A stretch of 64,000 nucleotides of DNA from a virus (taxonomy: Duplodnaviria > Caudoviricetes). The stretch spans positions 2,095 through 66,094 of IMG/VR virus record IMGVR_UViG_3300020050_005381, one strand, 5' to 3'. The translations under genes and the position numbers were made by a program. How positions within the stretch are numbered: the first letter of the stretch is position 1; every line of letters begins with the position of its first letter. Below the pieces are notes generated by a model. That model was not told the origin of the DNA and did not search any database. It worked only from the letters and a program-made list of their open reading frames with translations. Shown here piece by piece: positions 1-64,000 of this stretch.

Positions 1-258
1 GTCGCTCGCAAGGGCTGGAATGGTAAGGGTATGTGGCTATCTCTCTCCTCTAGCCAAGACCACCCCCTCGCAAACGCTCGTTCAATCCCCGCTGAGTCAT
101 TCTGGTCAAAGAACAACCGTGAGTTTGCGGAGCAGCAAGGGGGTTTCGCCACCGTTCTTCCTTGCATTACCATGAAGACCGCCACCGGCGAAATCCTGAT
201 GGGTTGGCTGGCATCACAATCCGACATGCTGGCTGAAGATTGGGGGATCATATCATGA
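1..258 (+). CDS. DUF2829-family protein (Tad2-like nucleotide-signal sponge), 5'-truncated by window edge
   Basis: Frame 1 is open from base 1: VARKGWNGKGMWL...GWLASQSDMLAEDW, both hallmark DUF2829 motifs. Confidence 0.85.
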   Translation, partial: VARKGWNGKGMWLSLSSSQDHPLANARSIPAESFWSKNNREFAEQQGGFATVLPCITMKTATGEILMGWLASQSDMLAEDWGIIS

Positions 259-524
259 ACGCCCCCACAGTAACCATGGGCGGCATCCTCGCCAAGATCA
301 AGAAGTCCGAGTACCTGATCCTGCCGGATGGCCGTACAACGCTCTGCATGCTAACGCTTGAGAATGGATATACCCTTCGGGGTGAGTCCTCCTGTGTGAG
401 TGCTGAGAACTTCAATATCGCACTGGGCGAGAAGTACGCCTATGAAAATGCGGTTGAAAAGATTTGGCCGCTTGAAGGCTACCTGCTTACCCAAAAACTG
501 TTCGAGGAGATGAACAATGTCTGA
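255..524 (+). CDS. N4 Gp49/Sf6 gp66-family protein (possible Acb4-like sponge)
   Basis: TTLCMLTLENGYTLRGESSCVSAENFNIALGEKYAYENAVEKIWPLEGYLL matches the Gp49 family pattern; ATGA overlap with upstream stop. Confidence 0.8.
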   Translation: MNAPTVTMGGILAKIKKSEYLILPDGRTTLCMLTLENGYTLRGESSCVSAENFNIALGEKYAYENAVEKIWPLEGYLLTQKLFEEMNNV

Positions 525-1464
525 TGAAATTACCCTGGACGAGGACGGCAATGAGGTTACTCTTCCAGTAGTAGAAGACCAAAACGAGAATCTGGATCAC
601 GAGGATGATCATCTGGATGGGGGTGAAGAAGACTCCCGACTGGCTAACAACACTGAGGCCGACACTGAGCTGAGCGGTGCCGAGACAGATGAGGAACGTG
701 AGTCCATTCGTGAACGTCGTCGCCAGGAACGTCACAATCGTAAGCAGGCTCAGCGCAACCGGGAAGAAACCCTTCGTCGTGAACTCTCAGCTCGTGACAG
801 CATTATCAACGAGCTGCGTCAGAAGGTTGACCTCATCGAGCGTCGTAACACCGGATCTGAAGCCGCCCAGCTGGAGAACGCCAAGAAGCAAGTAGCCCAA
901 AGCTACAATTTCTTCAAGGACCAGATCCGGGTAGCCACTGAGGCTGGCAATGGTGCCGCGGTAGCCGAGGCCACCGAAAAGATGATTCAATCCCAGCGCA
1001 AGTTCGATGAGCTGGCGGGGTATGAGCGTAGCCTCAAGCAGCAACAGAATACTCCGCAACCCCTGGACCCCCGTCTGGCCAACCAGGCTGAATCCTGGAT
1101 GAAGCGCAATTCCTGGTATGATCCGGGTGCAAAGGACCAAGATTCCGGTATTGTCCTTACCCTGGACCAGCGATTGGCTTCTGAGGGTTGGGACCCTACT
1201 ACCAAAGAGTACTGGGATGAGTTGGACTCAAGAGTGAAAAAATATTTACCGCATCGCGCTATTCGTGGTAAAATTAGTGATACCAAGCCTCGATCTGTAG
1301 TTACTGGCTCGGGACGCGAAGCTTCTAATCCCCAGAGTGGGACTTTCAAGCTGTCGGCCGAAAGGGTTCAGGCCCTGAAAGATGCTGGCATCTGGGATGA
1401 TCCCAAGCAACGGGCAGAAGCTGCAAAGCGTTTCCGTGAATATGACAAACAGAATCAAAGCTAA
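517..1464 (+). CDS. Capsid scaffolding protein
   Basis: Acidic N-terminus, long coiled coil, position upstream of capsid genes, no prohead protease present. Confidence 0.7.
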   Translation: MSDEITLDEDGNEVTLPVVEDQNENLDHEDDHLDGGEEDSRLANNTEADTELSGAETDEERESIRERRRQERHNRKQAQRNREETLRRELSARDSIINELRQKVDLIERRNTGSEAAQLENAKKQVAQSYNFFKDQIRVATEAGNGAAVAEATEKMIQSQRKFDELAGYERSLKQQQNTPQPLDPRLANQAESWMKRNSWYDPGAKDQDSGIVLTLDQRLASEGWDPTTKEYWDELDSRVKKYLPHRAIRGKISDTKPRSVVTGSGREASNPQSGTFKLSAERVQALKDAGIWDDPKQRAEAAKRFREYDKQNQS

Positions 1465-1479
1465 TAGGAGCGATCTGAA

Positions 1480-2037
1480 ATGAGTGAGAACAAAGTAATG
1501 GGTAGCGATGAAAGACTGAAGAAGTCTGCAGCATCCAATGTTCGTGGAGATCGTGACGAGGCCGACGCCTCACGCACTGAACAAGATGGTACCGCCCTAA
1601 CCCGAGAAGAGCGCTTGGCAATGATCCGCTCTGAGTGGGCACAGGACGTGCTTCCACAACCCCCGGTTGACCCAGACTGGCATTACTGCTGGCTATCTAC
1701 GACTAACTCTACCGATCCGATCTACAAGCGGATGCAAAAGGGTTATGAGCCTGTTAAGGTGTCGGAGATTCCCGGCTGGACTCAGTACAAGGTGGGTCAA
1801 GGGGAATTCGAGGGCTGTATTGCCTGCAATGAGATGCTTCTGTTTAAAATTCCCGAGGACCTGTATCAGGAGATCATGAAGATCTTCCATTACGATCGTC
1901 CCCTGGAAGAAGAAGAGATCCTCAAAGCCAATGCAGCCGAGAAAATTAGCACTCAAGATAGTGACGGTCGCAAGTTGGGTCAGATGGACGGTTTTGAAAA
2001 CCTGGCCCGAAAAGTCCGTCCTCCACAATTTAGCTGA
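1480..2037 (+). CDS. Conserved head-module protein, function unknown
   Basis: GGAG RBS, in the scaffold-capsid operon; WHYCWLST...GYEPV pattern. Confidence 0.6.
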   Translation: MSENKVMGSDERLKKSAASNVRGDRDEADASRTEQDGTALTREERLAMIRSEWAQDVLPQPPVDPDWHYCWLSTTNSTDPIYKRMQKGYEPVKVSEIPGWTQYKVGQGEFEGCIACNEMLLFKIPEDLYQEIMKIFHYDRPLEEEEILKANAAEKISTQDSDGRKLGQMDGFENLARKVRPPQFS

Positions 2038-2047
2038 GGATTAAACA

Positions 2048-2617
2048 ATGGCTCTTACCGCCTCCCCTTATGGCTTCCTGGCACGGAAGCATCCCTCGGG
2101 TCAATCTCGTGCCAATGCTTACACGCTGGTCAACACAGCCACCACAATTGGCTACGGTGACCCGGTTAAGCTTGGTACGGATGGCCTGATTGTTATTGCC
2201 GCGGCTGCTGATGACATCATCGGTATCTTCGCTGGCGTCCAGTATCGTGATGCCACTGGCAAACCCAACCTCTCCAAGAACTGGCCGGGCTCCACTGCAG
2301 GCGCTACGGACATTGTGGCTTACGTCTATGACGATGCCGAAAATATCTTCGAAGTGCAGGTTGGTGCTGGTGGTACTGGTTATGTGCAAGCTGTCATCGG
2401 TGCACAAGCCGACGTGGTTATTGCGGCCCCGAACGCTGTAACTGGCCAGTCTACCTCGTACCTGAATGCCACGCCTGAAGCCGGTGCAGCCCAGGGTCAG
2501 TTCCGCGTTATTGGCTTTGGTTCGGATGGCGTCTATGATGCTACCCTCAACCCTTTCCCAACCGTCCTGGTGCAAATCGCTCAGCATCAGTACATTGCCA
2601 ATAAGGTAGGTATCTAA
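2048..2617 (+). CDS. Putative capsid decoration/cement protein
   Basis: GAGG RBS; beta-rich G/A/V/T composition; immediately precedes the major capsid gene. Confidence 0.55.
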   Translation: MALTASPYGFLARKHPSGQSRANAYTLVNTATTIGYGDPVKLGTDGLIVIAAAADDIIGIFAGVQYRDATGKPNLSKNWPGSTAGATDIVAYVYDDAENIFEVQVGAGGTGYVQAVIGAQADVVIAAPNAVTGQSTSYLNATPEAGAAQGQFRVIGFGSDGVYDATLNPFPTVLVQIAQHQYIANKVGI

Positions 2618-2619
2618 TC

Positions 2620-3531
2620 ATGGCCGGTACAATCATGCGTAGTACTCAGTTCCGGTCCATTGTTGAACCGATCCTGAATCAGTCCTTCGACGGCGTGTAC
2701 GATCAACGTACCGACGAGTATAAGCAGGTATTTGCCACTGAAAATGGCATCGCTCGTGCTTATCACGAAGAAGTTGTTCTGTATGGCATGGGTGCTGCAC
2801 CCAAGCTTCCCGATGGCCAAGCCATCACGTATGACGAGGGCGGCCAGCTCTACGTTCAGCGTTACACCTACGATGTGTATGGTCTTGCCTTCGCCCTGAC
2901 GAAAGTCCTGGTAGAAGATGGCGATCACATTCGAGTTGGTTCCATCATGTCTAAGCACCTTGCTCAGGCCATGGATGAAACCACGGAAACGGTTACGGCT
3001 AATCACCTGAATCGTGCCTTCACTTCTGGTTACAACGGCGGTGATGGCGTTCAATTGATTTCTGCCGCTCACCCCGTTATCGGTGGCGTACAAACCAACG
3101 TTCTGACCTCAGCTGCCCTGTCTCAGACTTCCCTGGAGCAGTCTCTGATCCAGGTTCGTCAGGCCCAAGACAGCCGCGGCAAGCGTATTCGTTTGACGCC
3201 GAAGCAACTGGTCATTCACCCCAGCAACATGCTGACGGCTGAAGTCCTGCTGAACTCGGTTCTTCGTACGGGTACCAACAACAATGACCTGAACCCCATC
3301 AAGTCTGCTGGTACTCTGAAGAAGGCTGTTGTCATCTCCCGTATGACCTCACCGACAGCTTGGTTCGTTCAGACTGATGCTCGTGATGGCCTGAAGGTTC
3401 TCTGGCGTCGTAAGCTGGAGAAGGCCATGGAAGGCGATTTCGAAACGGATTCCGTTCGTTACAAGTCTACCATGCGTTTCGGCTCTGGCTGGACTGACTG
3501 GCGCGCAATGTTTGGCAACGCAGGTTCGTGA
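2620..3531 (+). CDS. Major capsid protein (HK97 fold, Mu gpT-like family)
   Basis: 303 aa, strong codon bias; motifs EGQAITYDEG-like, YGLAFALTKVLVEDG, C-terminal GWTDWRAMFGNAG. Confidence 0.85.
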   Translation: MAGTIMRSTQFRSIVEPILNQSFDGVYDQRTDEYKQVFATENGIARAYHEEVVLYGMGAAPKLPDGQAITYDEGGQLYVQRYTYDVYGLAFALTKVLVEDGDHIRVGSIMSKHLAQAMDETTETVTANHLNRAFTSGYNGGDGVQLISAAHPVIGGVQTNVLTSAALSQTSLEQSLIQVRQAQDSRGKRIRLTPKQLVIHPSNMLTAEVLLNSVLRTGTNNNDLNPIKSAGTLKKAVVISRMTSPTAWFVQTDARDGLKVLWRRKLEKAMEGDFETDSVRYKSTMRFGSGWTDWRAMFGNAGS

Positions 3532-3576
3532 TTGGGTTTATTTAACCAGTTAGTCCTGAATCTCAAGGAGATTTAA

Positions 3577-4014
3577 ATGGGTACTTATGCTCAAGGCGCT
3601 CAGCAATCTGGCTCCACTCCGGTGGCTTCCCGTGATGCGGGCTTTGCCACTTTTGTCAAGGTCATTCCCGTGCAGGCCGCTGGCGCCGCCACTCTGGACA
3701 TCACTACCCACCTTCCTGACGGTGCTCAGGTGGTGGATGTGCTGTTCGATACGGTCACGGCCCATACCTCGGCTTCGGCTACGATCGCTATTGGCTTCAC
3801 TGCTGGTGGTACCGATCTGACGGCGGCCACGGATGTCAAGACCACTCCTCGTACTCGCCCCACGTTCACCTCGGCTCAGCTGACAGCTTGCGCTGCCCTG
3901 GCCCGTGACACGGGTCAAACCGACAAGGCGATTAACCTGCGTTTGGCACTCGGCACTGCGACTTCGGCTGGCTTGACCAACGTCAGCATTCTGTACACGC
4001 TGAAAACCAACTAA
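3577..4014 (+). CDS. Virion structural protein (putative decoration/head-associated)
   Basis: GGAG RBS, high-expression codon bias, follows the capsid gene and precedes a terminator. Confidence 0.6.
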   Translation: MGTYAQGAQQSGSTPVASRDAGFATFVKVIPVQAAGAATLDITTHLPDGAQVVDVLFDTVTAHTSASATIAIGFTAGGTDLTAATDVKTTPRTRPTFTSAQLTACAALARDTGQTDKAINLRLALGTATSAGLTNVSILYTLKTN

Positions 4015-4018
4015 GATA

Positions 4019-4040
4019 GGGGGCTCCGGCCCCCTTCTTT
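4019..4040 (+). terminator. Rho-independent terminator after the capsid operon
   Basis: GGGGGC-TCCG-GCCCCC followed by TTCTTT. Confidence 0.8.
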
Positions 4041-4052
4041 AAAGGATTTAAC

Positions 4053-4325
4053 ATGAGTATGATCGCCCCCAAACTCGGATACTTCAACCAGGGAACCACC
4101 GCGGGTGCTCTCATTAAGCGGGGCCCCTCGGGGTTGTATGGAGTCATTTCCACGGTCACTGGTGGGGCTGTAACCATCTATGACAACACCTCGGCCGCTG
4201 GTACCATCCTCTACACCAAGACCCTGGCGGTGGGTGACATCGTTCACTTTGGGGGTCTGGGAATCGCCGCGAAGAATGGCCTGTTCATTGTCGTGACCGG
4301 AACGGTCAACGTTCTGTACACCTAA
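4053..4325 (+). CDS. Small virion protein
   Basis: Beta-rich 90-aa ORF with RBS in the structural module. Confidence 0.6.
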   Translation: MSMIAPKLGYFNQGTTAGALIKRGPSGLYGVISTVTGGAVTIYDNTSAAGTILYTKTLAVGDIVHFGGLGIAAKNGLFIVVTGTVNVLYT

Positions 4326-4328
4326 GTC

Positions 4329-5297
4329 ATGGCCACTTCGGGTACCATCGGAACCACCCGAATCAACACCGCGAAGCTGCTTGAAAAGTGTCTTCGCAGG
4401 ATCGGGCTCAATCCACAGAACTTAGCTCCTGAGATAGTTACCAGCGCTCAGGAAGATCTCTTTATGCTCTTAATGAGTCTCTCTAACCGGGGGCTCAATT
4501 TGTGGTGTATAGACAAGCAGTTGATAACTCTGGCTCCCGGTCAGTCGGGGTATGACCTGCCTGTGGGGACTCTAAACATCCTGAACCTGCTTCAGGCATC
4601 CCCCAGCTTAAGTACACCGGACTCAACCTCAGCTACGGCCACCAGTTATACCTCAATATTCACTGAGCCCACAAAACTTGTTCGTTATGGGGTCAGGTTC
4701 TCCCAGGTCCCGGTATCTTTTGACCTTCTGGGTTCTCCGGATGGCGTCCTTTGGGAGACTATTCAGGTCGTAACGGCTGTTACTGGGCTGCAGTGGTATG
4801 ATGTGGATCCTGAGGCTAACTTTAGCTACTATAAGATCTCATCGGTAGATCCTCTGGTGGTGGATACGCTATACTTGGCCAACAGCGTTCGTGAGATTGC
4901 GGTATCCCAGTTCAACCGAGATGACTATGCCAATCAGCCCAACAAGACCTTTACCTCTGGACTGGTCACTAGCTTCTACTTTGAAAAGCTGATCAACCCC
5001 AGAATTCAAACCTGGCCAGTTCCTAATGATGAGATCAATCATCTGGTGCTCTTCCGTCATCGCCAGCCTCAGGATGTCGGAACACTGACTCAGGAGATTG
5101 AGATTCCCTCACGCTGGTATGAGGCTATCACCTGGCAGTGGTCAGTCAGACTGGCTTTTGAGCTTCCGGGGGTAGATCCCGCCCGTAGAGCTGAGGTCAT
5201 CCAAATGGCCGGACAGATGATGGCTGAGGTAGAGGGAGGCGAGACTGATGAGGCTCCAATCTACTTTGCTCCACGTATAGGGTGCTATACTCGATGA
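4329..5297 (+). CDS. Head-tail adaptor / tail tubular protein
   Basis: MATSGT start, LSNRGLNLW and C-terminal RLAFEL motifs typical of adaptor proteins in this phage architecture; position after head genes. Confidence 0.65.
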   Translation: MATSGTIGTTRINTAKLLEKCLRRIGLNPQNLAPEIVTSAQEDLFMLLMSLSNRGLNLWCIDKQLITLAPGQSGYDLPVGTLNILNLLQASPSLSTPDSTSATATSYTSIFTEPTKLVRYGVRFSQVPVSFDLLGSPDGVLWETIQVVTAVTGLQWYDVDPEANFSYYKISSVDPLVVDTLYLANSVREIAVSQFNRDDYANQPNKTFTSGLVTSFYFEKLINPRIQTWPVPNDEINHLVLFRHRQPQDVGTLTQEIEIPSRWYEAITWQWSVRLAFELPGVDPARRAEVIQMAGQMMAEVEGGETDEAPIYFAPRIGCYTR

Positions 5298-5524
5298 GCC
5301 TTTATATTACACCCTCCACTAAAGGTACCGTAGCAATTGCGGTCTGTGACAGGTGTAAGCGTAAAGTTCCTTATGATGAGCTTCGACCAGATGGAAACAG
5401 TCCGGGGTTGAGAGTGTGTGGTAATTCTGGGTGCTGGGATAATAAAGACCCATATAGACTCCCAGTTAGAAAGTCCGAGATCATTTCCTTAAGACATCCT
5501 AGACCTGACGAGGATTTGGAGTAG
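5294..5524 (+). CDS. Small Cys-rich (zinc-finger-like) virion-module protein
   Basis: CDRC...C-x4-CWD...PRPD; ATGA overlap with upstream stop. Confidence 0.65.
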   Translation: MSLYITPSTKGTVAIAVCDRCKRKVPYDELRPDGNSPGLRVCGNSGCWDNKDPYRLPVRKSEIISLRHPRPDEDLE

Positions 5525-5525
5525 T

Positions 5526-6146
5526 ATGACAGCGCAAGCCATGACTTATGATAGCTTAGTTCAGGATGTCACTGACTACTGCGAACGATCGGATGAGCCC
5601 TTTATCAGGCAGATTCCACGATTCCTGATGATGGCTGAGAATCGGATAGCCTCCGAATCCAAGCCACTGGGCTTTCTTCGCACGATGAGTGGAACGCTGG
5701 CAGGCAATGTGCTGGTTAAGCCCAATCGCTGGAGGAAGACCAAGAGCTTTAGCTTAATCGTCGGAGCCGAGCGGAAATACCTATATGAGCGGGGTTATGA
5801 ATACTGTCGCTCTTACTGGCCAGACCCCGTTAAGGTGGATACTCCCTATTACTACTCGGACTATGACTATGAGCATTGGTTCATCTGCCCAACCCCTGAT
5901 CTTCAGTATAGCTTCGAGCTTCAGTATTACGAGCGTCCAGAGCCACTAAGCTCTACCAAGCAAACTAATTGGACTACTCAGTATGCACCCCAGGTGCTGC
6001 TGTATGCTACGCTAATGGAGGCCATGCCCTGGCTTAAGACCTCAGAGCGCATTCCCGAGTTTCAAGCTCTGTACACTCAAGCTCTGTCCTCCATCACTAA
6101 AGAGGATCAGGAAAGAATAATCGACTCTGCAGCGGTAAGGAGCTAA
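5526..6146 (+). CDS. Head-tail connector / tail tubular A-like protein
   Basis: MTYDSLVQDVTDYCER...FLMMAENRI...LLYATLMEAMPWLK pattern; position. Confidence 0.65.
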   Translation: MTAQAMTYDSLVQDVTDYCERSDEPFIRQIPRFLMMAENRIASESKPLGFLRTMSGTLAGNVLVKPNRWRKTKSFSLIVGAERKYLYERGYEYCRSYWPDPVKVDTPYYYSDYDYEHWFICPTPDLQYSFELQYYERPEPLSSTKQTNWTTQYAPQVLLYATLMEAMPWLKTSERIPEFQALYTQALSSITKEDQERIIDSAAVRS

Positions 6147-6147
6147 G

Positions 6148-8520
6148 ATGAGTTTCACAGATGTATTTGGCAATCAAACACTCCCCCCAGCTGAGTATGG
6201 GTACAACGCGCTCGTGCTTGCGGGTAATCTAACCGTCTTCTGGCCCTACAATGTAAGCGACACGGATCTTACGATTGCCAAGATTACTGAGGCTTCCTGC
6301 GCCTTGGGGAACATTCTCACGCTACCTGATGCACGCGAGGTTTCGGTAGGCGAGGATTTCCTGATCCGGAACACCGGGGCGAACCCGCTTCAGATCAACA
6401 ATGCACTGGGCGTCGTGGTCTCTACGGTACAGCCCGGAGCAGCTAACTACTTCTACCTGACGGATAACACCACTGAAGGTGGCCTGTTCTCGGTCATCGG
6501 ATTTGGTGTCGGCACTTCAACCGTGGATGCAGCTTCGCTGGTCGGTTATGGCATCAAGGCAATCGGGGCTTCACTGAACCAGACGCACCCCGTTCAGCCC
6601 GTGGGTTCTGGGATGACTATTGACGCCACGCATCGGGCGCAGTTGGTTGTTCTTACCGGTGGAGCTTCTACCTTTGACCTGACCTCGGCAGTCATCCTAG
6701 GTGATGACTTCTTCACCCTGATCCGTAACGAGGGTACAGGAACCCTGACCATTGATGGCGATGGTTCTGACACCATTGATGGCCAAGCCTCAATTCAAGT
6801 GCAGCCTTCCGAGTCCCTGATGCTAGTTTGCACGGGAACTCAGTGGTACTCCGTTGGCTACGGTCGCTCTGTGTTGTATCAGTTCACACAGCTTACCAAG
6901 GATGTATCGGCTGGTGGAACGATTACGCTTACTGCGGCTGAAGCTTCCAACAAACTACTGACCTTCATCGGCAATCCGGCGTCTGATGTCACGGTAGTAG
7001 CTCCGTCAATCGTGGCGGTTTATTACACCCACAACAACATCAGCACCTCAAACGATGTAAATTTTAAAACCGCAGCGGGGGCAGCAGTGCCCATTGGGCA
7101 AAGTACACGCTTGATTATCCTGTGCGATGGGACTGACATGCTGTCAGCACAGTCTGCTACAGCCAATAGTTCTGTCTCTCTGGTGGATGGTAGTGCTGCT
7201 TCGCCCTCCCTGTTCTTCGCTTCACAAACCAACACCGGACTCTATAAGTCTGGAGTAGACGGTATCGGTATCTCAGTGAATGGTGTAGCTGTCGCCACAT
7301 TCACTTCCGCGGGTGGAGCACAGATTTTCCTGCCCCAAGGGTATTCGCAGTACAATACCGGCGCTTCAGCCCCGGCATACGCTGAAGGTAAGGTGTTCTA
7401 TGATAACGTTGAACACACACTGGCTTACTACAACGAAGTCAATGGAATTACCGTTAATGTTGGTCAGGAGCACCTAGCTCGCGTTCGTAACGTGACCGGT
7501 GGGACCCTGCTGAATGGTACGCCGGTTTATATCTCTGGGGCTTCTGGCGGTCTGCCTTCAGTGGCGAAAGCGAAAGCCGACGTTCAAGCGACCTCAGAAT
7601 CTACCATTGGCTTACTGACCGCTGACATCGCGAACAATTCCAATGGCTACTGCACGGTTGATGGCATTGTGCATGATCTTGATACGTCAGCATTCGCCGA
7701 TGGCGACACACTGTATGTGTCAGCCGCCACAGCCGGGGGCATAACCAACGTCAGACCAGTGGCCCCGAACCATGCCGTTCGTTTGGGTTATGTGATTAAG
7801 TCCCACGCAACTACCGGCCAAATCCTAGTTCGTATTGACCTTGGGCTAGGGTTGGCTGAACTGCACGATGTGAAATTCACCGCACTGGCTGACACCAACC
7901 TCATTCAGTGGGATGCAGCCGGCGGATTCTGGAAGAACGTTAGCGGTATCAATCTGGCTACGCAGGTGTCCGGAGTTCTTCCTGTAGCCAATGGCGGTAC
8001 CGCAGGAAACACCCAAGCAACAGCACGCACCGGGTTGGGTATCCCTGTCTCAGTACAGAACGCCGAGTACTTGAGCTTGGGAACAATTGCTGGAACGGAC
8101 ACGATCACGGCGGTTGGAACCCCGGTAGTTACAGCCTATGCTGCAAACCAAACCTTTCGGTTCCTTTCGGCGGGAGCCAACACTGGCCCCACTACACTGA
8201 ATATCGATGGTCTTGGCCCCAAGAATGTGATGAAAGCCGCGTCTTCTGGACCCGTGGCTCTGGTGGCAGGGGATATTCCGGCTGCGGGGATTGTGCTTCA
8301 GGTTACGTACGACGGTACTCAATTCCAGATAATCTCTGGCGCAGGTTCTGGTGGTGCAACTGGCGGTGGTAGCGATCAAGTATTCTACGAGAATGACATT
8401 CTCGTGACTGCTGATTACACCATCACAACCAGCAAGAATGCCGTAACCGCAGGACCAATCACTATTAACTCGGGAGTCACTGTGACGGTGCCTTCTGGAT
8501 CAACTTGGACGGTGATATAA
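6148..8520 (+). CDS. Tail fibre / tail spike protein
   Basis: 790 aa, G/T/A/V-rich modular beta segments (SAASPSLFF, LPVANGGTG, C-terminal VTVTVPSGSTWTVI). Confidence 0.75.
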   Translation: MSFTDVFGNQTLPPAEYGYNALVLAGNLTVFWPYNVSDTDLTIAKITEASCALGNILTLPDAREVSVGEDFLIRNTGANPLQINNALGVVVSTVQPGAANYFYLTDNTTEGGLFSVIGFGVGTSTVDAASLVGYGIKAIGASLNQTHPVQPVGSGMTIDATHRAQLVVLTGGASTFDLTSAVILGDDFFTLIRNEGTGTLTIDGDGSDTIDGQASIQVQPSESLMLVCTGTQWYSVGYGRSVLYQFTQLTKDVSAGGTITLTAAEASNKLLTFIGNPASDVTVVAPSIVAVYYTHNNISTSNDVNFKTAAGAAVPIGQSTRLIILCDGTDMLSAQSATANSSVSLVDGSAASPSLFFASQTNTGLYKSGVDGIGISVNGVAVATFTSAGGAQIFLPQGYSQYNTGASAPAYAEGKVFYDNVEHTLAYYNEVNGITVNVGQEHLARVRNVTGGTLLNGTPVYISGASGGLPSVAKAKADVQATSESTIGLLTADIANNSNGYCTVDGIVHDLDTSAFADGDTLYVSAATAGGITNVRPVAPNHAVRLGYVIKSHATTGQILVRIDLGLGLAELHDVKFTALADTNLIQWDAAGGFWKNVSGINLATQVSGVLPVANGGTAGNTQATARTGLGIPVSVQNAEYLSLGTIAGTDTITAVGTPVVTAYAANQTFRFLSAGANTGPTTLNIDGLGPKNVMKAASSGPVALVAGDIPAAGIVLQVTYDGTQFQIISGAGSGGATGGGSDQVFYENDILVTADYTITTSKNAVTAGPITINSGVTVTVPSGSTWTVI

Positions 8521-8521
8521 T

Positions 8522-8923
8522 ATGAGCGTGACAATTAACGGAGATACTGGAGTATCTGCTGTGCAGGATGGGATCATTGTTCAAGCTGACTTAGCTACAG
8601 CCGTACTGCCTCTAGGCGTAGGTCAGACTTGGCAGAATATGACCGGAGTGGGTGGAAGAGCTTTAGGCGCTACCATTACAAACACCACGGGTCGCCCTAT
8701 TCAAGTATCAGTGCGGTGTGGGAGCAGCGCAAACTCTTCAAACCAAGTCGGCTTAACTATTGACTCTATTTTAGTAGCAACAGCCACTACATCTGAGTCT
8801 AATGGGACAGCATACGGCGGCTCTGCGCAAACACTTACTGGAGTGGTGCCTGCTGGGTCAACTTATGTGGTTGCAAATACTGCAGGCACTTCTACTATAA
8901 CCGCTTGGATGGAGCTACGATAA
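8522..8923 (+). CDS. Tail-fibre-associated protein (gp53-like C-terminal domain)
   Basis: LGVGQTWQNMT...TNTTGRPIQVSV...VPAGSTY pattern. Confidence 0.6.
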   Translation: MSVTINGDTGVSAVQDGIIVQADLATAVLPLGVGQTWQNMTGVGGRALGATITNTTGRPIQVSVRCGSSANSSNQVGLTIDSILVATATTSESNGTAYGGSAQTLTGVVPAGSTYVVANTAGTSTITAWMELR

Positions 8924-9471
8924 TGACTGTAAAAACAACTAACGCTCAACTCGGCCTATCAGTAACTCCCGCGAATAACTTCACGCTAGATGCTAGTGCT
9001 AATGATGGCACGATGAAGTTAGAGCGTAATGATGGTCAGGATATTATGACTGTGGATTCCGCTGGTAAGGTGGCGTTTCCACAAGGTCTTAAGGCTACTG
9101 AGCTTACGAATAGCGTAACTAACAATGCGCTTACAACTGGCGTTAATACTAAGCTAGGTAGCGTTACACTAACTCCAGGATTGTGGGTTCTTACTGGATC
9201 AGTCTCACTGGTCTCTACTGCAGCTAGCATTGCGTGGAACAGTGCGTACATTGGAACTAGTACTACGACGGATACTGGAAGTTTTGTACGAAATATAAAT
9301 TCACCTAGTGTCGTACTAAATACCCCTGCAAATGGCTCACCTTATGTATTTACCACAAGAGTGGTTGTAGTGACTGTAGACACTGAGTATTCTGTTTATT
9401 GTAATCACTCATTCTCTAATGGTAATGCCTGTGGAGCTACTGGGATTATTACCGCAACAAGGATAGGGTAA
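8923..9471 (+). CDS. Tail-fibre-associated protein
   Basis: T/S-rich beta protein coupled to upstream stop; T-rich codon usage. Confidence 0.55.
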   Translation: MTVKTTNAQLGLSVTPANNFTLDASANDGTMKLERNDGQDIMTVDSAGKVAFPQGLKATELTNSVTNNALTTGVNTKLGSVTLTPGLWVLTGSVSLVSTAASIAWNSAYIGTSTTTDTGSFVRNINSPSVVLNTPANGSPYVFTTRVVVVTVDTEYSVYCNHSFSNGNACGATGIITATRIG

Positions 9472-9474
9472 ATT

Positions 9475-9681
9475 ATGACTATATCTCTCGTAGCAGCAGT
9501 AGATGGCTTATCCGGTACTATTCAGATTGGGGGTGTTGATAAAGTTAAGGTAGGTGCAACAGGAATTCAATCAGGTGTCCCTACTACTTCTTACGCCAAT
9601 GATGCAGCCGCAGCCGTAGCTGGCGTTCCAATCGGAGGCTTATATCATACAACGGGTACAGTGAAAGTACGCTTGGTATGA
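9475..9681 (+). CDS. Small fibre-module protein
   Basis: YANDAAAAVAGVPIGGLYHTTG motif common in fibre modules. Confidence 0.55.
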   Translation: MTISLVAAVDGLSGTIQIGGVDKVKVGATGIQSGVPTTSYANDAAAAVAGVPIGGLYHTTGTVKVRLV

Positions 9682-10055
9682 AAGTAACTTGCCATTATCG
9701 TAATGATCCAGAGCGCCCACTAGATGATCCCACGCTAGCTAAAGGAGAACGCCGCTTAGCTATCAGAATCTACTCTGGTGATATATGTGATCCAGTACAG
9801 ATAGGCGGAGGTAATTGGTTCACACCTCCTTATCCTAAGCGTGTCTGGCGTACTTACTGCTCACGGCCTATCCTCCCTTTTATTATGTGGAAGTGGCCTT
9901 TCTTAGCTAGAACTGGATACATTGGCTTCAAGCTATACGGTGCGGATTCCCCTGAGTATAAGAAGTGGGGCGTAGGCTTTAAGCCCGAAGATGTTTATGA
10001 AGGTTCACAGGCGCTCTGCTTAAGCTTTCGTCCATTTGCACGACAGAAACCATGA
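9678..10055 (+). CDS. Hypothetical protein
   Basis: Coupled (ATGA) to both neighbours. Confidence 0.55.
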   Translation: MKVTCHYRNDPERPLDDPTLAKGERRLAIRIYSGDICDPVQIGGGNWFTPPYPKRVWRTYCSRPILPFIMWKWPFLARTGYIGFKLYGADSPEYKKWGVGFKPEDVYEGSQALCLSFRPFARQKP

Positions 10056-10435
10056 CACCTGAACAGGAAGCCGCACTAACGGGTGGAGGTGACTGCCAGG
10101 AGCATTTCCATCTCTATGACCAGCGAGCAACACAAACCCTTCTTCAAGGGCTTCATGCCGTTGCCAGCCGACGCACGATAGTTTCTGACACCGTTCTTAC
10201 GGGCATCGAAGACTTTTCGGTCATTGACACCTCTGCGGGAAATGTCCTAATCACCCTGCCGGTAGCCAAGCAGGGGCTGGAATCTGAACTACTGAAGAAG
10301 TTTCCCGAGAACATGGTTATTGTGACTGCGCAGGGAACGGACACCATACTGAACCAACTGAACCCGGTGACTATCTCCTCCGGCAACGCGGCTATTCGCT
10401 TCAAAGCCTTTGACACCGATTGGCGACCAATATGA
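10052..10435 (+). CDS. Putative virion protein
   Basis: DTSAGNVLITLP motif seen in fibre/baseplate-type domains; coupled to neighbours. Confidence 0.55.
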   Translation: MTPEQEAALTGGGDCQEHFHLYDQRATQTLLQGLHAVASRRTIVSDTVLTGIEDFSVIDTSAGNVLITLPVAKQGLESELLKKFPENMVIVTAQGTDTILNQLNPVTISSGNAAIRFKAFDTDWRPI

Positions 10436-11694
10436 GTTATCTTCCTCTTGACCAGATGGCGTTTCGTGACGGTCCTAACCTTGATGCGTTCGGCCGGCTA
10501 CGTGTATCAGACAGCGTTCAGCTATTAGGGGCTGCGCAGGAATACACATTCCATCCCCTAACCTGGGACCATTACACAGCCACCGGGGGCACAGCCACCT
10601 ACAGCACAGCTACCTCAAGCACTGTACTGCGCACCAATGCGGCTACTAGCGGTGCCCGTGCCTTGCGGCAAACTAAAATATATTATCGCTATAACCCAGG
10701 AAAGTCGCATTTAATCAAACTCACGGGAACCCTGCGCAAGAGTGGAACCCCCGCAGGGGCCTCTTTCTCGGCTCTTGGCTATTATGATGATGATAATGGC
10801 GTGTTCTTTCGTGGTAAGTCCAGCGGCGTCTATGTAGTCAACCGCAGTAACACCTCGGGGTCAGTGGTGGAAACCGAGGTATTACAGTCGAACTGGAACC
10901 TTGACAAAATGGATGGAACAGGTTCGTCTGGCGTTACCGTTGACTGGACCAAAGAACAGATATTCATAATGGACCTCCAGTGGTTGGGGGCCGGTAGAGT
11001 CCGTTTTGGTATGCTCGTCGGCGGTGCAGTTATTTACGTGCATGAGATGCTTAATGCCAATCTGACGACGGCTGTGTATATACGAACAGCGAACCTCCCC
11101 GTTCGGTATGAGGTATTCAACTCTGGGGGTGCTGGGGCGGATATCTCCATGGAGGCCATCTGTGCTTCTGTTGATTCTGAAGCAGGTGTGCAAGAGGATA
11201 ATTTCTACCCGTTCTCCTACTCTGCTTACTTGACGCCGATGTCACTTGACACTACGCTAAGGCCCGTCATCACACGTCGGCTTCGTGACACATTCAATGG
11301 CCTTACGGTTAGGGGGCATTCGCAGTTAGGCGACTTTCAGCTTCGTATTGGTACTAACGATGTTTATTGGGAAATCCGTTTCAATCAGACTATAGTTATC
11401 GGTGGCGGCGGTTCAGCTACGGTAAATAATGTGGATACGACCAACTCAATAACCGAGTATGATACTTATACAGGGGCTGCGAACACCGTTTCAGGGGGCG
11501 TGTTAGTAGCCAGTGGATTCGCGGCTACCGGCTCAGGGGCGGCTCGGGCTATCTCACAGGCATTACTGGGTGATTCTCTTCTGCTGATTGGTCGCACGTA
11601 TGCTAACGCTCGGGACTCTTTCACACTGTCTGCCCGCTCAATGACAGGTTCCGCTACCTTGTCGCTTGCTGCCAACATCAAGGAACAATACTGA
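10432..11694 (+). CDS. Virion protein with lectin/beta-sandwich-like domain
   Basis: DAFGRLRVS start, YNPGKS, DLQWLGAGRVRFG motifs. Confidence 0.65.
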   Translation: MSYLPLDQMAFRDGPNLDAFGRLRVSDSVQLLGAAQEYTFHPLTWDHYTATGGTATYSTATSSTVLRTNAATSGARALRQTKIYYRYNPGKSHLIKLTGTLRKSGTPAGASFSALGYYDDDNGVFFRGKSSGVYVVNRSNTSGSVVETEVLQSNWNLDKMDGTGSSGVTVDWTKEQIFIMDLQWLGAGRVRFGMLVGGAVIYVHEMLNANLTTAVYIRTANLPVRYEVFNSGGAGADISMEAICASVDSEAGVQEDNFYPFSYSAYLTPMSLDTTLRPVITRRLRDTFNGLTVRGHSQLGDFQLRIGTNDVYWEIRFNQTIVIGGGGSATVNNVDTTNSITEYDTYTGAANTVSGGVLVASGFAATGSGAARAISQALLGDSLLLIGRTYANARDSFTLSARSMTGSATLSLAANIKEQY

Positions 11695-13442
11695 TGGCCG
11701 AGATTAAGGAAGTATTTCAAATCACCACGCCTGCCGGGGTTAAGCGCGATGGAACTCAGCTGGATGGTGACAACTACGTGGATGCCCAGTGGTGTCGGTT
11801 TATTCGTAGAGAGGGGCGCCCTAAGAAGATGGGAGGTTATCAGGAAGTGAATTCCCTACTTCCTGGGCCGTCACGAGCAATTCTGGTCTGGACACGAGGG
11901 GACTTCAACTCCATCGTGAGTGGTTCTCAGTTTGGTATTAACCAAGCTAATATTGACAAGAATGGTGGAGCTGGACCTTCCTATGACAGAACTCCTGTGG
12001 GGTGGAGCACTTTTGACGGCGCTTGGACTTTGGACAGTATGTATGACGATGCTGTGGGAAGCCAAGGAACCATCATTGTGGCACATCGCACTAATAATAT
12101 CGGCAGCATTGATGACCCTAGCCCTACTCCTGTTTATTATGGGCTAGCGAATGATACCTCTATTTTCACAGCCATTCCAGGACTTTCGGTGTCAGGTGGG
12201 ATCGTCTGTATATCACCTTACCTCGTCTACTATGGCTCGGATGGCCTAGTAGGGTGGTCAGACATCAACCAGCCACAGACGCTAACGGGCGGCGATTCTG
12301 GCTCCGATCGCATAACGGGAGCTAAAGTAGTCAAAGGTCTCCCACTACGCTCTGCCTCGGGTCCGGCTGCACTACTCTGGTCTCTGGATTCAGTGATTCG
12401 CATGGACTATGTGGGCGGCGCAGCGATCTTCAAGTTTTCGACGGTTACTGCCCAGTCCAGTATTTTGTCACAGAATTCGGTGATCGAGTACGACGGTGAC
12501 TATTTCTGGATTGGCATTGACAGATTCATGGCTTACTCGGGTGGCAAGGTCATTGAAGTACCAAACGAACTTAGCAAGAACTATTTCTTTGACAACCTGA
12601 ACTTCAGCCAGAGACAGAAAGTGTGGGCCACTAAGATCCCCCGCTTTGGTGAGATCATTTGGTTCTTCCCCTTTGGTGATTCGGTTGAATGCAACAAGGC
12701 TGTGGTGTTCAATATGAACCTGAAGACTTGGTACGACTTTGACCTGTCGCGTACTGCTGGCTATTACTCGCAAGTCTTTAATCGCCCCGTGTGGGCTTCT
12801 ACCAACTCTTCCGACCTGATGCGTCTGACCATTAGTGCGCCGACGGGTACTATTTCTGCGGGAGACACACTTCGCGGGAACACTACGGATGAGCTGGGGT
12901 TTGTTCAGTTTGTTGAATCAACTACTTCCTTCCTGGTTCGCCCGTTGCCTGTGTCAGAGGCTTGGGGAACGGTGTTCAGTGTAGGTGAAACTGTAACCAA
13001 CCTGTCTCAGGTCGGTGGTGGGATGGTTGATAGCGTTGTTCCATTGGGCAGTGCATACATCCACGAAAAAGGTTTGAACGCCATTACAATGAATGAAGAG
13101 ACGGCGATCGAATCTTGGTTTGAGACCTCGGACTTTGGTTACCCCACGGGTGGTTCTCAACCCAATGGTATAAAAGGGCTTAACCGATGGGCTCGGCTTG
13201 CACGCATAGAACCTGACTTTATCATGGAAGGTGACATGACCGTGGAGGTTATTGGTCGTGAATTCGCCCAGAGTCCTGATATTACCAGCGAGCCGTTTAC
13301 TTTTGACTCGACTACGGGTAAAATAGATTTACGAGAACAGAGAAGGCAGATACGTCTTCGCTTCACCAGTAACACGCTAAATGGGAATTACGAAATGGGT
13401 CGTACGATCCTGCACATCGAACCCGGCGACACTCGCTCGTAA
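11694..13442 (+). CDS. Tail nozzle / tail tubular protein B (P22 gp10-like stabilisation protein)
   Basis: 582 aa, beta-propeller-like, PKKMGGY N-terminus, KIDLR...RQIRLRF C-terminus; precedes ejection proteins. Confidence 0.7.
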   Translation: MAEIKEVFQITTPAGVKRDGTQLDGDNYVDAQWCRFIRREGRPKKMGGYQEVNSLLPGPSRAILVWTRGDFNSIVSGSQFGINQANIDKNGGAGPSYDRTPVGWSTFDGAWTLDSMYDDAVGSQGTIIVAHRTNNIGSIDDPSPTPVYYGLANDTSIFTAIPGLSVSGGIVCISPYLVYYGSDGLVGWSDINQPQTLTGGDSGSDRITGAKVVKGLPLRSASGPAALLWSLDSVIRMDYVGGAAIFKFSTVTAQSSILSQNSVIEYDGDYFWIGIDRFMAYSGGKVIEVPNELSKNYFFDNLNFSQRQKVWATKIPRFGEIIWFFPFGDSVECNKAVVFNMNLKTWYDFDLSRTAGYYSQVFNRPVWASTNSSDLMRLTISAPTGTISAGDTLRGNTTDELGFVQFVESTTSFLVRPLPVSEAWGTVFSVGETVTNLSQVGGGMVDSVVPLGSAYIHEKGLNAITMNEETAIESWFETSDFGYPTGGSQPNGIKGLNRWARLARIEPDFIMEGDMTVEVIGREFAQSPDITSEPFTFDSTTGKIDLREQRRQIRLRFTSNTLNGNYEMGRTILHIEPGDTRS

Positions 13443-13452
13443 GGGATTTTAA

Positions 13453-13956
13453 GTGGGCCGAACATACCCCTCACAGGAACAGCTCAAACAGCTGATGCGT
13501 TATGACCCAGAAGTGGGTAAGTTTTTCTGGCTGAACACCCGTAATTCGCGGGTGATGGCGGGTGATGAGGCAGGTTGGATCTCACGTTCTGGGGTGTACA
13601 TCCGGATCAGTGGTAGTAACTTCCCCGCACATTGCTTAGCCTACTTATATGTAACGGGGTCTTTGCCGTCTAAGGGATGCAATATTGACCATGAGAATGG
13701 GAACAACCTGGATAATCGCTGGATAAATCTTAGAAAAGCGACTTACTCACAGAATAGTTGTAACCGGGCTCCTCAGTCAAACAGTAAGACTGGCGTTAAG
13801 AATGTATGCTTTCACCAGGGACTCTCTAAGTGGCGTGTTCAGGTCTCCTCTAAAGCCCATGGAAGATATCAAGGACTCTTTAAGGACTTTGAGTTGGCTT
13901 GCCTAGTCGCTGAAGAAGCCCGGGCTTTGTACCACAAAAACTTTGCTCGTGGATAG
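13453..13956 (+). CDS. HNH homing endonuclease with AP2-like C-terminal domain
   Basis: IDHENGNNLDNRWINLRKATYSQN; GVKNVCF...WRVQV; GTG start; free-standing between structural genes. Confidence 0.85.
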   Translation: MGRTYPSQEQLKQLMRYDPEVGKFFWLNTRNSRVMAGDEAGWISRSGVYIRISGSNFPAHCLAYLYVTGSLPSKGCNIDHENGNNLDNRWINLRKATYSQNSCNRAPQSNSKTGVKNVCFHQGLSKWRVQVSSKAHGRYQGLFKDFELACLVAEEARALYHKNFARG

Positions 13957-13965
13957 AAGCTAACA

Positions 13966-15933
13966 ATGGCAAATTCCTTCTCTGGTACTAATACCTTCAG
14001 CGACCCCAACCGCGTCGCTGAGATGGAGACACGTCAACGGGTCAATCTTGGTTCTCTCCAAGATAAGGGGTTGGCTTCGGTTCTCCAGCAAGACCTGGGG
14101 TTGACCTCCCCTAGCTCATACAACAAATTTGGTGTCTCCTCTCTGGCTGATCTGAACAAGGCCGCGGGTAACTACTCTGCCGTGGACCGCACTGGTTGGT
14201 TGGACCAGTATAAGACTGCAGTCAATCCTTACCTTGCGGGGTCGTCTACGGTCAATCGCAATGTGGGCTATGCGAAACGTGATAACCTGGATGATATTGA
14301 AAGCAAGCTATCCTCCACCGCGATGCCAGAGGGCTTCACGAAGAAGCAACTAGACGCTTACCGCTTTGAGCTGATGGACCCCACTGGTAAGTCCCTGGGG
14401 GAGAAGTATTATGGCATCGATGACATTCTTCGCAACACCTACCGTAACCAGCTAGGGCAAGTGACGGAAGCTGGATACGTTGACCCGAACTATGTGAAGC
14501 CAGATGACCCTACGGTGTTCTGGAACCCCAAGTACGAGAAGACGGCTGAACAGAAGATGTGGGAGCAGTTTCTGGCTGGCCGGAATGAGCGGGAGTATCG
14601 CCCCGGCGCTACGCTAAAGCCCGGGGCATGGGGTATTAAGGTTTTGGCCGATGGCTCTTGGGGCTATGATCCTGATCAGTATGACACCGTGGCCGCTAGC
14701 AAGAAAGCGTACAGATGGGGTGACTCACTGTATGACACTAATGAAGCTGCTACCGCAGCTCGTGAAAACCAGATATACCGTCGACCCAACCAGTATCGTA
14801 ACCTCATGGAGAAATATGAGGCGGCTGGCGAAGGTGGGATGAACTCACAGAATTGGAAGGGGAACTACGGCGGCGATAACACGTTCTCTGGAGCCTCGGC
14901 TATTGCTCAGCTGGGGGGTGACCTCAACATGGTTGTTGATCCGAAGACGGGACAATGGTCAGTTGGGGGCTACAAGATTGATCCGGGTGAGCTTACACCC
15001 GAGGCCATGAGAGACTACGGCTATACCCAGTACGTGGAACAGGGTAAGCAGAAGAAAAGAGGGGGATTCATGGGTCAGATGATCCGTGACTTGTCAGGTG
15101 GCCTCTCGGTTATTATGCCAGATCAGTTCGACCCATCGCCATATGCTGGTAAGCGGGTCACGGAGTATGGTGGCAACCAGCTCTATCGTGACTACGGAGA
15201 TAATGCTGACGAGATTAAGGAGCTGATTCGACGTACCTCTGGTGGATCGCTGATGATCAATGAAGCTGACCTGGCTAAGATTCCGGCATTCCAAAATCGG
15301 AACATCCATGACTATAATACTAAGTCCCAGGACATTCTGATCCCTAACATGAATGCTCTGCAGAACATGACTATGGCTGGCACTGTGGCTGACGTCTTGT
15401 TCCCGCAGTTTACCTGGGGTGGCGGTGCTGCTGGTGCTCAGTCCATGTGGGCAGAACTCAACAAAGAAGCCACGGGACAGAGCAGCGGTGATATCGCCCA
15501 GCAGGGTCTAAAGAACTGGGGCAAGGGGGCTCTTACCGCTTATCTGAGTGGAGTGGGTGGCGATATTGGTGCGGGTATGGGAACCGCTGGAACGGCTACA
15601 GCCACAGCTGGCAAGACCATTGGTTCAGGTCTGGGTGCTGCTGCGGGTAGCGCCATTGGTCAGGGCCTCACCACGGGAGATTGGGGAGACGCAGCTAAGG
15701 GCTTTGGTAAAGGCGCTCTAAGCTCCCTGATAGGTGCTGGTCTTGGACTAGGGGCCGGATCTGTAGGACTCAACCCAGCTCTCTCTAGTGCCATTCAACG
15801 ACTGGGTCGCATGGGGGCTTCTACGGCTCTCTCTGGAAAGACCCCGACAAATCAACAAACTGTAAGCATGTTGCTTGGTACGCTATTAGGCGGGCTGGGT
15901 CAATACAACCAATCTAGCAAATATAGGTCATAA
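13966..15933 (+). CDS. Internal virion / ejection protein
   Basis: 655 aa, G/A-rich hydrophobic C-terminus, position after nozzle gene. Confidence 0.55.
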   Translation: MANSFSGTNTFSDPNRVAEMETRQRVNLGSLQDKGLASVLQQDLGLTSPSSYNKFGVSSLADLNKAAGNYSAVDRTGWLDQYKTAVNPYLAGSSTVNRNVGYAKRDNLDDIESKLSSTAMPEGFTKKQLDAYRFELMDPTGKSLGEKYYGIDDILRNTYRNQLGQVTEAGYVDPNYVKPDDPTVFWNPKYEKTAEQKMWEQFLAGRNEREYRPGATLKPGAWGIKVLADGSWGYDPDQYDTVAASKKAYRWGDSLYDTNEAATAARENQIYRRPNQYRNLMEKYEAAGEGGMNSQNWKGNYGGDNTFSGASAIAQLGGDLNMVVDPKTGQWSVGGYKIDPGELTPEAMRDYGYTQYVEQGKQKKRGGFMGQMIRDLSGGLSVIMPDQFDPSPYAGKRVTEYGGNQLYRDYGDNADEIKELIRRTSGGSLMINEADLAKIPAFQNRNIHDYNTKSQDILIPNMNALQNMTMAGTVADVLFPQFTWGGGAAGAQSMWAELNKEATGQSSGDIAQQGLKNWGKGALTAYLSGVGGDIGAGMGTAGTATATAGKTIGSGLGAAAGSAIGQGLTTGDWGDAAKGFGKGALSSLIGAGLGLGAGSVGLNPALSSAIQRLGRMGASTALSGKTPTNQQTVSMLLGTLLGGLGQYNQSSKYRS

Positions 15934-15934
15934 A

Positions 15935-17197
15935 ATGGCATGGGACGACTCTGAATTCACCTCACCTGATTACTCTATGTATGAGGGTGACTCAAACTAC
16001 ACTTTTGACCCCTCATTCACCGATTACTATGGTGATAGCTCTTTCATGCCCGAGGGCTATGAGTCCATGGGCTATGAGAATCCCACATTTGACCTATATG
16101 ATCAACTGGCCCAGAGCGGTATCATCGGCCAAGACTCCTACGGGATGCCAGACCTATCCGCGCTATATGCCATGGACCCAGAAATGGCCTCGGACATCGG
16201 GGCTGGCACTGAGTATTCCTCAGATCAGCTCCAGGGGCTGGCTTCTAACCTAAGCTCCCCAATGCAAAGCACTCTTCAGACCGCTATGGCGGCTGATCCA
16301 GTTGCCGCAGCTGGCATCCAGCAGGTGGGTCCCGGCATGTATCTGGACAGCTCGGGACAACTTCTGGACGAGGTTCAGCTACAAGATAAGCTCACCCAGA
16401 TCTCTCAGCCCAGTATGGGCCAGATGCGGGGTTTTCAATCCAATCCGTTTGGAACCTCCCCTTACACCAATGACATCGGCATCACCGGGATGTATTCACC
16501 CTCGGGAGACCCCAGAAGCCAACAGTTTATGACGCTAACTCGTGATGAGCTAAGCAACTCAGGTGGTGTAGGTACCCCTCTGGGTGAAGGCTTAACTGAC
16601 CCCTATATGGCGGAAAGAGCTCAGGAAAGTGGACCTAATTATGGTGCATTGATGAAGTTGCTGAATAGTTCTTTTGGTTCCATGGGCTCCCCTAATACCT
16701 CCTCAGCCAGCAAAACTGCCACGCTCCCTTTGCAGCAGCGGGACGCTCAGGGTAACCTGACTAAGGCTCAGACTGGCCTGAATACCGCGGCTATGATGGC
16801 TATGATCGGCGAGGCTATGCGCAACAAGAGCGTTAACGCCACCCCGGGTGCTGGTGATCTTCGTGGCGCTGATGCCTGGTCTGTGGGACGTGCCGCGGGC
16901 TCAGGTCGCAAGAAGAAAGCCGAAGGCGGCCTGGCGGCTTACGCTAAGGGCGGTCATGTAAGCGACCCATACTCCCATGGGGGTCAAGCCGACACTGTAA
17001 AAGCTTTGCTTTCTGGGGGCGAGTATGTTATGGACGCCGATATAGTCTCCTCCCTGGGTGATGGTGATACTAACGCTGGGGCTGCCAAATTGGATCAGAT
17101 GCGTCAAGCTGTTCGCAAACACAAACGCTCGGCACCTTCAGGAAAGATACCCCCGAAAGCCAAGTCACCCCTTGAGTATATGAAAGGAGCCAAATAA
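15935..17197 (+). CDS. Internal virion / ejection protein
   Basis: Acidic low-complexity N-terminus; C-terminal AEGGLAAYAKGG...ALLSGGEYVMDADIVSSLGDG motif as in tape-measure/ejection proteins. Confidence 0.6.
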   Translation: MAWDDSEFTSPDYSMYEGDSNYTFDPSFTDYYGDSSFMPEGYESMGYENPTFDLYDQLAQSGIIGQDSYGMPDLSALYAMDPEMASDIGAGTEYSSDQLQGLASNLSSPMQSTLQTAMAADPVAAAGIQQVGPGMYLDSSGQLLDEVQLQDKLTQISQPSMGQMRGFQSNPFGTSPYTNDIGITGMYSPSGDPRSQQFMTLTRDELSNSGGVGTPLGEGLTDPYMAERAQESGPNYGALMKLLNSSFGSMGSPNTSSASKTATLPLQQRDAQGNLTKAQTGLNTAAMMAMIGEAMRNKSVNATPGAGDLRGADAWSVGRAAGSGRKKKAEGGLAAYAKGGHVSDPYSHGGQADTVKALLSGGEYVMDADIVSSLGDGDTNAGAAKLDQMRQAVRKHKRSAPSGKIPPKAKSPLEYMKGAK

Positions 17198-17931
17198 TGG
17201 CTACCGGAGCTTATCCCGAACCAGGTCAAACGGTCAACTACAACAACCCCGCTTACTATACTGACACGGGTACTCAGTTTGCTGGGGGTGTCCAAGACCT
17301 GCTGGGTCAGAATGGTTACATCAATGATGTAGCAAACAACTGGTATAGTGATTCCCCCACTCAGGGTGCTCTGGGTCAATATGCCCAGTACAATCAGGGG
17401 ACCATGAATAACTTCATGAACCCCTACACCCAGAATGTGGTCAACGAACAGGCTCGGCTGTCAAACCAGAACCTAAATGAGCAGATTCTCCCCGGGGTCA
17501 ATAGCACGTTCGCTGGTGCTGGGCAGTTTGGATCCACTCGCAATGCTGACTTCACCAATCGTGCTATCCGTGATCAGCAGCAGAATCTCATGGGTCAGCA
17601 GGGTCAGACGCTGTTCAACGCTCAGAATCAGGCTAATACCAACTACAAAGACTGGACTCAGATGGGTCTAGGTGCTGGTCAGCAGGACTTCACTAACTGG
17701 CAGGCTCAGGCTAACTATCCTCTGTCAGCGCTTACGCAGGTTGGTCAGATGTATGGCAATCTTCGCCCAGCTCAACCGAGCAGCATCAATACTAGTAGCG
17801 TAGACACCGGTGGCAATCTTCAGAAGCTGGGTAGTGTCCTGTCCATCCTGAACACTGGTCTGAATGACTCTACCATCCAGTCTCTGCTGGGTTGGGCTGG
17901 TCTGCAGGGTGCTGTTCCTACCAGGAGCTAA
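17197..17931 (+). CDS. Internal virion / DNA-ejection (pilot) protein
   Basis: Q/N-rich; FMNPYTQNVV...AGQFGSTR motif of pilot proteins. Confidence 0.65.
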   Translation: MATGAYPEPGQTVNYNNPAYYTDTGTQFAGGVQDLLGQNGYINDVANNWYSDSPTQGALGQYAQYNQGTMNNFMNPYTQNVVNEQARLSNQNLNEQILPGVNSTFAGAGQFGSTRNADFTNRAIRDQQQNLMGQQGQTLFNAQNQANTNYKDWTQMGLGAGQQDFTNWQAQANYPLSALTQVGQMYGNLRPAQPSSINTSSVDTGGNLQKLGSVLSILNTGLNDSTIQSLLGWAGLQGAVPTRS

Positions 17932-17932
17932 C

Positions 17933-19390
17933 ATGGATGATATTACCCTTCCTCAAGCCGCCACCTCCAATAATGTAACGGGGGCGCTTCAACAGCTTCT
18001 GCTCTCTCGGGTAAAGACCCCCGAGCAGGCTCAGCAGGTCCAGCAGCGTCGTCAACAGTCTCTACAGGACTACCAGACTGAGCTGAAGGCTCCCCCGATG
18101 GGCGGCTACACCGGAACCGAGCACTCTCTGTATAACTGGATTGGAAACATTCCTCATAACACCCCGGCTAATGCTCTGTATAAAGGCATTTCAGCCGGGG
18201 GTGATTGGGTGAAGAACAATGCTCAGGGTCTCCAGTCAGGCCGTACCGCTGCGGCTAAGGTGGGGTATGAGGATGCTAAGAATGAGGATTCTGAGTCCCT
18301 AAGAGAGCTGGCATCTATCTCTGCGCTATCTAAGGGCTTGACTCCTCGTGGTGGGGCGGGCTCATTCATCCAGTTTAAGGATGACAAAGGCAACCTGTAC
18401 ATCATGAACAAGTCCACTGGTGAGCGTGAGCTCATTCCCGCCAGTGGTGCTCCCATGTGGGATAAGGTCTATCGCCAGGCTTTCGACAAGCTTACGGGTG
18501 AGGATGACCCCGAGGCGCATGATAAGGCTGTGGTATTCGCCAATCAAACTATCAAGCAATCACCCCTGGGAGTGGCTACAGAAGATACAGTTCAGAAGCC
18601 GACGGCTCCTGTGGCTGGGCCAGGGGAACAGACTCTGTCCCTGCCTAAAGGGGTGAAGCCCGAAGCTGAGGCTATGATTACTGAGCAGTTCCAGAAATCA
18701 CTGGCTTTAGCTCAAAACCCTAATACTCGTGATCAGGGTCTAGCTCAGCTGGATGCCCTAAAGAAGCTTTACCCGGTCAACTCCAGCACTACCAAGATGG
18801 ATTACATTGACCCCCGAGGCCGTAAGCAGCAGGAGGGCTATGGCGCTGACGAGGGCAAAGGTCTATACAAAGAGCGTCAGTTGCTAAGTGAGCTTCATGG
18901 GAAGAACTCTCAACTGGTTTCTACTCTGAATACAATGTCTCAGATGTACAGTGATCCGAACGTACCTGAAGGTAAGCTAGGACCCTTTATCCAGGACTTC
19001 CGTTCAGCCATGAAGGGTCTGGGGATTGAGGTAGATAAGAGCACCCCGGATGCCCAGGTATTCGATGCTCTGGCTAAGAAACTAGCTTTGGGTATGAAAT
19101 CAGCTGATGGTACCAACCTGCTTCCCGGTGCCATGTCCAACTACGAGGATCAGTTGCTTCAGTCCATGTCTCCGAGTCTTCAAGGTACTCGTGAGGGGAA
19201 TATTAAGCTTATGCAACTGATGATGGAAGTGGCTAAATCCAACATCCGTATCGCCGAGGAGGGAACCAAGTTGGCTGAGGGTAACAAGAACATGTTAGGC
19301 CCCGACTGGTACAAGCGTAAGGAGCGAGTGATGCGTGAGGAGATGGCTAGACTGAAGATGATCGCTAGTCAGATGGGAGGTCAGCAGTGA
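17933..19390 (+). CDS. Internal virion / ejection protein
   Basis: Helical; PGAMSNYEDQLL motif; in ejection cluster. Confidence 0.55.
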   Translation: MDDITLPQAATSNNVTGALQQLLLSRVKTPEQAQQVQQRRQQSLQDYQTELKAPPMGGYTGTEHSLYNWIGNIPHNTPANALYKGISAGGDWVKNNAQGLQSGRTAAAKVGYEDAKNEDSESLRELASISALSKGLTPRGGAGSFIQFKDDKGNLYIMNKSTGERELIPASGAPMWDKVYRQAFDKLTGEDDPEAHDKAVVFANQTIKQSPLGVATEDTVQKPTAPVAGPGEQTLSLPKGVKPEAEAMITEQFQKSLALAQNPNTRDQGLAQLDALKKLYPVNSSTTKMDYIDPRGRKQQEGYGADEGKGLYKERQLLSELHGKNSQLVSTLNTMSQMYSDPNVPEGKLGPFIQDFRSAMKGLGIEVDKSTPDAQVFDALAKKLALGMKSADGTNLLPGAMSNYEDQLLQSMSPSLQGTREGNIKLMQLMMEVAKSNIRIAEEGTKLAEGNKNMLGPDWYKRKERVMREEMARLKMIASQMGGQQ

Positions 19391-21162
19391 ACTTTCAAGA
19401 AATGTCGGATGAAGAGCTAAACGCCTACATCAATACACCGGTTCAGAAAGCCATAGTGGCCCGTCAGGAGGCTGAAGGCCAGCCGAATCCCCCTGAAGAC
19501 ACCACTCAGGGTATGTCCGATCTTGAGCTTGCTGGTGCGGGTGCGGGCCTGAGGCTGCACCGCATACCCCGTGGCATCAAAGAAATGGGCATCGGGATGT
19601 TTGGAACTCCTGAGGACCTGGCTAGGTATAACGCTGAGAAAGCCGCTAGAGCCCCGATGGAAGAGCAGCTCATGAAGAACTGGGCGGCTAAAGCTGGTAG
19701 CTTTGGTGTGGATATGCTTACGGCTGGAGCCCTTCCAGCTAGAACTGGTCCACAGATCATGTCGGCTATTGGAGGCGCAGCGGCTTCTCCTACCCAGCGT
19801 GACATCAAAGGTCTGGAGGCCCCTACTCGACTAATGCAGGGTGCCGAGGCGGGTGCCACTACGGGACTGATGGCTTTGCCCATGCGTAGTCTTGGTAAGG
19901 CCATCGGGGCGGTAAGAGGCAACTACTCCCCTGAGGGCGTGGAAGCCATGCGACTCAACGAGGCCGCCAAGCGTCTAGGGGTCAACCGGAATGTAGGTGG
20001 ACTAGACCCCTCTTCCTCTTTCAATGCCTTCGAATCTAACATGCCGGGCTATGCTCGTACGGTGGAAGAGCAGGCTAAAGCTTTTACTAACGCGGCACGA
20101 GAAGTAAAGGACATCCCATCAAAATCTGGTAAGTCCTTTGAGAGTCGTAATCTGGAGGGTGAGAAGCTTCGTCAGGGTATCACCGAGGCCGGTGAGAACC
20201 TTCAGGCCCAGGGTAAAAACTTGTGGGAAGAGCTGGACTCGTATATTGTCCAGAATAATCTTCCCGGGGTAGCGGCTCGCAATGCCCAGATCAAAGCGGG
20301 TGAAATCATCCAGAATTACACTCCGATTAACAAGAAAGGCATGCAGCTGGACAAGAATCCCATTCTCCAGCGCATCAATGAGTATGACCCAGACTCGGCC
20401 ACTCTGCTAACCCAGCTACTAAGCAACCCTAAAGCGGTTCCTCAGGTAGCCTTCTCTGATCTACACCAGCTTTCGGCCGCGGTTGGCAAGGCTTACCGTA
20501 GGGCTGAGAAAGATGCGGCGGCACCTGGGGCTCCCGTACTGGATCGCAAAGTTCGTACTGAGCTAAAGAACCTGTATGGTAGCTTGATGTCTGATGTGGA
20601 CTCTTGGGGGACCAAGAATCCAGCGGCTCAGAAGATGTTTGAGGATGCCAAGACTTTCTGGCGTGATGCAGTAGTTCCGGGGGTCCAGACCAATAAGGTA
20701 TTTGGTAAGGCTAGTAAGGGTGTCTATGGTATGAACCCCCGAGGTTACTCCGAACCGGCTCAGCTTTACTCTGACGTGGTAAAGAATCCTCGGGCTATGC
20801 AGGATCTCTACCCATACATGTCTCAGAACGTGAGGGATATGACCGACACCCTGAACACCATGCCAGACATGGCCCGTTCGTTGGTTACTAACTCGCCACA
20901 TCCGCCAGCCCCGGGGATGGGCACACTAACCACTCTGGCGGGGATGTCAGTGGGTAGCCCTTTACAGCTCGCTAAGGGCATGATTTCGCACGCCCCGGGT
21001 TTCAATGGTCTGGTCACTTCTGAGCCCGCTAAGCGCTTCTATTTTGCCAAGGACGCTCTGCGTGATACACCCTTGGGTCGTACCGCTTGGGCCTTAAATC
21101 AGTATCCTCAGGAAGGACTTCAGGGAATGTCCAAGGATCTAAGGGAACGCGGTCGGAAGTAA
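19387..21162 (+). CDS. Internal virion / ejection protein (last of + strand module)
   Basis: 591 aa, A/G-rich helical; GTGA overlap with upstream stop. Confidence 0.55.
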   Translation: MNFQEMSDEELNAYINTPVQKAIVARQEAEGQPNPPEDTTQGMSDLELAGAGAGLRLHRIPRGIKEMGIGMFGTPEDLARYNAEKAARAPMEEQLMKNWAAKAGSFGVDMLTAGALPARTGPQIMSAIGGAAASPTQRDIKGLEAPTRLMQGAEAGATTGLMALPMRSLGKAIGAVRGNYSPEGVEAMRLNEAAKRLGVNRNVGGLDPSSSFNAFESNMPGYARTVEEQAKAFTNAAREVKDIPSKSGKSFESRNLEGEKLRQGITEAGENLQAQGKNLWEELDSYIVQNNLPGVAARNAQIKAGEIIQNYTPINKKGMQLDKNPILQRINEYDPDSATLLTQLLSNPKAVPQVAFSDLHQLSAAVGKAYRRAEKDAAAPGAPVLDRKVRTELKNLYGSLMSDVDSWGTKNPAAQKMFEDAKTFWRDAVVPGVQTNKVFGKASKGVYGMNPRGYSEPAQLYSDVVKNPRAMQDLYPYMSQNVRDMTDTLNTMPDMARSLVTNSPHPPAPGMGTLTTLAGMSVGSPLQLAKGMISHAPGFNGLVTSEPAKRFYFAKDALRDTPLGRTAWALNQYPQEGLQGMSKDLRERGRK

Positions 21163-21349
21163 ACCTGATACGGTGTTCTTCCCCTAGGACGGGCTTCAGC
21201 TCTGGAGTCTTACCTGGGGGACTTCCAAAGAACCAATCCCAAAATGGATCACTCTTGGGCTGTGGTGTATAGTGGATGATTTTTAGCATTATAGCTAAAC
21301 AACCCATCCCACCAAAGAAACTCAGTATAATTAAGACTACGGCTTCCAT
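21029..21349 (-). CDS. Hypothetical small membrane protein (start uncertain)
   Basis: N-terminal hydrophobic stretch; 3' end overlaps the convergent + strand gene. Confidence 0.35.
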   Translation of the reverse strand: MEAVVLIILSFFGGMGCLAIMLKIIHYTPQPKSDPFWDWFFGSPPGKTPELKPVLGEEHRIRFTSDRVPLDPWTFPEVLPEDTDLRPKRYDPRVYHAERPWQNRSA

Positions 21350-21729
21350 AGATCCTCCACTTGAAGGGTGAGAGCGTCCAGCTCAGCTCGACACATACCG
21401 TTAAACTCTCTGGCGTGTTTCCCGGGTATGATATAGGTTATGTCTAGGTCTTCAACATAACCCGCAATATAACATCGACCACCAACGCGAGATCGCTTAT
21501 ACAGCCAGACAACCTGTTCAGGACGAAGGCATCCCGAGAATACTGGAGTATCATCTTGCTTGGGCATGGCCTTTACCTGTTTAAACTCGATCCAAAACTC
21601 CACACCGTTGATGCAGGCGTTTAGATCAGGCGTCCCAGGGCAGGCTGGATTCTCCACTCGAATGTCGTGTCCCGGGGGCAATTTCTTCCTCAGCCGTTTC
21701 CCGAATCGGGTCTCTGGTCCTCCACTCAT
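21337..21729 (-). CDS. PD-(D/E)XK nuclease / VRR-NUC-like resolvase
   Basis: GTPDLNACINGVEFWIEFK motif. Confidence 0.75.
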   Translation of the reverse strand: MSGGPETRFGKRLRKKLPPGHDIRVENPACPGTPDLNACINGVEFWIEFKQVKAMPKQDDTPVFSGCLRPEQVVWLYKRSRVGGRCYIAGYVEDLDITYIIPGKHAREFNGMCRAELDALTLQVEDLWKP

Positions 21730-22190
21730 AAATGACCCCAAGTCTCTTTTCTCTTGATTCTACAAACGGCCATTTGACCTATTCCATAGTCTTTAGCTAT
21801 CACTTTTTGAGCTCGAGGATCGCTTCTTATCTCCAGTACTTGAGAGGATGATAGCTTTACACCCCCAGCCCTTTCTCCCCGATTGTGAGCTTGCCTACCT
21901 TTACTTACCTTGTCGTCCATATTATCTTGGTGAGTACCGAGGAAGAGATGATTTGGATTTACACAAAGTTTATTGTCACACCTATGGAGCACATGTAGAC
22001 CTTCGGGTATTGTTCCATTACTTAACTCCCAGGAGACCTTATGAGCTCGACTGGACTTTATACCCACCCTATAACTCGGGGATACTTGACCATATCCACG
22101 ATCAAACTTACTTCCCATCCAAATCCAACAACCCCGGGGGTTTGACTTATCCACTTTGTCCCAAAAACTGGGCTTGATTACCAGTGACAT
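21726..22190 (-). CDS. HNH homing endonuclease
   Basis: FWDKV...CWIW...HVLHRCDNKLCVNPNHLFLGT plus C-terminal HTH. Confidence 0.9.
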   Translation of the reverse strand: MSLVIKPSFWDKVDKSNPRGCWIWMGSKFDRGYGQVSPSYRVGIKSSRAHKVSWELSNGTIPEGLHVLHRCDNKLCVNPNHLFLGTHQDNMDDKVSKGRQAHNRGERAGGVKLSSSQVLEIRSDPRAQKVIAKDYGIGQMAVCRIKRKETWGHL

Positions 22191-22258
22191 CTTGTTTGCT
22201 CCTGATGCAAAAAAGAGGCCGCATGACCGGCCCCCTCCTGTGTTACACCAGTTGAAGA

Positions 22259-22546
22259 TTACTCGTCGTTGTCTTCTTCAACTTCAGCGGCGGCCTTCTT
22301 GGACTTGCGAGCCTTCTTCGGCTTCGGCTCAGCTTCTGGGTCGACTTCAGCCTTTTCAGCCGGGGTCAGGAGAGCGATGATCTCGTCCTTGCGCTCGATC
22401 GGGAAGACCCAGCGGAAGCCTTCACCCTTTTCTTCACCAGCCAGCTTCTTGCGCAGCTTGACACGAGCGCCCTGCGGCTTGATGCCCATTTCCTTGCAGA
22501 TTTCGGCCAGGGTGATTTCGTTGGAATTGATTTGTTCGTCAGCCAT
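22259..22546 (-). CDS. Small DNA-binding protein (HTH-like paralogue 1)
   Basis: ITLAEICKEMGIKPQGARVKLRK...FRWVF; own promoter and GGAG RBS; K/E-rich tail. Confidence 0.65.
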   Translation of the reverse strand: MADEQINSNEITLAEICKEMGIKPQGARVKLRKKLAGEEKGEGFRWVFPIERKDEIIALLTPAEKAEVDPEAEPKPKKARKSKKAAAEVEEDNDE

Positions 22547-22577
22547 GATGTTGCTCCTAGAGTTGATTTGAAATTGT

Positions 22578-23876
22578 TTACAGGTTTGTTGGAACCGAAC
22601 TTTCATTATACCTATGTACACCTACCTTGTAAATGGATAATACGGCCTCGGACAACTTCTTCTTCTCGACTACGGCGTCATATACCACTTCATCCATGGA
22701 GCCTTTGACCAGAAGATAGTAGTACTTGGCTACTGGAGTGTCTACTAGCACGATACGGTCTTTGAACTGCTCCCACTTGAGGTAGGAATAATTCATGGAG
22801 AAGATAACCATGTGCTGGTGGTGAGCCAGGTTGATAGCTTCCCCCGCCGAGGGGTTGAGCAGGGTTATCTGACTACGGTCTTTTGGGTCATATTGATGCT
22901 TTCCTCGAATCTGGACATATTGGATTCCACGCTCACTAAGGCCCAAGGCAATGGCGTCCATTTCAGCTTTGTAGTTCGCGACAACACAGACAGATTGTCC
23001 CTTGAGTTCCCCGTCGAGTAAACTCCAGAGGAAATCGAGCTTGTCCGAGTGGACATGATGGGTAGTTCCTTCGTCATCTTTGAGGTAGCCTCCGCAGAGT
23101 TGATGTAACTTCAAGGCCTTAGTAAGGATCATAGGGGCCGTTACCAGGTTACCCTGTATTTCCGTCATTAGGGCCGTTTCTAATTCAGCGTACGCCTGGG
23201 AAAAGGCCTCTCCGGGGATCACGGGGTACTTCCTGGAACGTATTAGCGTCTTAACGGTGGCCACTTCCTCCCGTGTGACGCGATAGGATATGCTCTTTAG
23301 GATCCGCTTGAACTCTTCCTGGTTCTGATACCCCTCAATGGTGGGGAATGGGTCTTCACGCCCGTTGATGAAGCGCTCTCCCATGATCAGATAGCGTTCG
23401 GAGAATCTACCCCAGGTAGGGAAGAGGTCGGGCCGAATGAACCTGAGCTGGGAGTAATAATCCGACATACAGTTACCCTGGGGAGAACCCGACAGTATCA
23501 ACCTGTACTGGCTAAGCTTGCCTAGCTTCCAACAGGCTTTAGTCTGCTGACTACCGCGTTCCTTGATTCGGTGGCTCTCGTCGATGATGGTCAGGTCTAC
23601 TCGACGTAGGATATCTCTTTGCTTGATACGGAAAGACTCGAAGCTGTAGATCTCAAAGTACTCTTGATCTAACCCAACCAGAGCAATCTCCTGTCTCCAG
23701 ACTGGGATGGCCTTCTTGGGACAGATGATGATGTTGTCAGTGCAGTTCCAGAGCTTAGCTAGAGTGAGAGCTGTGACCGTCTTGCCCGTGCGTTGCTGCA
23801 TGAAAAGGCCATAGCCCTGATGGGAAGAGGCCGCCTCAACCGCCAGCTGCTGGTAGGGTCTAAGCTGAAAGGTCAT
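22578..23876 (-). CDS. SF2 (SNF2-like) DNA helicase
   Basis: Walker A QRTGKT, IIDESHRIK, LILSGSP, GEAINL motifs. Confidence 0.85.
   Translation of the reverse strand: MTFQLRPYQQLAVEAASSHQGYGLFMQQRTGKTVTALTLAKLWNCTDNIIICPKKAIPVWRQEIALVGLDQEYFEIYSFESFRIKQRDILRRVDLTIIDESHRIKERGSQQTKACWKLGKLSQYRLILSGSPQGNCMSDYYSQLRFIRPDLFPTWGRFSERYLIMGERFINGREDPFPTIEGYQNQEEFKRILKSISYRVTREEVATVKTLIRSRKYPVIPGEAFSQAYAELETALMTEIQGNLVTAPMILTKALKLHQLCGGYLKDDEGTTHHVHSDKLDFLWSLLDGELKGQSVCVVANYKAEMDAIALGLSERGIQYVQIRGKHQYDPKDRSQITLLNPSAGEAINLAHHQHMVIFSMNYSYLKWEQFKDRIVLVDTPVAKYYYLLVKGSMDEVVYDAVVEKKKLSEAVLSIYKVGVHRYNESSVPTNL
22605..22633 (-). promoter_or_regulatory. Sigma70-type promoter TTTACA-N17-TATAAT
   Basis: -35 at 22628-22633, -10 at 22605-22610, 17-bp spacer. 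Confidence 0.75.
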
Positions 23877-24214
23877 AGCCCCACGAATCTCATGTTGCAG
23901 GCACTGGAGCAGAAAGCATAGTTGCTGTCGAACCTGGCCTCGGCCTCAGGTACCTCTTTGCCGCACTGGTCACAGGTAACAATGCCATTGAACTCAGTGT
24001 AGGTCCCTAGTCCTCTCGAAGGAAACTGTCGAGCAGTGGGGTCAACGATGGTTCCATCGGGTTTGACGCACCACCAGTGCTGCTCGTTACGATCCCAGAG
24101 GGGGCACCAGTAGTGACCCCGAACCAGACGAAGTGTGGGGTCCTCCAGCACGGCTGCCTCGGACATTTCCTTACACTTGCCCCGGAACTTCAGGTAGTCA
24201 GAGTCTTTATTCAT
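23873..24214 (-). CDS. Hypothetical protein with Cys-His-Asp (transglutaminase/papain-like) pattern and C-terminal zinc finger
   Basis: RGKC...QHWWC...IVDPTARQF; CDQC...CSSAC. Confidence 0.55.
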   Translation of the reverse strand: MNKDSDYLKFRGKCKEMSEAAVLEDPTLRLVRGHYWCPLWDRNEQHWWCVKPDGTIVDPTARQFPSRGLGTYTEFNGIVTCDQCGKEVPEAEARFDSNYAFCSSACNMRFVGL

Positions 24215-24684
24215 GATGCGTCCTCATTTGCAAAGCACTCCTTTAACATACCAACAATCTTCTCGGCCTCTTCAGGGGACCATTCCCAACGACCCCCGGG
24301 TTTCTCGACAAGCTTACGTAGGAACTTACGGGCCTTGGAGGGCTCCCAGCCACTGGCTTCGCAAATCTGCTGGAGGCCCACTGTACCCCCGCTAAAACTA
24401 GGGGCGTCCCCAGTGGGCTCTGATTCTGCTGAATACCCCAGAATACCCCGTAAAACCACTCGGGCCTGGCGGGACATGGGCAGGAAGCTCTTGAGATAGA
24501 CTTCAGCGAAGTGTTCCGGGGTCGACTTCGTATGCTTCTTGAGTCGCATGAAGTCCTTAGCGGAAAGCTGAATGCAGTCGATAGACCCATCGCGCAGAGT
24601 GACGAAGTGACGGGTCTTACCAGCATCGCGGTACTGCAGGTAGGTGTGTTGATTGTGATCGGTGAAGATGAGATGTTCAGACAT
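24211..24684 (-). CDS. Protein with C-terminal HTH-like domain (paralogue 2)
   Basis: VGLQQICEASGWEPSKARKFLRK...GRWEW. Confidence 0.65.
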   Translation of the reverse strand: MSEHLIFTDHNQHTYLQYRDAGKTRHFVTLRDGSIDCIQLSAKDFMRLKKHTKSTPEHFAEVYLKSFLPMSRQARVVLRGILGYSAESEPTGDAPSFSGGTVGLQQICEASGWEPSKARKFLRKLVEKPGGRWEWSPEEAEKIVGMLKECFANEDAS

Positions 24685-24732
24685 TGGAGTGGCTCCCAGT
24701 GGGTACAAACCAATTATACCCTAAACCCAATG

Positions 24733-24756
24733 AAAAAGGGGACCTAAGCCCCCCTT
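24733..24756 (-). terminator. Rho-independent terminator
   Basis: Minus strand AAGGGGGGC-TTAG-GTCCCCTTTTT. Confidence 0.75.
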
Positions 24757-24778
24757 AATGCTGTTCCCGCTTCTTATG

Positions 24779-25066
24779 TTAGGAGTCGGGGAAGAGTTGT
24801 GTCACCAGCCCGGTCACCTGCTTCAGGCGGCGCTCGGTGAGCTCATATTCATCAACCAGCTCGATCACTTTGAGGAACTCGATGTCCCTCTGGGCGGCCT
24901 TTTCGTTGATCTTCATTTCAAGATCAGCTAGCTTTGTCTCTAGCTCAACCTTGATGATTTCCGCCTTGGCCTTGGCTGAACGAACGCGCAGTGGAATCAT
25001 TGACTCTTCGAGCTTTTCCTTGGTCAGGGTGATCAGCTCTTTGAAAGACTTGACTTGAAATGCCAT
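24779..25066 (-). CDS. Coiled-coil hypothetical protein
   Basis: GGAG RBS, K/E/L heptads. Confidence 0.65.
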   Translation of the reverse strand: MAFQVKSFKELITLTKEKLEESMIPLRVRSAKAKAEIIKVELETKLADLEMKINEKAAQRDIEFLKVIELVDEYELTERRLKQVTGLVTQLFPDS

Positions 25067-25075
25067 TTGAATCTC

Positions 25076-25417
25076 CTAAAGCAGTAGAAGTAACTGTTTG
25101 TTGATAGTGGGTGAAGCGGTAGCTACTACCGCATATGCGGTCTCAGGAAACGAGGCCTCAACCACGCCCCGATGAGATGGGGACTTAAGCTGTAGAATAT
25201 ATCCCCGGGGAAGTCGAAGAGCATAGTCCCCCTCACTTAGAGGTCTGGGCCAATCCCCAGAGTCGATATAGATCTCTGAGTGACCCTTATACATGACATC
25301 CTGTATCTCTACGCGACCCCGAAAGAACCCCTCGATAATGTAGCGAGTTTCTGAGCACTCAGTGGCAGTTAGTCCCCGAACCATGTGGTCGGGGATTACG
25401 GCACAGCAATACCTCAT
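25076..25417 (-). CDS. Hypothetical protein
   Basis: GAGGAG RBS, fills the gap in the operon. Confidence 0.55.
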   Translation of the reverse strand: MRYCCAVIPDHMVRGLTATECSETRYIIEGFFRGRVEIQDVMYKGHSEIYIDSGDWPRPLSEGDYALRLPRGYILQLKSPSHRGVVEASFPETAYAVVATASPTINKQLLLLL

Positions 25418-25454
25418 GTGATCTCCTCAAGGGGCGCTAGGCCCCTGTTATGAG

Positions 25455-26030
25455 TTACGCCAGAGTGATGTCCGAAGCGGCCAGTTCCCATTCTTCCTTG
25501 GAGCCGTTCACTTCAACTTCCACCACCACTACATCCCCCGAGGCTGAGGCCACGATACCGCTCATTTCCTCACCCTCGTATTCGAAGGTTACCTTAGCTC
25601 CCTTCTTCGGACCCTTACTGCTGGCCGCGGGTGCTGAAGGAGCAGCTTCACGCAGGAAGTCAGTAATACGGGGCTTCTGCTTACCCTGGTAGGTTTCATT
25701 GGCCACAACGCACATGACCTTGTTACCCTTGTAGGAACCCAGGTTCAGGCCGAACTTGCCATTGACTTCCTCACCCATAGCCTCCAGAAGACCCTTCAGG
25801 CGCCAGAGGGCCGTGGGCTTCAGAGAGGTGTTGTCATACACCGTGACGCCCTTATAGGTACCCTCAGCGACCTTCCACTTCCAGGCCAGGTATTGATTAC
25901 CCTCCTGGCTTTCCTTCTCCTCAACCGAGACAACCTCCAGCAGATAGTTGTCATCGGGAACGGAACGACCCCCGGACTCAACATCCGTAAAATCAACGGT
26001 TACATCACTACGTTTTTTCGGTCCAGCCAT
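25455..26030 (-). CDS. DUF669-like single-stranded DNA-binding protein
   Basis: VPDDNYLLEVVSVE...YDNTSLKPTALWRLK; follows a Sak4-like ATPase as is typical. Confidence 0.7.
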   Translation of the reverse strand: MAGPKKRSDVTVDFTDVESGGRSVPDDNYLLEVVSVEEKESQEGNQYLAWKWKVAEGTYKGVTVYDNTSLKPTALWRLKGLLEAMGEEVNGKFGLNLGSYKGNKVMCVVANETYQGKQKPRITDFLREAAPSAPAASSKGPKKGAKVTFEYEGEEMSGIVASASGDVVVVEVEVNGSKEEWELAASDITLA

Positions 26031-26036
26031 GATTGC

Positions 26037-26489
26037 TTACTCCTTGGTTAAGTATGTCCAACGCTTATGACTCTTAATAAGACTCACCAGGCCAATGGAT
26101 ATACTGTATTTTGCTGCTATTGATCGAAGTGTTCCAGTCTCTTCTCTAATTGATAGAACCTGAGACTCACTGAGGTTATTGCCACTTACTGAACTACCAC
26201 GAGCTTGTCTCCCCTTGCTTACTTTGTCATTAGAGTTATCTAAGTCAGTACCCAAGAAAAGATGGTAAGGATTTACACAAGCTCGATTGTCACAACTATG
26301 AAGCACTTTCATCCCCTGGGGTATAGGTCCAAAATGTAGCTCATAAGAGAATCTATGAGCTAAGGAGAGACCCAGAGAATAAGCCCCCAGCCTAAAAGAC
26401 CCATAACCCTCGGGTTTAAGCGTACCGATCCACTCCCAACATTGAGGGCCCTTTGAAACTTTACTCCAGAACCTTTCAAGTTGATTCAT
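26037..26489 (-). CDS. HNH homing endonuclease
   Basis: FWSKV...CWEW...[20 protein letters not shown] plus C-terminal HTH. Confidence 0.9.
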
Positions 26490-26494
26490 GTCAT

Positions 26495-27259
26495 CTACTT
26501 AGTCAGGGACTTACGAATGGGCTTCTTTTCACCCTCTGACATGAGCATCATTAGCTGGGAGAACTGAGGATCAACCAGATGGTCTGGGATGGTGGTTCCC
26601 AAGGGGTTCCTCATCTTGGTAGTGTAATATGCATGTGGACCGATACGCATACAGTATTCCACCTTACGGGACTTGTCTTCCAGGAACACCTCGCGAACGT
26701 ACGTGTTGCCGATGGCCTTGACAGCACCATTCAAGGTTCCGGCCACTGATGGCATCAGGCGAGCACCAATCTGGGGGTCGATGGTATCGTCATCCTCACC
26801 TGACTCACCTTTACTGGCACGGTCATGAGCGATGAACAAGACGTTAATATCATCCTCAACTAGGTCACGGTAGTTCAGCAGCCAGGTTTTCATCATACCG
26901 GAAACCACACCCCAAAGACGCTGGGACATAATCTCTTTTCCCTCTTCCACCATGGCGTGCTCCATACACAAATCCTGGAGGGAGGAAATTTGATCCAAGA
27001 TCACCGATTTGTACTTCTTCTCCTTTTTGAGATACCAGAAGACTTCCTCCACTTCTGACCAGGTGTTGACCGATACTACATCAACCCCATCACGGTCAGC
27101 AATGCTATCAGTACCTTTCTCCCGGATGTCAATCAGGAGTGCCGGGGTGGGGAATGACGCACCGAAGGTGGTCTTACCAGTTCCAGAGCGTCCATATACC
27201 AGCATGGACAGGACCTTCGGCAGGGCTTTCACCGAGGTAATACGATCCAAAACAGACAT
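26495..27259 (-). CDS. Sak4-like (AAA_24) ATPase / ssDNA annealing protein
   Basis: [25 protein letters not shown] motifs. Confidence 0.8.
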
Positions 27260-27322
27260 TTACTTCTCCTCTCACTTAGTGAGTGAATGACCCGAAGATT
27301 CGGTCGGGTCGTCCGAACAGCA

Positions 27323-27351
27323 ATTATACCCTAAGCAGGCCGGATGGTAAA
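27323..27351 (-). promoter_or_regulatory. Sigma70-type promoter TTTACC-N17-TATAAT
   Basis: -35 at 27346-27351, -10 at 27323-27328. Confidence 0.6.
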
Positions 27352-28263
27352 TAACTGCTTCTTGATGAAAGATCCGTCCAATCCACGAACCTCAGCCGAG
27401 CAGAGCTGGTAGTAACTGCAGGATTTGCAGTCTCTGGTCATGTTCCTGCAGAAGCGCTTACCATCATGATTGAGCATTTCCCGAGCGGTGCCGAAGAAGT
27501 CCTCCACTACCTCGGTGATCAGCGTCTCTGAGGGCTTTGGAAGATAGACACGCTTGAAGAAGGTATTCTTAGCGGTCAGAGCTAGCATGTCAGCGTAGTT
27601 AGCGGGGTTGAGCCCATGGGCCACGATGGAGGCCATGTAGGTATCGGCATCACAGTCAATGTTCTTCCGCTTACTTAGCTGACCATTCTTCAGGAGTTCA
27701 GGAGCTGTGGGCGGCTTAGTCCGTAGGTAATCCCATAGGATGCCATCCACGTGCTCCCCGTTTTCCCGCATACCCCAGTAGTACAGGACCGTCTGGATGT
27801 CAGAGAAGCGTGTGTGCTCGTCTGGCAGGATCTTATGGGTCTTATGGTCATCCAGCCAGCGTCGGCCGTGCTGATCATCAGGTAGGGCGTCGATGATACC
27901 TTTGAACTTCATGCCCTTGTACTCAGCCAGCAGCTCGATTTCTGCTCGGCCACCATAATCCAGCCCATCCTTGGCCCAATGCTTGTTGTAACGAATGATG
28001 GTGGATTCCAGCTCTTCAGGGCGGGGATAGTCTTCGGCTTCCTCGCCCCAAAGGGTGTCATACACCTCTTTGTAGGTAGCCAGGGGCTCACGCCAGTCAG
28101 TCCCCTTGATCTGGGCTTCCAGCATAGCATGCAGAGTGGTTCCACGAAGCAGAGCGACAGGGGAGGTCTTACGCTGAAGACCCTGCTCATATTTGTAGTC
28201 ATAAGACTTTTGGCAGCGTCTCCAGGTTTTCACCTTAGACTGGCTGAAGTAATCTACTTCCAT
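27331..28263 (-). CDS. PD-(D/E)XK (Cas4/RecB-like) exonuclease
   Basis: FSQSKVKTWRRC, GTTLHAMLE, GIIDAL...DDHKT, CKSCSYYQLC. Confidence 0.85.
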   Translation of the reverse strand: MEVDYFSQSKVKTWRRCQKSYDYKYEQGLQRKTSPVALLRGTTLHAMLEAQIKGTDWREPLATYKEVYDTLWGEEAEDYPRPEELESTIIRYNKHWAKDGLDYGGRAEIELLAEYKGMKFKGIIDALPDDQHGRRWLDDHKTHKILPDEHTRFSDIQTVLYYWGMRENGEHVDGILWDYLRTKPPTAPELLKNGQLSKRKNIDCDADTYMASIVAHGLNPANYADMLALTAKNTFFKRVYLPKPSETLITEVVEDFFGTAREMLNHDGKRFCRNMTRDCKSCSYYQLCSAEVRGLDGSFIKKQLFTIRPA

Positions 28264-28267
28264 GATA

Positions 28268-29023
28268 TTACTCCTCAGCGTCCAGCTTGGCCAGAGCACG
28301 CTTAACCGTGTTGTTTTCCATCAGCTCGTCGATGAAGCTTTCGATGTCGAAGGACTGGATCAGCTCCTGATAGGCCTGAACCTGCATGGCCCGGGTCAGC
28401 TTCACCAGACGGGCATCATCCGGACGGAACTGTTGCTGGGCCAGCATAGCCAGGTTAGCGATCACCAGGCCACCGATCGTGGTGTCCACGTAACCGCGGA
28501 CCATCAACGGGGCTTTCTTAGCCAGTACTTCCTTGGCCTTCTTGTTAGCCAGACGACCGGCTTCTTGATAAGCGGCGACAGTGGCGGCGGATTTGTTGGA
28601 GTCGATAACGGTGTTCAACTTGGATGACATGATGATTTCCTTTTTGGTAGCGATAACAGGTGCGGCAGTGTTGGTTTTGACATTATAAGGCTGAATCCAT
28701 TCTTCGTCATCTTCTTCATCCTGATAGACATTGACATAAAGACGAGTGGAGAAATCCCCAGTGACATTATGTTTCGTCACCGTACAGTTCAGTGTTTCCC
28801 CCTGGCTGAGTAAGCTATGAATCCCCTGATTCAGTCCCTTGGGTATCCAACCTATTTGGGTATCCCCGGGATTGAGGAGAAAGACCCCGACGGCATAATC
28901 ATCATGTTCATTTTTAATCTTCAGAAGCTGAAGAGTTGTTCCGACTATGATACGGTTGACATGCTGTCCATATTTATGGAACGAGAGACCAGTAACGGAC
29001 CCTCGATAGACCAGTTGGCTCAT
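28268..29023 (-). CDS. HIRAN-domain protein fused in frame to a helical phage protein (internal start at 28630)
   Basis: VTGLSFH...LQLLKIKNEHDDYAVGV...IGWIPK is HIRAN-like; AAGGA RBS before ATG 28630. Confidence 0.7.
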   Translation of the reverse strand: MSQLVYRGSVTGLSFHKYGQHVNRIIVGTTLQLLKIKNEHDDYAVGVFLLNPGDTQIGWIPKGLNQGIHSLLSQGETLNCTVTKHNVTGDFSTRLYVNVYQDEEDDEEWIQPYNVKTNTAAPVIATKKEIIMSSKLNTVIDSNKSAATVAAYQEAGRLANKKAKEVLAKKAPLMVRGYVDTTIGGLVIANLAMLAQQQFRPDDARLVKLTRAMQVQAYQELIQSFDIESFIDELMENNTVKRALAKLDAEE

Positions 29024-29024
29024 A

Positions 29025-29786
29025 TTAGTGCTCCTGAGTAGCGTAAGTGGAGGCCAGGTCGAACAGCTCAGAGTTGAACTTAAAATCCCGCTTGACGTTC
29101 TTCACTGGCTTGATGTTAAGAGTACGATTGTTGGAAGTGACCCCCGAGAAACCTCCTTGAGTCAAGTTCTCTTGGACACGGTTGAAAACCCGCCAGAGGT
29201 CAGATCCCTTGTCAGCGTCCCGACGAGTCAGCAGCAGCTGCTCAGCCGTTACCGGGGTCTTATCACCCCAGCGGATGGCCATGGCTTTGTTAGCGAAGTC
29301 CACTTGCTCTTTGAATGGAACCTCAACTTCCATCCAGTCCTTGACCGTACCCGAGAGCTTGTGGGTAAGTTCATCCATTCGGCCCGTAACCGCGGTGATC
29401 TGTTCTTCCAGGTTCTTGATGTTGTAGTGCTTCAGCGAGACGCCCTCCCAGAGGGAACCGGCGACCATACCATTGGAGCAGACCATTCGGAACATACCCA
29501 GAGCCATACGCAGCGCCCAGGAGCCATTGTGTGAGTTCAGCACAATGATCTCGGGAGTGACACCCTCCACGTTGATGTCCAGAAAGTCTTTGTGACGCAG
29601 GCGAAGAGCATGGCGTGCGAACTGCGGGGTCTTGGAGTGTTTGGCAGCGTTGAATGAAGCCACCTGCCAGCCCATGTCCTGGAAGCGGGAGAGTACGTCA
29701 GCGGTCTTGATGTGAACGTACTTCTCACTCATCTTGGGGGAGTGAGTCTCAGAGTAAACTGCTGAGGGGAGGATGAGGTCAGACAT
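29025..29786 (-). CDS. DUF932/DUF945-family protein
   Basis: SEKYVHIKTADVL, IIVLNSHNGS, FRMVCSNG, DLWRVFNRVQEN motifs. Confidence 0.85.
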   Translation of the reverse strand: MSDLILPSAVYSETHSPKMSEKYVHIKTADVLSRFQDMGWQVASFNAAKHSKTPQFARHALRLRHKDFLDINVEGVTPEIIVLNSHNGSWALRMALGMFRMVCSNGMVAGSLWEGVSLKHYNIKNLEEQITAVTGRMDELTHKLSGTVKDWMEVEVPFKEQVDFANKAMAIRWGDKTPVTAEQLLLTRRDADKGSDLWRVFNRVQENLTQGGFSGVTSNNRTLNIKPVKNVKRDFKFNSELFDLASTYATQEH

Positions 29787-29864
29787 TTGAATCTCCCTGA
29801 AAGTGGTTGTAACCGAAGTCGGTAATCAGTGCCGACAAATCAATTATAAGGGATACAGCGAGTG

Positions 29865-30026
29865 TCAGGGGACCTTCTTCTCGATTAGCCTTCGACTTCG
29901 CTGAATAATGAGTCGACCGACTTCCCGGCCCAGGTTGTAGCTCATGCCCCGAAAGAAGCTCTGAAGAGCCATACCCATGGCCTTCTCAACCTGTCCCTGG
30001 GGTACCTTAGAAATCTTGGTCGTCAT
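29865..30026 (-). CDS. Small hypothetical protein (not in ORF track)
   Basis: AAGGAG RBS then MTTKISKVPQ...EKKVP, 53 aa. Confidence 0.5.
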   Translation of the reverse strand: MTTKISKVPQGQVEKAMGMALQSFFRGMSYNLGREVGRLIIQRSRRLIEKKVP

Positions 30027-30249
30027 TCTCAGCTCCTTGTGTCTTCGGGACGTATTGCTTGCAGATATGAAGAACTTCGGTAGCCGGGATCACCAGCCTC
30101 CATCCGGAATCCAGTTGCTTCCACTTGAGCCCCTTCATCCCACAATACTTGCAGACTGGAGAAGATGCCCGACGAGTGGAACCCTTTCGGTACCACTTCG
30201 GATAGGCATCCATCATGCTATCATTCAGGTAGTCGGCCATCTCTCCCAT
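30007..30249 (-). CDS. Small zinc-ribbon-like protein
   Basis: MGEMADY start, CKYCG...HICK. Confidence 0.6.
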   Translation of the reverse strand: MGEMADYLNDSMMDAYPKWYRKGSTRRASSPVCKYCGMKGLKWKQLDSGWRLVIPATEVLHICKQYVPKTQGAENDDQDF

Positions 30250-30251
30250 GA

Positions 30252-31433
30252 TTAGCTCTTGTCTTCTCGAACGCAGTGGAAACGTGGGTGGCGTAGAGAT
30301 CCCTCCGGCGTGATCTGGTGGTAATGGATTTCGATGACCTTCCCACGAATCAGGTTCGGATCGGCCCAGAACATCTCACGTTCCTCATCGGAGAAGCCCG
30401 TACCGATGCTCACTCGCTTGCCCTTGAAGTAAACGATAACTGCTCCAAGCATACCATAGTACTTGCCTTCACCCTGGATGACGTCCTTGACCAAGAGATC
30501 CACATCATTGATCTCCTTCAGCTTCAGCCAATCCCGATGCTTACCCTTACGATACAGGCCTTTCACGTTCTTGACGATCGCTCCCTCATACCCGGTGTCC
30601 AGGAAGCGGTTGTATAGGTTCATCACCTCCTCATCAGTTTCGACACGGAAGGAGGGAACGAGCTTTAGATTCTTGAACTCGGTATCCCGGGGAAATAGGC
30701 TCTCCAGATCCTGCCGGCGCTGGTAGTAGGGCCTAAGCGGGTTATTCCACTCATCCATGCCCATGACATCGAACAGATGATAGTTGGTATTCTCATTCTG
30801 TTGCTCTTTGCGACGAACAGCAGAGCTGGACTCATTGAAGTTACCCGAGATCAGCTCTCCGTCAATGACACAGTCCCCGAGGCCTTTGGTAAGCTCCAGA
30901 ATCTGCTCCTTCAGATGGTCAGAGGAAGTGAATGGCAGACCATTACGGGAGAGTAGCAGAACTACCCCTGACTCCACAATCGCTACACAGCGTAGCCCAT
31001 CGTATTTGGGCTCCACGGCATAAGAGGTACGGGATTTGGCCACATCATACTTGTGAGCTCGCATGACCTTGAACTGTCGAATCAGCCCTGGGTAGGCTTT
31101 CAGCACCAGCTGAGGACCCACACCACAGCGTAGATCCTTACGCAGGACTCGAGTAATGAGCTCCTGGTCCTCGACGTCCAGGCAGGCTTCACCTAGCAGC
31201 CGCTTAGCCTCATTGCCAGTCACCTGACGTTCAGCGCAGCGACTCAGGATTTTGAAGGTATCGGCCAGCCCCTTTGGCTCACCCTCAACTGATGTAATGC
31301 CAAAGGTGATGAAGGGGTCGGTAGCTAGACGAAGAACCTCCCGAAGTTCAGACTGGTAGGGGTAGGCCTTCAGAAGGTTAAGCTTTACTTCTGGTGATCC
31401 CTGTTCAGAGATCTGATTGAATAGTTTAAGCAT
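30252..31433 (-). CDS. lig: ATP-dependent DNA ligase
   Basis: EPKYDGLR, IDGEL, YHLFDV, EGAIVK, WLKLK motifs and C-terminal OB domain ending LRHPRF. Confidence 0.95.
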   Translation of the reverse strand: MLKLFNQISEQGSPEVKLNLLKAYPYQSELREVLRLATDPFITFGITSVEGEPKGLADTFKILSRCAERQVTGNEAKRLLGEACLDVEDQELITRVLRKDLRCGVGPQLVLKAYPGLIRQFKVMRAHKYDVAKSRTSYAVEPKYDGLRCVAIVESGVVLLLSRNGLPFTSSDHLKEQILELTKGLGDCVIDGELISGNFNESSSAVRRKEQQNENTNYHLFDVMGMDEWNNPLRPYYQRRQDLESLFPRDTEFKNLKLVPSFRVETDEEVMNLYNRFLDTGYEGAIVKNVKGLYRKGKHRDWLKLKEINDVDLLVKDVIQGEGKYYGMLGAVIVYFKGKRVSIGTGFSDEEREMFWADPNLIRGKVIEIHYHQITPEGSLRHPRFHCVREDKS

Positions 31434-31572
31434 GTAAATGGCTCCAAGATTTGTGTTTCTTGATTAAGTGGATAAGTACTACACTTACATTATAGTACTG
31501 AGATAGCGTTATAGCCGAATCATTGCAATCATCTAAACCACGAATCTCTATCCTCCTCCAAAAGTCATCCAT
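31426..31572 (-). pseudogene. HNH endonuclease remnant with catalytic core deleted
   Basis: MDDFWRRIEIRGLDDC joined directly to ITLSQYYNVSVVLIHLIKKHKSWSHL, the two ends of the HNH genes at 21726 and 26037. Confidence 0.7.
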
Positions 31573-34042
31573 TATATTTCTCACCCTTCCAAGTGCGGCC
31601 GGCCCCCCATGTTCCGACTTCCAGGTCGGCCACGATGGGTACTGGCAGAGAGATACCCCAGTGATCCAGCAGCTCGGGATGCTCCATTCGGGCTTTGATC
31701 TGGGGGAGCATCTCATCCAGGAACTCTGTTTTGACCCACATAAGGATGGAGTCATGCACCTCCCCACGCACCCTGAGTTTAGCTCCACTGTCGGGCACTT
31801 GAAGGTTGTAGAATATATCCAACATGGCCATGACTTTCAAGTCACCAATGCAACCCTGAACGGGTGAATTGATGGCTTGACGCTCGCATTCGGCTTTCAC
31901 CATACGGTCTGGAGACCATATGCCAGGAAGCCGGCGTTTGCGACCGATGAGGCTTCTAACGAACCCATCCATCTTTACGAAGGTCTTCTGCCTATCATGC
32001 CAGATGGGGAGGGCTGAATAAGTGGAGAAAAAGGCCTGCTTAATGTCCTCGGCTTCCTGTAGCGATACCTCCCAGTCATACTTCAGCTTTGCGTATTCAG
32101 TGAACTTCTTAGCCCCCATCGAATAGAGAAATCCAAAATTCACAGCCTTAGCCTGCTTCCGCTTTTCCTTCCAGGGCTTGTTCAGTTCGATGGCCCTATC
32201 ATGTCCCATCTCCTCCAGGTAATCAAGGATGGCCACCATGCTCATCCCATCACAGTCCCCACGATCCTTCTCCACTGTGTCACGAGCTAACAGAAGATTC
32301 TCATTAGATCCACCCATCTTGAGCATACCAACACAGGTTCGCCAGTGGACGTCAATCCCCTCGTTGTAGCAACGTATGAGCTCCTCATCCCCTGATACGA
32401 TAGCCGCAATACGAAGCTCAGCCTGAGAGAGGTCACCCTGGATAAAGGTCCAGCCCTCTGGGGCCTCAATCAGGTTACGAATGATGCCATCCCGTGGTAC
32501 CTGGTGAAGACGCGAGGAGTATCGCCCAGTGACCGTACCATGCAGCTTGGTGCCCAGGAACAGGGAAGATCCAACCATATACTCTTCCCAGCCATCCACA
32601 TAAGTGGAAAGCATTTTCTGGTGAGAGCGGTAGTCAGTGAGCATTCTGACCACGGGATGTCCATCGAGTTCAGCCAATGCGGCTTCCCCACTGGACGGGG
32701 CGCCCTTATCAGTAAATACCCGGGGAGTCAGCCCCAACGTCCCGTAAAGGATCTCATTGACCTGTTTAGGGCTATTCCAATTTACAGTAGCCCCCGCCAT
32801 ATCATTCAGCTTTTTCTCTACGGTATCCAATAACAGCACCAGCTGCTCACGTACCTCAGCTCGTCGCTTCAGGTTAACGTGATGACCCTCTCGCTCGATG
32901 ACCTCATACATGCGTGAGGCAGGCATAGTTAGATGCTCATAGATATTGCGGGTCTCAGCATCCTGCATGAGCATGCGACGGAACAGCTTGGCCAGACGAT
33001 AGGTACGATAGCAGTCCCGGCCGCAGTATACGAACAGCTTCATGGCTTCCACTGCGCCCTTTTTCTCAGCCGTGGTAAGGTCATAGTCCGGAGCGTTCAG
33101 GAACAACCTGGAATTCTCCTTCAGCCCATGCGGAGTGTTCTCATCCAGGTTGTAGTGCATGAGCATGGTGTCGTCCTTGTTGTAGAAGGAGACGCCCATT
33201 TTCATATACAGCCAGAGACTGTCGAACTTCCAGTTCTGGTTGGTTACCGGGACATGCTGCTCGGACATCCAGTGTAGTAGCTTACGCTGAGCATCCGCTG
33301 GCAAAGTCGGGGCTTTTCGTATGGGTAGGACCCAGCAACCCTGTGATTTAGGCAGGTATACGCCCACGCAGTTTATGTAACTGTCCGGGTTATACCAGTC
33401 CAAACCCGAAGTTTCCAAGTCGCATACGAATTCGGGTTCATGTGGGAAGGCTTGCATGAACTCGTCCAGGTTTGAACGGTCGATGATGCGTACCCTGGGC
33501 TCCTCCCACTCGATTTCAGCTACGCCCTTGACCAGGTCACCAAACCGCTTGATGATCCGCTTGAACTCGGGCTCTTTACTGGGGTCGCGAAGTACATAGG
33601 CGGGAGAGTAGCAGGGGACATAGATCACTCCATCCTTCTCAATGAACTTACCCGCGACGCTGGAAAGGTTAGCCGCTTTGACTACTGACTTAGCCGCGGT
33701 CGCTCCCATGACGAGAACATACTTCGGTTTTTGTTCTTTGATCTCATCCTGTATATAGCCCGCACAGGCCTTACACTCAGAGGGCTCCACCTTCTTACCG
33801 TCCGGGGGCTGGCACTTGACGACTCCAGTGGCGTAATAGTCCTTGATTCCAACTCGATCAAGCTCTGAAATAAGGATCTTCCCAGGACCCCCGGTAAGGT
33901 ATTCACCACGGTTGATGTTAGTGGCACTTGGGGCATCCCCAATGATCATTACTCCAGAGCTAGCGGCAGACCCGTTCCCATAGAGACAAACAGTTGATGA
34001 AGATTCTGAAAGACTACAGAGGGTACAGTTTGGATTTCGCAT
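31565..34042 (-). CDS. polA: Family A DNA polymerase with N-terminal uracil-DNA-glycosylase-like domain and 3'-5' exonuclease
   Basis: CTLC...IIGDAP...VVKCQPP (UDG family 4-like); DLETSGL; GDLSQAELR; KAVNFGFLY; EVHDS. Confidence 0.95.
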   Translation of the reverse strand: MRNPNCTLCSLSESSSTVCLYGNGSAASSGVMIIGDAPSATNINRGEYLTGGPGKILISELDRVGIKDYYATGVVKCQPPDGKKVEPSECKACAGYIQDEIKEQKPKYVLVMGATAAKSVVKAANLSSVAGKFIEKDGVIYVPCYSPAYVLRDPSKEPEFKRIIKRFGDLVKGVAEIEWEEPRVRIIDRSNLDEFMQAFPHEPEFVCDLETSGLDWYNPDSYINCVGVYLPKSQGCWVLPIRKAPTLPADAQRKLLHWMSEQHVPVTNQNWKFDSLWLYMKMGVSFYNKDDTMLMHYNLDENTPHGLKENSRLFLNAPDYDLTTAEKKGAVEAMKLFVYCGRDCYRTYRLAKLFRRMLMQDAETRNIYEHLTMPASRMYEVIEREGHHVNLKRRAEVREQLVLLLDTVEKKLNDMAGATVNWNSPKQVNEILYGTLGLTPRVFTDKGAPSSGEAALAELDGHPVVRMLTDYRSHQKMLSTYVDGWEEYMVGSSLFLGTKLHGTVTGRYSSRLHQVPRDGIIRNLIEAPEGWTFIQGDLSQAELRIAAIVSGDEELIRCYNEGIDVHWRTCVGMLKMGGSNENLLLARDTVEKDRGDCDGMSMVAILDYLEEMGHDRAIELNKPWKEKRKQAKAVNFGFLYSMGAKKFTEYAKLKYDWEVSLQEAEDIKQAFFSTYSALPIWHDRQKTFVKMDGFVRSLIGRKRRLPGIWSPDRMVKAECERQAINSPVQGCIGDLKVMAMLDIFYNLQVPDSGAKLRVRGEVHDSILMWVKTEFLDEMLPQIKARMEHPELLDHWGISLPVPIVADLEVGTWGAGRTWKGEKYNG

Positions 34043-34464
34043 GGTATTCCCGCGGAGAGTAGGATTTCGATACCCGAGGTATCACGATAAGGCCTCAGGT
34101 ATTTTACCCCAATTAGCCCGGTGTTGATTAGCTGTTTAGCACAGGGTAGGCAGGGGCTATCGGTGCAGTACAGGACAGCCCCCTCGGTGGAGATGCCATG
34201 ACGAGCTGCATAGGCTACGGCATTCTGTTCAGCATGCACCGTTCGCTGGCAGCCCGTTCCCATGGCACTGGAGGCTACTTTACAAGCCTGAGTACAGTGA
34301 GGAAAGCCCGCGGGCGGACCAGCATATCCCGAGCTAATGATACGGCCCTCTTTAGCGATGATGGCCCCTACGGCCTTACGTCCACAGGTGGAGCGAAGGG
34401 AGGTGACCAGAGCATGGAGCATCATCTGCTCATCCCGGGTAATTCGAATACTCATCTTAGCCAC
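33949..34464 (-). CDS. dCMP deaminase
   Basis: GAIIAKEGRIISSGYAG, HAEQNA, SPCLPC; 3' end overlaps polA start by 94 nt. Confidence 0.9.
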   Translation of the reverse strand: MAKMSIRITRDEQMMLHALVTSLRSTCGRKAVGAIIAKEGRIISSGYAGPPAGFPHCTQACKVASSAMGTGCQRTVHAEQNAVAYAARHGISTEGAVLYCTDSPCLPCAKQLINTGLIGVKYLRPYRDTSGIEILLSAGIPCEIQTVPSVVFQNLHQLFVSMGTGLPLALE

Positions 34465-35342
34465 TCCAGTAACGTGGTAATGGGCAACGAGAAGCCCGCG
34501 GCGTTCTTATGACCTCCACCACCGAACTGTTTGGCGATGGCCGATACGTCGTAATCTCCATTGGACCTGAGAGATACTTTGGCCATGTTGTCAGATCCCA
34601 GATACCAGACAAGGCCATAAGAACCCGATTGATTGGCAAGTTCATGTCCCACCTCCGACATATGGACATTAGTATTGACCACGAGACCTGGCTCGCCGGT
34701 CCATCCATACTGCTCAGTGTGTATGGTTATCCGGCACTTACGGGCATGCTTAGCACTGGACTTGACCTGGGCTTCCTGTGCACCGAGAAGCATATGTCCC
34801 TCGTCCACTACCGGCCAGTAAGACGTCTCCAGGCCCACCTGGATGATGTCCCTCCACTGCTCAAAGGTCCAGGGCTTGCGAGCGGCCATGCCGGCATGGA
34901 ACGCCTTGCTGTCAGGAAGCTTAAACTGCCAACGGTCACGGTCGTCGATCCATCTCACCCAGTCTGGGGCGGGCTGACCGCCACTGAAGTATTCCCAGGC
35001 GAGCATGGTGCCGGATTTGTTGTTGTCCAGGACAATGTGGGTGTATTCGGTTTCATCCAGATATAACTGGCGTTCCTCCTCACACCAGGCCTCGAAAGCA
35101 GTCTTATGGTGATCAAGCCAAGTGACGTGGTCTGCAAGTTCGATGATCTCTCCCGTGACTAAGGCATCAAAGCTGAAGTCCAGGATATAGACATCACGAT
35201 TGATTACTTCAACCTCATCTAGGATCTTCACACCATAATCCAGGGGTAAGTACTCGGCTTCATCACCGAACTTTAGCCAGGCACAGTAAGCGGCACCGAA
35301 ACCGTCGGTACAGTTTGCGTGATATATGATCAATGGTTTCAT
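34452..35342 (-). CDS. DHH/DHHA1 phosphoesterase (NrnB-like)
   Basis: YHANCTDG, ILDF, LDHHKT, DRDRW, GGGGHKNAAG. Confidence 0.9.
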   Translation of the reverse strand: MKPLIIYHANCTDGFGAAYCAWLKFGDEAEYLPLDYGVKILDEVEVINRDVYILDFSFDALVTGEIIELADHVTWLDHHKTAFEAWCEEERQLYLDETEYTHIVLDNNKSGTMLAWEYFSGGQPAPDWVRWIDDRDRWQFKLPDSKAFHAGMAARKPWTFEQWRDIIQVGLETSYWPVVDEGHMLLGAQEAQVKSSAKHARKCRITIHTEQYGWTGEPGLVVNTNVHMSEVGHELANQSGSYGLVWYLGSDNMAKVSLRSNGDYDVSAIAKQFGGGGHKNAAGFSLPITTLLEWLR

Positions 35343-35563
35343 TCTACGTCATCCAAGTGAATTTGCGGTTGAAGGGCTACTTCCCTCAGGTCATACTTCT
35401 CAGGCTGGCCTTTGAATTGCTCCTCGGTGTAGATGAAAGCATGCTTTCCCCCAGTGACCTCGAAGATCTTGTCCCAAGCCTGATGTATGGTATCGGCGGG
35501 TACTCGAGAATAGCATCTCTCCAGATGCGACCCGAACCCATAGGTTACGAAAAATTCATTCAT
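35339..35563 (-). CDS. Small hypothetical protein
   Basis: ATGA coupling to both neighbours. Confidence 0.6.
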   Translation of the reverse strand: MNEFFVTYGFGSHLERCYSRVPADTIHQAWDKIFEVTGGKHAFIYTEEQFKGQPEKYDLREVALQPQIHLDDVE

Positions 35564-36357
35564 TTTAATGCCACTCGATCGGTTGTGAAGCAATGAAGGG
35601 ATGTGATGTGCATGGTAAGTGTCCCTGGAGCCACGTTGTCCCAGTCCATTTCCGGCCTGGCCAAACGGCACTGCTGAAGAACCCATAACTGAAGTCTAAG
35701 GGTAAGATATACGTCGTCCCTAAAATGACGCACGAAGTCGCAGGAGCGTAGATAGTAAACGCAATGGAGTTTATTCTCTCGCATAATAAAGTGGTAGCCC
35801 AGGGAACAGGGAACGCGCTTCTCCTGAACGGCGGCTCCCAGGTCCTCAGGGAACCAGACCGGCAGGTAGGCTTGCCTAGTGGTCGGTTCGTTGGCCAGAA
35901 TGGTGACAAGATCATCTAAGTCTCCGTAGTGGAAACGAACGCCCTTATGAGGGGCTATAGAGTCGGAGTGAAGTACCCCGTCCGGGGTTGTTCCCGCAGC
36001 CTTAGGCCAATACCTTTCAGCATACGAATGATCGAACTGGGGATCTTTCTCTCCAGAACGTCGATGAGTATCCGCGGAATTGGAGTACGGCCATATGCGC
36101 CATGTCTGACCAGGGTTAATAGGATCACCAGATACACGCTCCTGAGTAAAGTGAGCGTCAGCCCAAGGGAGGTTTGGATGAATCTGATCACGATAGAACT
36201 CCAAATTTTCAGTGGGGAGATCATAAGTAAAGGAGTAGTTTAACAACTCCAGCATGGGTTGAGGGGCTTTGACTGATTGCCAACGAGCTCCCTCAACAGT
36301 AGGCGCCACTAGCATACGCTTAGTGATGTCCTGAGCAATGGATTCAAATGGTCTCAT
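35560..36357 (-). CDS. Thymidylate-synthase-fold enzyme 1 (probable dCMP hydroxymethylase/methylase type)
   Basis: RQAYLPVW...RVPCSLGYHF...YYLRSCDFVRHFRDD...SLHCF; Asp at the E. coli ThyA Asn177 position. Confidence 0.85.
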   Translation of the reverse strand: MRPFESIAQDITKRMLVAPTVEGARWQSVKAPQPMLELLNYSFTYDLPTENLEFYRDQIHPNLPWADAHFTQERVSGDPINPGQTWRIWPYSNSADTHRRSGEKDPQFDHSYAERYWPKAAGTTPDGVLHSDSIAPHKGVRFHYGDLDDLVTILANEPTTRQAYLPVWFPEDLGAAVQEKRVPCSLGYHFIMRENKLHCVYYLRSCDFVRHFRDDVYLTLRLQLWVLQQCRLARPEMDWDNVAPGTLTMHITSLHCFTTDRVALK

Positions 36358-36656
36358 TGGCAGCAGCTATGAATGTAGCGTTGAAAAGAGAGCCCACATT
36401 TAGTGCAGCGCCCGTTCATGTCAGTCTGGCCATCAGCCTCATCCGGCCACTGGTGATTGCACTTCTCATCGATAGCGGGAGAGACGTGAACCACCGTCAT
36501 TTTCTGGCTGAACGTGGGACAGGTAATGGCTCTCTCGGGATCCACCAGCTGAGCGGGAAGCGCCCAGTGCGGGACGGGGAACTCACAGGTATAGTATCCC
36601 GTTGGGCCTTTTACAGAGATGTGCACGCAGTCTTTGCAGTGTTTCCGATCAGACAT
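36354..36656 (-). CDS. Small Cys-rich protein
   Basis: CKDC...C...C; CNHQW...CTKCG. Confidence 0.6.
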   Translation of the reverse strand: MSDRKHCKDCVHISVKGPTGYYTCEFPVPHWALPAQLVDPERAITCPTFSQKMTVVHVSPAIDEKCNHQWPDEADGQTDMNGRCTKCGLSFQRYIHSCCQ

Positions 36657-36828
36657 ACCGCTTCCTTTCGTTGAGGCATTTCTGAGCGATGTCATAGATA
36701 TTGGTATAACCATAACGACCCGAGGTTAGTGCTGCTATAGCAAGCTGGTCTAGTAGCTTGAGCTTCAGGGTATGAATCTCATCCCTAAGCTGCTGGTTTT
36801 CGAATTGAAGTTCATTCTCCGTCGCCAT
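36649..36828 (-). CDS. Small hypothetical protein (not in ORF track)
   Basis: GGAG RBS, MATENELQFENQQLRDE..., 59 aa, overlaps both neighbours. Confidence 0.5.
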   Translation of the reverse strand: MATENELQFENQQLRDEIHTLKLKLLDQLAIAALTSGRYGYTNIYDIAQKCLNERKRYV

Positions 36829-37558
36829 CGTCTTCTCCTATGCCTTCGTCATTGAAGCTGGCCCCGTTTGCAGAGCAGTAGTCAGCCAGCGCTTTACAGT
36901 CCAGCTTTTCCTGGGCTATACCCCACATTTTAACCCTATGACGATACTGGTACCTACACTCCTTCTCGAAGAATTTCGCTGTTGCATTCAAGAATGTACG
37001 ATAGTATCTTGGATCATGTTTCTTTATGTGTTCATAGAACTCAATAGCGTCGGTATGCTGAAACAGTATAGGGGCGAAAAGGGCCGTGATGAAAATGTTA
37101 GCAAAGTAGAATCGATAAGTTCGGGGTGTATGGGCTAATCCTAATTGTTCAAGTATCATGGGTATCAGCACATGATCAGCGGTGTGCTTCTGTATAATCT
37201 CAGTAGACCTGTAAACCACATCCACCTCGGTCCACTTAGGGGTCTGAGTAATGATTAAGGAACGGATGCAGTGACCTTGACTTTTCGTGGGGTCTTTCGC
37301 CTGGCCTATGGTATTGAGGGCCACAGAGGTGTGGGGTGATTTCCTGCGGGCCGCAAGTTTTACCCTGGCAGCGTCCACTTCGGCCTGATTGAAGTAGTTC
37401 CGCATCAGCTGGGACACTTTCCCGCCCCTGTATCCCAACTGAGCTAGGTCAACCTCGGGCAGGGCATCCAGCTCCCAGCTTACCCCCTGGACAACTTTGC
37501 GGACACCCGTATAGATACCGGGTTGCGTGACGACATGACGACAAAGGTCAACCAACAT
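36812..37558 (-). CDS. Divergent thymidylate-synthase-fold protein 2
   Basis: GHCIRSLIITQ...VDVVYRSTEIIQKHTAD aligns with the PC...YQRSCD...N core of ThyA. Confidence 0.6.
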   Translation of the reverse strand: MLVDLCRHVVTQPGIYTGVRKVVQGVSWELDALPEVDLAQLGYRGGKVSQLMRNYFNQAEVDAARVKLAARRKSPHTSVALNTIGQAKDPTKSQGHCIRSLIITQTPKWTEVDVVYRSTEIIQKHTADHVLIPMILEQLGLAHTPRTYRFYFANIFITALFAPILFQHTDAIEFYEHIKKHDPRYYRTFLNATAKFFEKECRYQYRHRVKMWGIAQEKLDCKALADYCSANGASFNDEGIGEDDGDGE

Positions 37559-37949
37559 GCTTAATTCCTAACATAAATGAAACTACTGATTTGATGGATT
37601 CTACTGACTTCATCGTGCGTTTGCTACGTCTTCGAGCATCCTCCCTTTCACGTACTTCCTGGGCTAACCGGCGTTTGCGCTTACGTTCAGCGGTTGTTTG
37701 TATGTGGGGCTTAATGGCATCTTCGCCAGGACCCCAGACATACACCGCTACCCACGGACCCTGAGGGCTATCCCGTCGCCAGGAGATTACCCGTATCTCT
37801 TCACTGGTATGAAGTAGCTTGAGATACTCTCTGGCATTCCTGGCGTCGATAAAGCATCGAGCTTCCACATCATGAAAAGTAAGCTGAGCCCCTGAATGGA
37901 ACTCAGCCTTAAGCTTTTGCATGGTAGGATTCATCATCCTTGGGAGCAT
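37548..37949 (-). CDS. Putative winged-helix DNA-binding protein
   Basis: ARNAREYLKLLH...IRVISW...VAVYVWGPGEDA, basic C-terminus. Confidence 0.55.
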   Translation of the reverse strand: MLPRMMNPTMQKLKAEFHSGAQLTFHDVEARCFIDARNAREYLKLLHTSEEIRVISWRRDSPQGPWVAVYVWGPGEDAIKPHIQTTAERKRKRRLAQEVREREDARRRSKRTMKSVESIKSVVSFMLGIKHVG

Positions 37950-38188
37950 GCGTCTTTCACCCGATTTTCAACCTGCTCATCATTCCACTCGAATGGTACC
38001 GTGAGCTGAGCCACATCATCTGACCTGTGGGTGTAGAATGGTAGCTCTAGCAGATCACACCAGATACCATCAGCCCAGTAACAAATGACTCGCTGCTTCT
38101 GGCCCCAGATGCGGTCATGACCCTCAGCGAACTTATCATTAGAGACTTTACTTACCAGACGGTCTCCGGTTATATCATTTTTGCTCAT
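37934..38188 (-). CDS. Hypothetical protein
   Basis: SKNDITGDRLVSK N-terminus recurrent in phages; GGAG RBS. Confidence 0.6.
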   Translation of the reverse strand: MSKNDITGDRLVSKVSNDKFAEGHDRIWGQKQRVICYWADGIWCDLLELPFYTHRSDDVAQLTVPFEWNDEQVENRVKDACSQG

Positions 38189-38387
38189 TAGCTACTCCCT
38201 GGCATTTAGCGCATACACGCTTGGTAACCCAAAAACCCCCTTTATATACCCTTTTAGAGGTACATAAAGAGGCGCTGGCTGGCTGTTTGCAGCGGCTGCA
38301 TATTACCAGTAGGGGGAAACCCGAGGAACTGGGTCCGCCGCCCTTCGCGGTATACTCTCTATACCTGTTAGTCTCAGGAGGGGTCAT
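38175..38387 (-). CDS. Small zinc-ribbon-like protein
   Basis: CSRC...CAKC; start reassigned to MTPPET. Confidence 0.45.
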   Translation of the reverse strand: MTPPETNRYREYTAKGGGPSSSGFPLLVICSRCKQPASASLCTSKRVYKGGFWVTKRVCAKCQGVANEQK

Positions 38388-38706
38388 TATATTCCTCGAA
38401 GGGGGCCGGAAGAGCCAAGAGCTGTTGGATGCGATGGTCATAATCTTCCAGCTTATTTGTGGCCTCAGCTTGGAACTTTGCCTTCTGAGTACGTAGCGCT
38501 TCGATCCGGGACTGAAGCAGCTGCTCCTCACTCATCAGAGTGATCTCCACTTTGGCCTCACCAACCAAAACCCAGCCGTGTTCCGACATGTCACTTGCAT
38601 ACAGTGTGGTGCAACTGGCGGCTTCCTCAGGAATTAGGTTAGCAAGCTCTTTGGGGTCTTGGTATTCGTTAGTAACCCAGACGGAAATCTTAGGACATAC
38701 AATCAT
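38374..38706 (-). CDS. Hypothetical protein
   Basis: GGAG RBS; coiled-coil C-terminus. Confidence 0.6.
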   Translation of the reverse strand: MIVCPKISVWVTNEYQDPKELANLIPEEAASCTTLYASDMSEHGWVLVGEAKVEITLMSEEQLLQSRIEALRTQKAKFQAEATNKLEDYDHRIQQLLALPAPFEEYNDPS

Positions 38707-39148
38707 GGTACTCTCCCCACCAATAAGGTGCTGGGCGGCTCTTGTTCCAAGCCGCGAACTGTTTAGAATGGTAATACTTGCGATAGGCTACTACAGGATC
38801 TTTGTCTTTGAATTGATCAGGCATGCACTGAACAAATTCTGAGATGCCAATGGGCAGGGCTCGTGGTACTTTACACTGCTCGATGACTGACTGGCACTTA
38901 TGAACTTTACCATATCGTTCGGTGTACTCGGCGCAGAGTGCTAGGCCATGTCGCTTAAGCCAGCCGAAGTTGATGCGATTGAGGCCAGCCCATAACACAC
39001 AGGGGTGGTTCATGTGCGTTGGCTTGTAAGGGCCACCGCAAATGGTACTGAGGATCTGGGCGGTTTCTAAACACATCTTAACCACATGTTTGTCAGCTTG
39101 ATATTGTGCTGCCAGTGTGGGGTTGGTATCTAGTATGAATATATTAAT
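38690..39148 (-). CDS. Pyrimidine-dimer DNA glycosylase / endonuclease V-family protein (apparent ATT start)
   Basis: NIFILDTNP...DKHVVKMCLETAQILS...PTHMNHPCVLW...AYRKYY; in-frame extension beyond the tracked GTG. Confidence 0.75.
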   Translation of the reverse strand: MNIFILDTNPTLAAQYQADKHVVKMCLETAQILSTICGGPYKPTHMNHPCVLWAGLNRINFGWLKRHGLALCAEYTERYGKVHKCQSVIEQCKVPRALPIGISEFVQCMPDQFKDKDPVVAYRKYYHSKQFAAWNKSRPAPYWWGEYHDCMS

Positions 39149-39590
39149 TTTGGGTTCCTACCTTTCTCCAGATTTTATAGACCATCGTCCGGCTGATACG
39201 GTACCGGGACTGGATTTGATCTATTGGTATTATACCCTTAAGAGATTGAATTTGGGAATATTCTTCATCTGAAAACCTTCTAGCATTCCGATTGCCCATC
39301 AACTTCGGTCCATTACTTTTGGGCTTCCCCTGATTAGCTTCCCTCTGATGTTGTGAAATCCCCTGGCTTTCTAGGTTGCTTAAGAGGTTATTGCAGCGGT
39401 TTCCATCTTTATGGTGAATCACCAATCCTTGAGGATCCTCCCCTGTGTAGTTCCACCAGGTGGCCCGATGGGCCAAATGGTACTTCTGGGGTATGAACGG
39501 ATGGTTCCTGATCATTACCCTCATGTATCCGCTGTTAGATAAGGTGGATACATGAGAGACATATGGAAGTATAGAGGGGTCCAATATCAC
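39144..39590 (-). CDS. HNH homing endonuclease
   Basis: VIHHKDGNRCNNLLSNLE; AAGGAG RBS before GTG 39590. Confidence 0.8.
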   Translation of the reverse strand: MILDPSILPYVSHVSTLSNSGYMRVMIRNHPFIPQKYHLAHRATWWNYTGEDPQGLVIHHKDGNRCNNLLSNLESQGISQHQREANQGKPKSNGPKLMGNRNARRFSDEEYSQIQSLKGIIPIDQIQSRYRISRTMVYKIWRKVGTQN

Positions 39591-39620
39591 AAGAAACTCC
39601 TTAATATGTAATACGTTTGT

Positions 39621-39649
39621 ATTATACACTAACGGGTTATTTTTGTCCA
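39621..39649 (-). promoter_or_regulatory. Sigma70-type promoter TGGACA-N17-TATAAT with extended -10 TG
   Basis: -35 at 39644-39649, -10 at 39621-39626. Confidence 0.7.
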
Positions 39650-39690
39650 GCATCTCAATCCCTTAGAAAGGACTCATCCGTATATGCCCT

Positions 39691-40107
39691 TCAGCAACTG
39701 ATTGTAGCGATCGTGGCATCAGCGGGCTTCCGATAGCTACTTCCCCCATGCAGATAGTGTTGCAGAGTGTCTCTAGCCTCACGCAGCGCAGCCTCTAGCT
39801 CTGCTGTGCGATCTGGTTGCGGAGTGGTAAAGAACGGTCCAAGCTTCCAGTAATCACCATAAGGGTTCCATTCCCCAGCTTTCACTGAAAAACCCACTGA
39901 CGTTTCCACCTCAACAAAACGTGGAGAAATGTGATCAGGTGGGCCATCAAACACAATGAACACAGGCTCCGCGCTGTTCAGCTTGGTTAGGATTGCGGCT
40001 TCGATTGCTCGGGCGTATTTAAAAATTACCGATTTGTCTTGTGGTCTGATACTTTGGTTCAGTACAGCCCTGTACGCGAGGGCAAGTTCTTCATCTGTGA
40101 GAATCAT
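39691..40107 (-). CDS. Accessory hypothetical protein
   Basis: MILTDEE start, modular segments (FIVFDGPP...FVEVE). Confidence 0.6.
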   Translation of the reverse strand: MILTDEELALAYRAVLNQSIRPQDKSVIFKYARAIEAAILTKLNSAEPVFIVFDGPPDHISPRFVEVETSVGFSVKAGEWNPYGDYWKLGPFFTTPQPDRTAELEAALREARDTLQHYLHGGSSYRKPADATIATISC

Positions 40108-40580
40108 GGCAGTTCCTTTAGGTTCCTGATGGCTTCTGCGCAATCTCTTGGAACAAAGGGCTTTCCTTCTGCTCCATCTTCTTCGATGTACTTGTTTCGC
40201 TGATGCTGCAATCCGTCACAAATAACAGCACACTGCTTCCGCACTTTCGCAGCAAAGTCTGCTAGTGCTTGGCTTGGTGTGATGGAGAGTGCTTTGCTAG
40301 CAAGTATCGTTCCATGTTCTGCTGAAGGATTACCAAGATTGTTTGACACCATGTAGTCGATTTTTTCAGTCAAAAGGTATTGCAGCGCATTACGAAGCAT
40401 CTCAATCTGCGCGGCTTGCTCTGCGATCTGTGTGCGGAGGGATTCGTTATTTTTAGCCAATATAGACTCTGCAATATTTAGCATGGTGTGATTTGACATA
40501 GCAAACTGAGCACTAAGTTTTGCTGTTTTGTGTTCTTCAATCGCCCGGTTCAAGTCTCGGCGTTTCTTTGCGCTGCTCAT
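40104..40580 (-). CDS. Accessory coiled-coil protein
   Basis: Shares a 33-bp block with the 40902-41474 gene. Confidence 0.6.
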   Translation of the reverse strand: MSSAKKRRDLNRAIEEHKTAKLSAQFAMSNHTMLNIAESILAKNNESLRTQIAEQAAQIEMLRNALQYLLTEKIDYMVSNNLGNPSAEHGTILASKALSITPSQALADFAAKVRKQCAVICDGLQHQRNKYIEEDGAEGKPFVPRDCAEAIRNLKELP

Positions 40581-41219
40581 CTCACTCTCCTAGTTCTGGA
40601 AGCCATTCACCAGATTCACGCTGATTAGCTATCGCCTGCATGATGTTTTTAAAGTCTTTAGGACAGCATTCAGAGTCAACGCAAGCACGAAGCAACTTCG
40701 CATCACGCTTTCTATCTCTAGCTTCCAACAGTTCGGGGGAGGGAAGTATAGCGAGTGCTTCGATAGCCATGCAGTTACCAATACTGTTCCCGTGAGAATT
40801 TCCATTACCAACGCAGGCTATCTTTTCCAGCGTAGCATCCTTAGCAACCATCGCCACCAGCAGCGCAGCGTTCTCTTTGCGCAGGGATTCTAGTTCAGTG
40901 GTCATTTCAGAATCTCCGGTTTCTTGAATAGTGGAACATCCCCGCGATGTACCGACATGCCGTTATTTGGCTCGTAATCAACACAGTAAAATTCTTGGTC
41001 GTTATTGTCTGAACAGTGGTGAGACCAATCAATAGGTTCTCCCAGCACTGAGTCAAGCCAGTCGGAAAGTACCTGCTTGCTGTCTGTGGGGATGGCGAGG
41101 GCTTCGGCGCAAGCATCCATCTCGGACTCATAGCTTTGTTGCCAACCTCGCTTTCTTCCAGCACGTTGCATATTAGTTAACACACCACGAAGCATCTCAA
41201 TCTGCGCGGCTTGCTCTGC
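40392..41219. repeat. 33-bp perfect direct repeat shared by two accessory genes
   Basis: ACGAAGCATCTCAATCTGCGCGGCTTGCTCTGC at 40392-40424 and 41187-41219. Confidence 0.9.
40582..40905 (-). CDS. Accessory hypothetical protein
   Basis: MTTELESLR start; ends ESGEWLPELGE. Confidence 0.6.
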   Translation of the reverse strand: MTTELESLRKENAALLVAMVAKDATLEKIACVGNGNSHGNSIGNCMAIEALAILPSPELLEARDRKRDAKLLRACVDSECCPKDFKNIMQAIANQRESGEWLPELGE

Positions 41220-41474
41220 TATGGTTTCCTCCTTAAGACGATTTTGAAGGGACAGTTGGTTAATGTAAGCTACTTGATCAACTCGCTTATCCTTTACAGA
41301 CAAGAAAGAAACATCTCTGCCATTCAAGGCAGCATCGGCTCTCGCCTCTATCCGTTTAATTCGAGTGGTCTGCGTACTTGATGCTTTACATTCTCTTACA
41401 ATGCGATGAAGAGAGTCCTCAAGACTTCTAATGCGGGCTGCCTGCGCGCGGAGGGATTCGCGTTCAGTGGTCAT
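40902..41474 (-). CDS. Accessory hypothetical protein
   Basis: MTTERESLR start; coupled to neighbours. Confidence 0.6.
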   Translation of the reverse strand: MTTERESLRAQAARIRSLEDSLHRIVRECKASSTQTTRIKRIEARADAALNGRDVSFLSVKDKRVDQVAYINQLSLQNRLKEETIAEQAAQIEMLRGVLTNMQRAGRKRGWQQSYESEMDACAEALAIPTDSKQVLSDWLDSVLGEPIDWSHHCSDNNDQEFYCVDYEPNNGMSVHRGDVPLFKKPEILK

Positions 41475-41646
41475 TGTTTATTTCCCCCTCTTTTTCGCAT
41501 AATACACGTAGCTCGCAGGTAAGCCTATACTCTGCCCTGAGACTTTTATTTGCTTTTGTATCCTCTATAAATGTTGAATGCACGCATTCAAGCCATTCAA
41601 GCTTTCTAAGTTTTTCAGCAATTTGTTTAAAGGTTTGTTTATCCAT
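41464..41646 (-). CDS. Accessory small protein
   Basis: GGAG RBS, tightly packed. Confidence 0.5.
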   Translation of the reverse strand: MDKQTFKQIAEKLRKLEWLECVHSTFIEDTKANKSLRAEYRLTCELRVLCEKEGEINNDH

Positions 41647-41647
41647 C

Positions 41648-41974
41648 TTAATCTCCTAGTTCTGGAATCCACTCGCCGGATTCAGCAAGCTGGCGCTTGA
41701 GTTCTTCAATCTTATCCACATATGCTTGTACTTCGTTAGCAGTAACAAGCTCAAGCCCTTCATGATTAGGGAATCCCTGACTGAATTGTGGAATGCGCTC
41801 GTAATAGAAACCAGAAACACAAGACGCCCTAAGTTGTGTGATCTGTTCTTTCAGATCAGCGTTCTCTTTACGCAAGAATTCGAGTTCAGCTATCTGTGCT
41901 TTGGTGAAGGCATATCCAGCATTTAGTTCTTGGCTAACGTCAAACATTCCGTTGACTTGTTTATCAGACATCAC
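41648..41974 (-). CDS. Accessory hypothetical protein
   Basis: Ends ESGEWIPELGD, paralogous to the 40582 gene end. Confidence 0.6.
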   Translation of the reverse strand: MMSDKQVNGMFDVSQELNAGYAFTKAQIAELEFLRKENADLKEQITQLRASCVSGFYYERIPQFSQGFPNHEGLELVTANEVQAYVDKIEELKRQLAESGEWIPELGD

Positions 41975-42369
41975 TCCTTCTCTCCTTTCGGTGCGGCTGG
42001 TAGTGACATCCAGTGGGTCACAATGTGGTCTTCACACTGGTATAGAATCCAAAATTTTGAGTAAGAGTCATAGCGGCTAATGAGCCTATTACCAAAGTTA
42101 GTAATTACTAAACAATCCTCACTGTAGCCATTGTGCAGAACAGGTAACCGCTCTTCAACACTAATCCACTCAGGCACAGCATCCCGCAAGCCAGCTTCAT
42201 ATGCTTGTTGGAGTTGGGATTCAATAGTTTCAAAGATCGCTTGAACTAGGTTTCCCATCTTATGAGCTTCAAAATCATCAATATAGAAATTACTGTTTGC
42301 AGCAAGTTTATTTGCTCTGTTAAGAACTATGCTTCGCATAGCCACTGGCTTAAATGTCGGCATTGTCAT
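41971..42369 (-). CDS. DUF551-domain protein
   Basis: WISVEERLP...VTHWMSLPAAP. Confidence 0.8.
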   Translation of the reverse strand: MTMPTFKPVAMRSIVLNRANKLAANSNFYIDDFEAHKMGNLVQAIFETIESQLQQAYEAGLRDAVPEWISVEERLPVLHNGYSEDCLVITNFGNRLISRYDSYSKFWILYQCEDHIVTHWMSLPAAPKGEKE

Positions 42370-42575
42370 TTCAACATCTCCTTTATTTGTTCGTAGGTTT
42401 CCTGAACATATACTTGTTGTGTCTCCCCGGCTCCGATGTATTCGACGAAGCTATTCGTATTTTCATATTGTGAGTTGGCGTAATTTTCACACCGATTTAC
42501 GTGGATAATATGAAGGGGGTTTAGTAGAAACTTACCGTCACCTAGTTGTTTGTAAGCAGAAGTTAGTTCGATCAT
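42366..42575 (-). CDS. Small protein (FlbD-like pattern)
   Basis: MIELT...FLLNPLHI...VYVQETYEQI. Confidence 0.55.
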   Translation of the reverse strand: MIELTSAYKQLGDGKFLLNPLHIIHVNRCENYANSQYENTNSFVEYIGAGETQQVYVQETYEQIKEMLK

Positions 42576-43078
42576 TCTGTGGTTCCTTTCTTCATTTCTT
42601 TATAGAATGCGGGCAAAGCGTCGTGCGTTTCAAGATCACGCAGAATCTTTCTACCCATTCCGGCTGCAATTACTTCTTGCTTGCGCTTTTGATACGCTCG
42701 CCACTTTGCAGCATCTGCCTTGTACTCGGCAAGCTGGCGGGTGAAGATTTCAATATTCTCTGCATGGATACGTCTGAGAGCGTCGTTCGCTTCCGTTACA
42801 TCAGCGAAGTCCTGCACTAGCCTATCATTACGGAATTGAAGGTCTTCATTCTCCTTCTGGAGTTGAGCATTAAACGCCATGCGCCGATATTTCATTGGCA
42901 CAGTATTAAGCCGTTCATTTTCAGCCTTGTGCTCGGCAAGCTGGCGCTTGAGTTCGTCGCGTTCTCGTTCCAATCTAGCTCCATCGCTGTTGTACCAGTT
43001 GCATTTTGCAGTTAGCTCAACGTTTAAGTCTTTCAGCCGCGCATTCTCAGCCTCAAGCGCTTTGTACTTTTCGATCAT
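42572..43078 (-). CDS. Accessory coiled-coil protein
   Basis: AGGAG RBS; repeated KRQLAE segments. Confidence 0.6.
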   Translation of the reverse strand: MIEKYKALEAENARLKDLNVELTAKCNWYNSDGARLERERDELKRQLAEHKAENERLNTVPMKYRRMAFNAQLQKENEDLQFRNDRLVQDFADVTEANDALRRIHAENIEIFTRQLAEYKADAAKWRAYQKRKQEVIAAGMGRKILRDLETHDALPAFYKEMKKGTTE

Positions 43079-43157
43079 CTCATTCTCCTAAATAGGTGCC
43101 AGCAGCCGATTGACGCGATGTTTTGCGTCTTGTAGGTGGCCTATTTCGCGTTCGGCA

Positions 43158-43505
43158 TCACTGGATACGCTCAGTGCGCCCACCATGCCGCAAAACCTCG
43201 CCGTAGCTACCAATTGTCACTTGGTCGTCACAGTGCACGCGCAGCGCCTGTTTAACGGCGGTTTCGGCATTACGCATGTAGCGCTCGTGCTCATCCTGCT
43301 GCGCCTTCAGCTTCGCTTTCCACTCGCGTTCAATGTCGTCCAGCCTATCGCTCGCTGGCGGAGAGTAGAACGCCTGCCCGTAGTGTTCGTGGCCCCCCTC
43401 TACCGCCTCGGCCAAGTAGGCCAGTTGCTCGGGCGTCAGCTTCAGTTCGCACTCTTCCGCTGCGATGCTGATGCACTCTTGCCAGTAGTCTTGTTGTGCG
43501 CTCAT
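43158..43505 (-). CDS. Hypothetical protein (left of attC-2)
   Basis: GGAGG RBS 25 nt from the attC-2 boundary; 115 aa. Confidence 0.65.
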   Translation of the reverse strand: MSAQQDYWQECISIAAEECELKLTPEQLAYLAEAVEGGHEHYGQAFYSPPASDRLDDIEREWKAKLKAQQDEHERYMRNAETAVKQALRVHCDDQVTIGSYGEVLRHGGRTERIQ

Positions 43506-43529
43506 CCAGTCCTCCTTCGTTGCGGTTAT

Positions 43530-43618
43530 GCCTAACACGGCGGTCAACGCGACCGGCCGCAAGCATCGTCCTTGTTCAATCGCCAGTGCTGGCCGGCGCG
43601 TTAGCTAGTGCGTTATAC
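43530..43618 (+). mobile_element. attC: Integron attC recombination site (attC-2, 89 bp)
   Basis: R'' GCCTAAC, 5-nt spacer, L'' GGT[C]AACG, stem with extra A52, L' CGTTAGC, 6-nt spacer, R' GTTATAC. Confidence 0.85.
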
Positions 43619-43852
43619 GTTCATGGCTCCAAGCAGCAGCGACCGTTTGTTTTCGTACGGAGCGCCGGATGGAACGTGCGGGTTTCCCCTCATGTCTGTG
43701 TATTCCGCATGCTGCTCAGGGTCGAACTCTGTCTCGCAAGCATTCCCGCCCTGGTCGTAATAGCCGCGCCCAGACTCGTGCTCCACCACAAAAACGTCTG
43801 CATCCTGGTCTTCAAATGCTTTCAGCCATTCAATCAGTTCTCGTACTTTCAT
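43613..43852 (-). CDS. Cassette-borne hypothetical protein (79 aa)
   Basis: GGAGG RBS; MKVRELIEWL...; stop codon is the TTA of the attC-2 R' core. Confidence 0.7.
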   Translation of the reverse strand: MKVRELIEWLKAFEDQDADVFVVEHESGRGYYDQGGNACETEFDPEQHAEYTDMRGNPHVPSGAPYENKRSLLLGAMNV

Positions 43853-43919
43853 CTCTTCCTCCACGTATAACTGTGCCTTCAACGGCGACCGCCCTTACGG
43901 GCGTCGCGTTAAGGCGGCG
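43613..43919 (+). mobile_element. Integron-type gene cassette, 307 bp, gene in inverted orientation
   Basis: Starts G|TTATAC and carries R'' GTATAAC, exact complements as required for a cassette. Confidence 0.8.
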
Positions 43920-43925
43920 TTAGGC
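43865..43925 (+). mobile_element. attC: Integron attC recombination site (attC-1, 61 bp)
   Basis: R'' GTATAAC, 5 nt, L'' CTT[C]AACG, stem GCGAC[C]GCCC-TTAC-GGGCGTCGC, L' CGTTAAG, 5 nt, R' GTTAGGC. Confidence 0.88.
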
Positions 43926-44500
43926 GGTAGTTTCCGCCGTGCATCGTCAGCGTGCTTTTCAAAGTCAGCGTGTCGGGTCGAGTACAGCGTATCTTTCCCC
44001 TTTGCCCACTTTTCGTGGATCGAGGTGCATACCTCCCATGCAATCGCAGCTTCCTTCCACCCATCTTGCTCGCTCTTGCTCAACGAAATTAAGTCCTCTG
44101 CGCAGCACTGATGCTCTTCGGTTTTGATGCGTAGCGCAATCTCAAGCTGCTTTATCTCTGCCTCGTTCTGTGACTGCCTTTTGTACTCGTCAAGCTGCTT
44201 AACGAGCTCGTAGTATTTGGTAATGGCATCGGCTACCGCCTTTTCTGTACCATGCTCGTATTGATAATGCCCACCATCTGCGTGGAGAACAGCAAGTAGC
44301 TCGCCAAGCATTTTTACGTACGCTTCATGCCTTGGTTTCAGCCGCTCATACTTAGCCTCAAGCGCCTTGTTCTGCTCGATCAGCTTGAGAATTACATGCA
44401 CATTTAGCGTGGTCAAATAGCTGGCAAATGCCTCTTCGTCGTCATTTTTTGACTGCATAAAAGTAAGCACAGCCTGCTTCAGCTTTTCCAAGTCAAGCAT
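43895..44500 (-). CDS. Accessory mosaic protein whose C-terminus (PPNAALTRRP) is encoded by attC-1
   Basis: Stop TAA lies in the attC-1 loop (43895-43897). Confidence 0.65.
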   Translation of the reverse strand: MLDLEKLKQAVLTFMQSKNDDEEAFASYLTTLNVHVILKLIEQNKALEAKYERLKPRHEAYVKMLGELLAVLHADGGHYQYEHGTEKAVADAITKYYELVKQLDEYKRQSQNEAEIKQLEIALRIKTEEHQCCAEDLISLSKSEQDGWKEAAIAWEVCTSIHEKWAKGKDTLYSTRHADFEKHADDARRKLPPNAALTRRP

Positions 44501-44501
44501 C

Positions 44502-44618
44502 CTATTTCTCCCACTCATATTTACCGCAGAGAACACACTGAAGCCAGCTTCCACTGCGCTTCGTATACTGCCAGTCGTGTTGATGCGGTTCGGTTTGCTT
44601 ATAGCGAAGTCGGATCAT
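44502..44618 (-). CDS. Small protein, 38 aa (not in ORF track)
   Basis: AGGAGAG RBS; HQHDW...CVLCGK. Confidence 0.45.
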   Translation of the reverse strand: MIRLRYKQTEPHQHDWQYTKRSGSWLQCVLCGKYEWEK

Positions 44619-44717
44619 CTTACTCTCCTAAAAAGGTGCCAGCCAGCGGGTTGGGATAGGGTTGTATTCCAAGACAAACCAGTCTCAAAAGATCTAATGC
44701 TGGCTGGCGAAACAGTA

Positions 44718-44909
44718 TTAATTCAGCTGGTCGGTCAGATCACAGGAGAAGTTCATGTAAGCGATCAGCGCGAGACGGGGCTCAACCACTGAGATCACGC
44801 TCTTCAGGTTCTTGACGCACTGATCAACCAGAGCCTGTTCTTCAGGGTTAAGGGTAGCTCTTAGTCCCGCGGCGATAATTCGGGTGATTTCGGGTTTAGC
44901 GGTGGCCAT
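44718..44909 (-). CDS. Small hypothetical protein
   Basis: GGAGG RBS before MATAK. Confidence 0.55.
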   Translation of the reverse strand: MATAKPEITRIIAAGLRATLNPEEQALVDQCVKNLKSVISVVEPRLALIAYMNFSCDLTDQLN

Positions 44910-45075
44910 AATAGTTCCTCCTGAGACGAAGTAATTTCTGGTGAGCACGATGCTGAGCCAGGGACATGTTAGCACAGGTAAGCGGGTCGGTGATCAGATG
45001 ACGAATGGAATCCCGTCCATCAATCATAGCCTCGAGGGCTCGAATCTGAAACCAGAGAAGGATTTTACGTATCAT
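44896..45075 (-). CDS. Small hypothetical protein
   Basis: Tightly packed between neighbours. Confidence 0.45.
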   Translation of the reverse strand: MIRKILLWFQIRALEAMIDGRDSIRHLITDPLTCANMSLAQHRAHQKLLRLRRNYYGHR

Positions 45076-45076
45076 G

Positions 45077-45382
45077 TTAGCGATCCGCGAATTCATCAAA
45101 CAGTCGCTGCCAGAGGCCTTCTCTGTACTCACGGCACTCTTTCCGCTGTGGCTGGTCAAGCTCATAGTGTCCCGAGCACCGAGGAAACAGAAGCTTATCT
45201 ACAGAATAAGCGTATTTGATATCTTGCTTAACGAAATCAAGCAGAGGACGAGTGATGGGGTAATCGAGATTGTGATGGATCTCACCCTCGACCAGAGTGA
45301 TGCAGTCGCAGATAAACGGTGAGCGAGGCTCGTCGTAGAGTACTCGAGCTCGAGTGAGCATTTCATACAGCGTGGGGTACAT
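45077..45382 (-). CDS. Hypothetical protein
   Basis: GGAG RBS. Confidence 0.55.
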   Translation of the reverse strand: MYPTLYEMLTRARVLYDEPRSPFICDCITLVEGEIHHNLDYPITRPLLDFVKQDIKYAYSVDKLLFPRCSGHYELDQPQRKECREYREGLWQRLFDEFADR

Positions 45383-45420
45383 TTGTTTCTCCCAGTGGGT
45401 TAGTGACAGTACATTATATG

Positions 45421-45963
45421 TCAGTAACCCGTCGCCACTCTGGTCTCATTCTCTGCATGCTTCTTGAAGTACTCTGCATAGATATCTATACCATTGATCA
45501 GCGCGTGGTTGATCAGCTTGAATAGAGCGTCAGCGGTATAAGCTTGGCACTGGGGGATTTTGGGGTCCTGAGGGTTGCGCTTCCAGGGTTTATGCTTCAG
45601 CTGCTGATTGGCCAGGCCGATGGCCTTAACCACATCAGGCAGGGTGTGATGATATGGGTCGGACTCAAACAAGTCCAGTTGAAACTTGACAGTCATTTGA
45701 TCGGGTGTCACGCCCGCCAGGATACAGAGTTCGACGGCGAAGTGCAGAGCGTCAGCTAGCTCTTCCGCGTAGGTATCTGGCTTGGCGGCCATGGCTTCAG
45801 TTATCTCCTCCACCAGGTACCAGGAGGTCATCCGGAACCAGTCTTGCTCGTCCCGCTGGGCGAAATCTAGTGGAAACTGGGGTGGGGTATATCCCAGTGA
45901 CTGTTCCACGGGACGAATCTTGGCTATAAGACTCTTCTGGAAATCGAATATTTTGTGCAGCAT
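45421..45963 (-). CDS. All-alpha (MazG/dimeric dUTPase/T4 gp56-like) dNTP pyrophosphatase
   Basis: EEITEAM...EELADALHF...LKHKPWK. Confidence 0.75.
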   Translation of the reverse strand: MLHKIFDFQKSLIAKIRPVEQSLGYTPPQFPLDFAQRDEQDWFRMTSWYLVEEITEAMAAKPDTYAEELADALHFAVELCILAGVTPDQMTVKFQLDLFESDPYHHTLPDVVKAIGLANQQLKHKPWKRNPQDPKIPQCQAYTADALFKLINHALINGIDIYAEYFKKHAENETRVATGY

Positions 45964-45968
45964 GGTGA

Positions 45969-46454
45969 TTACATTCTCCCTAAAGCGGATTGCAGGTTTC
46001 GGATGAGCGCAGGGTATGCCCTCGGGTTGGTGAAATCATATACGTAATCGGGCTCCAGCTCGAGCATTAGATCCTGGTAAGCCTCGTATAGCTTCTTAAG
46101 ATTCTGGTGAGTACCTTCCATCTGCTCGCGATCCTCATAAGTGGCAAGAATCGTCTGGAAGCTAGGGCAGCAGAAGACCAGGAAGTTGTTTCGTCGGGCG
46201 GACTGAGCGAGCTCTGGAGTGGATGCGGTACCGCCTCGAATGATAGGGCCATACACTAGGTCGGATATGGCGGGGTGGCGATCCAAAATCAAAGTTTTCG
46301 GGCAGGCAGACGCCCAGTTCTGCCAACGGTGGATGCTGTCCTGCGTGAGTGCGGTTGAACGATGCGCGTGCGCATATGGCAATTTGAAGTGTTCACTGAG
46401 CTGGTTGATCAAACTACTTTTACCCGAATTATCAATTCCTTCCACGATTATCAT
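45969..46454 (-). CDS. P-loop (d)NMP kinase, thymidylate-kinase-like
   Basis: IIVEGIDNSGKSSL, LILDRHPAISDLVYG. Confidence 0.8.
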   Translation of the reverse strand: MIIVEGIDNSGKSSLINQLSEHFKLPYAHAHRSTALTQDSIHRWQNWASACPKTLILDRHPAISDLVYGPIIRGGTASTPELAQSARRNNFLVFCCPSFQTILATYEDREQMEGTHQNLKKLYEAYQDLMLELEPDYVYDFTNPRAYPALIRNLQSALGRM

Positions 46455-46455
46455 G

Positions 46456-46484
46456 TTTATCCCCAGTAAAGGTAACATTATAAT
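46456..46484 (+). promoter_or_regulatory. Promoter TTTATC-N17-TATAAT for HTH/primase operon
   Basis: -35 at 46456-46461, -10 at 46479-46484 in the divergent gap. Confidence 0.5.
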
Positions 46485-46553
46485 ACATAAAGTTTCCTGC
46501 AAGATAACTTCTGGGTTAAAATAGTGATTCCTCGAATAATAACCGGAGTCTCT

Positions 46554-46739
46554 ATGATTAGCGTGGGAGAAGCCGCGAACCAGCTGGGCGTCAAGTACAA
46601 CTGGGTGTCGCGATGGATTAAAAAGAAGAATCTGGGTCAGAAGTGTGGTTGGGGGATCGTGCTCAATGAGCGTGATCTTGAGGTACTAAAAACCTGCGGA
46701 AGACTAGGTACTAACGATGGCGATCAAAAAGCTGCATAA
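46554..46739 (+). CDS. Small HTH (excisionase/MerR-like) protein
   Basis: ISVGEAANQLGVKYNWVSRWIKK; GGAG RBS. Confidence 0.65.
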   Translation: MISVGEAANQLGVKYNWVSRWIKKKNLGQKCGWGIVLNERDLEVLKTCGRLGTNDGDQKAA

Positions 46740-48849
46740 AGTTCCACCACAGATAACAAGGCTATACAATCGGGGTGTGAAATCGGTGATTCCGTTACTG
46801 CACGGAAAGTCACCTGGATATGAAGGTTGGCAGAAGATAACGGATGATGAGGCTCAGAAGAAAGTCTGGTCCTGGGAAGATTCGGCCGGCGAGAAGATAA
46901 ACTTTGGCATACGTCTTGGACCCCAGTGGGGCGACCTCTGTGACATCGACCTGGACAGCACAGAGTCTCGTCAGCTAGCTCATTACTATCTGCCCGAGAC
47001 CGCAAGGTTCGGTCGTGGCGGCAACTGCACTCACTACCTGTATAAGCAGCTGGGTGGTAAGGGTGATAAGTCGGCGTCCAAGCGTTACCAGTGGGACAAA
47101 CGAGACGAAAAATCGGTGTTGCTTGAGCTTAGGGCCAGCGGACAGACGATGGGTCCGGGTAGCGTGCATCCGGTGTCGGGTGAAGATATCGAGTGGATGA
47201 ATGAAGAGGAGATTAGGGAAGTAGAAGGTCCTGATCTCCTTCGTTGCGTTAATAACCTGGCAGCGGCATCTTTACTGTTTCGCGATTGGCAGAGTGGTGG
47301 TCGCGACGAGCTGGCCGTCTGCCTCGTGGGCTCAATGGTCCGAGGAGATTGGGATGACCATGATATCGATGCATTCCTTGAACCGATACTGTCGGAGAGT
47401 GGCGATGAAGAAGCAATCAAGCGACTCAAAGCTGAGCGCCTTCGGCACGAGCTCGAGAGCGGCGGGAGGGTGCCTGGCTTAAAGCGCCTTCGCGAGTTAT
47501 GTAGCGGGGGTGGCCTGGGAGTCCAGGGATTCGAGCGTATCGTTGAATGGCTTGAGCTGGGCGGGGGTGACATCCTTGAGGAGATAAATGCTACATATGC
47601 TGTGGTCTCTCTTCGTGGTGGCGGTGTCGCGATCATGCGTGAGCGTGAGTCAGCGGTCGAGTTCATGGACAAATCATCGTTCAACCTACTCTGGGCTAAC
47701 CGCATGGTCGGCCATAGGGGTCGGGATGTGACCGCAGACAGGTTCTGGCTGGCGCATAAGGACCGGCGTGAGTACCTGGGTGGAGTGGTGTTTAAGCCCG
47801 GTAAGGAGTGTGCGCCTAATAGCGGGGAGTACAATCTCTGGCGAGGCTTCGCTGTGGCGCCTACCGAGGGAACCTGGGGCTGCGGCTGGGAGATATACCA
47901 TCGTCATTTAATGGACGACGTCTGTGGTGGCGATCAGAAGGTATATGACTGGCTCATTGGCTGGATGGCCCATCGTGTCCAGAGACCCTGGGAGGTGCCT
48001 GAGAGCGCTGTGGTGCTCATCGGCGAGCGTGGGGATGGTAAATCATCAGTCTTTAAGATATTGGGGCGTCTGTTCGGCAAGCACTACATGACCGTGACCA
48101 ACCCTCGACAGTTGATGGGTAACTTCAACGCCCACCTGATGGATAAGGTTCTAGTGCTGGCCGACGAAGCGGTCTGGGGTGGCGACAAGACTAACGAGGG
48201 TATTCTGAAGGTCATGATCTCTGAGGACAAACGAGTCATCGAGATCAAGGGTAAGGATGCTTTCGAGGTTGATAACTGCACAGGGTATGGTATAGCATCG
48301 AACAACGATTGGGTGGTTCCTGTCGGCCGGCAAGAGCGACGGTTCCTGATCCTGCGTACCAAAAGTGGGCGACAGGGTGATTTCACCTTCTGGGATCAGA
48401 TGTACGAGACCATGAGTGCTGAAGGAGGTGGTCTATCGCGCATGCTGTATGACCTCATGAGCGTGGACCTATCTAAGTGCTGCGGTGGCGAGCGTTGGCG
48501 TGGCAATCGGCCTCCATCAACCGACGAGCTACGTATGCAGGCATCGCGTGGCATGGAGCACTGGGTGCAGTTTCTGGTCTGGAAGTGGGAGCATGACGCT
48601 TTTGCTGGGGGTGTATTCGTGGATGATCTCTATTCGGAATACACTGGGTGGATGGGTCGTATGGGGTGGCGTCACGAGACTGAGAAGGTGTTTCTATCCT
48701 GCGTGGATCGCATGCTTGGTGGGGTGTTCACGAAAGTCCGTCGCCGCAAGAAGCTTTGGGATGGAACTTTCGTGATGCGTAACCGTATGGAGTTCGCCGA
48801 TCACGCGTTGGTCACAAAGGCCATCGGTTCCTTCTTAGGAGAGCTTTAA
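46717..48849 (+). CDS. Primase-polymerase / SF3-type helicase fusion
   Basis: LCDIDLDS, THYLY, GPGSVHPVSG; GERGDGKS, VLADE, IASN. Confidence 0.9.
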   Translation: MAIKKLHKVPPQITRLYNRGVKSVIPLLHGKSPGYEGWQKITDDEAQKKVWSWEDSAGEKINFGIRLGPQWGDLCDIDLDSTESRQLAHYYLPETARFGRGGNCTHYLYKQLGGKGDKSASKRYQWDKRDEKSVLLELRASGQTMGPGSVHPVSGEDIEWMNEEEIREVEGPDLLRCVNNLAAASLLFRDWQSGGRDELAVCLVGSMVRGDWDDHDIDAFLEPILSESGDEEAIKRLKAERLRHELESGGRVPGLKRLRELCSGGGLGVQGFERIVEWLELGGGDILEEINATYAVVSLRGGGVAIMRERESAVEFMDKSSFNLLWANRMVGHRGRDVTADRFWLAHKDRREYLGGVVFKPGKECAPNSGEYNLWRGFAVAPTEGTWGCGWEIYHRHLMDDVCGGDQKVYDWLIGWMAHRVQRPWEVPESAVVLIGERGDGKSSVFKILGRLFGKHYMTVTNPRQLMGNFNAHLMDKVLVLADEAVWGGDKTNEGILKVMISEDKRVIEIKGKDAFEVDNCTGYGIASNNDWVVPVGRQERRFLILRTKSGRQGDFTFWDQMYETMSAEGGGLSRMLYDLMSVDLSKCCGGERWRGNRPPSTDELRMQASRGMEHWVQFLVWKWEHDAFAGGVFVDDLYSEYTGWMGRMGWRHETEKVFLSCVDRMLGGVFTKVRRRKKLWDGTFVMRNRMEFADHALVTKAIGSFLGEL

Positions 48850-49273
48850 GCCCGTCGGGTGTCAGGTACTGCTGCGGTAGGTTAGGGAAATGCTCGTACG
48901 GTGGACGTTCGGGCATTCTTTTTGTGTAGTGCATGTACAGGGTGCGTAGCGTGAACTGTGGGTAGGACTGCAGGTCCAGGAGGGCGTGCTCCATGTAGGA
49001 TCGCTTGAAGGCTATGCGGTGTTGTGGAGGCTTCAGTTTATTGACCTCTCGTCTAGAGCTGGGTATATTAGATTCGTCTCGGTGCGGTGCTTCCATGGGG
49101 TAGAAGTTGCGGCGACGTAGGGGATTGTAGCTCACGGGGAACCTTATGGTCTGCACTGGGAAGCGTGCGATGAAGTGTCTGAGGGACTCATAGGGCTGCT
49201 TGAAGTGGAGGTATACGTCTTCTTGAAGGGCGTAGCCTGGGAAGTCGAGGTGCTCTAGCTCGGGGGGTAACAT
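48812..49273 (-). CDS. Hypothetical protein
   Basis: Has an upstream TTTACA promoter; convergent with primase. Confidence 0.5.
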   Translation of the reverse strand: MLPPELEHLDFPGYALQEDVYLHFKQPYESLRHFIARFPVQTIRFPVSYNPLRRRNFYPMEAPHRDESNIPSSRREVNKLKPPQHRIAFKRSYMEHALLDLQSYPQFTLRTLYMHYTKRMPERPPYEHFPNLPQQYLTPDGLKALLRRNRWPL

Positions 49274-49299
49274 GATGGGCTCCGGGTTGTGGACTGGGT

Positions 49300-49328
49300 A
49301 TATTAGACTAATTTAGTGGGAGTGTAAA
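49300..49328 (-). promoter_or_regulatory. Promoter TTTACA-N17-TAATAT
   Basis: -35 at 49323-49328, -10 at 49300-49305. Confidence 0.5.
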
Positions 49329-49329
49329 T

Positions 49330-49780
49330 ACGTGAAAATATTCCGAATCATTAAGATCCTCCATTATGACACTGACATACTGTGTTAGGACAATGTAATA
49401 GTACATTGTACTCTACATGTCAGTGTCCTGATATGTGCCTAAAACTTACTCAAGATGTCTATCACAGATCTATTGCGAAACTGGCCTTTAGTTCCCTTTA
49501 AAATCAGTGACTTAAATTCATTCTCCTGAGAAATAATTACGGATAGACGGCCCCCGCGTAAACCACTAAAAAAATATATTTTATACCCTCTTCAAAAAAG
49601 TGACTTTACTAACTTTACTTTTCTTTAGACTTCCTAAAGAAAATAACTAAGATACTGATATATATACAATTTTTTTGATGGCGATCTTGTTGATTCTTTA
49701 ATCTTGATCTATTTATGAGTTCATGATATTTTAGGACATGCGAATACACCCAGCTCAGTGATTCATGGACTGGCGGGGAC
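49330..49780. other. AT-rich non-coding region with nested inverted repeats; candidate replication origin
   Basis: GACACTGACAT/ATGTCAGTGTC, ACAATGTA/TACATTGT, TTTTCTTTAG/CTAAAGAAAA; next to primase gene. Confidence 0.5.
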
Positions 49781-49783
49781 AAC

Positions 49784-49809
49784 AAAAACCCAGTGGGGTC
49801 AGCACTGGG
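49784..49809 (-). terminator. Rho-independent terminator of early leftward unit
   Basis: Minus strand CCCAGTG-CTGACCC-CACTGGG-TTTTT. Confidence 0.75.
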
Positions 49810-49873
49810 ATGGCACTTTTAAGGCAGCTGGGAGGGCGCTGGATGGCCCTAGGTTAGTGGGGTCGGTAGGGTA

Positions 49874-50026
49874 TTAAGAGTAAATCCAGCAAGCCGCAAA
49901 TACGACGATCATGAGAACGATCGAGGGTATCCACTCACCAGGCACCGACGGGTCGTGCTTCAGCTCACTGCACAGGAGGATAATGGTTAGCACGGTCAGC
50001 GTCAGGAGGACCCAGAATATAATCAT
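49874..50026 (-). CDS. Small two-helix membrane protein, 50 aa (not in ORF track)
   Basis: MIIFWVLLTLTVLTIILLC...WIPSIVLMIVVFAACWIYS; ATGA overlap with upstream stop. Confidence 0.6.
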   Translation of the reverse strand: MIIFWVLLTLTVLTIILLCSELKHDPSVPGEWIPSIVLMIVVFAACWIYS

Positions 50027-50727
50027 GACAGCAGCTTCTGCTGAGCGGCGCCTGATACCGGGCGGCCCGTTGGTATATGAGCCTTCTGCCCGTCGGCGTA
50101 ACCATCTGCCGAGGTCCTGTGCTTACCCTTCTTGCCCCCGGACTCAGCGCCGAAGGCTTCGGTCATGGCCTTGTCCCTGGCCTCCTGGACGACGACCAGT
50201 GAGTGTCCGGTGCTCGTGGATATATCCTCATCATCGCTCTGGTCTCGAGCCTCAGCCATCTTCTTGAGCCTGGCCTGGATGGCCGAGGCGTAGCCGTTGC
50301 GGTAGGCGTTGGCTTCTCCCTGGCCGAGGCCATTGCTCGCCTTATAGCACTGGGCAAGGATCAGCTCGTGCAGCCACTTAGCGAGCTCAGTGTCCTGCCT
50401 GGGTCCGCGGAACGTGACGTATCCAGCTCCACCCCCCACGCGAGTGCGGGTATATACCTTGACGCCCCAAGCGATGATACCGATCCAGGGTGGAACTTCC
50501 TTAGCATTCTTCTTGCCAGGACGGCAGCCCTGGGCCTGGGTCGAGGTCAGGTCCCACTGGGCCTTGAGCTCAGCCTCAGTGAGGTCGGCCAGGGATATCT
50601 CGTGTGCTGCCATCAGCTTTGCCGCCTGGCGGGCCGCAGTCTCAGCCTCATTGGGGGCGGCACCTGGGTCGGCAGCGAGGGCCAGTAGCTTACGGATCTT
50701 AGCTTGCATCCGGGGATCAATGGTCAT
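50023..50727 (-). CDS. DUF2786-domain protein
   Basis: KIRKLLALAADPGAAPNEAETAARQAAKLMAAHEI. Confidence 0.85.
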   Translation of the reverse strand: MTIDPRMQAKIRKLLALAADPGAAPNEAETAARQAAKLMAAHEISLADLTEAELKAQWDLTSTQAQGCRPGKKNAKEVPPWIGIIAWGVKVYTRTRVGGGAGYVTFRGPRQDTELAKWLHELILAQCYKASNGLGQGEANAYRNGYASAIQARLKKMAEARDQSDDEDISTSTGHSLVVVQEARDKAMTEAFGAESGGKKGKHRTSADGYADGQKAHIPTGRPVSGAAQQKLLS

Positions 50728-50792
50728 GTCAATGCTCCTGTGTGGGTAGGCATACAGGAACCTGTTGCCAGGTCCCTGCTGCCTGCCATCAC

Positions 50793-51368
50793 TCAGGGGG
50801 CGGCGTCGCCCATGTCCTCTTCGGCGTCCGCCTCCGCCTGGAGATCACGAGGGTCCTGCTCGTCGTCGGCATCAGCTACGGGCTCAGCGTCAGCTACGGG
50901 GGCGGCCAGGGCCTTCTGTACAGCGGCGTATTCCGGGCTGTCCTTCATCCACTCCCAGCGTCCGCCGGTACCAACGTGGCCCACTGCCTTCCGCAGGCGA
51001 CGGCGGGCGATCCGGGGCTCCAGGTCCAGCTCGAAGCACAGCTGCTTCAGGCTGACCAGGTTCGGGTCGCGTTCGGCCGGGGCTGGCTTTTCTTTCTTCG
51101 CCTTAGGGGTAGGTACCGGGTCCTTCTGCATCTGGTTCAGCATGGCGCCCAGGATGGGGTGAGCAGCAGCGTCAGCGATCAGGTTGTCAGCGTCAGCTTC
51201 TTCCTCGTCCGTCGGTTCTTCCCAGGGGCCACGAGTGACCTGCTTCTTGGGGACAGCGTACTCCTCGCCCTCGTCGTCGCGGACCTGGAAGTAGATACCC
51301 TTGTTGGCCAGGACTTCAGCGATGTGCAGGCCGGATGCGTTCTTGAATTCGATGTGCTTGGTAGTCAT
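50793..51368 (-). CDS. Early acidic protein with HTH-like domain (paralogue 3)
   Basis: VSLKQLCFELDLEPRIARRRLRK...GRWEW; GGAG RBS before MTTKH. Confidence 0.7.
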   Translation of the reverse strand: MTTKHIEFKNASGLHIAEVLANKGIYFQVRDDEGEEYAVPKKQVTRGPWEEPTDEEEADADNLIADAAAHPILGAMLNQMQKDPVPTPKAKKEKPAPAERDPNLVSLKQLCFELDLEPRIARRRLRKAVGHVGTGGRWEWMKDSPEYAAVQKALAAPVADAEPVADADDEQDPRDLQAEADAEEDMGDAAP

Positions 51369-51488
51369 GATCTGAATCTCCAGTGAGTGGTTGTAACCGG
51401 TGCCGGTGGTATGTACCGCCGACAAATTCATTCTAAACTAAATTGGGTCCAACCGTGGGAATTATTATTATTTTCTGTGGATTGTAAC

Positions 51489-51503
51489 TGATAACCGTTA
51501 TCA
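51489..51503. promoter_or_regulatory. 7-1-7 palindrome TGATAAC-C-GTTATCA, putative operator
   Basis: Perfect 15-bp dyad in the divergent early/late intergenic region. Confidence 0.45.
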
Positions 51504-51781
51504 TCTGCCTGGTCCTGGTTCTTTATATGGACGGGTGCGCACGCGTATACAGTAGTTGGTAGCGGTTGTCCATGCCTATCTCAATGCGGTATCGTATACC
51601 AGATCCAGCGCCCGCTGTCCATGGTATGCCATTGTCCTGGGTCTGTAGTACATGTGCATATGCATATGGCATATGCTGATGGAATGACACCCGGGGGAGC
51701 CCCAATTCTGTCTGTATATAGAGCCACACATCATCCTCCCCACTCATAGAAAATTTAGAGAGTATGCCAATGTCCTAAACA

Positions 51782-51810
51782 TTTACACCCGCACCTAGAC
51801 GAGGTATAAT
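51782..51810 (+). promoter_or_regulatory. Promoter TTTACA-N17-TATAAT for terminase operon
   Basis: -35 at 51782-51787, -10 at 51805-51810. Confidence 0.7.
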
Positions 51811-51817
51811 CAGTCAC

Positions 51818-52171
51818 ATGACCGTAATCTCTACCCAGCCCAATAAACGCGACCGTAATCAGGCGGAAGTCTTGAGCGGGATGGGCGCCACAGAAGAGTT
51901 CATAGCCGATCATCTTCACTTGTCCATAGAAGAGCTCAACCTCTACTACTCTAAAGAGCTCAAGTCAGGCGCAGAGGAAGCTAACCTCCAGGTAGCTAAG
52001 ACCTTCCATGAGCTAGCCACTTCTGGAGAACATCCCCAGATGACCCTAGCATGGATGAAGATGAGAGCCGGTTGGTCTGATGCAGCACAGAAGGAAGAAG
52101 AGGGTTATGATGATGACTCCGCCTCCCTAGCAAAAGACAAGCTGCTTAAGCTATTGAACCGCGGCAAGTGA
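51818..52171 (+). CDS. terS: Terminase small subunit
   Basis: HTH (FIADHLHLSIEEL...YSKEL...GAEEAN...LAWMKMRAGW); directly upstream of terL. Confidence 0.8.
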   Translation: MTVISTQPNKRDRNQAEVLSGMGATEEFIADHLHLSIEELNLYYSKELKSGAEEANLQVAKTFHELATSGEHPQMTLAWMKMRAGWSDAAQKEEEGYDDDSASLAKDKLLKLLNRGK

Positions 52172-53643
52172 CGATCGAACTCACACCTCAGGATCTTGAC
52201 GAGCTCACACCCCAGGACATAGAGCATTTACTTCACCAGTGGGAACTCTGGTCAAGACCCAATCAATTACCCCCAGACCATCCAGAATCCAGTAACCACC
52301 TCCCGGACCAGCCAAACACCGATTGGGAGTTCTGGATCTCACTGGCTGGCCGTGGTTTCGGAAAAACGCGCCTCGGTGCGGAGCAAGTCTTGCGATGGGT
52401 TGACCAAGGGCATAGACGCATTCACATTATCGCACCAACCACGGCAGACACTCGTGATGTTATTGTTGATGGTGAGTCGGGGATCCTAAACGTGGCTCAT
52501 CCCAAGAAGCGTCCCCATTATGAGCCATCCAAGCGACGTCTTACCTTCCCCAATGGGTCTATCGCCCTGCTCTATTCAGCTGAGGAACCCGAGCGACTTC
52601 GTGGACCCCAGTGTAGCGCATTGTGGTGTGATGAGATGGCAGCCTGGCAGTACCCCCAAGAGACTTGGGATCAAGCAATGTTCGGACTGAGACTTGGTAA
52701 CCATCCTCAAGTGGTAGTAACCACCACACCAAAACCCATACCCCTGATCAAGCGATTCATTGAGTCAGCTCGCAAAGACCCAAGGCGTTGGGTGCTGACC
52801 TCAGGCTCAACATACGACAACAAAGCTAACCTCGCCAAAACCTTCTTCACGCAGGTGGCGCAGTATGAAGGCACCCGACTGGGTCGGCAGGAGCTATACG
52901 CTGAGCTGATCGATCCTCGAGAGACGGGTATCGTAAAAGACTCGTGGATCAACATGTATCCTGCGGCATCAGAACTCCCGAAATTCGAGTTTGTGCTGCA
53001 GAGCTACGACACGGCGTTCACAGAGAAGACCCTAGATCGCAAGACAAAAGACCCAGACCCCAGCGCAGCAAGCACCTGGGGCGTGTTCCGCATCACCGAC
53101 GCACTAAGGGAGAAATGCCGCAATCCCCCAGCCAAGCACATCAAATACGGCGTGATGCTCCTAGACTCCTGGTCAGACCACCTGGGGTTCCCTGAGCTGC
53201 GCATCAAGGTGCAGAAAGAGTACCAGAGCAGCTACTATGGCCCGGAGGGCGACGAAAGACGCGCTGACATCGTCCTGATTGAGGATAAAGGCTCAGGCAT
53301 CTCCCTGCGCCAGGACCTGCAGCTCGTGGTGCCAGTACGCCCGTACAACCCTGGACGCGCTGATAAGCTAGAGCGACTGCATGCGGTGTCCCACATACCC
53401 TGTATGGGCATGGTTTTCGTACCAGAGAGCCAACGCAAGCCAGACACATTCATCAACTGGGCAGATCCGCTCATAGATCAGGTATGCTCATACCCCCTGG
53501 TTGAGCATGATGACCTCATGGACACCGCAAGCCAAGCGCTTCAGTACCTGAAAGACTCTGGATGGCTAACACCAGACCCCGAAGAGGAAGAAGAAGAGTA
53601 CGCAGACTCGGTCTATACCCGAAGGAATCCATACGCTGTATAA
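52168..53643 (+). CDS. terL: Terminase large subunit
   Basis: AGRGFGKT, LRGPQ...WCDE, VVTTTPK, SYDTA, IEDKGSG, HDDLMD. Confidence 0.95.
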   Translation: MTIELTPQDLDELTPQDIEHLLHQWELWSRPNQLPPDHPESSNHLPDQPNTDWEFWISLAGRGFGKTRLGAEQVLRWVDQGHRRIHIIAPTTADTRDVIVDGESGILNVAHPKKRPHYEPSKRRLTFPNGSIALLYSAEEPERLRGPQCSALWCDEMAAWQYPQETWDQAMFGLRLGNHPQVVVTTTPKPIPLIKRFIESARKDPRRWVLTSGSTYDNKANLAKTFFTQVAQYEGTRLGRQELYAELIDPRETGIVKDSWINMYPAASELPKFEFVLQSYDTAFTEKTLDRKTKDPDPSAASTWGVFRITDALREKCRNPPAKHIKYGVMLLDSWSDHLGFPELRIKVQKEYQSSYYGPEGDERRADIVLIEDKGSGISLRQDLQLVVPVRPYNPGRADKLERLHAVSHIPCMGMVFVPESQRKPDTFINWADPLIDQVCSYPLVEHDDLMDTASQALQYLKDSGWLTPDPEEEEEEYADSVYTRRNPYAV

Positions 53644-53662
53644 TGGGTATTTGAGGTATCAT

Positions 53663-54085
53663 ATGAATCAAGAGACATTTGAAGACTCCTTCAACCTGCT
53701 CTGTGGGGACAAGATCGGACAGGGAGCCCACCGCACAGTGTATGCTTGCAAGCTTTGCCCTGACCGGGTAGTGAAGGTGGAGCCAGATGACTATCGGTAC
53801 TTTGCTAATGTTCTAGAGATGAAGTTCTGGAATGATCACGAGCATTACCCCAAAGTCGCCCGATGGTTGGCTCCCTGTACACATCTATCGCCCGAGGGTC
53901 GCATTCTGCTACAGAAGAGAGCCGATCCTCTCCCTAAGGACTTTCAGCTCCCAGACCAGATGCCGTCATTTCTGACCGACTTCAAGAGGGAGAATTATGG
54001 AATATTAGGGGGCCAACTAGTTTGCATAGACTATGCTATGACCATACCCAATCCAAGTATCAGGCTGAAAAGAGTGAATTGGTAG
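53663..54085 (+). CDS. Minimal protein-kinase-like enzyme
   Basis: IGQGAHRTVY, VVKVE, NVLE, TDFKRENYG, IDYA; GAGGT RBS and TGTATAAT upstream. Confidence 0.75.
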   Translation: MNQETFEDSFNLLCGDKIGQGAHRTVYACKLCPDRVVKVEPDDYRYFANVLEMKFWNDHEHYPKVARWLAPCTHLSPEGRILLQKRADPLPKDFQLPDQMPSFLTDFKRENYGILGGQLVCIDYAMTIPNPSIRLKRVNW

Positions 54086-54093
54086 GTCTGACG

Positions 54094-54122
54094 TTTACAA
54101 ATTGATCTTGACAAGATATAAT
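54094..54122 (+). promoter_or_regulatory. Promoter TTTACA-N17-TATAAT
   Basis: -35 at 54094-54099, -10 at 54117-54122. Confidence 0.75.
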
Positions 54123-54149
54123 TGATTAACGAGACTCGAGAATATCATT

Positions 54150-54776
54150 ATGGCTGCACCACAGTCCGCGCTTGCAGCAATATACCGTGCAATCAAGAAG
54201 CTTGCCTCTAATCCAGAGGCTCAGGACCTAGCCTCTAACAGAGCCAAAAACCTGTCTGAGCAAGTTGATCTCTCGAGATACTCTCCTGCCACCATCGCTC
54301 GCGCCACGACTGGCTCTCCTATGGCTCAAAGGGGCTTCTCTGAAGCTCTAGGCTCGACCCGATCACCCTTCGCGTCCACTCTGATCCGCCCGAGCCAGTG
54401 GGCTGAGCATACCCCTGCCTTAGACCCATTCAGGGACCGCAACATCATTGAGTACCTTAAGAGCGTTCTTCCAAAAGAGAAGCTCAAAGAGGCACCTTTC
54501 CTCTGGGTGAATGACCGTCCAGGCGGGCTAGAAGCGGGGTTCGAAGGGCGCCACCGCATGAAAGCGATGCAAGAGCTGTATGGCGATGATCCAGTGCTCA
54601 CGAACCTACTCCCTGGACAGGAATTCAAGCTACAGGAGCTTGACTATCCTAAAGGTATGTGGGATGAGCGGGTTCAAGGCCCAAACCGAATGAGCCCTCT
54701 GGAGATGCTCAGGCAGCAGATCATGTTCGGCGACAAGCCGATTGACATCAGTCCCCTATGGGTGAATGAGAAATGA
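54150..54776 (+). CDS. Hypothetical protein with ParB-like EGRHR motif
   Basis: GFEGRHRMKAMQELYGDDPV. Confidence 0.55.
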   Translation: MAAPQSALAAIYRAIKKLASNPEAQDLASNRAKNLSEQVDLSRYSPATIARATTGSPMAQRGFSEALGSTRSPFASTLIRPSQWAEHTPALDPFRDRNIIEYLKSVLPKEKLKEAPFLWVNDRPGGLEAGFEGRHRMKAMQELYGDDPVLTNLLPGQEFKLQELDYPKGMWDERVQGPNRMSPLEMLRQQIMFGDKPIDISPLWVNEK

Positions 54777-55327
54777 GCATTTTAGCTAAAATCGCTCAAT
54801 TCGCCTCTCAACCGGGGGCTTTGCGTCGTTTGTTTCGAGGTGACTCAATAGAGGCTATATCCACGCCACCAGCCAAGCTGAGGCGCATAGAGAATGGTTC
54901 GGATGATTTCTATAATCAGATGCAAGATGCTAGTAAAGCTCAGTCGGCTCATTATGCCAAGTTGAAGGCTAAGAAACCAGACAACACCCCCATACCCGCG
55001 GACATTCTGCAAGAGCTCATGGAGGGTAGCAACACCGGACGGCATCTCTATGAGATCATGTCTCCAGCACGTGGATGGACCGTAGTCGATCCTCAGAGCC
55101 AGTACATAGCGGGAATCCTGTCTGAAGGTAAGGGGCCAAGCATTACTAACCCTACCCTCAATGCTCTGGCCAGAGAGTATCGCAAACCCCACGCGACTGC
55201 TGCAACGCAAGAGCTGGTAGATTACTACCGTAGCAAAGGCCTAACCGTAGACCCCAAGAGTTGGGGAATGGAACTAGCGAAGGGCGGCCTAGTAAGAATG
55301 AAGGAGTGTAATTGTGGCAGGACTTAA
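54773..55327 (+). CDS. Hypothetical protein with C-terminal AKGGLV motif
   Basis: Coupled ORF; LRRLFRGDS near N-terminus. Confidence 0.55.
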   Translation: MSILAKIAQFASQPGALRRLFRGDSIEAISTPPAKLRRIENGSDDFYNQMQDASKAQSAHYAKLKAKKPDNTPIPADILQELMEGSNTGRHLYEIMSPARGWTVVDPQSQYIAGILSEGKGPSITNPTLNALAREYRKPHATAATQELVDYYRSKGLTVDPKSWGMELAKGGLVRMKECNCGRT

Positions 55328-57113
55328 GGCTTCACCCCGCAACTCAGTGCTAGGGGCCATCTCTGATGCTCTGGCCTCGGCCAAGAGACAAGGAAATCGG
55401 GTAGATGTGCCCTTTCTGGGTGGTCTAGGCGACCTTCTGATGGGCAAGACCCCAGAAGAGGTAAATGAGTGGGCCTATGGTAATGCCCCTATGCGAGTTA
55501 CGGGTCGAGGCACTGGTAGCTTAATCCCCCAAATGAAGACTGGACGTGGAGAGCAGCTACTCGACGCCGTCACTACCTTACCAGGTATGATAGCAGCTCC
55601 GGCTAGAGCAGCTCCAGCATTAGCCAAGCATGCCGCAGGTCAGGTACATCGGGGTATGATGGGCGAAGGCCCCCTCAGAGGCGCGCTAAGTGCGGTGGCT
55701 CCCCTGAACGTGATCAAAGACAAGGGAGGCAACTGGATACCTCAGCACATTGAACAAGCGATCAAACCAGAGCTTAGAGCTACTAATCTTGAGCAGCTAA
55801 TGAATGACCCCACGATCGCTCAATTTCTTCAGCCCAGGGCCAAGGCCATGGAAAAGGCCCGCACAATGGACAAATGGATTCAAGGTGCACTGAAGAACTA
55901 TATCACAAAGGACATGGCTACTGAGGGAGACCCCATCAGAAAGCTGGCCGAGCAGAACATTCTGCATATTGACCCCCAAGAGCTCAATGTCAACATGAGC
56001 ACTTATGGCAAGTGGCCCAGTCGGGGTCAATCCTTCCACGGTAAGTCAGACATGGCCAAAACCTGGGAAGGCGCTTCAGACAACGTCATCAGCCGAAACA
56101 CCGCGGGCATACTACAGCAGGAACGTGGCCCAGCAGTGGATCAGAACCCCTGGATTGACAAACTTAAGGTTGATGAGCCTGTATTCTCTCTGTATGAGCC
56201 TAAGTACACCATGAGAAACCTGGGCTTAGATCGTTTGCATCAACACGTCTATGACGCGCTACTCGAGGGTCGCATTCACCCCGAGCAACTGAACTCTGGA
56301 TCCTTCGGTGTGGAAGCCGCTGTACGCGATGCACACAACGTACGCATGGCCAAAGCTGCAGCGGAAGAGAAGGCCGCTCTAGAGTCACTCAAAGGCGAGG
56401 CTGTCTTCGAGCACAAGGCCTATCCCGAGGGCTATCGCTGGGTCGAGTTTAAAGAGCCTAAGGGGTCAATGACTCCAGATGAGTTTGAATCCGCTAATGC
56501 TCATCTGAGCCCCAAGGAGTGGGATGAGGCTATGGATAACTACCGAAGGAACATTCGTCCTCGGGGCCGAAACAGCCTGCAGAAATCGCTAACCGCTGAA
56601 GGCGACTACATGGGCCACTGCGTGGGTAACTACTGCGACGACGTGATAGCTGGCAACAAACGGGTCTTTGCTCTGCGCGACCCTGAAGGGAAGCCCCGTG
56701 TTACAGTTGAGGCTCAGAAAGGTAGCGATGACTCTTGGTCTCTCAATCAGATCAAAGGCTCGGGCAAGAGAGACCCCTCTCAGGCTATCACTCCAGAGAT
56801 ACTGGAGACCGTTCAGCCCTACCTTAAGGACTTCCTGAACTCACAGCCCTGGGGTACGGTCAGAGACATGAAGAACACTGGGATGAGGGATATGTCTGAG
56901 TATGCGGGCCATAAAGGATCTCGCTTCATGACTCTATCAGAGCATGATGAGCTATTAAAGGCTAATCCTGGGCTGAAGTCTCTCATGCAAGATGCGATTG
57001 ATGACCCGAACTTCAATGATGGCTGGATTCCGGACGAGCATATTGAGATGGCCGAAGGTGGATTAGTGCCTCCACCGCATTTTGAGGATCTAGATAGGTT
57101 TCTGGGGCGGTAA
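55314..57113 (+). CDS. Large protein with PcfJ-like domain and C-terminal AEGGLV motif
   Basis: LTAEGDYMGHCVGNY...FALRDPEGKPRVTVE...QIKG. Confidence 0.7.
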   Translation: MAGLKASPRNSVLGAISDALASAKRQGNRVDVPFLGGLGDLLMGKTPEEVNEWAYGNAPMRVTGRGTGSLIPQMKTGRGEQLLDAVTTLPGMIAAPARAAPALAKHAAGQVHRGMMGEGPLRGALSAVAPLNVIKDKGGNWIPQHIEQAIKPELRATNLEQLMNDPTIAQFLQPRAKAMEKARTMDKWIQGALKNYITKDMATEGDPIRKLAEQNILHIDPQELNVNMSTYGKWPSRGQSFHGKSDMAKTWEGASDNVISRNTAGILQQERGPAVDQNPWIDKLKVDEPVFSLYEPKYTMRNLGLDRLHQHVYDALLEGRIHPEQLNSGSFGVEAAVRDAHNVRMAKAAAEEKAALESLKGEAVFEHKAYPEGYRWVEFKEPKGSMTPDEFESANAHLSPKEWDEAMDNYRRNIRPRGRNSLQKSLTAEGDYMGHCVGNYCDDVIAGNKRVFALRDPEGKPRVTVEAQKGSDDSWSLNQIKGSGKRDPSQAITPEILETVQPYLKDFLNSQPWGTVRDMKNTGMRDMSEYAGHKGSRFMTLSEHDELLKANPGLKSLMQDAIDDPNFNDGWIPDEHIEMAEGGLVPPPHFEDLDRFLGR

Positions 57114-57155
57114 AACGAGATATAATTGTCATGACAAGACTAGGGAAGAAATCCA

Positions 57156-59885
57156 GTGGAAAATGAAGTCGAAGTAGAGCTTCCGGAAGAGGAATTAGGG
57201 GAATTCACTGAGAATCCCGATGGTTCCGTGGACTTTGAGGATCTTACCGCTCCTCAGGCCGGAAGCACCGACTTCCTGAACAACCTGGTCCTCACACTGC
57301 CTAAGGACGTAGTAACTGCCATTGCTGATGAGCTTATCGAGCTTATCGAGCGTGACAAGGAGTCGCGCGAGAAAAGGGACAAACAGTATGAGGAAGGACT
57401 TCGTAGAACCGGACTTGGCAATGACGCACCGGGCGGCGCTGAGTTTGAAGGCGCTAGCAAAGTGGTACATCCAGTTCTGGCCGAAGCCTGTGTGGATTTT
57501 TCCAGTCGAGCAATCAAAGAACTCTTTCCAGCATCAGGTCCTGTCAAACCTTGGGTCACGGGTGAGACCACCACACAGAAGCTAGACAAAGCCAATCGCA
57601 AGACTCGGTACATGAACTGGCAGCTCACGACCCAAATCGAGGAGTATCGTGGGCAACTTGAACAGCTTCTAACCCAGCTTCCTCTGGGAGGCAGTCAGTA
57701 TCAGAAGTTCTGGTATGATGAGCGCTTAGGTCGCTCCTGCGTCGAGTTCGTTCCAATCGATGAGATTTACTTGCCTTACTCTGCCTCGGGTTTCTATACT
57801 GCGGCTCGAGTTACGCATCGTCAACTGCTCACCAAGTATGAGTTCCGCCGTCGAATCACCTCTAAGCTGTATGAAGACATCTTCTACACGGATACTCACT
57901 CAGCCCCGGAAAGTACAGCTTCAGGCTCGGCCAATGATAAGATTGAGGGTCGTGAAGAAGACGGCTACAACGAAGATGGCGTTCGGGCGGTCCTTGAGAT
58001 CTATTGCTGGCAGATGTTGGATGGTGATGATATCACTAAAGGTGAGTCAGCTCCTTACATCGTTACTATCGACGAAGACACCGAAAAAGTCCTATCCATC
58101 TATCGCAACTGGAAAGAAGGGGATGATCGACTCCTCAAGCTTGACTGGTTTGTGGAGTGGAAGTTCATACCTTGGCGAGGGGCTTATGCTATTGGCTTGC
58201 CACACCTTATCGGTGGCCTTGCTGCTGCACTCACTGGCGCCCTTCGTGCTCTTCTAGACTCGGCTCACATTAACAACGCCGCGACGATGCTCAAGCTCAA
58301 AGCTGGGCGGATCTCTGGGCAGAATACTGAAGTCAGTGTTACTCAGGTTTGTGAGATAGAGGGTCCGGCTGGCATCGATGACATTCGCAAGCTAGCTATG
58401 CCGATGCCATTCAATCAGCCCAGCCCAGTTCTGCAGACGCTTATGCAGGATCTGTACGGGCTGGCTCGTGGAGTAGTGGCTACAGCTGAGGACAAGATAG
58501 GTCAAGTAGGCGACCGTACTCCGGTTGGCACCACGATGGCGCTGATTGAGCAGGGTTCCAACACCTACTCAGCCATCCACGCTCGCCTGCACGAATCCCA
58601 GAAACGTGCTCTAGCCATCCTGCATCGTCTGAATGGTACTTACCTGGATCAGGAAGAGGTCATTGAAGACCAGGGAGAGCTCACGGTTCGTCGTGAAGAC
58701 TTCCTGGGCACGATGGATGTTATTCCAGTTTCTGACCCCACGATCTTCTCTGAAGCACAGCGGTTCGCTCAGACACAAGCCATTATGCAGATGGCTCAGC
58801 AAGACGCAGGCAATCCTAATGTTCCTTGGAACCAGGTCAACGTTCGTCGTCGTGCTCTCAAGCAGATGCGGATCGAGAACGTTGATGAGCTGCTACCACC
58901 ACAGAAGGATCCGGTTACTGCGGACATCCTGACAGAAAACCTTCAGTCTCTGCGGGGCTTCCCACTGAAGTCCGCTCCTGAGCAAGATCATATGGCTCAC
59001 ATCCAGGGGCATCTGGTCTTCATATCCTCACCTGTGCAGTCTCAGAATCCCCTGGTGCCTCCACAGGCTTTGGGCGCTCTCATGGGTCACATTGAAGAGC
59101 ATATTCAAGAATACACCCTAGTGGTTACTCAACAGGCTGCGGCTCAGATCATGATGCAGACTGGGGCTCCACAGGTGAATGATCAAGTGGTGGCTCAAGC
59201 CATAGGCATGGCTCAGCAACAGCTAACGCAAGAGCTGGGTCCGGTCATTCAGCAGATTCAACAGGTTCAGCAAGCTCTGCAGCAGCGTACTCCGCCCCCG
59301 CCGATGCCTCCGGAAGTACAGGCGTCCATCAAGATCGCGGAGATGGACATCCAGCGGAAGACGCAGATGGATCAAGCTACTCTGCAGAACAAACAGTCGG
59401 AGCAGCAGGCCAACCAGCAACTTGAGCAGGCCACTCTGGCCATGAAAGCCAGCCAGGCTCAGTTCCAGCAGCAAATGGAACAGTCTCAGCAGCAGTTCGA
59501 CAACTACATTGAACAGATCAAGGTCCAGTCTGAAGCTGAAGCTAAGGCTAATAAGGACCAGGTTGAACTCCTGAAGAATGAGATGGATAATCACCAGAAG
59601 CAGATGACTGAGCTTCTGAAGAATCGTGATGACAATGAGACCAAGATTGCTATCGAGCAGATGTCTCAGCAGCTGAATACCATGACTGAACAAGTTCCGC
59701 AAGAGCCCATTGACCTTACTCCTCACCTTGAACAAATGAACCAGATACTATCTCAGATGGGAAAAGACCGTACCAACGATGCTCTTGGTGAGGTTATGAA
59801 CGGGCTCCGAGCCACAATCGAAACACTCAATAAGCCTAAGACCATCGTTCGTGATGCTCAGGGCAAAGCTCAGGGGATTCAATGA
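57156..59885 (+). CDS. Portal protein (P22-like with long C-terminal helical barrel)
   Basis: HPVLAEAC...FPASGPVK, LPLGGSQYQK, GAYAIGL, TPVGTTMALIEQG; Q-rich coiled-coil tail. Confidence 0.9.
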   Translation: MENEVEVELPEEELGEFTENPDGSVDFEDLTAPQAGSTDFLNNLVLTLPKDVVTAIADELIELIERDKESREKRDKQYEEGLRRTGLGNDAPGGAEFEGASKVVHPVLAEACVDFSSRAIKELFPASGPVKPWVTGETTTQKLDKANRKTRYMNWQLTTQIEEYRGQLEQLLTQLPLGGSQYQKFWYDERLGRSCVEFVPIDEIYLPYSASGFYTAARVTHRQLLTKYEFRRRITSKLYEDIFYTDTHSAPESTASGSANDKIEGREEDGYNEDGVRAVLEIYCWQMLDGDDITKGESAPYIVTIDEDTEKVLSIYRNWKEGDDRLLKLDWFVEWKFIPWRGAYAIGLPHLIGGLAAALTGALRALLDSAHINNAATMLKLKAGRISGQNTEVSVTQVCEIEGPAGIDDIRKLAMPMPFNQPSPVLQTLMQDLYGLARGVVATAEDKIGQVGDRTPVGTTMALIEQGSNTYSAIHARLHESQKRALAILHRLNGTYLDQEEVIEDQGELTVRREDFLGTMDVIPVSDPTIFSEAQRFAQTQAIMQMAQQDAGNPNVPWNQVNVRRRALKQMRIENVDELLPPQKDPVTADILTENLQSLRGFPLKSAPEQDHMAHIQGHLVFISSPVQSQNPLVPPQALGALMGHIEEHIQEYTLVVTQQAAAQIMMQTGAPQVNDQVVAQAIGMAQQQLTQELGPVIQQIQQVQQALQQRTPPPPMPPEVQASIKIAEMDIQRKTQMDQATLQNKQSEQQANQQLEQATLAMKASQAQFQQQMEQSQQQFDNYIEQIKVQSEAEAKANKDQVELLKNEMDNHQKQMTELLKNRDDNETKIAIEQMSQQLNTMTEQVPQEPIDLTPHLEQMNQILSQMGKDRTNDALGEVMNGLRATIETLNKPKTIVRDAQGKAQGIQ

Positions 59886-60223
59886 TGCCTGAAAAAGATC
59901 CCCTAACTTGGACGTTGGGAACCTGGGCGCTCGCCCTCGCCATGGCCATGGGCGGTGGACTGGTCAACTGGTACGCTAAACTGCGTAGTGGCCATGTAAG
60001 GGTCTTTAATTTCGTCGAGCTAATAGGCGAGATCTTCACCAGTGGATTCGTAGGTCTAGGGGTATTCATGTTGCTCGACTCATGGAATCAGCCCGCGGGT
60101 CTCTGCGCCGCAGCAGCGGGTGTATCTGGTCACATGGCAACACGCCTTTTGTTTGCAGTTGAACGCGCCGTAGAGCGACAGCTCAATGCCTTCGGCGTCA
60201 CTAAAACGACTAAAGGAGAGTAG
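59882..60223 (+). CDS. Holin
   Basis: Three hydrophobic segments (GGLVNWY, FTSGFVGLG, AAAAGVSGHM), basic C-terminus, upstream of endolysin. Confidence 0.75.
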   Translation: MMPEKDPLTWTLGTWALALAMAMGGGLVNWYAKLRSGHVRVFNFVELIGEIFTSGFVGLGVFMLLDSWNQPAGLCAAAAGVSGHMATRLLFAVERAVERQLNAFGVTKTTKGE

Positions 60224-60227
60224 CTCT

Positions 60228-60644
60228 ATGGCTTCTCGCTCTCTGTCTGACCTAAATCCCATAGTCAAAGCCAAAGCTGAGCATTTTCTGGCCGCTTGTA
60301 AGCGCGAGGGTCTCGATATTCTAATCTACTGTACCTATCGTTCTGGTGCAGAACAGGAGGTATTGTATGAGCAAGGACGCACCACACCCGGCAAAATTGT
60401 TACTAACGCTCGGGCTGGTCAATCTTGGCATAATTGGCGCTGTGCATTTGACTTTGTTCCGCTGGTGGCTGGGAAACCTGCATGGAACGACAAAGCGCTC
60501 TACCTTAAAGCTGGTGTCATCGCGGAATCTGTCGGGCTTGAGTGGGCTGGGCGTTGGACGGGAAAATTGCGGGAATCTGCACATTGTCAGTACAGCGGAG
60601 GACTGTCAATAAAGGACCTTATTGACGGAAAGGTGATCAAATGA
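60228..60644 (+). CDS. Endolysin, M15-family (L-Ala-D-Glu) peptidase
   Basis: TYRS..EQ..LY.QGRT, SWHNWRCAFD, ESAHCQ. Confidence 0.9.
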   Translation: MASRSLSDLNPIVKAKAEHFLAACKREGLDILIYCTYRSGAEQEVLYEQGRTTPGKIVTNARAGQSWHNWRCAFDFVPLVAGKPAWNDKALYLKAGVIAESVGLEWAGRWTGKLRESAHCQYSGGLSIKDLIDGKVIK

Positions 60645-61174
60645 GCTGGTTAGATACTATTAAGGCACTCGCCCCTACGGTAGCCAGTGCGCTAGGGGGA
60701 CCGCTGGCTGGAGCTGCGGTTACTGCTATTGGGGCGCTTATTGGGTTAAGCGAGCCTACCCAAGACAAAATCAAAGCTGTCATTGAAAACGGGTCGCTTA
60801 CGGGTGAACAGATCAGCGGTCTGCGACAGCTGGAGATGAAGTATAAGGACGAGGAAGCTGAACGCGGGTTCCGCTACTCTGAGCTGGAGTTCAAGAACGT
60901 TGATTCTGCTCGTGAACGAGATGCTAAGATAGTGGCCGTCACGGGACACAACTATCGCGCGGACACCATGTACGTCCTGGCCGTGATGGTGATTTGCGGA
61001 CTGGTCTTCCTTATCTGGAGAGACCAGGATGTCAACGAGTATTTGAAAGGCATCATCACACTGGTGCTTGGTCGGTTTTTGGGCTATCTGGACAACATAT
61101 ACAACTTTGAATTCGGCACTACTCGCGTCAACCGAGCCAAAGATGAAACGATCAATACGCTAGCAAACAAATGA
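60641..61174 (+). CDS. 3-TM holin-like membrane protein
   Basis: APTVASALGGPLAG...DVDSARERD-like...YNFEFGTT. Confidence 0.7.
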   Translation: MSWLDTIKALAPTVASALGGPLAGAAVTAIGALIGLSEPTQDKIKAVIENGSLTGEQISGLRQLEMKYKDEEAERGFRYSELEFKNVDSARERDAKIVAVTGHNYRADTMYVLAVMVICGLVFLIWRDQDVNEYLKGIITLVLGRFLGYLDNIYNFEFGTTRVNRAKDETINTLANK

Positions 61175-61404
61175 CTCACGCTCCCACCTTCCCGGAAACT
61201 GCCAACTGCCAAACCATGTATGATTACTTTGCATGGTTTGTGGAGAATGGTCGTGGGGCGGATCGGGCAACACTCGACCAGCGCGGCCTGAGCTTCCTTG
61301 TTCTGCCGCAATACGTCGGCAAAGACATCGGCTTGTGTCTTCCACCACATGACGAAACTGACAACCCTGTGCTGCACAAGGTTTATCTGAGAGCAACGTT
61401 TTAA
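61171..61404 (+). CDS. Small hypothetical protein
   Basis: ATGA coupling to upstream gene. Confidence 0.45.
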   Translation: MTHAPTFPETANCQTMYDYFAWFVENGRGADRATLDQRGLSFLVLPQYVGKDIGLCLPPHDETDNPVLHKVYLRATF

Positions 61405-61423
61405 CCACTTAAAGGGGCATCAA

Positions 61424-61639
61424 ATGAAAATCGAATGTTTGACCACATTTCTCGACGGCAAGGACCGCTACGAAAGTGGTGATGTGCGCACGGTCGAAGA
61501 TGACAAAGGCGCGCAGTTCGTCGCTAACGGATGGGCCAAGGATGTCGCTGGCCGCGTGGCAACGGGCAGTGAATCGTCAGGCGTTGTAAATCTAGCTGTC
61601 GATAACTCAGTAATCGGATTAGGAGACTCCAATGGCTAA
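61424..61639 (+). CDS. Small virion-associated protein
   Basis: IECLTTFLDG.DRYESGDVRTV...FVANGWAK pattern; GGGG RBS. Confidence 0.55.
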   Translation: MKIECLTTFLDGKDRYESGDVRTVEDDKGAQFVANGWAKDVAGRVATGSESSGVVNLAVDNSVIGLGDSNG

Positions 61640-62012
61640 AACAGTCCATGATGACGTGCTTGACGGCGCGCTGAACATCATCAAAAACAACGTGACGCGG
61701 CAAGTCGCTTGCTCGGCACAACCGACAACTTATACCGAAGGTAACGCCACGTATGCGCTGGCCGATGTGACGATGGCCTCGGGTGATTTCACGCTTGCCA
61801 ATGGCGACACATCCGGTCGCAAGGTGACGACTGCTGCAAAGTCAGGCGTGCTGATTGACACCAGCGGCACTGCCACCCACGTTTGTTTGCTCGACGTGAC
61901 CAACAGCAAGTTGTCCTACGTTACCACCTGCACCTCGCAGGCTGTGACCGCCAATGGTTCCAACACCGTCAATTTCCCGGCTTGGGATATTGAGATTGCT
62001 GATCCTGCTTAG
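61632..62012 (+). CDS. Conserved fibre-module/virion protein
   Basis: MAKTVHDDVLDGAL...GDTSGRKVT...VNFPAWDIEIADP; GGAG RBS. Confidence 0.65.
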   Translation: MAKTVHDDVLDGALNIIKNNVTRQVACSAQPTTYTEGNATYALADVTMASGDFTLANGDTSGRKVTTAAKSGVLIDTSGTATHVCLLDVTNSKLSYVTTCTSQAVTANGSNTVNFPAWDIEIADPA

Positions 62013-62014
62013 TC

Positions 62015-62401
62015 ATGGCACTCATTGACGACATTCTGGCGTTGCCTGCCGAGCTACGGGCAATGCAGGACACACAAGCCATTGCCGATGCTTTGCCGCC
62101 TGTGGTCACTATCCGCGCCTGCGAGATTGGCAAGGGAAAAGTGATTGGGACGATTGGCCTTGTGGCAGGTAATACGCTGCTCGACATCATTGATAACGTC
62201 GCCGACTTTCGCCATGTGAAACAACTGGTGGCCAATGGTTGGCTTGATGTTGGGGATGCACTTACCCGAGCCATGATTGATCAAGTCTGCACGCCGGAAG
62301 ATGGCGCAGCACTCAAGGCGTTGGCTGAAACATCGACGCCAATTGACGAAATGACCGTGCGCCGTGTGTGCTGGTCTGCTGATGGGGAGTGGCTGGTATG
62401 A
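62015..62401 (+). CDS. Fibre-module protein
   Basis: Coupled ORF; GWLDVGDALTRAMID pattern. Confidence 0.55.
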   Translation: MALIDDILALPAELRAMQDTQAIADALPPVVTIRACEIGKGKVIGTIGLVAGNTLLDIIDNVADFRHVKQLVANGWLDVGDALTRAMIDQVCTPEDGAALKALAETSTPIDEMTVRRVCWSADGEWLV

Positions 62402-62802
62402 CGACTGCAACTGCAACGAAAGCCGCACGCACCCTCATTGCTGCCGCTACGTCCAACACCGCAGGTGCTACTACACGCGGTACGGTTGATCTACGTACCG
62501 CATTCGGCGGTCTGCTCACAGTCAAGCTAACCAATGGTGGCACAGGGCCAACGCTGCAAGCTGAAGCGCGTGTTCTTGTTGCTCACAACACAGGATCAAC
62601 GCCAACCGCTGCGGGGGCAGGTGCGGACTGGAAGACAATCTATGTCGTGGGTAATGGCACGTCTGCATCAACCGTGGGTGAATGGTCTATCCCGATTGAT
62701 CAGAGCGTCATGCACTGCGAAGTGGAGATTACAGGCAACACAGGCCAAGCCGTCACCTGTGAAGCATTCCTGTCTGAACTTTCAAGTATAGACAACGCCT
62801 GA
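62398..62802 (+). CDS. Fibre-module beta-sandwich protein
   Basis: T/G/A-rich; ATGA coupling. Confidence 0.55.
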   Translation: MTTATATKAARTLIAAATSNTAGATTRGTVDLRTAFGGLLTVKLTNGGTGPTLQAEARVLVAHNTGSTPTAAGAGADWKTIYVVGNGTSASTVGEWSIPIDQSVMHCEVEITGNTGQAVTCEAFLSELSSIDNA

Positions 62803-64000
62803 TGTTTTTAATCTCACGCCCAATTGCGCGGGTATCTCAACCCGGTAGCAGTTGGGCACCGCTGGCAAAGCCACTAGATATTGGGGTGCTTTACAGTGGC
62901 ATTGCCGGAAGTACTCAGCGCAACGGCTCGCATCCCTCTTACGTCGCGGCAAATGCTTACGGGTACTGGGAGCAATACCCCACTGGAACTACTTACGCAT
63001 CAGGTTTTTGGCTTCCGCAAGCAAAGCCGATGTATGCGGGTTTGGGGTCTAGCTTTTTGTGGCATGGCCGGATCACGGCTCACTCCGCGTCTTACCCTTA
63101 CGTGGCCGGTAAGTGGCAGACCCCCACGGTCAGCGGCAACAACGCCGGGCAGTTTTACTTACTGATTGGATCATCTGGGAACATCGGGGTCACTGTTCAT
63201 CGCGGTGCATCCGGCGTATCTACGCTATACACAAGCATCCAAGCGCAGCTAGGTGTACCAATCACCGTGTTGCTTAATTTCAGCGATCTCGGCATTGACG
63301 TTATTACCAGTAAGGGCCGCGAGTTTCTATCCCTGACAGGAATTGGCGGTCTGGGTGGTCCAGCTGCTACATTTGGTGTCACCGTTGGTGCGCCCGGAAG
63401 CGGATATTCAGGCCATCAGTACGCTCGCACTGGCTTAATGGTCTGGAGTGATAAAACACTCCCAGATGATGTCGTCAAAAACCCTTGGCAAGTGTTTGCA
63501 CCGGTTGACCGTAAGTTGTTTTTGCCCCTGTCGGTGGGTGGGGGCAGCGCATCGTTAATCATTCAAGACGCATCTCACACCCACATTGCCGATTCACCCT
63601 CATTCAGCATGGCGACCTACCTCACCATTGCCGAGGCTTTGCATGGTCACGCTGCCGACAACATCACACTGGGCGTCACCGGCACGGCAAATCTGGTGGT
63701 GCAAGAGGCGACACACGCGCACATCGCCGACGGTGTAAGCCTGACCACGCAATGGCTGCTCACCATTGCCGAGGCGCTACACGCTCACGCTGCCGACAAC
63801 ATCACACTGGGCGTCACCGGCACGGCAAATCTGGCTATCGCCGACGCGACCAGCGGCCACACCTCGGAGGCCGTGGCGCTCACCTTGAATTCGCTGTTGG
63901 CGGTATTCGATGCCATTCACACCCATACTGCCGACAACCTGACGCTGGACACCAGCAACGCTACAGCACTCACGGTTCAGGACTCGACGCACGCCCACGG
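62802..64000 (+). CDS. Lectin-like (LamG-type) domain plus His-x-His repeat fibre protein, 3'-truncated (not in ORF track)
   Basis: Open from ATG 62802 to window end: MFLISRPIAR...NPWQVF, then repeats such as LTIAEALHGHAADNITL. Confidence 0.75.
   Translation, partial: MFLISRPIARVSQPGSSWAPLAKPLDIGVLYSGIAGSTQRNGSHPSYVAANAYGYWEQYPTGTTYASGFWLPQAKPMYAGLGSSFLWHGRITAHSASYPYVAGKWQTPTVSGNNAGQFYLLIGSSGNIGVTVHRGASGVSTLYTSIQAQLGVPITVLLNFSDLGIDVITSKGREFLSLTGIGGLGGPAATFGVTVGAPGSGYSGHQYARTGLMVWSDKTLPDDVVKNPWQVFAPVDRKLFLPLSVGGGSASLIIQDASHTHIADSPSFSMATYLTIAEALHGHAADNITLGVTGTANLVVQEATHAHIADGVSLTTQWLLTIAEALHAHAADNITLGVTGTANLAIADATSGHTSEAVALTLNSLLAVFDAIHTHTADNLTLDTSNATALTVQDSTHAH
63621..63834 (+). repeat. 138-bp-period direct repeat inside the fibre gene
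   Basis: 49-bp perfect block at 63648-63696 and 63786-63834, plus CTCACCATTGCCGAGGC at 63621 and 63759. Confidence 0.9.

Follow-up and report, generated by a model that had tools for sequence, protein, structure and literature searches.

The complete wastewater phage genome IMGVR_UViG_3300020050_005381 (66,094 bp, with terminal repeats) carries a GC-rich island that we interpret as two integron cassettes facing the wrong way. In our judgement this is probably a two-cassette CALIN that was inserted by an integrase, has its genes on the bottom strand of the attC sites, is read by leftward phage transcription and belongs to a population of phage cassettes with the same reversed layout. The window analysed was a stretch of 64,000 nucleotides of this record (positions 2,095 to 66,094), and coordinates refer to it. 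Integrons are textbook bacterial gene-capture devices, in which a promoterless gene on the top strand is read from the Pc promoter. Here the arrangement is different, and the features concerned are as follows.

42572-43078, - strand: 168-aa gene, coiled-coil phage protein, follows downstream in this leftward run of genes
43151-43919: island of 769 bp with two integron-type cassettes, GC 58.3% vs 45-50% in the flanks
43150-43156, + strand: left junction GTTCGGC, crossover G43150|T43151, border of phage DNA and cassette A
43151-43612, + strand: cassette A, 462 bp, 115-aa gene (bottom strand) and attC-2
43158-43505, - strand: 115-aa gene, phrog_21617 (PHROG E 7e-46), RBS GAAGGAGG at 43512-43519
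43530-43618, top strand +: attC-2, 89 nt, R'' GCCTAAC (43530-43536), R' GTTATAC (43612-43618)
43613-43919, + strand: cassette B, 307 bp, 79-aa gene (bottom strand) and attC-1, begins TTATAC, own R'' GTATAAC
43613-43852, - strand: 79-aa gene, phrog_14647 (PHROG E 2e-13), RBS GGAGG at 43858-43862, stop TAA inside R' of attC-2
43865-43925, top strand +: attC-1, 61 nt, R'' GTATAAC, R' GTTAGGC (43919-43925), crossover G43919|T43920
43895-44500, - strand: 201-aa gene, coiled-coil phage protein, last ~9 codons and stop from attC-1

By its GC contrast with the flanks the island is foreign DNA. A profile search of all 66,094 bp of the phage genome with TIGR02249 detected no IntI gene, and neither intI nor attI nor Pc lies beside the array, which is not a complete integron. 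Because intI is absent from the phage genome, the cluster is a CALIN and not an integron. It appears to be placed in a leftward run of early or accessory genes of a complete phage of virulent type. GenBank phages gave no near-identity match to 41-47 kb of the window.

Structure and polarity of the attC sites

Both sites carry R'' and R' outer cores of the RYYYAAC/GTTRRRY type, with GTATAAC and GTTATAC one position off this consensus, together with inner L'' and L' boxes set off by an unpaired spacer, a stem with imperfect pairing and extrahelical bases confined to one arm. The stem of attC-2 has 12 bp (43546-58 paired with 43591-43602), and its extrahelical bases C43545 and A43552 are on the 5' arm of the + strand, separated by 6 bp as in the aadA1 attC of R100. 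In attC-1 a 17-bp stem encloses the loop TTAC, and the extra bases C43880, G43885 and C43890 are likewise all on the + strand 5' arm. A simple attC detector applied to both strands of the 64 kb ranked attC-2 (27.1) and attC-1 (27.0) as the top two. Covariance model R1, trained exclusively on metagenome attC sites with sense flanking genes (50 sites), had attC-2 as its sole default match in the window (24.8 bits, E 9e-6, + strand only) and detected attC-1 with the filters off (12.8 bits, E 0.003, + strand only), so both sites are recognised by a model of sequence and structure.

It is hardly credible that the hairpins are intergenic terminators or REP-like palindromes that only resemble attC. 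Their intergenic position would agree with this, as would a DNA fold energy modestly better than that of shuffled sequences (z -0.6 to -2.3, with -2.3 for attC-1), but the E-values of R1, the canonical distances between R boxes, L boxes and extra bases, and the complementary cassette ends argue against it. In other phages, plain T-tract terminators close the homologous genes instead. The two sites also turn up elsewhere next to different cassettes, as repeats at which assemblies break. Contigs from four metagenome runs broke or diverged at 43148, 43544, 43607-15, 43867 and 43925, and the depth spiked over attC-1 and attC-2; runs with an RNA-Seq label probably consist of DNA and, present only as contigs, are uninformative about expression.

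The first-pass annotation had taken the + strand as the attC top strand, with all three associated genes on the - strand, and both assignments were confirmed. The polarity rule assigns the extra bases to the 5' arm of the coding strand, which we verified on aadA1/attC of plasmid R100. By this rule and by the R1 matches, the + strand is the top strand at both sites. A miscalled polarity, with the - strand as top strand and ordinary sense cassettes of a gene followed by its attC, is very improbable. The R'/R'' complementarity is symmetric and compatible with either reading, on the - strand the TAA of the 79-aa gene falls within a GTATAAC core, an arrangement shared by many ordinary cassettes, and the body of attC-2 is not conserved alongside the 115-aa gene. 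However, such a reading would leave the 115-aa gene without any attC, and it conflicts with the position of the extra bases at both sites and with the + strand preference of a model built from bacterial sense sites. The outer boxes of attC-1 also accompany the 79-aa gene in three other loci (L007, L008 and L009).

Cassette boundaries, cargo and proposed insertion point

The two units of the island are bounded by G|TT, and their first six bases are complementary to their own R''. In cassette B the complement is exact (TTATAC vs GTATAAC), and in cassette A it extends to only 6/7 positions, G counted (TTCGGC vs GCCTAAC). In addition, R' of attC-2 (G|TTATAC) is exactly complementary to R'' of attC-1 (GTATAAC), which is a cassette-boundary signature. 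Judged by structure and boundary complementarity, both units can be regarded as bona fide integron cassettes. They share with canonical cassettes (aadA1 in In2/Tn21 of R100, and chromosomal integrons) the order R''-L''-stem-L'-R', the C and A extra bases 6 bp apart, the G|TT crossover and complementary ends, and a model of bacterial sites recognises them. The difference lies in the genes. In R100 and in the bacterial MAGs G007 and G008 each attC is preceded by a top-strand gene that is read from Pc, whereas both cassette ORFs of the window are on the bottom strand, downstream of attC in gene direction.

As the genes are on the attC bottom strand, the order in gene direction is attC hairpin, RBS, ORF and a stop at or in the next R'. 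The details described in the first-pass annotation were all found in place: the TAA of the 79-aa gene corresponds to a + strand TTA at 43613-15, in the R' core, the RBS of the 115-aa gene follows attC-2 in the reverse direction, 11 nt from R'', and the 201-aa frame continues into attC-1 as ...PPNAALTRRP, with its stop in the loop of that site (43895-97). No sigma-70-like promoters were predicted within the island. The cassette genes would lack a promoter of their own and, judging from geometry only, may be expressed by run-through from phage leftward transcription. Identical cassettes in a bacterial integron would be antisense to Pc.

The two cargo proteins are phage proteins with homologues in 85 IMG/VR loci. 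At least 317 homologues were found for the 115-aa protein, whose AF2 model (pLDDT 83) has three helices and a small sheet, and 57 for the 79-aa protein, which gave an AF2 model of low confidence; neither model had a PDB fold match at E <= 0.001. The homologue search suggested in the first-pass annotation also placed the bacterial copies in prophage-like surroundings, for example a lambdoid nin region (L094). All of the attC matches near cargo homologues (37/37, 13 loci, R1 model) were antisense to the gene.

Homology to other contigs begins or ends at R boxes. For cassette B the blocks (93% in L007, 84% in L008 and L009) span 43610/11-43883, starting at R' and taking in R'' and L'' of attC-1. 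One locus (L039) has a 94%-identical 115-aa gene with a different attC body straight after the common R'', and the attC centre of L007 differs from that of the window. Therefore gene and attC are not a rigid unit.

Both ends of the island coincide exactly with G|TT cores. The left junction was placed by the homology with L039, which begins at 43149, and in metagenome run X10 cassette A stands behind a different attC 3' end (...CCTGAACTCAA), and contigs break at 43148. In silico removal of 43151-43919 gave a 196-aa ORF with the end ...PPNAK* at CGCG|TTAGG, which fits the GWT attG consensus, and the predicted empty-site join reads CGCG|TTAGGCGG. The empty site is a reconstruction, since no island-free relative of the phage was recovered. 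The 201-aa and 168-aa proteins had no phage relatives except in one contig that ends mid-gene. Contig joints 43152->43529, 43620->43862 and 42955/42965->44354 were considered as excision products or empty sites and rejected, each resting on one contig with at most 45 nt per side.

We propose that the cassettes entered this G|TT secondary, attG-like site through the action of an integron integrase from a host. The insertion point would be 8 nt ahead of the stop codon of the 201-aa gene, and the last 2 residues of the phage protein would have been swapped for 7 encoded by attC-1. Insertion at GWT attG sites is known to give SALINs and small CALINs, and on bacterial chromosomes it has no strand, replication or transcription bias (Loot et al., bioRxiv 10.1101/2022.09.11.507474). 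Like attG-inserted cassettes, among which clusters of one or two are common, those of the window lie outside an integron at a GWT site and would be expressed only behind a resident promoter. Unlike in that study of bacterial chromosomes, the target is the 3' end of a phage gene and the cargo is reversed.

Alternatively, the cassettes are genuine but reached the phage as one piece of an attC cluster of a prophage or bacterium, through illegitimate or short-homology recombination, in which case the GTT junctions would be coincidental. We consider this rather unlikely, although several points suit it: the phage genome has no IntI, the junction motif is just three bases, the left junction agrees with R'' at 6/7 positions, phage genomes are mosaic, and such routes were proposed for phage CALINs by Qi et al., 2023. 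Against it stand the position of the island ends exactly on the cores, the clean ORF end left by island removal, the use of the same cassette ends as junctions in other contexts, and the documented insertion at GWT sites by IntI in trans. Integrase-mediated insertion remains our preferred reading.

Gene orientation in viral and metagenome contigs

The first-pass annotation had further suggested that the window draws on a phage-specific pool of reversed cassettes, and had proposed an orientation survey. IMG/VR and general metagenome contigs were searched with a single 18-nt attC motif, and the same gene caller was used on both; the survey covers one attC subfamily and the first 120 stretches of each collection among the matches listed. 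The viral labels of IMG/VR are assigned automatically. Gene strands were checked by Pfam in both sets, and the gene caller was found to have misplaced one IntI strand (L239). Sense and shadow ORFs were told apart by a codon-model likelihood ratio, which replaced a first sense/antisense log-odds score that failed to discriminate; GC3 alone gave no separation of sense from shadow ORFs.

Among the matches listed, 237 of 248 flank calls in IMG/VR were antisense to attC (11 sense), and the antisense majority held at 113 of 116 scorable viral loci (3 sense-majority) and in 84 of 91 protein-sharing viral clusters (3 sense-majority, 4 tied or uncalled). General metagenome contigs, again among the matches listed, had 216 sense calls out of 253 (37 antisense), and the reversed layout was seen in 13 of their 94 loci. 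The difference between the two collections was strong (Fisher 6e-40 per locus), and extra-base polarity was identical in both. Orientation in phages is thus not random: viral genes are mostly antisense to attC and metagenome genes mostly sense, and this controlled survey therefore supports the phage-linked reversed-cassette pool. In the window, too, the genes are antisense to attC and in line with their phage neighbours. Its cassettes are part of a large, diverse, phage-associated reversed population whose attC family is that of bacterial integrons.

The IntI-adjacent integrons of G007 and G008 were sense, and an exact 18-mer search of 401 genomes from the same class as G007 gave one match only, uninformative on polarity. 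A blastn search with a typical viral attC found no match in 50,697 phage records. In three phage-like contigs (L161, L178 and L182) the reversed array ends downstream with an IntI gene of the contig itself; as a few viral contigs encode IntI, the pool is not always integrase-less. In a tree of nine IntI sequences three viral IntI grouped together (support 93/91), a sample too small for a claim of a phage branch.

The strand bias could also come from an orientation-dependent role of the attC hairpin, such as RNA processing, attenuation or non-template folding, and not from pools separated by expression. This is unlikely, and slightly more so than gain of the island by other recombination. Single-site viral loci are likewise antisense (54 vs 2 sense, among the matches listed), attC sites of the same type are shorter in viruses (median 100 nt) than in bacteria (129 nt), and the lack of strand bias in published attG insertions means that some selection must act. 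However, DNA folding gave nearly equivalent hairpins on either strand, the sites have neither a U-tract nor a predicted terminator, and expression together with polarity-preserving recombination already explains the pattern.

Reverse-oriented cassettes also occur in sedentary chromosomal integrons, for example the toxin-antitoxin cassettes of the Vibrio cholerae superintegron. As in the window, the ORF is opposite to the attC top strand in an otherwise normal cassette. These are a minority within sense arrays and have their own promoters, whereas the phage arrays are reversed entirely, in line with phage operons.

Clusters of attC in phages have been published before, with 17 CALINs in 10,705 phage genomes and 5 of 6 tested phage attC recombined by IntI1 (Qi et al., 2023). 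Like the window, these are attC cassettes in virulent or temperate phages with no integrase nearby, and their own cargo includes phage-type genes, e.g. DNA methyltransferases. Gene strand relative to attC polarity is not discussed by Qi et al., 2023, and we found no paper describing reversed gene polarity relative to phage attC. By its bottom-strand sequences the best example of Qi et al., 2023, phage TJE1, has normal polarity, unlike the window, and the reversed-polarity rule is therefore not universal. Compared with those 17 CALINs, one 18-nt motif here led to at least 120 IMG/VR stretches, almost all of them reversed.

Possible phage and bacterial cassette pools

Cassette insertion accounts both for the GC-rich island of the window and for the change at the C-terminus of a phage protein. 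Beyond the window, the survey suggests a large and diverse reversed phage set, with at least 120 stretches for one 18-nt motif in 86 to 91 clusters, from metagenomes of sludge, freshwater and soil. Since standard integron surveys assume sense ORFs, they would annotate such cassettes wrongly or miss them. DNA methylases recur in the reversed phage cassettes, which suggests counter-defence.

More tentatively, and with some doubt on our part, phages and bacteria may share one IntI/attC system with two mirror-image cassette pools that are mutually insulated by reversed polarity. Recombination between attC sites, or between attC and attI, preserves polarity, and therefore a phage cassette that entered a bacterial integron would stay silent there, lying antisense to Pc. 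If the two pools are real, a bacterial cassette, often one for anti-phage defence, would be equally silent in a phage array, and in phage operons under heavy transcription the reversed layout would let the recombinogenic bottom strand coincide with the non-template strand. The survey implies a second, phage-side cassette economy, which would offer phages modular swapping of small early genes.

Structure and top strand of the two attC sites

The island consists of two cassettes of the integron type, cassette A (43151-43612) and cassette B (43613-43919), each with one gene and one attC site, and a phage gene reads into it from the right.

43158-43505, - strand: 115-aa gene of cassette A, with its RBS 11 nt beyond attC-2
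43530-43618, top strand +: attC-2, with R'' GCCTAAC, a 5-nt spacer, the stem, a 9-nt spacer and R' GTTATAC
within 43613-43919, - strand: 79-aa gene of cassette B, with its stop in the TTA of GTTATAC (attC-2 R')
43865-43925, top strand +: attC-1, with R'' GTATAAC, a spacer, a 17-bp stem, the loop TTAC and a terminal GTTAGGC
43895-44500, - strand: 201-aa gene, with C-terminus ...PPNAALTRRP and its stop within the attC-1 loop

With a simple detector (AAC...GTT cores complementary at 5 or more of 7 positions, spacers and a bulged stem) attC-2 and attC-1 took the top two ranks in the 64 kb. In attC-2 the + strand arm GGT[C]AACGCG[A]CCGGCC pairs with the partner arm GGCCGG.CGCGTT, leaving the bracketed bases unpaired and 6 bp apart, and the unpaired bases of attC-1 (C43880, G43885 and C43890) are all three on the 5' arm of the + strand. 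In plasmid R100 the attC site that follows aadA1 carries two extra bases, a C and an A 6 bp apart, on its 5' arm as read on the coding strand of the gene. If this rule is applied to the window, the top strand is + at both sites. A covariance model (R1), built from 50 non-redundant attC sites of general metagenome contigs with sense flanking genes, gave attC-2 as its sole match in the window (24.8 bits, E 9e-6) and found attC-1 with the filters off (12.8 bits, E 0.003). Both matches were on the + strand, and the - strand gave no match at either site. A third R1 match at 43343-43421 (+), within the 115-aa gene, reached 7.8 bits (E 0.11) and is probably due to chance.

The attC architecture and the cassette boundaries of the island are genuine. 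The first-pass annotation had taken the + strand as the attC top strand, which the extra-base rule and the R1 model bear out. It had also placed all three associated genes on the - strand, with the cassette gene stopping on the TTA of the R' core, the RBS of the left gene following attC-2 in the reverse direction and the right gene reading through attC-1 to a stop in the loop; each of these points was confirmed by reading the sequence.

Cassette units and their setting in the phage genome

The R' of attC-2 (G|TTATAC) and the R'' of attC-1 (GTATAAC) are exactly complementary, as they should be if 43613-43919 forms a single cassette; being symmetric, this complementarity alone cannot fix the polarity. 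In the contig L039 the 115-aa gene has a counterpart of 94% identity, and the match covers 43149-43536, from the GTTCGGC core through R''. The attC body of L039 past the common R'' differs from attC-2, so that gene and attC do not form a fixed unit. Copies of the 79-aa gene (93% in L007, 84% in L008 and L009) matched from 43610/11 to 43883, that is from R' to the R''-L'' of attC-1. The attC of L007 has the same outer boxes as attC-1, a different centre and different last six bases (TTATGC), the latter being expected with a different neighbour. Contigs from four metagenome runs break or diverge at 43148, 43544, 43607-15, 43867 and 43925, with depth peaks over both attC sites, and in one run (X10) cassette A is preceded by a different attC 3' end.

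Removal of the island in silico gave the join CGCG|TTAGG and a 196-aa ORF ending in ...PPNAK*. From this we infer that the island was inserted 8 nt before the original stop, which would fit the published attG consensus GWT. An island-free relative of the phage was not found.

The virus record (66,094 bp), of which the window covers bases 2095-66094, has direct terminal repeats and is rated complete in IMG/VR. No integron integrase was found in the 66,094 bp with the TIGR02249 profile, and no tRNA gene in the window. Around the island the genes form a long - strand series; past it come genes for a dTMP-kinase-like protein and an all-alpha NTP pyrophosphatase and, on the opposite strand, a primase gene. 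The GC content of 43151-43919 is 58.3% as compared to 45-50% in the surroundings. For the 2-kb stretch around the island, 68-97% of the sampled words were present in metagenomes of activated sludge, digester, runoff, wastewater and sediment from 11 studies between 2016 and 2025.

An 18-nt motif, CTGGCACCTWTTTAGGAG, was present in two exact copies (43085-43102 and 44625-44642, - strand) as compared to 0.12 expected. One copy ends in the RBS of the 168-aa gene and the other in that of a short ORF which lies upstream of the 201-aa gene; the motif has a possible function as a phage-specific operator site, regulatory or translational. Both phage genes flanking the island (42572-43078 and 43895-44500, - strand) encode coiled-coil proteins. 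Single contigs of the runs X10 and X14 join 42955/42965 to 44354, with weak support (sides of 35-45 nt); this joint would take out the island and leave a fusion protein with the N-terminus of the 201-aa and the C-terminal part of the 168-aa protein.

Gene polarity in viral and metagenome contigs

IMG/VR, in which viral labels are automatic, and general metagenome contigs were scanned with an 18-nt motif of the attC top strand, TTAGCTCRAACGTTAGGC, which comprises L', the spacer and R' and covers one attC subfamily. Each collection gave at least 120 stretches, and counts refer to the first 120 listed. Genes were called with a codon model validated on the window genes and R100; in the survey it assigned the wrong strand at least once, to the IntI of L239.

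Gene polarity relative to the attC top strand among the 120 stretches listed per collection
Viral contigs: 237 antisense and 11 sense calls; 113 antisense-majority and 3 sense-majority loci
Metagenome contigs: 37 antisense and 216 sense calls; 13 antisense-majority and 81 sense-majority loci

The phage-linked pool of reversed cassettes suggested by the first-pass annotation was thus supported, with a Fisher value of 6e-40 per locus among the stretches listed. The polarity of the extra bases did not differ between the two sets (125 to 7 and 164 to 2 among the stretches listed). The 120 viral loci listed form 86 nucleotide clusters or 91 protein-sharing clusters, and the latter were antisense-majority in 84 cases, sense-majority in 3 and tied or uncalled in 4. 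Among the loci listed, viral loci with a single attC were antisense by 54 to 2, and the median fraction of genes within 3 kb in the antisense direction was 1.0 in viral as compared to 0.23 in metagenome contigs. Within 309 viral cassettes (median 450 bp, mostly one gene) there were 343 antisense and 27 sense calls. Strands were confirmed by Pfam for N6_N4 and C5 DNA methylases, DUF5131, an SMC-like ATPase and a small terminase in viral contigs, and for Mrr endonucleases, DUF4062, HAD and HNH in metagenome contigs. With the same method, the cassettes were sense in G007 and G008, two MAGs in which the integron adjoins a bona fide IntI gene. The window cassettes are members of this phage-associated reversed population.

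The length of the TTAGCTCRAACGTTAGGC attC sites in the survey loci (L104-L357) had a median of 129 nt in metagenome (sense) contigs and, with a wide range, 100 nt in viral (antisense) contigs. The sole antisense cassette tested in a sense bacterial-type array (L248, 929-1843, - strand) encodes a D12 N6-adenine DNA methyltransferase, and Mrr endonucleases and DUF4062 are among the genes that stand in sense in arrays of this kind. This contrast hints at sense defence genes and antisense counter-defence genes.

The first-pass annotation had regarded the cargo as ordinary phage protein. Both proteins were assigned to function-unknown PHROG families, with relatives in phages of Yersinia, Hafnia, Pseudomonas, Sphingobium and Stenotrophomonas; in those phages the genes end in plain T-tract terminators, not attC sites. 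Neither protein had a Pfam match, and structure prediction with fold search gave no functional lead. Homologues (the 115-aa query being 43158-43502, initial Met missing) comprised hundreds of metagenomic proteins, 85 IMG/VR loci and 11 bacterial genome loci. R1 at E <= 0.01 found attC in 13 of the 85 viral loci and none in the other 72; there were 37 sites, each of them on the strand opposite the homologue. The cargo therefore represents phage gene families of which some members are in cassette form. Among the bacterial loci only L094 and L098 had attC flanking the gene, again antisense. The L094 locus belongs to a lambdoid nin region, where NinB and NinG/Rap occur together with one ParB-like and one Lar-like gene.

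Two longer arrays were also reversed. A complete 35.9-kb virus with terminal repeats (L045, genome G002) has at least 8 attC sites (at least 10 in 3.5 kb), and L019 has 6 downstream of a RecT gene; by codon statistics every gene in both is antisense to the attC top strand, and Pfam confirmed the antisense strand for an L045 cassette ORF with an FtsK-gamma (KOPS-binding) domain. The array of phage TJE1 differs in having normal polarity, with the bottom strands of Qi et al. on - and orf1-3 on +.

IntI-like genes were present in 5 of the 120 viral loci listed, and all three that were scored against NCBIfam reached 425-428 bits with TIGR02249 (cut-off 265). These three contigs combine a full-length type of IntI with an antisense attC array, and their ORFs encode C5 and D12 DNA methylases and DUF5131:

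L161, 698-6400: IntI and antisense attC array
L178, 1489-6800: IntI and antisense attC array
L182, 8588-11145: IntI and antisense attC array

In these and in L134, intI stands in the usual relation to attC polarity and the cassette ORFs are reversed, running towards intI; the first cassette of L161 begins 43 nt upstream of intI at the site G|TTAGGC. Three of the IntI from these viral contigs group together in a tree of nine sequences, which is too small to weigh.

Possible origin of the reversed polarity

Clusters of attC sites and integrons in phages have been published (Qi et al. 2023, PMC9892861), and insertion at genomic attG sites has been described, with no strand bias (10.1101/2022.09.11.507474). 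A full-text literature search found no description of reversed gene polarity in phage arrays. The cassettes were probably inserted by a host IntI at a GTT site in the phage, and the gene arrangement suggests that the island genes would be transcribed by run-through from the phage leftward operon; no promoter-like site was predicted within the island. One speculative reason for the polarity is that the reversed layout puts the attC bottom strand on the non-template strand. Placed behind Pc, a reversed cassette would be silent. Because recombination preserves polarity, cassettes of a reversed phage pool would be silent in bacterial arrays and those of a sense bacterial pool silent in phage arrays, and we speculate that this mutual silence of phage and bacterial cassette pools explains the reversal.

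Follow-up and report, generated by a model that had tools for sequence, protein, structure and literature searches.

A reversed integron gene cassette between two attC sites in a phage genome that encodes no integrase, and the phage-linked family to which its sites belong

Integrons are known as bacterial gene-capture platforms, and the attC clusters seen in phages have been read so far as strays from host arrays. The locus described here raises the question of whether a phage genome without an integrase can hold a complete integron cassette and, if it does, by what route the cassette may have come there. The window, by which we mean the whole stretch of DNA that was analysed, comprises 64 kb out of a 66,094-bp phage contig with a terminal overlap of 121 bp, and its gene content includes a DNA polymerase, a ligase, a primase, a terminase and a portal protein. 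A sequence-only reading of the window had described a cassette between two attC sites with no integrase in view, and this last observation was found to extend to the whole 66-kb genome: searches with TIGR02249 and PF00589 detected no tyrosine recombinase of any kind in the complete 66,094 bp. The window phage is a lytic-type phage with no recombinase of its own, and it does not have the combination of intI, attI and a cassette promoter beside the array that marks a complete integron.

The two attC sites sit within a run of small minus-strand genes, referred to here as gene A (43158-43505, 115 aa), ORF79 (43613-43852) and gene C (43895-44554, a 219-aa ORF in the ORF list). Gene A, both sites and ORF79 are contained in a GC-rich island at 43.0-44.0 kb (43000-44000), for which the composition profile gives a GC content of 0.55-0.60 versus 0.38-0.50 in the flanks, and the closest relatives of parts of this island are contigs with 57-64% GC. 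Megablast of the window against GenBank phages returned no match, and the sole likeness found there with blastn was a 278-bp stretch of gene A in two Yersinia phages. A search of IMG/VR with the flanking genes 42575-43078 and gene C did not yield a useful relative for the window phage. When metagenomes were scanned with gene C, L192 was recovered, a 99.9% identical phage from another sample that retains both attC sites and the same cassette. The sole difference between the two phages lies at 42736-42933, within a coiled-coil gene (42572-43078), where L192 has 347 nt and the window 197 nt. The start region of this coiled-coil gene also resembles the upstream region and interior of gene C (repeats D8/D18; window 43031-43103 versus 44336-44385 and 44613-44643, 84-90% identity). 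These repeats flank the GC-rich island and are the starts of paralogous coiled-coil genes; they could have acted as guides for its insertion by homologous recombination. Elsewhere in the window, 63621-63896 holds a tandem pair of 138-nt units with 75% identity (repeat D2).

The first site, attC-2 (43530-43618, plus strand, 89 nt), consists in order of the R'' box GCCTAAC, 5 nt, the L'' box GGT[C]AACG, a variable loop, the L' box CGTTAGC, 6 nt and the R' box GTTATAC. The second, attC-1 (43865-43925, 61 nt), is separated from it by 247 nt on the same strand and has a left arm made up of R'' GTATAAC, TGTGC and L'' CTT[C]AACG, followed by a 22-nt loop region, L' CGTTAAG, GCGGC and R' GTTAGGC. In both sites the extrahelical C is the fourth base of L'', on the 5' arm, and the unpaired spacers measure 5 and 6 nt in attC-2 and 5 and 5 nt in attC-1. 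One pair in the L box of attC-2 is mismatched; the version of this box in the metagenome contig L193, GCT[C]AACG, pairs perfectly. Every motif that the sequence-only reading had listed for the two sites, the extrahelical C included, is in place, and the outer boxes GCCTAAC of attC-2 and GTTAGGC of attC-1 are, as it had held, exact complements. The ends of both sites are of the form RYYYAAC for R'' and GTTRRRY for R', with one box per site a single base off consensus (GTTATAC in attC-2 and GTATAAC in attC-1). These two off-consensus boxes complement each other, which is what the cassette rule requires. Together, attC-1 and attC-2 form a two-site CALIN, that is, an attC cluster without an integrase.

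Because Rfam has no attC family, we built our own covariance model from bona fide integron arrays. Its seed was restricted to the attC sites of four GenBank integron records, namely a Vibrio anguillarum array (L037), the Shewanella M16-3 integron (L040) and class 1 arrays on a P1 phage and a Salmonella island (L038 and L039). The first model (R1) gave a single match in the window, at 43865-43925 on the plus strand, with 24.8 bits; as a control, class 1 attC sites absent from the seed (estX, cmlA1 and a dfrA cassette) scored 24-30 bits. The model was then rebuilt from a model-guided realignment of 43 real attC sites (R2) and run with filters off. In 128 kb of searched strand, R2 ranked attC-1 first (26.2 bits, E = 6e-4) and attC-2 second (17.1 bits, E = 0.086), both on the plus strand and with exact ends, where the E-values are rough and come from a model of our own that differs from that of IntegronFinder. 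The covariance-model check proposed for these sites thus returned both as the top two matches in the window. The third-best match, at 9117-9148 (14.9 bits, E = 0.29), consists of no more than R-box-like ends (AACTAAC ... GGCGTTAATA) separated by 11 nt and is probably due to chance. With R2, no minus-strand match appeared at attC-1 or attC-2 up to E 10; matches on the plus strand and none on the minus strand define the attC polarity, to which gene A, ORF79 and gene C are accordingly antisense.

It could be argued that two GC-rich palindromes were simply picked by eye and resemble attC by chance, given that a loose motif scan (AAC...GTT plus a bulged stem) returns about 20 matches per strand in this genome, so that the motif alone is insufficient as a test. 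Chance, however, would not place exactly these two sites at the head of the model ranking with exact ends, nor would it produce dozens of family members with covariation or natural alleles that break at attC sites, both of which are described below. Chance resemblance is already refuted by the model ranks, the chain rule and the natural alleles, and we give it practically no weight.

The cassette begins with the TT of R' in attC-2 and ends with the G of R' in attC-1 (43613-43919, 307 bp, plus strand in attC polarity) and is bounded by two crossover points between G and TT (G/TT). Its first six bases, TTATAC, complement GTATAA of its own R'' box, GTATAAC, and the cassette rule that had been claimed for this segment is borne out by the sequence. 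ORF79, its only gene, encodes 79 aa plus a stop, has its own ribosome-binding site (GGAGGAAGAG) and ends in a TAA stop codon that falls within the attC-2 R' box. The protein matches phrog_14647 (E = 2e-13), a phage protein family of unknown function; it has 18 viral relatives, its nearest Atlas clusters are viral hypothetical proteins, and a comparison with Pfam returned no family. Gene A, to the left of attC-2, matches another phage protein family of unknown function, phrog_21617 (E = 7e-46). In a standard cassette, the ORF shares the top strand of attC and precedes its attC, and it is read from Pc beside intI; this is not the layout found here. Since ORF79 is antisense to attC, its cassette is something other than an ordinary bacterial cassette that found its way into a phage.

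On the other side of the cassette, attC-1 provides, with its right arm and loop, the last codons and the stop of gene C, and in other contigs the C-terminal module of gene C (43917-44165) stands alone as a small gene. Two modules appear to have been fused in gene C: 44181-44389 is common to L199 and L201, and in L201 a part of this type is followed by an attC-1-type arm. In L194, L195, L196 and L200, the small gene of the 43917-44165 type is preceded by weak attC matches, and a decayed intervening attC may lie near 44166-44230 in gene C.

The position of these elements between co-transcribed genes, where they overlap stop codons and ribosome sites, and the presence of a start codon inside one loop in the related contig L019 would suit a function as RNA, with processing sites, stabilisers or translational couplers that mimic attC in shape only. 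Three observations do not follow from such an explanation: the conserved AAC/GTT boxes, the chain rule, and gain and loss at G/TT. A scan found no intrinsic terminator (GC-rich hairpin plus T run) or promoter at either site, there being no terminator-like T run and no promoter consensus, and an Rfam scan of the whole window gave no match. We consider it very improbable that the elements are RNA features alone, and an RNA role may be added to their role as attC sites.

Natural alleles show that the 307-bp segment behaves as a mobile cassette. L001, a 4.7-kb IMG/VR contig, has only 43611-43883, i.e., the cassette, in common with the window, and in its attC the loop is longer and the L stem shows a compensatory change (CTTCAACG/CGTTAAG to CTTCAACC/GGTTAAG). 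The same contig carries this attC plus the start of the next gene twice (L001:977-1110 and L001:4525-4658), 3548 bp apart and with 98% identity, which reflects either a duplicated cassette or an assembly effect. The sequence-only reading had suggested looking among relatives for an empty site and for alternative cassettes, and alleles of both kinds were found. In L193, the end of gene C (95% identical) is directly joined to an attC-2-type core (86% identical) without the 307-bp cassette, and the joint lies within the shared GTT, though the gene on its far side is a different one from gene A. Different attC cores and genes adjoin the same end of gene C in L194, L197 and L202, and what adjoins it in L195 and L198 is unrelated sequence.

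The homology of these contigs to gene C begins at about 44165 (44143-44165) and extends down to 43917-43980 in L193-L198, L200 and L202, ending at 43917-43919 in L193, L194, L195, L197, L198 and L202 and stopping earlier in L196 and L200. The break at the gene C end always falls right after ...AAC(GC) on the coding strand, which in attC polarity is the G/TT of R'. In L077, homology ends 4 nt from R'. L019, which is 94% identical over 43149-43536, diverges directly after the R'' box GCCTAAC, and a 35-nt match to L019 ends within the loop; breakpoints of these kinds indicate that top-strand events or homologous exchange in conserved cores also occur. The retention of the same cassette by L192 gives no sign of ongoing turnover in the window lineage.

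To place the two sites in a wider family, we recruited contigs by a 15-mer from the attC-1 core, which gave 119 IMG/VR matches, and filtered these with the covariance model. Most of the 119 were chance matches, and only the model-confirmed ones were used. L170, L121 and L111 carry the 47-nt core of attC-1 without a change, and L074 and L080 carry it with a single base altered, with R boxes and both flanks differing in every case; counted over all contexts, the core is identical in six, L170 included. The largest array found in phage contigs comprises 13 sites within 7 kb (L172), and L171 has 8 sites. Covariation in the L box across 65 distinct family members was 0.385 versus 0.123 in shuffles, a value reached by 0 of 500. 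R-box positions beside the fixed AAC/GTT are often unpaired in place, as is expected in cassette arrays, and only 6 of the 75 family sites have self-complementary R boxes. The chain rule held for 29 of 49 neighbouring site pairs versus 4.8 by permutation (0 of 20000). Where array loci share homology on the scale of genes, 11 of 54 homology ends lie within 6 nt of the R' G/TT and 3 of 54 within 6 nt of R'', with about 0.3 expected in each case.

Two further observations were made on elements of this kind. L019 has two attC-type sites (L019:3283-3378 and L019:3625-3720) whose loops hold a ribosome site, a start codon and about 14 first codons, and the genes that start there are two paralogous zinc-ribbon genes; because the gene starts lie in the loops, exchange at R' would attach new gene bodies to an unchanged N terminus. 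Short pairs of R''-like and R'-like boxes without an L stem, such as GCATAAT GGGC GTTATGC, occur at L170:3836-3856 and L002:about 810-835, and these may be attC remnants after loss of the core.

A family of this kind could also be viewed as a set of conserved intergenic hairpins whose likeness to attC is inherited or incidental and whose cores recombine by RecT/YqaJ-type homologous recombination, giving mosaic joints with no IntI. The 47-nt cores that are identical between unrelated contexts are what such a process would use, a RecT-like protein in L019 and a YqaJ-type exonuclease in L177 are encoded just upstream of arrays, and the few breakpoints at R'' or within the loop also fit. Exchange in a shared core, however, explains neither the excess of pairs that follow the chain rule nor the 11-to-3 excess of breakpoints at the R' G/TT. 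It also does not account for L193, in which the cassette was lost between two different cores, those of attC-1 and attC-2, and the joint falls in the GTT that both have, or for the true IntI that stands beside arrays of the same core. Homologous recombination as the sole source of these joints appears unlikely to us. Our main reading, to which we assign a probability of roughly 0.8, is that attC-1 and attC-2 are a genuine attC pair enclosing a 307-bp cassette, that they belong to a phage-linked family with backwards cassettes, and that its members are joined at G/TT in the manner of IntI.

The IntI in question is encoded by L170, an 18-kb provirus fragment that has both the identical attC-1 core and an integron integrase gene. 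Its product matches TIGR02249 with 450 bits (cut-off 265) and is 80-85% identical to the IntI of Aromatoleum, Denitromonas and other Rhodocyclaceae (Rhodocyclales). The other genes of L170 include a phage tyrosine integrase, a cII-like gene, a primase and a large terminase, and L170 is a temperate phage. Its intI ends a row of small genes that run towards it, with attC sites between the genes in the opposite polarity. The same layout with a related IntI was found in the further IMG/VR contigs L174, L177, L180, L186 and L190; in L173, likewise, attC lies upstream of intI on the opposite strand and the genes run with intI. It also occurs in the bacterial, prophage-like loci L204, L205 and L207. 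Gene orientation was called with a GC3-based gene caller checked on normal integrons, and the same caller, applied to the chromosomal integrons L215, L249 and L257, returned the usual sense orientation. Throughout the phage-linked clade, genes are antisense to attC and co-directional with intI. A large serine recombinase follows intI in L180 and L174, and a YqaJ exonuclease, an HNH endonuclease or DNA methylases are encoded upstream of intI in L177, L180 and L190. DNA methyltransferases (N6_N4_Mtase and C-5 methylase) are among the array cargo at L180:5528-6223 and L190:2747-4348, a type of cargo that has been noted for phage cassettes (Qi et al., 2023; PMC9892861).

These loci bear on the source of the integrase. 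The sequence-only reading had proposed that the phage uses a host integron integrase in trans, but the nearest candidate is the temperate-phage IntI beside the identical core in L170. Its further claim, that the locus is the footprint of IntI-mediated attC x attC recombination, stands as far as the attC sites and the complete cassette bounded by them are concerned; as to dependence on IntI, we infer that IntI catalyses the exchange events and that these continue in the window phage.

Several known systems resemble the window element in part. Qi, Rajabal, Ghaly, Tetu and Gillings (2023) described 17 CALINs among 10,705 phage genomes and found that IntI1 recombined 5 of the 6 phage attC sites that were assayed (PMC9892861). 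The window element is a further case of these published clusters, with which it shares attC sites and cassettes in a virulent-type phage without IntI. It differs from TJE1 and PH101, whose cassettes are described as oriented like bacterial arrays (PMC9892861), in that the window gene is antisense to attC. Unlike the published phage CALINs, moreover, the window has a site type that is common to a temperate-phage clade encoding its own IntI, and natural empty-site and replacement alleles are documented for its cassette. Among the papers covered by our literature searches, we found no description of the reversed orientation of phage cassettes or of a phage-borne IntI clade that shares a site type with them.

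The phage-linked clade resembles sedentary chromosomal integrons, such as those of Vibrio (L037) and of Xanthomonadales/Nevskiaceae (L249, L257 and L215), in having near-identical cores with many unrelated cassettes, R boxes that vary while the chain rule is obeyed, and attC sites upstream of intI on the opposite strand. In sedentary integrons, however, genes are sense to attC, diverge from intI and are read from Pc, whereas genes of the phage-linked clade run towards intI and must be read from a phage promoter. Class 1 attC sites (60 nt in aadA1/aadA2 and 90 nt in dfrA12) share with the window sites the length plan, the spacers of 5 and 6 nt, the extrahelical C as fourth base of L'' and a GC before the R' GTTA. 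The dfrA12 site in particular (L039:993-1082, minus strand), with CGT[C]AACG ... CGTTACG, is a near twin of attC-2, with GGT[C]AACG ... CGTTAGC. The window sites differ from class 1 sites in their loop sequences, and the cargo is no resistance gene but a phage protein of unknown function. An IntI and an array inside a prophage are likewise found in the complete integrons of temperate phages, namely Shewanella M16-3 and V. anguillarum prophages. There, the attC strand is that of all annotated cassette genes in M16-3 and of most in the V. anguillarum prophage L037, and the V. anguillarum array is described as a captured subset of the host chromosomal integron (Qi et al., PMC9892861). In the L170 clade, by contrast, intI lies at the end of the early operon beside the phage integrase, and the cassette genes are all reversed.

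Each gene of the family lies on the strand opposite to bacterial integron usage, which sets an attC hairpin in front of each gene, and attC often supplies the stop codon of a neighbour, as it does for gene C in the attC-1 loop and for ORF79 in the attC-2 R' box. The pattern suggests a mechanism in which cassette genes would be read within the phage's own early transcript. Cassettes would be cut and joined at the R' G/TT of folded single strands, as in IntI-catalysed attC x attC recombination. The matching IntI would come from temperate phages of Rhodocyclales-type Betaproteobacteria, in which intI sits at the far end of the early-left operon, beside the phage integrase. Two routes into the window phage can be envisaged: the exchange may take place when an infected cell supplies IntI, from a resident prophage of the family or from a host integron, or the cassette-bearing GC-rich island may have been gained from such a phage by ordinary recombination. 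A single cassette in a foreign-looking GC-rich island fits passive inheritance as well as active use.

Against the usual view of phage attC clusters, the window points the other way: the cassette holds a phage gene, this gene is oriented for phage transcription, and its site type is common to temperate phages that encode IntI. Alleles from metagenomes document gain, loss and replacement of the cassette exactly at the point of crossover. Should IntI catalysis prove true, it would account mechanistically for some of the gene-by-gene mosaicism in phage early regions, and virulent and temperate phages, perhaps together with host integrons, would have a way to share small accessory genes. We see about even odds for a broader proposal, in which phages of Rhodocyclales-type Betaproteobacteria run an integron system of their own, with backwards cassettes that are read from early phage promoters, and phages without an integrase draw on the common pool on infecting a cell with a prophage of this kind. 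If this is true, the integron would be not only a bacterial platform but a general phage device for shuffling accessory early genes.

Follow-up and report, generated by a model that had tools for sequence, protein, structure and literature searches.

The locus

The window, by which is meant the whole 64,000-nucleotide stretch of viral DNA that was analysed, carries a short open reading frame (P0001, here the mini-kinase gene) directly downstream of the gene for the large terminase subunit. A sequence-only reading of the same DNA had described a protein of about 140 amino acids in this position, and the gene structure bears this out: a complete reading frame runs from an ATG at 53663 to a TAG stop at 54083-54085 and encodes 140 amino acids, its start lies 19 nt beyond the terL stop, and terL itself is confirmed by PF03237 and phrog_2. 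A TTG at 53651, which overlaps the ribosome-binding site, provides an upstream alternative start; the ATG is taken as the start codon because a database protein 99% identical to the mini-kinase is likewise 140 amino acids long. The genes and signals of the locus are as follows.

51782..51810, + strand: strong sigma70-like promoter consensus TTTACA-N17-TATAAT, 5' of terS, the likely driver of a terS-terL-kinase unit
51818..52171, + strand: terS, probable small terminase subunit gene (phrog_309, 5.4e-6, a weak match)
52168..53643, + strand: terL, large terminase subunit gene, directly 5' of the mini-kinase gene (PF03237, 7.9e-29; phrog_2 and others)
53637..53644, + strand: TGTATAAT, a -10-like hexamer overlapping the terL stop codon, not a canonical extended -10 and with no -35, probably a chance occurrence
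53653..53656, + strand: GAGG, ribosome-binding site of the mini-kinase gene, 6 nt 5' of its ATG, read from the sequence
53663..54085, + strand: mini-kinase gene, complete, stop included (phrog_4301, E 1.4e-37; AlphaFold2 pLDDT 97.1; 1,014 homologous clusters)
54094..54122, + strand: second TTTACA-N17-TATAAT site, 9 nt 3' of the mini-kinase stop, marking the start of the next unit

The gene had also been credited with translation and transcription signals of its own. The first of these stands, with GAGG at 53653-53656 lying 6 nt before the ATG, while the extended -10 proposed at 53637-53644 finds no support. In TGTATAAT the TG touches TATAAT directly, and a pattern search for TGnTATAAT misses the site, since the canonical element has one base between the two; moreover, the hexamer contains the terL stop, no -35 is present there, and a promoter scan of the window does not list it. 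The lone TATAAT is probably a chance-level match. The TTTACA-N17-TATAAT consensus occurs four times in the window against 0.12 expected, and the mini-kinase gene is most likely co-transcribed with terS and terL from the promoter at 51782, terS being the probable first gene of this putative unit.

The mini-kinase gene sits in the interval between terL and the portal gene, among packaging genes, and no obvious early genes adjoin it. A megablast comparison of 16 kb around the gene with cultured phages gave no match. In the translations, the reading frames downstream of the mini-kinase gene carry an AxGGLV-type tail, which the mini-kinase itself lacks.

Catalytic motifs and their conservation

The five motifs picked out by the sequence-only reading, from the Gly loop to IDYA, each lie where they had been placed, and each is conserved in an alignment of 137 diverse homologues that are individually 34-52% identical to the query.

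53714..53743, + strand: Gly-rich loop, I18-Y27 (IGQGAHRTVY); G19 93%, G21 99%, R24 100%, V26 93%
53768..53782, + strand: strand beta3, residues 36-40 (VVKVE), with invariant K38; lines up with the lysine-bearing VVKVE strand in VRK2
53807..53818, + strand: helix C motif N49-x-x-E52 (NVLE); N49 and E52 both invariant
53975..54001, + strand: catalytic loop T105-G113 (TDFKRENYG), of the form D106-x-K108-x-x-N111, non-RD; D106 100%, K108 84%, N111 98.5%, G113 100%
54026..54037, + strand: DFG-like Mg-binding motif I122-A125 (IDYA); D123 99%, Y124 100%, family consensus D-Y-G/A

Seven residues (R24, K38, N49, E52, D106, G113 and Y124) are invariant across the 137 sequences and a further three (G21, N111 and D123) are conserved in at least 98%, so that the full set of residues typical of protein-kinase-like (PKL) folds is present: the Gly loop, the beta3 lysine, the helix C glutamate, an aspartate and an asparagine five apart, and a DFG-type aspartate. 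The third glycine of the Gly loop is replaced by the invariant R24, giving the pattern G-x-G-x-x-R, and the catalytic loop is of the Ser/Thr type, D-x-K-x-x-N, its lysine being found in 84% of the 137 sequences. Conservation extends beyond catalysis to S76 and G79, both near-invariant, and to the C-terminus, which lies only 15 residues past IDYA and forms a basic tail ending in tryptophan, with basic residues conserved in the family at [RK]134, [RK]136 and [KR]137.

Predicted fold

AlphaFold2 predicts a kinase fold for the protein with high confidence (pLDDT 97.1, pTM 0.89). The model has the two-part PKL architecture, in which the N-lobe, a beta sheet with helix C, is connected to a sheet that bears the catalytic and Mg-binding loops; in order, it consists of an N-terminal helix, a five-stranded N-lobe with helix C, a short proline-rich linker that replaces helices aD and aE, the catalytic loop, the Mg-binding D-Y-G/A motif and the basic tail. 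The sequence-only reading had held that nearly all of the C-lobe is absent, and in the model the reduction goes further than that, with no helix of any kind past helix C (none after residue 66). Because of this, aD, aE, aF-aI and the activation loop are judged absent from the family. The activation segment, the APE motif and helices aE-aI (subdomains VIa and VIII-XI) are all missing from the mini-kinase, and with them go the elements by which protein kinases bind peptides (activation segment, aF and aG).

The fold was compared with known structures in two PDB lists that used Foldseek input (50 matches listed each) and in an unbiased search of 48,161 chains. All of the matches listed have kinase-like folds except two SAICAR synthetase entries, one in the second Foldseek-input list and one in the 48,161-chain search. 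In Foldseek against the PDB, the top match is OspG (4bvu, E 2e-4), followed by NleH1/2 and then RIO1/2, and all matches listed are kinases. VIA-align scores are highest for the RIO-kinase chain of 6zxd (Z 9.6, rmsd 3.1, 129 residues aligned), BRAF (Z 9.5) and PRPK (Z 9.2, 137 of 140 residues aligned), followed by Rio2 (Z 8.8), Rio1 (Z 8.7), HopBF1 (Z 7.9-8.7), APH(2'') (Z 8.3), NleH1 (Z 7.7) and the RNA kinase ArkI (8yv5; Z 7.7, rmsd 3.1, 110 aligned). The similarity is generic, with scores of Z 8-9.6 tied across many kinase-like families that include ATPases, an RNA kinase and small-molecule kinases. The model's match to kinase-like folds, and catalytic residues that are invariant or nearly so, support the stripped-down kinase that the sequence-only reading had proposed.

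A largely viral family

The only PHROG matched by the mini-kinase is 4301, annotated as "unknown function". The PHROG 4301-type family comprises 1,014 clusters at 50% identity (E<=1e-3), the best 150 of which are 103-202 amino acids long, and it is almost entirely viral, with 88 phage records against 2-3 of 400 sampled bacterial genomes; a scan of genome contigs yielded two loci only, a count that depends on the patterns used. Among the closest relatives is a protein 83% identical to the mini-kinase, encoded on a 62-kb contig, and members are also found in the cultured Pseudomonas phages PaMx11 (as gp73), NP1 and Ab19 and in the Yuaviruses. A dedicated search for longer, fused forms of the family found none, which is weak evidence.

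Scans of the mini-kinase against Pfam, NCBIfam and PADLOC matched no family; the Pkinase profile PF00069 matches neither the query at E<=10 nor any of the 137 relatives at E<=0.05; and phmmer against PDB sequences returned only chance-level matches to ribosomal protein L13. A profile of the family gave weak matches to PDB sequences (E 0.65-2.2), seven of eight from kinase proteins and five of them falling on the Gly loop/Lys/Glu region. No published biochemistry on any family member was found in the literature searched, which covered Pan1, the Mesyanzhinovviridae and minimal kinases. As judged from alignment and model, the family is a large, almost purely viral one that has kept just that core of a protein kinase which serves ATP binding and catalysis.

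A predicted homodimer

Modelling points to self-association of this core. A symmetric homodimer is predicted with a score of 0.62, whereas none of three controls scored above 0.01, and across runs the contacts agree completely (100%), with a partner pLDDT of at least 86. A score at this level was seen for 20 of the 30 proteins whose solved structure is a pair of one chain, as against 1 of the 23 solved as a single chain; the counts are only a rough guide here because a custom alignment was used. The predicted interface comprises residues 1-14, 30-32, 39-42 and 74-83 and takes in S76 and G79. On this model, the mini-kinase probably works as a symmetric dimer joined through its N-lobes.

Possible functions

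The evidence leans, if modestly, towards a stand-alone phage kinase reduced to its bare core, catalytically active, directed at proteins and serving the phage. What the analysis establishes is the gene, its family, the conservation and the predicted fold; ATP use, phosphotransfer, a protein substrate, the dimer and the biological role are inferred. In such an enzyme, ATP-Mg would be held under the G-x-G-x-x-R loop by way of the K38-E52 pair, N111 and D123, and D106 would act as the base while phosphate is moved to a hydroxyl group. A lysine two residues past the catalytic aspartate characterizes Ser/Thr protein kinases and sets them apart from the APH and choline-kinase types, and because the mini-kinase has such a lysine two residues after D106, the most likely acceptor would be a protein serine or threonine. 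Constitutive activity and loose specificity are to be expected, because an activation loop is missing and the catalytic aspartate does not follow an arginine. The likely role of the enzyme would be to modify proteins, whether of the host or of the phage, in ways that favour the phage, in takeover of the host or in counter-defence.

A role in host takeover or anti-defence is suggested by analogy with T7 gp0.7, as in the sequence-only reading, although the position of the gene with packaging genes, and with no evident early genes nearby, fits poorly with an early takeover role like that in T7. Because the T7 kinase disarms many defences by mass phosphorylation, a widespread second family of phage kinases, unrelated to it, is an obvious candidate for counter-defence. 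It may be ventured, more tentatively, that the family is a catalytically competent kinase cut down to about 140 residues, devoid of C-lobe helices and active as a symmetric N-lobe dimer. Proteobacterial and cyanobacterial phages, many of them unrelated, would then turn this constitutive kinase of loose specificity on host proteins, defence systems included, and the family would stand beside the T7 kinase as a second case, independent of it and much smaller.

It is rather unlikely, but worth weighing, that the protein is a working phosphotransferase with a kinase fold whose acceptor is not a protein but a small molecule, a nucleotide (perhaps a signalling one), a sugar, a lipid or a hydroxyl of a nucleic acid. 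Non-protein acceptors of this kind are used by enzymes with the kinase fold such as the aminoglycoside phosphotransferases and ArkI, an archaeal tRNA 2'-kinase. Against the model, the scores of APH(2''), ArkI (8yv5) and SAICAR synthetase differ by no more than about 1-2 Z units from those of protein kinases, and every protein-substrate docking element is missing from it. The invariant R24 and the conserved basic tail could bind a phosphate-bearing substrate, and in many cases the gene is found inside or next to modules for nucleotide and DNA metabolism, a MazG-like pyrophosphatase being encoded nearby at several loci. Against this stand K108, which is of the Ser/Thr protein-kinase type and 84% conserved, and the lack of helical C-lobe inserts; small-molecule kinases of the kinase fold normally hold their substrate with large inserts of this kind. 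Nor is the mini-kinase the 5-hmdU DNA kinase, which is a P-loop enzyme (gp49 in PaMx11); no homologue of gp49 or of the gp46 transferase is found in the genome.

Somewhat less probable again is a protein that binds and perhaps hydrolyses ATP and transfers no phosphate, whether as an ATPase switch of the RIO or Bud32/PRPK kind or, in the manner of a pseudokinase, by binding a host or phage partner or acting as a decoy for it. RIO kinases and PRPK/Bud32 work chiefly as ATPases that form part of larger complexes, and among the top VIA-align matches are a RIO-kinase chain (Z 9.6), Rio2, Rio1 and PRPK (Z 9.2); the very small size of the mini-kinase suggests that it needs a partner. However, the full phosphotransfer set is conserved, including the base D106 and K108, which goes beyond what nucleotide binding needs, and 45 loci contain no conserved neighbouring gene that might encode a partner.

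Genomic context, for which related loci were gathered with a narrower family alignment, bears on a third alternative, a packaging-linked role in which the protein acts on terminase, portal or DNA or is loaded into the capsid and injected at the next infection with the uncharacterized proteins encoded between terL and portal. This is improbable: terL does lie no more than 4 kb away in 12 of 45 IMG/VR loci, as it does in the window and in cyanophage Pan1, the gene abuts terL on one side or the other in six contexts, lies between terS and terL in one locus (L016) and falls inside the terL-portal interval in the window, but the best-sampled relatives (PaMx11-like phages and Yuaviruses) have it among DNA-metabolism and small early genes far from terL, the mini-kinase lacks the AxGGLV-type tail of the downstream reading frames, and the adjoining terL proteins belong to different PHROGs (phrog_2 and phrog_5989), which points to a module-boundary hot spot and not to a specific partnership. 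Across the 45 loci no conserved partner gene was found, only terL proximity and some MazG-like neighbours recurring, and since the gene's position varies among relatives, context gives no target. A mini-kinase encoded between terL and portal might nevertheless be delivered with the virion.

Should proteins of this family be active, they would be among the smallest kinase cores known and would show which parts of the fold phosphotransfer truly needs. Members of the family, which has over 1,000 clusters, occur in cultured, genetically tractable Pseudomonas phages, which makes the question directly testable, and a counter-defence role similar to that of the T7 kinase, if true, would matter for phages used in phage therapy against P. 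aeruginosa.

Comparison with known kinases

Two families that share isolated features with the mini-kinase were considered and set aside. YrbL (PF10707), a PhoP-regulated kinase-like protein of Enterobacteria, shares an unusual Gly loop of the form G-x-G-x-H-R-x-x-Y followed by an [IV]K[IV] strand, and PF10707 gives weak matches in 16 of the 137 family members (best E 2.4e-5), with no match for the mini-kinase itself (curated cut-off 31.5 bits). The YrbL model (pLDDT 89.7) has long helices on both sides of the catalytic loop, unlike the mini-kinase, and a BFVD fold search with it did not place the PHROG 4301 family among the top 50 viral matches; with an hhalign probability of 24% over 28 columns and only the Gly-loop signature in common, membership is not demonstrable. 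The 5-hmdU DNA kinase (5-HMUDK) is a P-loop kinase, gp49 in PaMx11 (PMC8989533). A link to it or to thymidine hypermodification is rejected, given the P-loop fold and a mini-kinase homologue that is gp73, not gp49, and this genome has no homologues of PaMx11 gp49 or of gp46, an amino-acid:DNA transferase.

RIO kinases and Bud32/PRPK, which give the highest VIA-align scores, likewise have no activation loop. They differ in their length of 220-290 amino acids, in the C-lobe helices that they keep, in acting on ribosomes or KEOPS complexes, and in a catalytic loop without a lysine after the aspartate; the RIO1 Pfam profile gives no match. HopBF1 (6pwd/6pwg) is a minimal effector kinase of about 175 amino acids with a reduced C-lobe that aligns over 116-122 residues (Z 7.9-8.7), but it is larger, only 9-11% identical and targets eukaryotic HSP90.

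The best Foldseek matches are the effectors OspG of Shigella and NleH1/NleH2 of EPEC/EHEC (4bvu, 4q5h, 4lrj, 4o96; E 2e-4 to 1e-3, TM 0.45-0.51), self-contained kinase cores about 160 residues long that have neither an activation loop nor subdomains VIII-XI (PMC12756638). Like the mini-kinase, they have an intact lysine, catalytic loop and Mg-binding aspartate. Identity is only 13-16%, with no match by Pfam, PDB sequence or profile, and the mini-kinase differs in that neither aD nor aE, nor any other helix, intervenes from strand b5 to the catalytic loop, and in an extra N-terminal helix. OspG and NleH act in eukaryotic cells, and OspG requires E2~ubiquitin, a setting that does not apply to a phage of bacteria.

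The T7 kinase (T7K, gp0.7) belongs to PHROG 2828, has a DPV motif and acts in broad counter-defence through promiscuous phosphorylation (PMC13645617). Membership of the mini-kinase in its family is rejected, the query matching phrog_4301 only and hhalign giving a probability of 45% over 26 columns. T7K is a 359-residue early gene product with a DNA-binding/shut-off domain and has DPV where PHROG 4301 has D-Y-G/A. Yet both proteins are phage-encoded and have no regulated activation, and they are similar from the Gly loop to b3 (26 columns, 35% identity).

The mini-kinase gene and its transcription

The virus record is 66,094 bp long, carries direct terminal repeats and contributes bases 2095-66094 to the window; when 16 kb around the kinase gene were compared, no near match at the DNA level was found among cultured phages. 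The gene order on the plus strand is terS, terL and, after a gap of 19 nt, the ORF of the 140-aa candidate kinase P0001, bearing out an initial reading of an ORF with an RBS directly after terL.

51818-52171, plus strand: terS (weak phrog_309 match)
52168-53643, plus strand: terL (PF03237, 7.9e-29; phrog_2)
53653-53656, plus strand: RBS GAGG, 6 nt upstream of ATG 53663
53663-54085, plus strand: mini-kinase ORF (P0001, 140 aa), from ATG 53663 to a stop codon at 54083-54085
51782-51810, plus strand: TTTACA-N17-TATAAT, before terS, 11/12 match
54094-54122, plus strand: TTTACA-N17-TATAAT, 9 nt past the kinase stop codon, 11/12 match
22605-22633, minus strand: TTTACA-N17-TATAAT, near-identical sigma70-type consensus
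27323-27351, minus strand: TTTACA-N17-TATAAT, near-identical sigma70-type consensus

An alternative start, TTG 53651, overlaps the GAGG site, and a database protein 99% identical to P0001 is likewise 140 aa long. The sequence-only reading had also assigned the kinase gene its own extended -10, a claim that must be withdrawn. A canonical extended -10 is TGnTATAAT; in TGTATAAT at 53637-53644 the TG abuts TATAAT directly, without a spacer base, and a search with the TGnTATAAT pattern did not return the site. The terL stop codon falls inside the TATAAT-like hexamer, no -35 accompanies it, and the site is absent from the promoter scan. With at most one mismatch, TTTACA-N17-TATAAT occurs four times in the window versus 0.12 expected by chance, and from their sequence they appear to be a set of strong promoters that the phage supplies for the host RNAP. 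They are spread over both the replication and packaging modules. Because such sites bracket terS, terL and the kinase gene, and a scan of the window sequence found no terminator-like site after terL, the simplest reading is that the three genes would form one transcription unit.

G+C over 53800-54199, comprising the kinase ORF and the next spacer, is 0.46-0.50 versus 0.53-0.59 in terL and downstream ORFs, a mild dip that would fit an acquired accessory gene. Between the kinase and portal genes, 54150-57113 (plus strand) holds three ORFs: the 208-aa and 184-aa products fall in neither a PHROG nor a Pfam family, the 599-aa product contains a PcfJ-like segment (PF14284, 1.7e-6), and both the 184-aa and 599-aa products carry A-K/E-GGLV near the C-terminus. 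The portal gene (57156-59885, plus strand) encodes an unusually long product of 909 aa whose phrog_1216 match is limited to residues 158-689, and about 300 nt past it, within the structural module, lies an endolysin-like gene (60186-60644, plus strand; phrog_2649, 7.7e-27). Elsewhere, 31565-34042 (minus strand) encodes an 825-aa family-A DNA polymerase in which an N-terminal uracil-DNA-glycosylase-superfamily domain (PF03167, 8e-21) is fused to 3'-5' exonuclease and polymerase domains.

A complete active site on a reduced predicted fold

All five kinase motifs first recognized from the sequence alone are present in P0001 where they had been placed, and the protein does end early, 15 residues past IDYA.

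Residues 18-27: Gly loop IGQGAHRTVY
Residues 36-40: beta3 VVKVE
Residues 49-52: NVLE, with the helix-C Glu
Residues 105-113: catalytic loop TDFKRENYG
Residues 122-125: IDYA, DFG-like

Conservation was measured across 137 aligned representatives, whose identity to P0001 ranges from 34% to 52%. R24, V36, K38, N49, E52, P101, D106, G113 and Y124 are invariant, G21, N111 and D123 are conserved in at least 98%, and G19 and K108 in 93% and 84%, respectively. Judged by sequence, this is the complete protein-kinase catalytic set: Gly loop, beta3 Lys, helix-C Glu, D-x-K-x-x-N and a DFG-type D-Y-G/A. The third Gly of the loop is replaced by Arg, and Thr or Ser, not Arg, precedes the catalytic Asp, which makes the family "non-RD"; kinases of that type do not require activation-loop phosphorylation.

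The AlphaFold2 model built on this alignment (pLDDT 97.1, pTM 0.89) contains helices at 3-13, 48-59 (helix C) and 63-66 and no others. Because everything from strand b5 (81-85) onward is strand or loop, P0001 is predicted to be without aD, aE, the activation segment and aF-aI. Every Foldseek match listed from the PDB is a kinase, led by OspG (4bvu, E 2e-4), NleH1/NleH2 and then RIO1/RIO2. The matches listed from an unbiased VIA-align search over 48,161 chains are kinase-like folds and one SAICAR synthetase entry, with Z values of 9.2 for BRAF, 9.1 for DRAK1, 8.8 for Rio2, 8.5 for Rio1, 8.3 for APH(2''), 7.9 for HopBF1, and 7.7 for both the ArkI RNA kinase and NleH1. Rerun on the Foldseek list, VIA-align gave Z 9.6 for the RIO-kinase chain of 6zxd (rmsd 3.1, 129 aligned), 9.2 for PRPK (137 aligned) and 8.7 for HopBF1. 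The three PDB structure comparisons thus agree on a kinase-like fold, upholding the proposal of a stripped-down kinase, and that P0001 combines this fold with an intact active site is close to certain. On the model the fold assignment is firm; the subfamily is not, because the VIA-align Z values are tied. A profile search of PDB sequences gave weak matches (E 0.65-2.2), 7 of 8 from kinase proteins; among these the Gly loop aligned to that of VRK2, CK2a, BRAF and Rio2, and in the printed VRK2 and CK2a alignments K38 fell on the lysine strand.

Whereas the top-scoring of three controls gave 0.01, prediction with two copies scored 0.62. Of proteins solved as same-chain pairs, 20 of 30 reach that mark, as does 1 of 23 single-chain structures; because P0001 was run with a custom alignment, these counts apply to it only roughly. 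Three runs agreed in 100% of contacts, with partner pLDDT of at least 86. The predicted interface is symmetric, comprising the N-terminal helix (1-14), 30-32, 39-42 and the b4-b5 hairpin (74-83), and includes S76 (96%) and G79 (98%), which are conserved in the same alignment and lie outside the catalytic set. The model supports a putative symmetric homodimer.

Family, carriers and genomic setting

P0001 has no match in Pfam, NCBIfam or PADLOC; its PHROG is phrog_4301 (E 1.4e-37), listed as "unknown function". When 1.84 billion representatives were scanned in full with HMMER, 1,014 clusters scored at E<=1e-3 and 720 at E<=1e-10. Because members among the best 150 of these clusters are 103-202 aa long and a search of longer proteins found no fused form, shortness appears to be the normal family state and not truncation. 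By tblastn, 88 cultured-phage records carry a homologue, the majority from Pseudomonas aeruginosa siphophages including PaMx11 (gp73), PaMx25, NP1, Ab19, ZC01 and Yuaviruses; other carriers infect Xanthomonas, Variovorax, Sphingobium, Erythrobacter, Dinoroseobacter, Sphaerotilus and the cyanobacterium Pseudanabaena. Bacterial matches came from 2-3 of 400 sampled genomes, all from one proteobacterial class. Two GenBank records are already labelled "serine-threonine kinase" or "kinase-like protein"; the literature searched held no published study of the family.

Gene position is not conserved. The gene lies among DNA ligase, RIIA-like, hydrolase and exonuclease genes in PaMx11-like phages and among small unknown genes in a Yuavirus example. 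Of 45 IMG/VR loci, 12 have a terL gene no more than 4 kb away, as do the window and cyanophage Pan1; in six contexts terL adjoins the kinase gene immediately, on either side, and these terL proteins fall in different PHROGs. In one IMG/VR relative (L016:3415-6138) the kinase gene sits between terS (PF03592, 31.7 bits) and terL, overlapping the terL start by 7 nt. Other loci place it beside helicase, head, tail or sheath genes, and no recurring partner emerged among the 45 loci. MazG-like NTP pyrophosphohydrolase genes, assigned by PHROG matches only, without a Pfam match, recur 1-3 genes upstream in several unrelated loci (L033:2501-3337, L011:2970-3614, L042:3000-3305; clusters c4/c55, in L037, L041 and L049), and in PaMx11 the gene immediately after gp73, gp74, carries the annotation NTP hydrolase. 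We read the mini-kinase as an accessory gene settling at module boundaries, and its position as no evidence of a packaging function.

Role and relation to known kinases

The reading somewhat favoured for P0001 is a kinase of Ser/Thr type, as the conserved lysine after the catalytic Asp suggests, that would be constitutively active, loose in its specificity and probably a dimer, with host or phage proteins as substrates; the proposed role follows by analogy with the T7 protein kinase gp0.7 and minimal effector kinases. An enzyme of kinase fold that phosphorylates something other than protein, APH(2'') and ArkI being among the structural matches, seems unlikely beside that lysine. An ATPase or binder, RIO- or Bud32-like, is doubtful, high though RIO kinases and PRPK rank structurally: with the catalytic base so strictly conserved, catalysis is likelier than nucleotide binding alone. 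A packaging-linked or virion-delivered role, suggested by terL adjacency, is improbable in view of the shifting gene position.

Three named identities were also considered, and the first two rejected. Thymidine-hypermodifying phages are common among carriers, but their 5-hmdU DNA kinase is of the P-loop type (PaMx11 gp49, M6 gp54; PMC8989533), whereas the P0001 homologue in PaMx11 is gp73. The window's genome has no homologue of PaMx11 gp49 or of the gp46 transferase. It does hold a divergent thymidylate-synthase-like gene (35560-36357, minus strand; PF00303, 1.1e-6; 29% identity to a portion of PaMx11 gp51), whose product could be a dUMP hydroxymethylase, yet no PaMx11 5-hmdU DNA kinase or amino-acid:DNA transferase homologue accompanies it. 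The T7 gp0.7 family is a different one, PHROG 2828, marked by a DPV motif (PMC13645617), and hhalign matched the P0001 family to gp0.7 at 45% probability across no more than 26 columns around the Gly loop. Membership in YrbL is not demonstrable: the two share a G-x-G-x-H-R-x-x-Y loop and 16 of 137 relatives have weak PF10707 matches, but P0001 itself has none, the profile-profile match spans 28 columns at 24% probability, the P0001 family is absent from the top 50 viral structure matches of the YrbL model, and that model keeps the usual C-lobe helices that P0001 lacks.

Minimal kinases of the PKL superfamily are already known as a kind, and NleH and OspG are described as minimal kinases without subdomains VIII-XI (PMC12756638). 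The P0001 family, which bears no Pfam name, is on its model reduced further than OspG, NleH or HopBF1.
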